Positions 1 through 15,556 of a DNA stretch of 15,556 nt are shown here, piece after piece. Within the stretch, counting starts at the first letter, position 1; each line of letters opens with the position of its first letter. The notes below the pieces were generated by a model. It did not search any database. It was not told the DNA's origin and saw only the letters and a program-made list of their open reading frames with translations. The DNA lies in NCBI GenBank assembly GCA_036149055.1, contig JAYZQJ010000175.1:1-15556 (forward strand). Reading direction: 5' to 3'. The DNA comes from Myxococcota bacterium. GTDB taxonomy: Bacteria; Myxococcota_A; Polyangia; Polyangiales; Sandaracinaceae. Position numbers and translations under genes: made by a program.

Positions 1-15
1 GCGCGAGCCGCAGGG

Positions 16-187
16 GACCCAGCGCCCCGCGCTGGGGTCGGGGCCGAGCGGAGCGAGGTCCCGGAGTGGGCAGGGGGGGCCCCGCGGAGCCGGTGCAGCG
101 GCGCGTGCGTAGGGCGCGGATGCGCCCGGAGGCGCGCGCCGTTGTGCCGGCGCAGCGGGGGGGCGGGGGCGGACCCGCCCCTGCCCA
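16..187 (+). repeat. GC-rich multi-hairpin intergenic element (REP/MITE-like) with GNA-triloop motifs
   Basis: Stems read directly: 18-25/29-36; 39-45/57-63 enclosing GA-GCGGAGC-GA; 67-76/178-187; 80-85/155-160; a 20-bp stem 89-108/132-151 with 4 G-T pairs; 112-117/122-127. Lies just past the stop of the minus-strand CPBP gene. Confidence 0.7.
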
Positions 188-191
188 AAAG

Positions 192-1442
192 TCACAGCGC
201 GTCGAGAGCGAGCAGGCCGTTGTAGACGAGGTGGGCCATCCCGCTGACCAGGGTGCTGCGGGACGCCGTGCGCAGGCTCGTCAGCACCAGCCCGGTCACC
301 GTGATCGCCACCAGGGCGCCCCACTGGCCGTAGACCTGCGGCACGTGCGCGAGCACGAAGAGGAGCCAGCCTCCGAGGAAGGCGAGGGCGCGGCTCTTCG
401 GCTCGATGAGGCCCTGGACGAAGCCGCGGAAGAAGATCTCCTCGGCCAGCGGCGCCACCACGGCGAGCGCGGCGAACGAGAGCATGCCGCTCGGCCAGCT
501 GACGAAGGTCTGCACCGCGCTCGCGCCGGTCGAGGGGACGAGCGCGGTGGCGAGCTGCGCGAGGACGACGAGCACGGCGCCGACGAGCAGCGCGGCCGGG
601 AACCAGGCCCACCAGCGACGCGGGCGCCGGAGGCCGAGGCCGTCGAGCCGCGCGGCGAAGCCCGGGCCCGGGACGAGGAGGAGCGCCACCGCGACCTCGA
701 AGGTGGCGAGGCCCACCCCGATGGCGAGGCCCGCCGCGGCCCCGCCCGGGAGGAAGCCGGTGACGAAGAAGCCCGCCAGCACGAGGACGAAGCCGCCCCC
801 GAGGCGCGCCCACCAGGGCAGGGTCCAGGAGGGCTCCCCGGCCCCCATCTCGTCGGCCCAGGGATCCTCGTCCTCCTCTTCGTCCGAGCGGAGCGCGAGG
901 GTGACGAGGAGTCCCAGCGAGCCGATCCAGGTCAGGAGCACGACCAGCACCTGCGGGAGGCCGAGCGGGCGGCGGCCGAGCACCCGGACGCGCAAAGGAA
1001 TGTCGGTCAAGGCGGTCGGCGGCTCGTCCCACGAGGCCTCGATGGCGTAGTCGTCGTCGACGCCGATGGTGCCGCGGCCGATCACCAGGCAGCCGCTGGA
1101 CGCGTCGCGGCGCACCTGACGCAGGATCTCCTCGCTCAGCACCGAGCGGGTCATGACCTCGCGGGCCGCGGGGCGCGAGACCGCCACCGCGAGGGCCCCG
1201 GCCCAGCGCTCCGGCTCCATCGGATCGGCCGCGCAGAGCTCGAAGACGACGAGTTGGTCGCGCCGGAGCCGGACCGACGTGAGGGTCGCGGCCGACGCGC
1301 CGGGCGCGGTGCGCTCCGCCAGCGTCACGTCCTCGTACCAGCGGACCTCCTCGTCCTCGAGGGCCGCGGTCGACACGAAGGCGACGACCACCCCCAGGAG
1401 CACCATCGCTCCCGTGACACCCGAGCCGAGCTTCCAGGCCAT
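192..1442 (-). CDS. CPBP (CAAX/Abi/Rce1-like) intramembrane glutamic endopeptidase with an N-terminal extracytoplasmic domain, 416 aa
   Basis: The C-terminus has the motifs EEIFFRG, FVLAH and HLVYN among many hydrophobic helices. ATG 1442 (MAWKLG...) is preferred over 1499 because a hydrophobic anchor follows it and TACTCT lies 7 nt upstream. Confidence 0.88.
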   Translation of the reverse strand: MAWKLGSGVTGAMVLLGVVVAFVSTAALEDEEVRWYEDVTLAERTAPGASAATLTSVRLRRDQLVVFELCAADPMEPERWAGALAVAVSRPAAREVMTRSVLSEEILRQVRRDASSGCLVIGRGTIGVDDDYAIEASWDEPPTALTDIPLRVRVLGRRPLGLPQVLVVLLTWIGSLGLLVTLALRSDEEEDEDPWADEMGAGEPSWTLPWWARLGGGFVLVLAGFFVTGFLPGGAAAGLAIGVGLATFEVAVALLLVPGPGFAARLDGLGLRRPRRWWAWFPAALLVGAVLVVLAQLATALVPSTGASAVQTFVSWPSGMLSFAALAVVAPLAEEIFFRGFVQGLIEPKSRALAFLGGWLLFVLAHVPQVYGQWGALVAITVTGLVLTSLRTASRSTLVSGMAHLVYNGLLALDAL

Positions 1443-1455
1443 CGCGCCGAGAGTA
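1443..1455 (-). promoter_or_regulatory. Putative -10 box (TACTCT) of a leaderless promoter for the CPBP gene
   Basis: The minus strand reads TACTCT-cggcgcg-ATG. No Shine-Dalgarno and no recognisable -35. Confidence 0.5.
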
Positions 1456-1509
1456 GCCCGAACCACCCGTCCGGCGGGGGACCCATCACGCGCCGCCATT
1501 CCAGGACGT

Positions 1510-1526
1510 TGGCACGACTTTTTTCA
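1510..1526 (+). promoter_or_regulatory. Sigma54-like -24 element (TGGCACG) with a degenerate or shifted -12
   Basis: TGGCACGACTTTTTTCA. The -24 box is perfect, but the expected TTGC is replaced by a T6 run followed by CA. Confidence 0.35.
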
Positions 1527-1710
1527 CGGCGAAGGGCGATCGCCATCTGCACGAGCGGATCGATTTCGAGCGAGATCGCCACCGAAAACCAGGGCGATCG
1601 CCGCCTATCGGATCTTTTGATGGCCGCGTTTAACGACCTGATCCCCGGGGGTTAGCCGGCGATCTCCGAGGTGAAGTGACCTCACGTGACCCTATAGCTC
1701 ACGTCATGGA

Positions 1711-1739
1711 TTGTCGCGCCGAGGTTCCGGTGATAGATC
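1711..1739 (+). promoter_or_regulatory. Putative sigma70-type leaderless promoter of the 94-aa ORF
   Basis: TTGTCG(1711-16)-N17-TAGATC(1734-39)-N7-ATG(1747), with an extended -10 TG at 1731-32. Confidence 0.55.
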
Positions 1740-1746
1740 GCCTCTC

Positions 1747-2031
1747 ATGCGGATCAGCAACTCCTTCTCGGAAGGCGAGATTCAGGTTCTCGACTTCATC
1801 CTCAGCACCCTCCTGCGCGGCGGCTCCCCGCAGATGGCCACGCGGAACAAGGATTTCGCGTCCCTCTGCCGCAAGGTCGTCTCGATGAAGACCCGCGTGG
1901 AGGACCAGAAGCGCAAGAAGGCGCTCAAGCGGAAGCCGCCGGCGGAGTCGTCGGTCGGGCAGATCGACGCGGTCGACGAGGTGGTCGACGCGTCGGGTGA
2001 CGACGACGAGACGGTCGAGAACGTCGGCTGA
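1747..2031 (+). CDS. Small hypothetical protein (94 aa): helical N-terminal domain, Lys/Arg patch, acidic tail
   Basis: Strong GC3 codon bias and protein-like composition (MRISNSFSEGEIQVLDFILSTLLRGG...). The TTG at 1711 given by the ORF track is better read as a -35 box. Confidence 0.8.
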   Translation: MRISNSFSEGEIQVLDFILSTLLRGGSPQMATRNKDFASLCRKVVSMKTRVEDQKRKKALKRKPPAESSVGQIDAVDEVVDASGDDDETVENVG

Positions 2032-2119
2032 GGGCACGGGGAGGCGATCGTGCCCCGTTTTCGGGCGCGATCCACCCCTGCAGCACGCGATCGTTCGCGC
2101 GCTGACCTCGCCGTCGCCG

Positions 2120-2148
2120 TTGACTCCGGCGCCCCGCTGCCGTAATCG
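2120..2148 (+). promoter_or_regulatory. Putative sigma70-type leaderless promoter of pyrC-carA
   Basis: TTGACT(2120-25)-N17-TAATCG(2143-48)-N8-ATG(2157). No SD. Confidence 0.55.
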
Positions 2149-2156
2149 CAGGCCCG

Positions 2157-3449
2157 ATGCTGTGGGTCTTGTGCGGTGGGCGGGTCATCGACCCGAAGCA
2201 CGGTCGTGACGAGGTCGCCGACGTCGTCCTCGAGGACGGCGTCGTGAAGCGGGTCGGTCTCGGCGCGGGCGATGGCCTCGAAGGGGAGGGCGTGCGCCGG
2301 CTCGACGTGAGCGGGCGCTGGGTCACCCCGGGGTTCCTCGATCTGCACGTACACCTGCGCGAGCCTGGCCAGGAGTACAAGGAGGACATCGCCTCGGGGC
2401 TCGCCGCCGCGGCCGCGGGGGGCTTCACCACCGTCTGCGCGATGCCGAACACGCGCCCGGTCAACGACACCCGGGCGATCACGGCGTCGATGGTGGCCCG
2501 GGCCAAGGAGTGCGCCGGCGCGCGCCTCGAGATCTTCGGCGCCGTGACCATGGGCAGCCGGGGCGAGGCGCTCACCGAGATGGGCGACCTCCGCGAGGCG
2601 GGCGCGTTCGGCGTCAGCGACGACGGCGTCTGCGTGATGAACGCCGCCGTGATGCGCCGGGCGCTCGAGTACGCGCGGACCTTCGACCTGCTGGTCTCGC
2701 AGCACTGCGAGGACCACCACATGACCGAAGGCGGCGCGATGAACGAGGGTCGGGTCTCCACCCGCCTCGGGCTGCGCGGCTGGCCGCGGGAGGCGGAGGA
2801 CATCATCGTCGCCCGCGACCTCATCCTCGCGGAGATGACGGGGGCGCGGTACCACGTCGCGCACCTCTCGAGCGGGGGCGCCGTCCGGCTGGTGCGCGAG
2901 GCGAAGTCGCGCGGCCTGCAGGTCACCGCGGAGGTGACGCCGCACCACCTGCTCCTCACCGACGAGGCGGTGGTCGGCTACAAGACCTTCTGCAAGGTGA
3001 ACCCGCCGCTGCGCACCGAGGAGGACGTGGAGGCGGTGCGCGAGGGCCTGCGCGACGGCACCATCGACTGCATCGCGACCGATCACGCGCCCCACAGCCC
3101 CATCGAGAAGGACTGCGAGTTCGACGCCGCCTCCTTCGGCATCCTCGGGCTCGAGCCGGCGCTGCCCACGCTCATGGAGCTGGTGCGGAGCGGCGCCCTG
3201 AGCGAGACCCGCCTGGTCGAGGCCCTCACCGCGTCGCCCGCCAAGGTGGGGCGGCTCGAGGGCGGGAGCCTGGGAGAGGGAGACGTCGCGGACGTGGCCG
3301 TCGTGGACCCGTCGCTCGAGTGGACGCTCGCGCCGGAGACGCTACGGTCCAAATCCCACAACACGCCCTGGCTGGGGCAGCAGATGACGGGCGCGGTGAC
3401 CCACACATTCGTGGGCGGTGAGCTCGTCTACGAGAGGCCGAGCGAATGA
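2157..3449 (+). CDS. pyrC: Dihydroorotase (class I, multifunctional-complex type)
   Basis: DLHVHLREPG, MPNT, SDDG, QHCED, HVAH, KVNPPLR and ATDHAPH are all present, so the metal and substrate ligands are intact. Confidence 0.96.
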   Translation: MLWVLCGGRVIDPKHGRDEVADVVLEDGVVKRVGLGAGDGLEGEGVRRLDVSGRWVTPGFLDLHVHLREPGQEYKEDIASGLAAAAAGGFTTVCAMPNTRPVNDTRAITASMVARAKECAGARLEIFGAVTMGSRGEALTEMGDLREAGAFGVSDDGVCVMNAAVMRRALEYARTFDLLVSQHCEDHHMTEGGAMNEGRVSTRLGLRGWPREAEDIIVARDLILAEMTGARYHVAHLSSGGAVRLVREAKSRGLQVTAEVTPHHLLLTDEAVVGYKTFCKVNPPLRTEEDVEAVREGLRDGTIDCIATDHAPHSPIEKDCEFDAASFGILGLEPALPTLMELVRSGALSETRLVEALTASPAKVGRLEGGSLGEGDVADVAVVDPSLEWTLAPETLRSKSHNTPWLGQQMTGAVTHTFVGGELVYERPSE

Positions 3450-4549
3450 GCGGAGAGCGCGCGCACCTGGTGCTGGCCGACGGCACCGTCTTCGAGGGAC
3501 ACGCGATCGGCGCCCCGGGCACCACCGTGGGCGAGGCGGTCTTCACGACCGGCATGACCGGCTACCAGGAGGTCCTCACCGACCCCTCGTACTGCGGCCA
3601 GATCGTGACGATGACCGCGCCGCAGATGGGCAACACCGGCACCACGTCGGAGGACGAGGAGGCCGAGAAGCCGCACCTCGCCGGCTTCGTGGTGCACGAG
3701 CTGTCGCCCATCGCGAGCAACTGGCGCTCGGATCGGACCCTCGACCGCTACCTGAAGGACCAGGGCGTGGTGGGCATCGCGGGGGTCGACACCCGGGCGC
3801 TCACCCGTCACATCCGCGACGCGGGCGCGCAGATGGCCGCCATCGGCACCGAGGACGTCGCCGCGCTCACCCGGAAGGCGAAGGACGCCCCGCCGATGAG
3901 CGGGCAGGACCTCACCGGCCGCGTCACCGCGGAGGCCCGCTACACCTGGGACGCGGGCTCGGGCGCCTGGCAGGTCGACGACGGAGAGGCCGGCCTGCAC
4001 GTGGTCGCCATCGACTACGGCATCAAGCAGAACATCTTGCGCTGCTTCGTCGACCTCGGCTGCAGGGTCACGGTGCTCCCCGCGAGCGCCAGCGCCGACG
4101 ACGTGCTCGCCGAGCAGCCGGACGGCGTCTTCCTCTCCAACGGCCCGGGCGACCCGGCCGCGGTGGCGAGCGGCATCGAGACCGCGAAGGCCCTGGTGGG
4201 CCAGAAGCCGGTGTTCGGCATCTGCCTCGGCCACCAGCTGCTCTCGCTCGCGCTCGGGGCGAAGACCTTCAAGCTCAAGTTCGGCCACCGCGGGCTCAAC
4301 CACCCGGTGAAGGACCTGACGACCGGCAAGATCGAGATCACGACGCAGAACCACGGGTTCGCGGTCGACCTCGACGCGCTGCCCCCGGGCGTCGAGGTCA
4401 CCCACGTGCACCTCAACGACGGCACCTGCCAGGGCGTCGAGCACCCCGCCTCGGGCAGCTTCGGCGTCCAGTACCACCCCGAAGCCAGCGCCGGCCCCCA
4501 CGACTCCCGCTACCTCTTCTCCCGCTTCATCGAGCGGATGAAGGCTTGA
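3446..4549 (+). CDS. carA: Carbamoyl-phosphate synthase small (glutaminase) subunit
   Basis: GEAVFTTGMTGYQEVLTDPSYCGQ, SNGPGDP, FGICLGHQ (catalytic Cys), QYHPE. ATGA overlap with pyrC. Confidence 0.97.
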   Translation: MSGERAHLVLADGTVFEGHAIGAPGTTVGEAVFTTGMTGYQEVLTDPSYCGQIVTMTAPQMGNTGTTSEDEEAEKPHLAGFVVHELSPIASNWRSDRTLDRYLKDQGVVGIAGVDTRALTRHIRDAGAQMAAIGTEDVAALTRKAKDAPPMSGQDLTGRVTAEARYTWDAGSGAWQVDDGEAGLHVVAIDYGIKQNILRCFVDLGCRVTVLPASASADDVLAEQPDGVFLSNGPGDPAAVASGIETAKALVGQKPVFGICLGHQLLSLALGAKTFKLKFGHRGLNHPVKDLTTGKIEITTQNHGFAVDLDALPPGVEVTHVHLNDGTCQGVEHPASGSFGVQYHPEASAGPHDSRYLFSRFIERMKA

Positions 4550-4550
4550 G

Positions 4551-5537
4551 CTGAGTCGGTCGAGGAGCGTCGTCGCGGCGCTGGTCGTGGCGATGGGCGT
4601 CGCGACGTCCCCTCCCGGAGCGCTCGCCGAGGACGTCACCGCGCGCCTCGAGTGGTCCGCGCCGGCCTCCTGTCCCGGCCCCGAGCGCCTCTCGCGCGCG
4701 GTCGCCGCCGCGATGTCACGCGAGGCCTTCGCCCCGGAGGGTGAGCTGCTGGTCCGCGGGGCGCTGCGCCCGGTCGACGAGGAGCCGGTCCACTGGCGCG
4801 CGGAGCTGGAGCTGGTGTCGGGGGAGGGCGTCTCCATCGGGCGCCGGGTCCTCGACCTGGAGGCGGCGGACTGTGAGGCCTCCCTCGGCCCGCTGGCGCT
4901 GGTCCTGTCGTTGATGCTCGACGTCTCCCGCGAGGAGGTCCGGATCCGGGTCCGGGCGGCGACCGAGGAGCCTTCGCCCGCGCCTCTGCCTACGCCGCCG
5001 CTGCCCGCTCCGGCGTCGGTCGAGGACGCGCCCCGTCTCACCGCGGCGCTCGGGGGCGGCGTCGCCATCGAGCAGGTGCCGGGCGCCGCGGCCACCGTGG
5101 ACCTGCGCGCCGGCGTGCGGTGGCGGTCCTGGACGCTCGAGCTCTGGGCGGCCGCGCTGAGCGAAGGGACGGCGAGCCTCGGGGACGCGTCGGTGCACGC
5201 GTGGGCGGGGCTCGCTGGGGTGTCGACGTGCGGCCTGCCGCTGTCCGGCGAGTGGGACATCGGCGTCTGCGCCGAGGTGGCGGCCGGCTTCACGAGCGCG
5301 CGCGCGGCGGGGCTCAGCCAGGTCCGCGGCGTGGTTCGTCCGCAGGCGGCGCTCGGTCTCACCCTGCGGGTCCGGCGACAGCTCTGGGGGCCTCTCGGGG
5401 TCCGGGTGGAGCTGGGCGGGCGGGCTCTGGCGGTGCGTGACCGGCTGACCATTCGACCCGCCGACGAGACGGTGGTCGCGTTCGAGCCGTGGCCGGTCGC
5501 GCCGACCGGAGGCGTCTGGCTCGATCTCGAACTTTGA
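4551..5537 (+). CDS. Exported hypothetical protein: Cys-paired N-domain, Pro linker, predicted 8-stranded outer-membrane beta-barrel
   Basis: The frame is open from 4542. The first canonical start is GTG 4587, but a complete signal peptide (SRSRSVVAALVVAMGVATSPPGALA|ED) needs CTG 4551, so the start is uncertain. The C-terminal half has about 8 amphipathic Gly/aromatic-rich strands ending GGVWLDLEL. Confidence 0.7.
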   Translation: MSRSRSVVAALVVAMGVATSPPGALAEDVTARLEWSAPASCPGPERLSRAVAAAMSREAFAPEGELLVRGALRPVDEEPVHWRAELELVSGEGVSIGRRVLDLEAADCEASLGPLALVLSLMLDVSREEVRIRVRAATEEPSPAPLPTPPLPAPASVEDAPRLTAALGGGVAIEQVPGAAATVDLRAGVRWRSWTLELWAAALSEGTASLGDASVHAWAGLAGVSTCGLPLSGEWDIGVCAEVAAGFTSARAAGLSQVRGVVRPQAALGLTLRVRRQLWGPLGVRVELGGRALAVRDRLTIRPADETVVAFEPWPVAPTGGVWLDLEL

Positions 5538-5538
5538 G

Positions 5539-5565
5539 TGGGAAATCGGCGAGGCTCCGGCGAAG
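5539..5565 (+). promoter_or_regulatory. Putative ECF-sigma autoregulatory promoter, copy 1
   Basis: TGGGAAA-tcggcgaggctccggc-GAAG, starting 35 nt before ATG 5574. A near copy lies at 6867-6893. Confidence 0.6.
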
Positions 5566-5573
5566 TGGAGGAG

Positions 5574-6092
5574 ATGCTGCTCGCACGCACCGAGGCGCGG
5601 CTGGACGTCGCGGCGGCCGTCCGTGAGCACGCGCCCTACGTGCTGCGGTCGCTCCGGCATCTGGGCGTCCGGACGGCCGACCTGGAGGACGTGGCGCAGG
5701 AGGTCTTCGTCGTCCTGCACCGCCGACGCGCCGACTGGGCCGAAGCGCGTGGCTCCGTGCGGGCGTGGCTCTACGGGATTTGCGTGCGCAAGGCGCAGCA
5801 TCACCGGCGCACCCTCGCGAGGCGGCCGGAGCTCGCGGTCGAGGTGGAGCGCGGCGCCTCCGACGCGACCGAGGCGCGCCTCGACGCGCGGCTGCTCGCC
5901 GGCTGGGTCCTCGATCAGCTCGACGACGACAAGCGCGCGGTCTTCGTGCTCTTCGAGATCGAGGGGCTGCGCATGAAGGAGGTCGCCGAGATCCTCGGGT
6001 GCCCGCTCAAGACGGGGTACTCGCGGCTCGAGGCGGCGCGGAGGACGGTCGCGGCGGCTCACGCCACGGCGCGCGCGAGGGGGTGGCTGTGA
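5574..6092 (+). CDS. ECF (group 4 sigma70) RNA polymerase sigma factor, 172 aa
   Basis: Region 2: DLEDVAQEVFVVL...WLYGICVRKA. Region 4 HTH: RAVFVLFEIEGLRMKEVAEILGCPLKTGYSRL. Alternative start GTG 5538. Confidence 0.93.
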   Translation: MLLARTEARLDVAAAVREHAPYVLRSLRHLGVRTADLEDVAQEVFVVLHRRRADWAEARGSVRAWLYGICVRKAQHHRRTLARRPELAVEVERGASDATEARLDARLLAGWVLDQLDDDKRAVFVLFEIEGLRMKEVAEILGCPLKTGYSRLEAARRTVAAAHATARARGWL

Positions 6093-6853
6093 CCGACGAC
6101 CCGAAGCGGTGGGCGGAAGACGCGCCGAACGACGACCTGGCGGCCCTGATGCGCGGCATGGAGGCCGACCTGCCGACCGAGGCCGAGGTGAGCTCCCTGG
6201 TCGACGCGGTGGAGCGAGCGGTGGTGGCCGGCGGCGGCGGCGGCGGCACGGGGGGTGCGCCCGCCGGCGGTCTGGCGCGGGGCGCGCTCGTCGGCGCGGG
6301 GCTGGGCGCCGCCGGGATCGCGGGGCTGGCGGCCTGGCTGCTGCTCGCGCCTCCGCACGAGCCTCCGAGCGCGCCTCCGTCGACCGCGCCGACGGCGCCC
6401 ACCGAGGCCCCGCCCGCTCCGCCGACCCGGGCTGCTCCGATGGAGGCTGCTCCGATGGAGGCTGCTCCGATCGAAGAGGGGCCGCGCGAGCCGGCCGACC
6501 CTCCCGCTCGGGCGGCCCCGGCGCCGAGCCCGAGCGAGCGCGCGCCCGCCCAGGCTGCGCGGCGCGCCCGACGGTCGAGCCCATCGATCGAGGAGCCTCC
6601 GGACGAGCTGTCGCTGCTGAGCGCGGCCCGCGCGGCCCTCGACGACGATCCGGGGCGGGCCCTCTCGCTCGCCGCCGACCACGCGCGCTTCCACCCGCGC
6701 GGCGCGCTGACCGAGGAGCGCGAGGTCATCGCGATCGACGCGCTCGCCGCCCTGGGGCGGACGCAGGCGGCGCGGGCTCGTGCCGACGCGTTCGCCCGAC
6801 GCTGGCCGCGATCGGCGCATCGTGCGCACCTCCGGACGCTTCTCGAGCGATGA
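6089..6853 (+). CDS. Putative single-pass anti-sigma factor with Pro-rich linker and C-terminal TPR-like helices, 254 aa
   Basis: GTGA overlap with the sigma stop. Short acidic N-domain, Gly run, TM segment (ALVGAGLGAAGIAGLAAWLLLA), Pro/Ala linker, then a helical domain (LSAARAAL...EEREVIAIDALAALGR...FARRWPRS). Confidence 0.78.
   Translation: MTDDPKRWAEDAPNDDLAALMRGMEADLPTEAEVSSLVDAVERAVVAGGGGGGTGGAPAGGLARGALVGAGLGAAGIAGLAAWLLLAPPHEPPSAPPSTAPTAPTEAPPAPPTRAAPMEAAPMEAAPIEEGPREPADPPARAAPAPSPSERAPAQAARRARRSSPSIEEPPDELSLLSAARAALDDDPGRALSLAADHARFHPRGALTEEREVIAIDALAALGRTQAARARADAFARRWPRSAHRAHLRTLLER
6431..6475 (+). repeat. 15-bp in-frame tandem repeat x3 (AAPME-AAPME-AAPIE)
   Basis: gctgctccgatggag twice, then gctgctccgatcgaa. 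Confidence 0.9.
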
Positions 6854-6866
6854 ATCGAGCGTCGAA

Positions 6867-6893
6867 TGGGAAAACCGCGACGCCGCGGGAAAG
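6867..6893 (+). promoter_or_regulatory. Putative ECF-sigma promoter, copy 2
   Basis: TGGGAAA-accgcgacgccgcggg-AAAG, starting 34 nt before ATG 6901. Confidence 0.6.
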
Positions 6894-6900
6894 GGGGGGC

Positions 6901-8769
6901 ATGAACACGCTTCGCCTCCTCCTCTCCGCGGCCCTCGCGCTCACCTTGGGCTGCTCGACCGACGTCGACCTCGGCGCCAACGACGACGGCGGGCGCGGCC
7001 CGAGGGTCGGCGGCGACGAGTGCGGCAACGGCTTCGACGACGACGTCGACGGCCGGACCGACGAGGGATGTCCGTGCGCGCCGGGAGAGACCCAGGCCTG
7101 CGGCGCGATGCGCGGGCTCGGCGCGTGCGCGGAGGGTGGCGCGCAGCGCTGCGAGTCGGCGGCCGAGTGGGGCGACTGGGGCGAGGCGAGCTGTGAGGGC
7201 TCGGTCGTGCCCGGGATCGAGGCGTGCGACGGACAGGACCGAGACTGCGACGGCACGGTCGACGAGGGCTGCCCCTGCAGCGCGGATGACCGGCGGTCCT
7301 GCGGCGGTGACCCGGTGGGCGCCTGTCGGGCCGGCGAGCAGGTCTGCGTGGCCGGTGAGTGGTCGGCGTGCGAGGGCGCGGTGGGACCGACGGCGGAGCG
7401 CTGTGGCAACGACGTCGACGACGACTGCGACGGCGTCGTCGACGATCCGCTCCTCTGCATGTGCGAGCCCGTCCCGGAGATCTGCGACAACGGCGTCGAC
7501 GACGACTGCGACGGGAACGTCGACGAGCCCGGCTGCCGCGGCGGCGGTGACGCGGGGACCGACGGAGGGAGCGACGCCGGGGTGCCGGGCTGCGTCGGGA
7601 CGTGCACGCCCTCGGGAGCCTGGCGCACCCTCGGCCCGACGGTGACGGACACCACGCACACCGGGGACGCGGCGCTCGCCGTCTGCGCCGTGCCCGGCGG
7701 GGGCGTCGCGGCGGTGTACCGCGACGGAAGCGACTACCGCCTCGTCAGGCTCGACGCGGGGGGCGCCGTCGCCGTCGACCGCCGGCTGGGAGTGTCGCTC
7801 CCCGGTGACTCGCTGTCGGATGGCCTCCTCGCCGAAGGCGCGGTCTGCGGGGCCGGGCGCTTCGTGATCGCGCACCGCACCGAGGCGCGCGCACTCGAGG
7901 CGCGGGGGTTCGATTACGACGGCGGCATCGTCGCCGGCCCGACGCTCGTGGCCGAGGACGGCGTCGGCTTCGCGGGGATCGCCGCGCTGGGGTCCGAGAT
8001 CTACGTCGGCTTCAGCCGCGTCGATCCCGGGCCGCGCGAGGTGCATCTCTACTCGCGCCGCCTCGACGCCTCCACGCTCGCGCCGCTCGGGCCGGCGGTG
8101 GACGTCGCGCCCGGGGTCCAGGTCCAGTCGCGCCGCGTCGAGGTCGTGACCCGCGCGACCGACGTCGTGGTGACCGCGATCCCGCGAGGGGACCTGAACC
8201 ACCAGGTCATCGCGCGGGTCCGCGGAGACGCGCCCCTGGGCGCCCACGTGGCCGTCCTGCCGAGACAGCCGGGCTGGCCTGCGGCGACGGCGGGCACGCA
8301 CCGCCGTCTGGTCGCCCTGACGACCGACGAGATGGTCCTGTGCTGGGAGCACCAACCGCAGCCGTGCTGCCCGGATGGACAGCGCACCTGGTGCCTGGCC
8401 CTCGACCCGGTGGGTGCGCCGGTGGGGGCGCACGTCGAGTTGACGGCGCCCGGGGCGAGCGACGGCTTCGACTTCGGCATGACCACCGACGGCTGCTCCG
8501 TCTTCGTCGTCACGCACTGCCGCGAGGTGGCCTCCAGCTCGTGCAGCTCGACGGGGGGATGGATCCACGCCGGAGATCCGGCGACGGGGATCTGGAGCCG
8601 CACCCCCTTGCCGGCGAGGATGACCCGGAACGAGGCGCTCCTGGGGTTCCTGCCGCTCTCGGCGCAGGTCGTGCGGACGAACGATGGGCTCTGGCACTTC
8701 GGCCTCGGCCGGAGCAACGGCCGAGGCACCATGCAGCTGGTCGACGTGCGCGCGTCCTGCGCGCCCTGA
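6901..8769 (+). CDS. Cys/Asp-rich lipoprotein with MopE-like putative metal-binding repeats and a beta-rich C-terminal domain, 622 aa
   Basis: Signal peptide II MNTLRLLLSAALALTLG|C. Four repeats of type E-x(0-1)-C-(D/G)...DDDCDGxxD(E/D), interleaved with Cys-rich modules. The DAG linker is typical of myxobacterial proteins. Confidence 0.85.
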   Translation: MNTLRLLLSAALALTLGCSTDVDLGANDDGGRGPRVGGDECGNGFDDDVDGRTDEGCPCAPGETQACGAMRGLGACAEGGAQRCESAAEWGDWGEASCEGSVVPGIEACDGQDRDCDGTVDEGCPCSADDRRSCGGDPVGACRAGEQVCVAGEWSACEGAVGPTAERCGNDVDDDCDGVVDDPLLCMCEPVPEICDNGVDDDCDGNVDEPGCRGGGDAGTDGGSDAGVPGCVGTCTPSGAWRTLGPTVTDTTHTGDAALAVCAVPGGGVAAVYRDGSDYRLVRLDAGGAVAVDRRLGVSLPGDSLSDGLLAEGAVCGAGRFVIAHRTEARALEARGFDYDGGIVAGPTLVAEDGVGFAGIAALGSEIYVGFSRVDPGPREVHLYSRRLDASTLAPLGPAVDVAPGVQVQSRRVEVVTRATDVVVTAIPRGDLNHQVIARVRGDAPLGAHVAVLPRQPGWPAATAGTHRRLVALTTDEMVLCWEHQPQPCCPDGQRTWCLALDPVGAPVGAHVELTAPGASDGFDFGMTTDGCSVFVVTHCREVASSSCSSTGGWIHAGDPATGIWSRTPLPARMTRNEALLGFLPLSAQVVRTNDGLWHFGLGRSNGRGTMQLVDVRASCAP

Positions 8770-8774
8770 GTGCC

Positions 8775-9431
8775 TCAGACGTCGAGCTCGGTGAGGGGAG
8801 TGGCGACGGTGAGGTCGGCGCCGGTCTTCTCCTGGACCTCCTTGGCGCTGACGCCGGGGGCGACCTCGCGGAGGACGAGGCCGTCGTCGGTCACGTCGAT
8901 GAGGGCGAGGTCGGTGATGATCCGGTCGACCACGCCGCGGCCGGTGAGGGGGAGCTTGCACTCCTCGAGGATCTTCGGGGAGCCGTCCTTGCTCGTGTGG
9001 GTCGTGATCACGACCACGCGCTTGGCGCCCACGACGAGGTCCATCGCGCCGCCCATGCCCTTGATCATCTTGCCGGGGATCATCCAGTTGGCGATGTCGC
9101 CCTTCTGGGAGACCTCCATCGTGCCGAGGATGGCGAGGTCGATGTGGCCGCCGCGGATCATCGAGAAGCTGGTGGAGCTGTCGAAGTAGCTCGCGCCCGG
9201 CATCGCGGTCACGGTCTGCTTGCCCGCGTTGATGAGGTCGGCGTCCTCCTCGCCCTCGTAGGGGAAGGGGCCCACGCCGAGCAGGCCGTTCTCGCTCTGG
9301 AGGTAGACCTCCATCCCCTCGGGGATGTAGTTGGCCACGAGCGTCGGCATGCCGATGCCGAGGTTGACGTAGTAGCCGTCGCGGAGCTCGCGCGCGGCCA
9401 CCTTGGCGATCTGGTCGCGGTTCAGCGGCAT
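8775..9431 (-). CDS. scoB: 3-oxoacid CoA-transferase subunit B
   Basis: [15 protein letters not shown] (catalytic Glu), [32 protein letters not shown] upstream. Confidence 0.95.
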
Positions 9432-9435
9432 CGGT

Positions 9436-10131
9436 TCACTCCTTCTCTCGAACGGTGCGGCGCTCGATGCGCTTCTCGTGCTCGCCGACGACGACGCGCT
9501 GGACGAAGACGCCGGGGGTGTGGACGTGGTCCGGGTCGAGCTCGCCGACCTCCACCAGCTCCTCCACCTCGGCGATGGTGATGTCGCCCGCCATCGCGCA
9601 GAGCGGGTTGAAGTTCCGCGCGGTCTTCCGGAAGACGAGGTTGCCGTGCCGGTCGCCCTTCCAGGCCTTCACCAGCGCGAACTGGCCGCGGATGCCGCGC
9701 TCCATGATGTACTCGTGCCCGTCGAAGTCGCGGCTCTCCTTGCCCTCGGCGATCTGTGTGCCCGCGCCGGCGCGGGTGAAGAAGGCCGCGATGCCCGAGC
9801 CGCCCGCCCGGAGGCGCTCGGCGAGCGTGCCCTGCGGGCAGAGCTCCACCTCGAGCTCCTTGGAGAGGAACTGCCGCTCGAACTCCTTGTTCTCGCCGAC
9901 GTAGCTCGAGACCATCTTCTTGATCTGCTTGCCCGCCAGCAGGAGCCCGAGCCCGAAGTCGTCGACGCCGCAGTTGTTGGACACGAGGGTCAGGTCCTTG
10001 ACCCCCTTGTCGCGCAGCGCCGCGATGCAGAGCTCGGGGATGCCGCAGAGGCCGAAGCCCCCGGCGACGATCAGCGCCCCGTCCGGAATGTCGGCGACGG
10101 CCTCCGCCGCGCTCGATACGACCTTGTCCAT
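9436..10131 (-). CDS. scoA: 3-oxoacid CoA-transferase subunit A
   Basis: [55 protein letters not shown]. Confidence 0.95.
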
Positions 10132-10138
10132 GGCCCGG

Positions 10139-10168
10139 CTCTTACCAGAGGCGGGGCGGCGCCTTCAA
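10139..10168 (-). promoter_or_regulatory. Putative sigma70-type leaderless promoter of scoAB
   Basis: The minus strand reads TTGAAG-N18-TAAGAG-N7-ATG, with TGG directly before the -10. Confidence 0.5.
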
Positions 10169-10184
10169 GCGCGGCCGTCGACGC

Positions 10185-11888
<1,704 letters not shown>

Positions 11889-12022
11889 CGAATGATTCCT
11901 CCGAAGACGCCTGAGCGTTCAGTATGCAGGGGTCGGCCGTCAAGTGCGGCCGCGCGGCGAGAGCGGCCTCGGTGGGGTCGGCAAGGCGGCGAAAAGACGC
12001 TAGAAAACGGGTCCCGCTGGTC

Positions 12023-13192
12023 ATGAGCTGGCTGAAGCGCATCTTCGACGGCAGACATCGCCGGGCCCTCGCGGCCGAGGGCGCGGGGCAGTGGCGTCGC
12101 GCGGCGGCGCTCTGGGCGGAGGCCGAGGAGCCCATCCGCGCCGCCGAGGCGCTCCTCCACCTCGCCGACCGCTCGAAGGATCTCGAGGAGCGCCTCGAGG
12201 CCTGGCACGACGCGCTGCGCTGGCTGCCGGAGGAGGACGAGGAGCGCCGCGAGGAGGTCGAGCGGCGCGTCGCCCTCGCCATCCTCGCCGACGCCAAGGC
12301 CCGCGGCGCCGCCAGCGGCGAGGAGAAGCGTCGGCTGCTCGAGGCGGCCGCCCAGCTCGAGCTGCTCGACCGGGCGCGCGAGGCCGCCGAGTGCTTCGAG
12401 CTGCTCGGCCGGCACGAGGATCAGGCCCGATGCCTCGAGCTGGCCGGCGAGGTGGAGAAGCTCGAGGCGCTGCTCGAGCGGACGGCCCGCGCCGAGGCCT
12501 CCGAGAGCCGCCTACGCCGGCTGATGAGCGACTACGAGATGGCGCTGCGCTACGGGGCCCGGCTCGAGGCGCGCGACGCCCTGCGCGAGGCGACGCGGCT
12601 GGCGCCCGAGGAGCGCTCGATCTCGGAGCTGCTCCGCCGGCTCGAGGCGCGCATGCCGCCGCCGTCCCGGGTGCGCCTGGAGGTCGGGGGCAAGCGGGTG
12701 GCGTTCGTGGGGCGCCTGCCGGCGGTGCTCGGGCGCGGCGAGGTCGACGTGCCGATCCGGGGCACCAGCGTCTCGCGGGAGCACGCCCAGGTCGCGGTCG
12801 AGGACGGAGCGCTCGTGATCCGCGATCTCGACAGCCGGAACGGCACCCTGATCCGCGGCCTGCCGATCTCGGGATCGATCGCGCTGACCGGCGAGACCGA
12901 GATCGGGCTCGGTGACGACGTGTCGCTCGCGATCCGCCCGCTGGGGCCGGAGAGCCTGCTCATCGAGGTGCTCAGCGGCTTCGATCGCGGCGACCGCATC
13001 GTGCTCGGGGCCGGGCCGCTCGCGTGGGCGGGGCTCGAGGCGGACGTGCGCTTCGAGGAGGGCTGGGCGGTGCTCGCCGCGCGGAGCGGAGTGGAGCTCA
13101 CCCTGGAGGGGCAGACCTGCGCGCTCCCGGTCCACCTCCTGGTCGAGGACCGGCTCGTGGTCGGCGGCCGGCCGGTGGAGGTGCTGGCGTGA
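12023..13192 (+). CDS. TPR-like helical and FHA domain protein, 389 aa
   Basis: The FHA signature LGRG...SVSREHA...DLDSRNGT is intact. The N-terminal half is an alpha-solenoid. Start ATG 12023 (MSWLKRIF). Confidence 0.88.
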   Translation: MSWLKRIFDGRHRRALAAEGAGQWRRAAALWAEAEEPIRAAEALLHLADRSKDLEERLEAWHDALRWLPEEDEERREEVERRVALAILADAKARGAASGEEKRRLLEAAAQLELLDRAREAAECFELLGRHEDQARCLELAGEVEKLEALLERTARAEASESRLRRLMSDYEMALRYGARLEARDALREATRLAPEERSISELLRRLEARMPPPSRVRLEVGGKRVAFVGRLPAVLGRGEVDVPIRGTSVSREHAQVAVEDGALVIRDLDSRNGTLIRGLPISGSIALTGETEIGLGDDVSLAIRPLGPESLLIEVLSGFDRGDRIVLGAGPLAWAGLEADVRFEEGWAVLAARSGVELTLEGQTCALPVHLLVEDRLVVGGRPVEVLA

Positions 13193-14454
13193 GCTTCTGG
13201 CGGCGCCTGTTCGGTCGGGGCGAGGAGGCGCCGGAGCCGGAGGAGGCGCCGGAGCCGGAGCCCGAGGAGGAGCCGGAGCTCCGGGCGCCCGATGACCCGG
13301 AGCTGATCCTGGAGCGGCTCGGCGACGACCCGGACGCGGAGCTCGACGACGCCCACGCCCTCGCCCAGCTCGAGCGCCTGCGGCAGCAGGGCCGGGAGGC
13401 GCGCGCCATCGACCTCGCGCGCCGCGTCCTCGCGCACCACCCGGGCGCGCTCGCGGTGCACCAGCGGGTCGCGGAGCTGCTCGCCTCCCGGGGCGACGAC
13501 CAGGGGGCGGCGCGCCTGCTGGAGCCGTTCCTGGACGCCGCCGACGCGCCGCTGGAGCTCTGGATGCTGGGCGCCGAGATCGCCGAGCGCCGCGGGGACA
13601 CGGTGCGCGCGCTCGCCCTCTACGAGCGGGTGGTGGCCCGTGACCTCGACTACCCCCGGGCGCGCGCCCGGGTGCGGCGCCTCCGCGAGGGCGACCGGAA
13701 GAAGGTCGACGTCGGCGCGACCCTGATGGCCGACGGCGCCCTGACCCGCGGCCGCTACCGCGTGGAGCGCGAGCTCGGCCGGGGTGGGGCGGGCACGGTC
13801 TTCCTGGCCGACGATCTGTCGCTCGGTCGGAAGGTCGCGCTCAAGGTCTATCACCGCCGGGGCCGGGCCGAGCGCACCCGGCTGCTGGTCGAGGCCCGCA
13901 CGCCGGCGCGGCTGGAGCACCCCGGCATCGTGCGGGTGTTCGACATCGACGAGACGCTCGCGGCCATCGCGATGGAGCGGGTGCTCGGCGGCTCGGTGCG
14001 ACACGAGATCGACAAGGGCGGTCTGCCCCCGGCGCGGGTGGTGCGCTGGCTGGTCACCTGCGCCGAGGCGCTCGCCCACGTGCACGCGGCCGACGTGGTG
14101 CACCGTGACCTCAAGCCCTCCAACATGCTGCTCCGCGCGGACGACCGGGTGGTGCTCACCGACTTCGGCGTCGCGTGTGATCCCGGCTACGTCGCGCCGG
14201 GCGCGCGGGCCGAGGGCACCCTGAAGTACATGTCCCCCGAGCAGAAGGCGGGCGCGCCGGCGAGCCTGGCGATGGACGTGCACGCCTTCGGGGTGGCCAC
14301 GCGCGAGATCCTGGAGCACGTGTCGGCGGACGGGCCGGCGGCCCTGCACGAGCTGGTCGGGGCGTGTCTCCGGGCCGATCCGCGGCAGCGCCCGGACGCC
14401 CGCTGGTTGGTGGAGACGCTGACCCCGCTTGCCGCCCCCCTGGCCCCGGGGTAA
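13189..14454 (+). CDS. Hanks-type Ser/Thr protein kinase with N-terminal TPR-like region, 421 aa
   Basis: GTGA overlap with the FHA gene. GRGGAGTV, VALK, alphaC Glu, HRDLKPSN, DFG, GTLKYMSPE and DP..RP are present. No TM helix. Confidence 0.92.
   Translation: MSFWRRLFGRGEEAPEPEEAPEPEPEEEPELRAPDDPELILERLGDDPDAELDDAHALAQLERLRQQGREARAIDLARRVLAHHPGALAVHQRVAELLASRGDDQGAARLLEPFLDAADAPLELWMLGAEIAERRGDTVRALALYERVVARDLDYPRARARVRRLREGDRKKVDVGATLMADGALTRGRYRVERELGRGGAGTVFLADDLSLGRKVALKVYHRRGRAERTRLLVEARTPARLEHPGIVRVFDIDETLAAIAMERVLGGSVRHEIDKGGLPPARVVRWLVTCAEALAHVHAADVVHRDLKPSNMLLRADDRVVLTDFGVACDPGYVAPGARAEGTLKYMSPEQKAGAPASLAMDVHAFGVATREILEHVSADGPAALHELVGACLRADPRQRPDARWLVETLTPLAAPLAPG
13222..13257 (+). 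repeat. 18-bp in-frame tandem repeat x2 (EEAPEP) in the acidic kinase linker
   Basis: gaggaggcgccggagccg twice, followed by degenerate EPEEEPE. Confidence 0.85.
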
Positions 14455-14457
14455 CCC
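14429..14457 (+). promoter_or_regulatory. Putative internal leaderless promoter for the last gene
   Basis: TTGCCG(14429-34)-N17-TAACCC(14452-57)-N6-GTG(14464). The -10 overlaps the kinase TAA stop. No SD. Confidence 0.45.
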
Positions 14458-14463
14458 GGTCCC

Positions 14464-15363
14464 GTGGCGAAACGAGGCAAGCTCCCCAAGCCGAAGGACG
14501 CTGGCGAGGCTTTCGAGAACATCGAGCAGCCGACGCTGAAGTGGCGGACCATCGCGATCATCGTCGTGGCGTTCGTGGTGCTCTGGGTCACCGCGTTCAT
14601 GATCCAGGGCTACGACGAGGACGGCGTCTTCGGCTGGGTCGTCATCGGCGTGGTCGGCGCCCTGACCCTCGCGGCCATCGGCTTCGGCATCTACGTGTGG
14701 CGGCTCACGAAGAAGTCGCGCGGCATCGTCGACATCCTCGCGCAGGCGACCGACGAGGAGGGCCGCAAGCGGGCCCTCGCGCAGCTCGAGCAGGCCGACA
14801 GCAAGGACGCGCTCGCCGCGCTCGCCCGCGCCCAGCTGGTGGCTCGCGAGCAGCCGGCCGAGGCGATGAAGATCCTCGAGGCCATCGACCTCGGCAAGGC
14901 GCCGGCCGTCGTGCAGGACGACGTCCGCGCGAACCTCGGCTTCCTGTACCTGATGAACGGCCGCGCCAAGGACGCCCGCAAGCTCGCCGACGACCTCCGG
15001 CTCGACCGGCAGCCCAACGCCAAGGCGAAGGCGATGTACGCCGCGGTCGCGGCCGAGGCGTTCGCGCGCACCGGCAAGGCCGACGAGGCGGCGAAGCTCA
15101 TCGAGACCTACCCGGCCGACGACCCCGAGTACGGCGAGGTCGGCTCGATGCTGCTCCGCGCGCAGGTCTACACGCACCTCGCCAACAAGAAGCGCGGCCT
15201 CGCCCAGCAGTCGATGCGCGCCCTCGCGAAGGCCGACCCGAACATGCTCGCGCCCTTCCTCGGCAAGGGCATGCGCCCGGAGCTCCAGAAGATGGCCCAG
15301 AAGGCCCTCAAGTCGGTCGGCCTCGCCCCCAAGCAGAAGATGCAGGTCCAGCGCCGGTTCTGA
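14464..15363 (+). CDS. Membrane protein with two N-terminal TM helices and a TPR-like helical domain, 299 aa
   Basis: Two hydrophobic segments (TIAIIVVAFVVLWVTAFMI; GWVVIGVVGALTLAAIGFGIYVW) followed by TPR-like helices (VRANLGFLYLMNGRAKDARKL). Strong codon bias. Confidence 0.85.
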   Translation: MAKRGKLPKPKDAGEAFENIEQPTLKWRTIAIIVVAFVVLWVTAFMIQGYDEDGVFGWVVIGVVGALTLAAIGFGIYVWRLTKKSRGIVDILAQATDEEGRKRALAQLEQADSKDALAALARAQLVAREQPAEAMKILEAIDLGKAPAVVQDDVRANLGFLYLMNGRAKDARKLADDLRLDRQPNAKAKAMYAAVAAEAFARTGKADEAAKLIETYPADDPEYGEVGSMLLRAQVYTHLANKKRGLAQQSMRALAKADPNMLAPFLGKGMRPELQKMAQKALKSVGLAPKQKMQVQRRF

Positions 15364-15385
15364 GTTTATTTGTGGGGTTGGGGGC

Positions 15386-15481
15386 AACCCACCCCCCCCG
15401 GTGGGGCCACCCCCCCGGGCCCCCCCCCCCCCCCCCCCGCCCCCCCCCCCCCCCCGCCGCCCCTGGGCCCCCCCCCGCCCC
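15386..15481. repeat. Poly-C low-complexity tract
   Basis: Long C runs broken by isolated G residues. Possibly degraded base calls across a hairpin element. Confidence 0.7.
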
Positions 15482-15495
15482 GTGGCGGGGCCCGC

Positions 15496-15556
15496 GGCGC
15501 GAGCGCGCAGCGCGAGGCGCCGACGGAGTCGGGAGGGGGGCCCCATTGGCGCTTTG
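15496..15556 (+). repeat. Partial GNA-triloop hairpin element resembling the left-end element
   Basis: GA-GCGC-GCA-GCGC-GA (15501-15515), CCGAC-GGA-GTCGG (15520-15532), and GGGGGGCCCC as at 74-83. Confidence 0.55.

Follow-up and report, generated by a model that had tools for sequence, protein, structure and literature searches.

A candidate TonB-independent trans-envelope signaling cassette with a small predicted outer-membrane barrel, an ECF sigma factor and a lipoprotein in Myxococcota

To our knowledge, an ECF sigma factor is linked to the outer membrane either through TonB-dependent transducers or through Dma proteins, which are single chains. In cell-surface signaling of the first kind (FecA/FecR/FecI, FoxA/FoxR/FoxI), an outer-membrane protein with a periplasmic N-domain acts through a single-pass anti-sigma factor on an ECF sigma factor that induces the receptor gene, and contact between FoxA and FoxR in the resting state protects the anti-sigma factor (PMC11637429). 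Dma proteins of Bacteroides are one polypeptide comprising a cytoplasmic N-terminus that sequesters an ECF21-type sigma factor, one transmembrane (TM) helix, a long disordered periplasmic linker and an 8-stranded outer-membrane barrel, with the sigma gene adjacent and lipoproteins in the regulon (PMC10927553). DdvA of the DdvS/DdvA pair in Myxococcus xanthus is a single-pass anti-sigma factor that combines a zinc anti-sigma domain with a periplasmic TPR-CHAT region of roughly 900 residues; after loss of its periplasmic part it is cleaved in an RseP-dependent manner (PMC11506125). In the classification of Casas-Pastor et al. (PMC7826278), the myxobacterial group ECF267 has FecR-like anti-sigma factors fused to TPRs and no TonB-dependent receptor, and ECF210, found in Sorangium, Sandaracinus and Chondromyces, has no regulator described; the available part of that paper mentions a barrel partner for neither group.

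The window analyzed here is a 15,556-nt stretch from a Myxococcota bacterium of the Sandaracinaceae (GCA_036149055.1, contig JAYZQJ010000175.1) carrying a four-gene cassette. The cassette is a member of neither FecA/FecR/FecI nor Dma, but likely works like both, and we put the probability of the whole proposed chain, a TonB-independent trans-envelope switch, at roughly 0.55. Dma, which the sequence-only reading of this DNA did not name, is the closest structural parallel, sharing with the cassette a cytoplasmic N-terminus, a single TM helix, a long disordered linker in the periplasm, an 8-stranded outer-membrane barrel (here predicted), an adjacent ECF sigma gene and, probably, lipoproteins in the regulon. 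Unlike in Dma, the 8-stranded barrel and the long linker are here spread over two proteins, a barrel with its own N-domain and a putative anti-sigma factor ending in TPRs, and each of the 83 complete trios of canonical order encodes the two separately. Pfam OMP_b-brl_2 was found in none of 114 barrel-family members and NigD in none of 35 cargo proteins, and the phylum differs from that of Dma. A layout in three parts, with an outer-membrane protein (here predicted) that has a periplasmic N-domain, a single-pass membrane regulator and an adjacent ECF sigma factor, is common to the cassette and cell-surface signaling, but an 8-stranded barrel takes the place of the TonB-dependent receptor with its plug, TPRs stand where those systems have a FecR domain, the fold matches listed for the N-domain include CsgG, LptE and TolB-N, and the barrel gene lacks the sigma factor's promoter. 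The absence of FecR also sets the putative anti-sigma factor apart from those of ECF267. DdvS/DdvA is likewise a myxobacterial ECF sigma factor with a single-pass, periplasmic-TPR anti-sigma factor, whereas the cassette protein lacks both the zinc motif and CHAT, has a TPR part of about 85 residues and has a putative partner in the outer membrane. PelB/PelC, BamD, LptE, CsgG and TolB-N are the source folds of both putative docking domains (PMC12141448); all of them serve export or assembly, none works with a sigma factor, and likeness of fold shows no function.

The cassette and its borders

Four co-oriented ORFs occupy 4551..8769 between carA and scoB (Table 1), tightly packed as the sequence-only reading had described. 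The stop codon of carA, encoding the CPSase small chain, lies at 4549 and forms the 5′ border, and a convergent CoA-transferase gene ending at 8775 forms the 3′ border. Because carA adjoins scoB in a same-genus genome from which the cassette is absent at that site, the four genes, all real, are one unit, gained or lost as a single block. The same-genus genome carries a comparable unit of four genes at another position (locus L069, 36–48% protein identity).

Table 1. Coordinates of features in the cassette
Feature	Coordinates	Strand	Basis
Exported protein P0001: after a signal peptide, two domains (periplasmic N-domain and predicted outer-membrane barrel of eight strands) joined by a Pro-rich linker	4551..5537	+	ORF, AlphaFold model
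N-domain, beta-alpha-beta-beta-beta-alpha, two conserved Cys, CsgG/LptE/PqiC/TolB-N/PelC-like fold	4641..4964	+	Model, fold matches
Arg99 (mature R73), candidate contact residue for TPR domain	4845..4847	+	Conservation, covariation with TPR Glu
Predicted beta-barrel of eight strands (OmpA/NspA/OprF/OmpW class); neighboring strands carry a conserved Cys pair	5034..5531	+	Model, fold matches
Putative sigma-dependent promoter (GTGGGAAAT ... GAAG), starting 36 nt before ATG 5574, family-motif variant	5538..5573	+	Inferred from motif
ECF sigma factor, P0002 from its Met13	5574..6092	+	Pfam
P0003, putative anti-sigma: a short, helical part in the cytoplasm, a Gly spacer, a single TM helix (about 6287–6343), a Pro-rich linker and two TPRs	6089..6853	+	ORF, topology
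Five-helix BamD/CpoB-like TPR domain; Glu210 = covarying residue (codon 6716–6718)	6605..6847	+	Profile, fold matches
Second copy of locus-specific promoter-like motif, starting 35 nt before ATG 6901	6866..6900	+	Pattern scan
Lipoprotein P0004: lipobox Cys 6952, tag-like STDVDLG next, PF11617 Cys/Asp repeats, beta-rich C-terminal region	6901..8769	+	ORF, Pfam

Sequencing runs give only a hint that some strains lack the cassette. Contig depth was 21–29 over the cassette versus 64–83 over the flanks in run X2 and 10–12 versus 41–62 in run X3, and X20 contigs diverge from the window at 4550 and 8772; depth was even across cassette and flanks in run X6, and a contig spanning a 4550–8772 junction was not found in the runs. 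Transcription of the cassette was not seen in two RNA-labeled runs, and scanning of 4300–9000 gave neither a sigma-70 promoter nor a terminator. The independence from TonB-dependent receptors proposed in the sequence-only reading agrees with Pfam, which detected none in the window or in the 47 scanned of 256 long neighbor ORF ends. No description of the cassette appeared among the papers listed by literature searches that cover few subscription papers.

The barrel family and its linkage to sigma factors

The start of the 328-aa barrel protein, CTG 4551 or later, is uncertain; the full signal peptide is present only with the rare CTG start, on which export of this copy therefore hinges, and the database record begins at residue 15. 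Its AlphaFold model (pLDDT 93.8) has eight long strands (pLDDT over 90) and predicts a closed OmpA-class barrel ending at the C-terminus, with best fold matches at Z 16.0–17.4 and rmsd 1.9–4.3 (NspA 17.4, OprF 16.8, OmpA 16.2, OmpW 16.0) and lower ones to CarO (Z 13.4) and AlkL (Z 10.3). The small closed barrel with its own periplasmic two-Cys N-domain, first surmised from some eight amphipathic strands, is thus present in the model; conserved cysteines C15, C82, C201 and C214 (mature numbering), found in 146–147 of 147 family representatives, comprise two in the N-domain and a further two in the barrel. At the last aligned position, 96 of the 147 have F and 29 have L. Fold matches listed for the N-domain were CsgG, LptE, PqiC, TolB-N and PelC, at a middling Z of 7.8–8.2 over 93–117 residues (PelC 7.8); no STN domain was among them, although the query was the protein with its barrel, from which an STN match could escape. 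An atlas feature search gave no named cluster for the N-domain.

This is a very large myxobacterial family without a Pfam model, comprising 12,157 representatives at 50% identity (E<=1e-30), a size badly underestimated by a word-indexed protein search that returned only 1 and 11 relatives. Pfam had no match in 114 members apart from a low-complexity one in 5, and a PDB sequence search with the family returned nothing. Single genomes hold up to 24 matches, and identity to P0001 across loci is 16–40%.

A survey of 124 loci in 35 genomes showed an ECF sigma gene within about 5 kb of the barrel gene in 113. With 44 sigma-like matches in the 9.9-Mb source genome, a random 10-kb stretch would by our estimate hold one about 4% of the time, so the linkage exceeds chance. 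A second survey found a sigma gene near the barrel in 31 of 37 further loci (144/161 over both), which bears out the linkage anticipated by the sequence-only reading. Two of the three outcomes that this reading had named as refuting, a first protein not folding as a barrel (here judged from the predicted fold) and homologues unlinked to ECF/anti-sigma pairs, did not come about. The order barrel, sigma, anti-sigma holds in 83 of the 124 loci, the partners staying together in other orders, and away from contig ends 4/124 and 2/37 barrel loci lack a nearby sigma or anti-sigma gene; the source genome has five such trios. L178 (no barrel match) was left out of the first survey, and L210 (900 bp), L213 and L219 (no barrel match) were left out of the second. 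The missing cassette at the same site in the same-genus genome could be taken to mean that the four genes are a chance neighborhood of unrelated accessory genes, a reading that has next to no probability and is refuted by the 144/161 linkage; gain or loss as a block and the similar unit at L069 also speak against it.

Proposed docking between the barrel protein and the putative anti-sigma factor

The anti-sigma role of P0003 is putative, drawn from position and topology. As the sequence-only reading had it, the gene appears translationally coupled, its start sharing 4 nt with the end of the sigma gene (GTGA at 6089), an overlap found in 76 of 92 anti-sigma genes in the surveyed loci, and the protein has one hydrophobic helix followed by an 87-residue linker containing 30% Pro. 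Across the 92 proteins (median length 260 aa), linkers range from 58 to 234 residues, never under 58, with a median of 92. The TPR-like C-terminal helices also held up, with tandem helix pairs that match BamD TPR1-2 by profile search (E 1.6e-6) and predicted structure and so point to a BamD/CpoB-type domain; the top fold matches were BamD and YbgF (TM 0.73–0.80, none at E<=0.001), and 25 of the 92 have a YfiO Pfam match. The cytoplasmic part of P0003 matched no known anti-sigma domain, a PDB sequence search of its N-terminus was also empty, and the zinc motif HxxxCxxC occurs in 0/92. P0003 has no Pfam match of any kind, and FecR was not found in the N- and C-terminal parts of the 92 homologues.

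Arg99 of the barrel protein is R in 147/147 representatives. In 79 barrel/anti-sigma pairs (13 of the 92 anti-sigmas, having no full-length barrel row, were left out), R99 and E210 are R/E in 75, both changed in 3 and gapped in 1, with no single change. No other among the 240 column pairs does as well (nominal p 1.3e-5, versus 2.4e-3 for the runner-up), and 23 new pairings gave 20 R/E, 1 R/D, 1 with both changed and 1 gap. The joint change suggests that the N-domain docks directly on the TPRs through R99–E210, with the covariation carried by four divergent, long-branch loci, and on the tree the first three joint changes need no more than one origin (2 changes needed, 1 forced). Mutual information over the 79 pairs peaked at z 6.3 versus at most 5.9 in shuffles, a value inflated by conservation, and was rejected as contact evidence since conservation dominates it. 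In 3/4 cases a short TPR domain goes together with a missing second Cys in the N-domain; this was not counted, the three being one clade. PelC, whose fold is similar to that of the N-domain, binds the TPRs of PelB electrostatically (PMC12141448). We regard a physical link between the N-domain and the TPR end as quite probable.

Two other readings bear on this link. The matches to OmpW, CarO and AlkL would suit a small-molecule channel of that type, co-inherited with a sigma/anti-sigma pair that senses a periplasmic molecule and that it does not touch; this is improbable, as it leaves unexplained the conserved N-domain, the invariant R99 and its joint change with E210. Somewhat less improbable, yet still doubtful, is a mechanical tether, in which the N-domain/TPR link would sense outer-membrane damage or membrane spacing and the barrel would be a ligand-free anchor. 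The linker floor of 58 residues fits such a device, and Dma proteins have been proposed to sense outer-membrane stimuli or perturbations through their 8-stranded barrel (PMC10927553), but linker length varies fourfold, and many separate inputs accord better with up to 24 matches per genome, divergent barrels and locus-specific promoter variants.

Promoter-like motifs, lipoprotein cargo and the proposed switch

Both Pfam Sigma70_r2 and r4_2 score above cut-off in P0002, so the second gene is an ECF sigma factor, as first read. ATG 5574 is the most likely translation start, since a promoter-like −35 box has its first base at the alternative GTG 5538. The locus-specific pattern, defined from its two sites in the cassette, occurs only there in the 9.9-Mb source genome, and the family promoter matrix gives both sites low scores. 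The family motif precedes the sigma gene in 38/56 held-out loci versus 12/224 random stretches and 7/120 barrel upstream regions, and in 15/27 versus 2/32 among new loci; an ECF-type promoter motif, recognized by sequence, thus precedes sigma and not the barrel gene. Of 36 regions upstream of lipoprotein genes, just 3 score above 10 bits with the family matrix, and a genome-wide scan gave 8 matches over 15 bits, none convincing. The 3′ halves of both window sites also look like ribosome-binding sites.

The lipoprotein may start at ATG 6901 or at the in-frame ATG 6850, which overlaps the anti-sigma stop. Its Asp/Cys repeats are as described earlier, its lipobox Cys lies at 6952, and its beta-rich C-terminal region matched no known family and nothing in a PDB sequence search. 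The sequence-only reading had called this variable cargo the sensor or output. Variability stands, with unrelated bodies among 35 lipoproteins (PF11617 7, FG-GAP 5, RCC1 2, IgGFc 1, no family 20), and the promoter-like variant before P0004 favors output over sensor. A lipoprotein follows the anti-sigma gene in only 32/92 loci and 11/26 new loci. A hydrophobic-Gly tag, chosen post hoc, follows the lipid Cys in 20/32 cargo proteins versus 86/1032 lipoprotein-like ORFs genome-wide and in 5/11 lipoproteins from new loci; its strict form occurs in only 2/11 and 1/8 held-out lipoproteins.

A tag shared by unrelated bodies would be expected if the barrel were mainly a display or assembly helper that reads it, with the TPRs reporting that cargo or helper is in place and the circuit monitoring display by feedback without an outside cue. 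The N-domain fold of export and assembly helpers (CsgG, LptE, PelC) and the BamD-like TPRs agree with this. Against it, the barrel is tied to the sigma pair (113/124) far more than to the lipoprotein (32/92), its gene has no promoter that would co-induce it with cargo, the strict tag is scarce, and the lumen of an 8-stranded barrel is too narrow for a folded protein to pass. We consider this reading unlikely, though the foremost of the alternatives.

In the trans-envelope switch that we favor, the barrel protein would be made independently of sigma, here probably by read-through from pyrC-carA. At rest its N-domain would bind the TPR end of the inner-membrane protein through R99–E210, the two linkers together spanning the periplasm, and so keep the sigma factor inactive; docking would shield the anti-sigma factor as the FoxA signaling domain shields FoxR, a protection demonstrated for Fox (PMC11637429) and which we infer for the cassette. 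A surface cue would break or strain the link, and loss of docking would allow periplasmic cleavage and then RseP to free sigma, which would transcribe itself, the anti-sigma gene and the lipoprotein as output. The source genome has two RseP-family genes over cut-off.

If true, the cassette would link the outer membrane to a sigma factor by means of two proteins and with different building blocks, in a family of more than 12,000 strong 50%-identity representatives with no Pfam, and a candidate regulator for groups unexplained in the 2021 classification, ECF210 (no regulator) and ECF267 (no receptor). The R99/E210 pair, the two promoter sites and the lipoprotein tag are directly testable, and a large set of paralogues, each with its own promoter variant, would supply orthogonal surface-to-gene switches. 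More speculatively, thousands of small 8-stranded barrels might each dock by a CsgG/LptE-like domain on the TPRs of a cognate anti-sigma factor as a third trans-envelope class, while the induced surface lipoprotein, acting as co-receptor or feedback ligand, would come back to that barrel by way of its conserved N-terminal tag, and related barrels might be the missing receptors of FecR-TPR (ECF267-like) systems; we hold this extension only tentatively. Among 7 sister loci in the source genome, 4 encode a FecR-plus-TPR anti-sigma factor next to a small, related barrel-like protein.

The cassette in its genomic setting

As confirmed by an ORF and Pfam scan, the window (15,556 bp, an entire contig of the 9.9-Mb genome G000) carries the four co-oriented genes that the sequence-only reading had described, flanked by carA on one side and a convergent CoA-transferase pair on the other. 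Pfam recognizes only the ECF sigma factor and, in the lipoprotein, the PF11617 repeats. Near-identical DNA is present in seawater and cold-seep metagenomes from several studies. In G001, the sole further genome of the genus that was searched, 39 bp separate carA from the CoA-transferase gene at the corresponding positions and the cassette is absent, yet a similar four-gene set lies elsewhere (L069; barrel 36%, anti-sigma 43%, and lipoprotein 48% identical in local alignments), so block 4550-8774 is one gained or lost whole. The flanking protease, ATPase, FHA, kinase-like, and TM-TPR genes are ordinary myxobacterial neighbors outside the cassette. At L095, which the tree places nearest the window, an unrelated membrane-protein ORF (5850-7040) with His-box motifs, desaturase-like by eye, lies between the barrel and sigma genes.

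Features of the window outside the cassette
Feature	Coordinates	Strand	Remark
Rce1-like membrane protease	192-1499	-	
ORF, 106 aa, without Pfam match	1711-2031	+	upstream of dihydroorotase-like gene, lower-GC stretch
PilB-like ATPase	10185-11888	-	
FHA-domain protein	11924-13192	+	
Ser/Thr kinase-like ORF	about 13190-14454	+	by eye
TM-TPR protein	14464-15363	+	

Predicted architecture of the barrel protein and its putative anti-sigma

The AlphaFold model of the first protein (mean pLDDT 93.8, pTM 0.61), built from an alignment of 114 homologs, has an N-domain of beta-alpha-beta-beta-beta-alpha order, joined by a Pro-rich linker to eight long strands that compare well with NspA, OprF, OmpA, and OmpW (Z 16.0-17.4), which bears out, as a prediction, the eight-stranded barrel with its own N-domain proposed earlier. 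The N-domain has middling matches to CsgG, an LptE-like protein, PqiC, TolB-N, and PelC (Z 7.8-8.2), a fold likeness that shows no function. Because an even number of strands is expected to leave this domain on the periplasmic side, it would be periplasmic in the model. The full signal peptide requires a CTG start at 4551. Four Cys and Arg99 (R99) are almost invariant in the barrel family, none of whose 114 members has a meaningful Pfam match; a profile search with it returned 29,358 representatives with the cutoff at E<=0.001, and a cutoff of E<=1e-30 leaves 12,157. The nearest Atlas clusters are unnamed, mostly Myxococcota proteins, with 30 of 30 hits lacking a common family. In one clade (L001:3534-4838, L127, L128, L130, and L133) the N-domain is preceded by a further N-terminal domain, which is beta-rich and bears a CxxxC motif.

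In the 92 surveyed homologs of the third protein, a short N-terminal helical part and a Gly/Ala spacer lead into a single hydrophobic helix (mean hydropathy >1.5 in 90/92), after which a low-complexity linker, 58-234 residues long, connects to a conserved domain of ~85 residues; the gene and the sigma stop overlap by 4 nt in 76 of them. Modeled as five helices (pLDDT 96.8), the C-terminal domain resembles BamD TPR1-2 and CpoB/YbgF (profile E 1.6e-6, fold comparison concurring), in agreement with the TPR-like helices suspected there. As the cytoplasmic part has no match to anything known and no zinc motif, we infer the anti-sigma role from position and topology. Four anti-sigmas (L003, L067, L151, and L078) have only about three TPR helices, and the second N-domain Cys is placed elsewhere in three of their four barrel partners. 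A stand-alone TM-linker-TPR protein in G000 (L006:3549-4166, contig C41), without an adjacent sigma or barrel and without the cytoplasmic domain, is possibly a decoy or competitor.

Sigma linkage, promoter-like motifs, and lipoproteins

Barrel-family matches occur in 25 of 31 relatives (at most 24 per genome), around two other centers in 11/31 and 14/17 genomes, and, phylum-wide at lower sensitivity, in 13 of 121 genomes. Among 124 surveyed barrel loci from 35 genomes, which are kin and not independent, the order is barrel>sigma>anti-sigma at 83, barrel>sigma followed by a contig end at 12, barrel>sigma without a detected anti-sigma at 2, sigma>anti-sigma>barrel at 4, and divergent at 2; both partners lie within 5 kb in another order at 10, an anti-sigma only at 2, and neither at 4, with another 5 likewise but at a contig end. 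In a second survey the fetched stretch held a sigma at 31/37 further loci, against a background in G000 of some 44 sigma-like genes in 9.9 Mb; this genome has five trios. The claimed linkage of barrel homologs to ECF/anti-sigma pairs is upheld by these counts, and it is hardly credible that the four genes stand together by chance. L234 clusters three barrel genes with one sigma/anti-sigma pair. No barrel gene accompanies the closely related sigma at L005 (C81:44119-44600 and downstream), after which comes a TM protein whose TPR region is much longer.

Across the barrel family, the sigma gene is preceded by a motif of two boxes, roughly RTGACGGAT-N-CA(c/a/t)(t/g)C, which reaches at least 10 bits at 38/56 held-out loci versus 12/224 random stretches and, in the new loci, is found in 15/27 versus 2/32; at least 10 bits are reached in 7/120 regions upstream of the barrel and only 3/36 upstream of lipoproteins. 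The start codon lies 11-15 nt past the second box in 54 of 84 sites, a spacing that suggests leaderless transcripts. Scored with the family matrix, the window's promoter-like variant does poorly. The genome has just two copies of RTGGGAAA-N15-17-RAAG, one 36 nt ahead of ATG 5574 and the other 35 nt ahead of ATG 6901 (and 29 of RTGGGAAA alone); as the pattern was derived from these same two sites, its repetition at the family spacing is what counts. Sigma and lipoprotein sites match at a few other loci (L084, L156, and L160). We infer from these motifs that the sigma would drive itself, the anti-sigma, and the lipoprotein, the barrel being made independently, as expected for a sensor.

A pattern search places a lipoprotein after the anti-sigma at 32/92 loci, to which inspection by eye adds 4, and the count in new loci is 11/26; the lipoprotein bodies differ among loci. 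A hydrophobic-Gly tag at most 10 residues from the lipidated Cys marks 20/32 cassette lipoproteins versus 86/1032 lipoprotein-like G000 ORFs, the motif having been picked after data inspection and the background being noisy. It recurs in 5/11 lipoproteins of new loci and 3/8 beside barrel genes (strict form only 2/11 and 1/8), and by sequence looks real but loose. Given such a tag, the barrel protein is possibly, as a minority reading, a display helper for them, with feedback.

A candidate contact and its comparison with known systems

R99 of the N-domain and Glu210 (E210) of the TPR domain rank first among 240 pairs of conserved columns: of 79 paired loci, 75 have both residues, 3 have other residues at both positions, and one has a gap, with no single replacement. 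A further 23 pairings, in which one anti-sigma counts twice, gave R/E in 20 and R/D, double replacement, and a gap in 1 each. The exceptions sit in divergent rows, no more than a single origin is forced by the tree for the first three, and mutual information alone gives a weak signal. PelC, similar in fold to the N-domain, binds PelB TPRs electrostatically according to the available text of PMC12141448. Set against the joint replacements, a barrel acting as a channel with no contact to the anti-sigma appears improbable; a link of the two domains as a ligand-free tether sensing membrane damage would retain the contact and is doubtful.

We favor, at a probability of roughly 0.55, a resting N-domain/TPR link that would keep the anti-sigma intact until broken by a surface cue, whereupon cleavage completed by RseP would release the sigma to induce the lipoprotein. 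The protection is modeled on a feature of Fox, in which FoxA protects FoxR (available portion of PMC11637429); for DdvA, cleavage is shown to be finished by RseP (PMC11506125, in part), and G000 has two RseP family members. Of the proposal that a small barrel replaces the TonB-dependent receptor, the predicted barrel and sigma linkage stand, and N-domain/TPR binding is putative. The cassette represents a very large family that lacks annotation, and the proposed mechanism is specific and testable, its binding, signal, and direction being putative.

Literature searches found no description of the cassette. By analogy it likely works like cell-surface signaling, whose TonB-dependent receptor and FecR domain it lacks, and like Dma, the Bacteroides anti-sigma that spans both membranes, which in the accessible text of PMC10927553 is one polypeptide, whereas barrel and anti-sigma are separate here. 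The accessible part of the ECF classification (PMC7826278) lists ECF210 without a regulator and gives ECF267 FecR-TPR anti-sigmas and no TonB-dependent receptor. At seven G000 sister loci (L192-L198; contigs C128, C260, C152, C29, C79, C178, and C149), an ECF sigma lies beside an exported barrel-like protein without the conserved Cys, with a relationship to the barrel family that covers the last 111 columns (probability 97.4%). Their anti-sigmas are FecR+TPR in 4/7 and zf-HC2+TPR in 1/7, with no adjacent anti-sigma seen in 2/7, and most of the seven loci have lipoproteins nearby. These loci fit the ECF267 description as far as that text goes, which suggests their barrel-like protein as a receptor candidate for ECF267.
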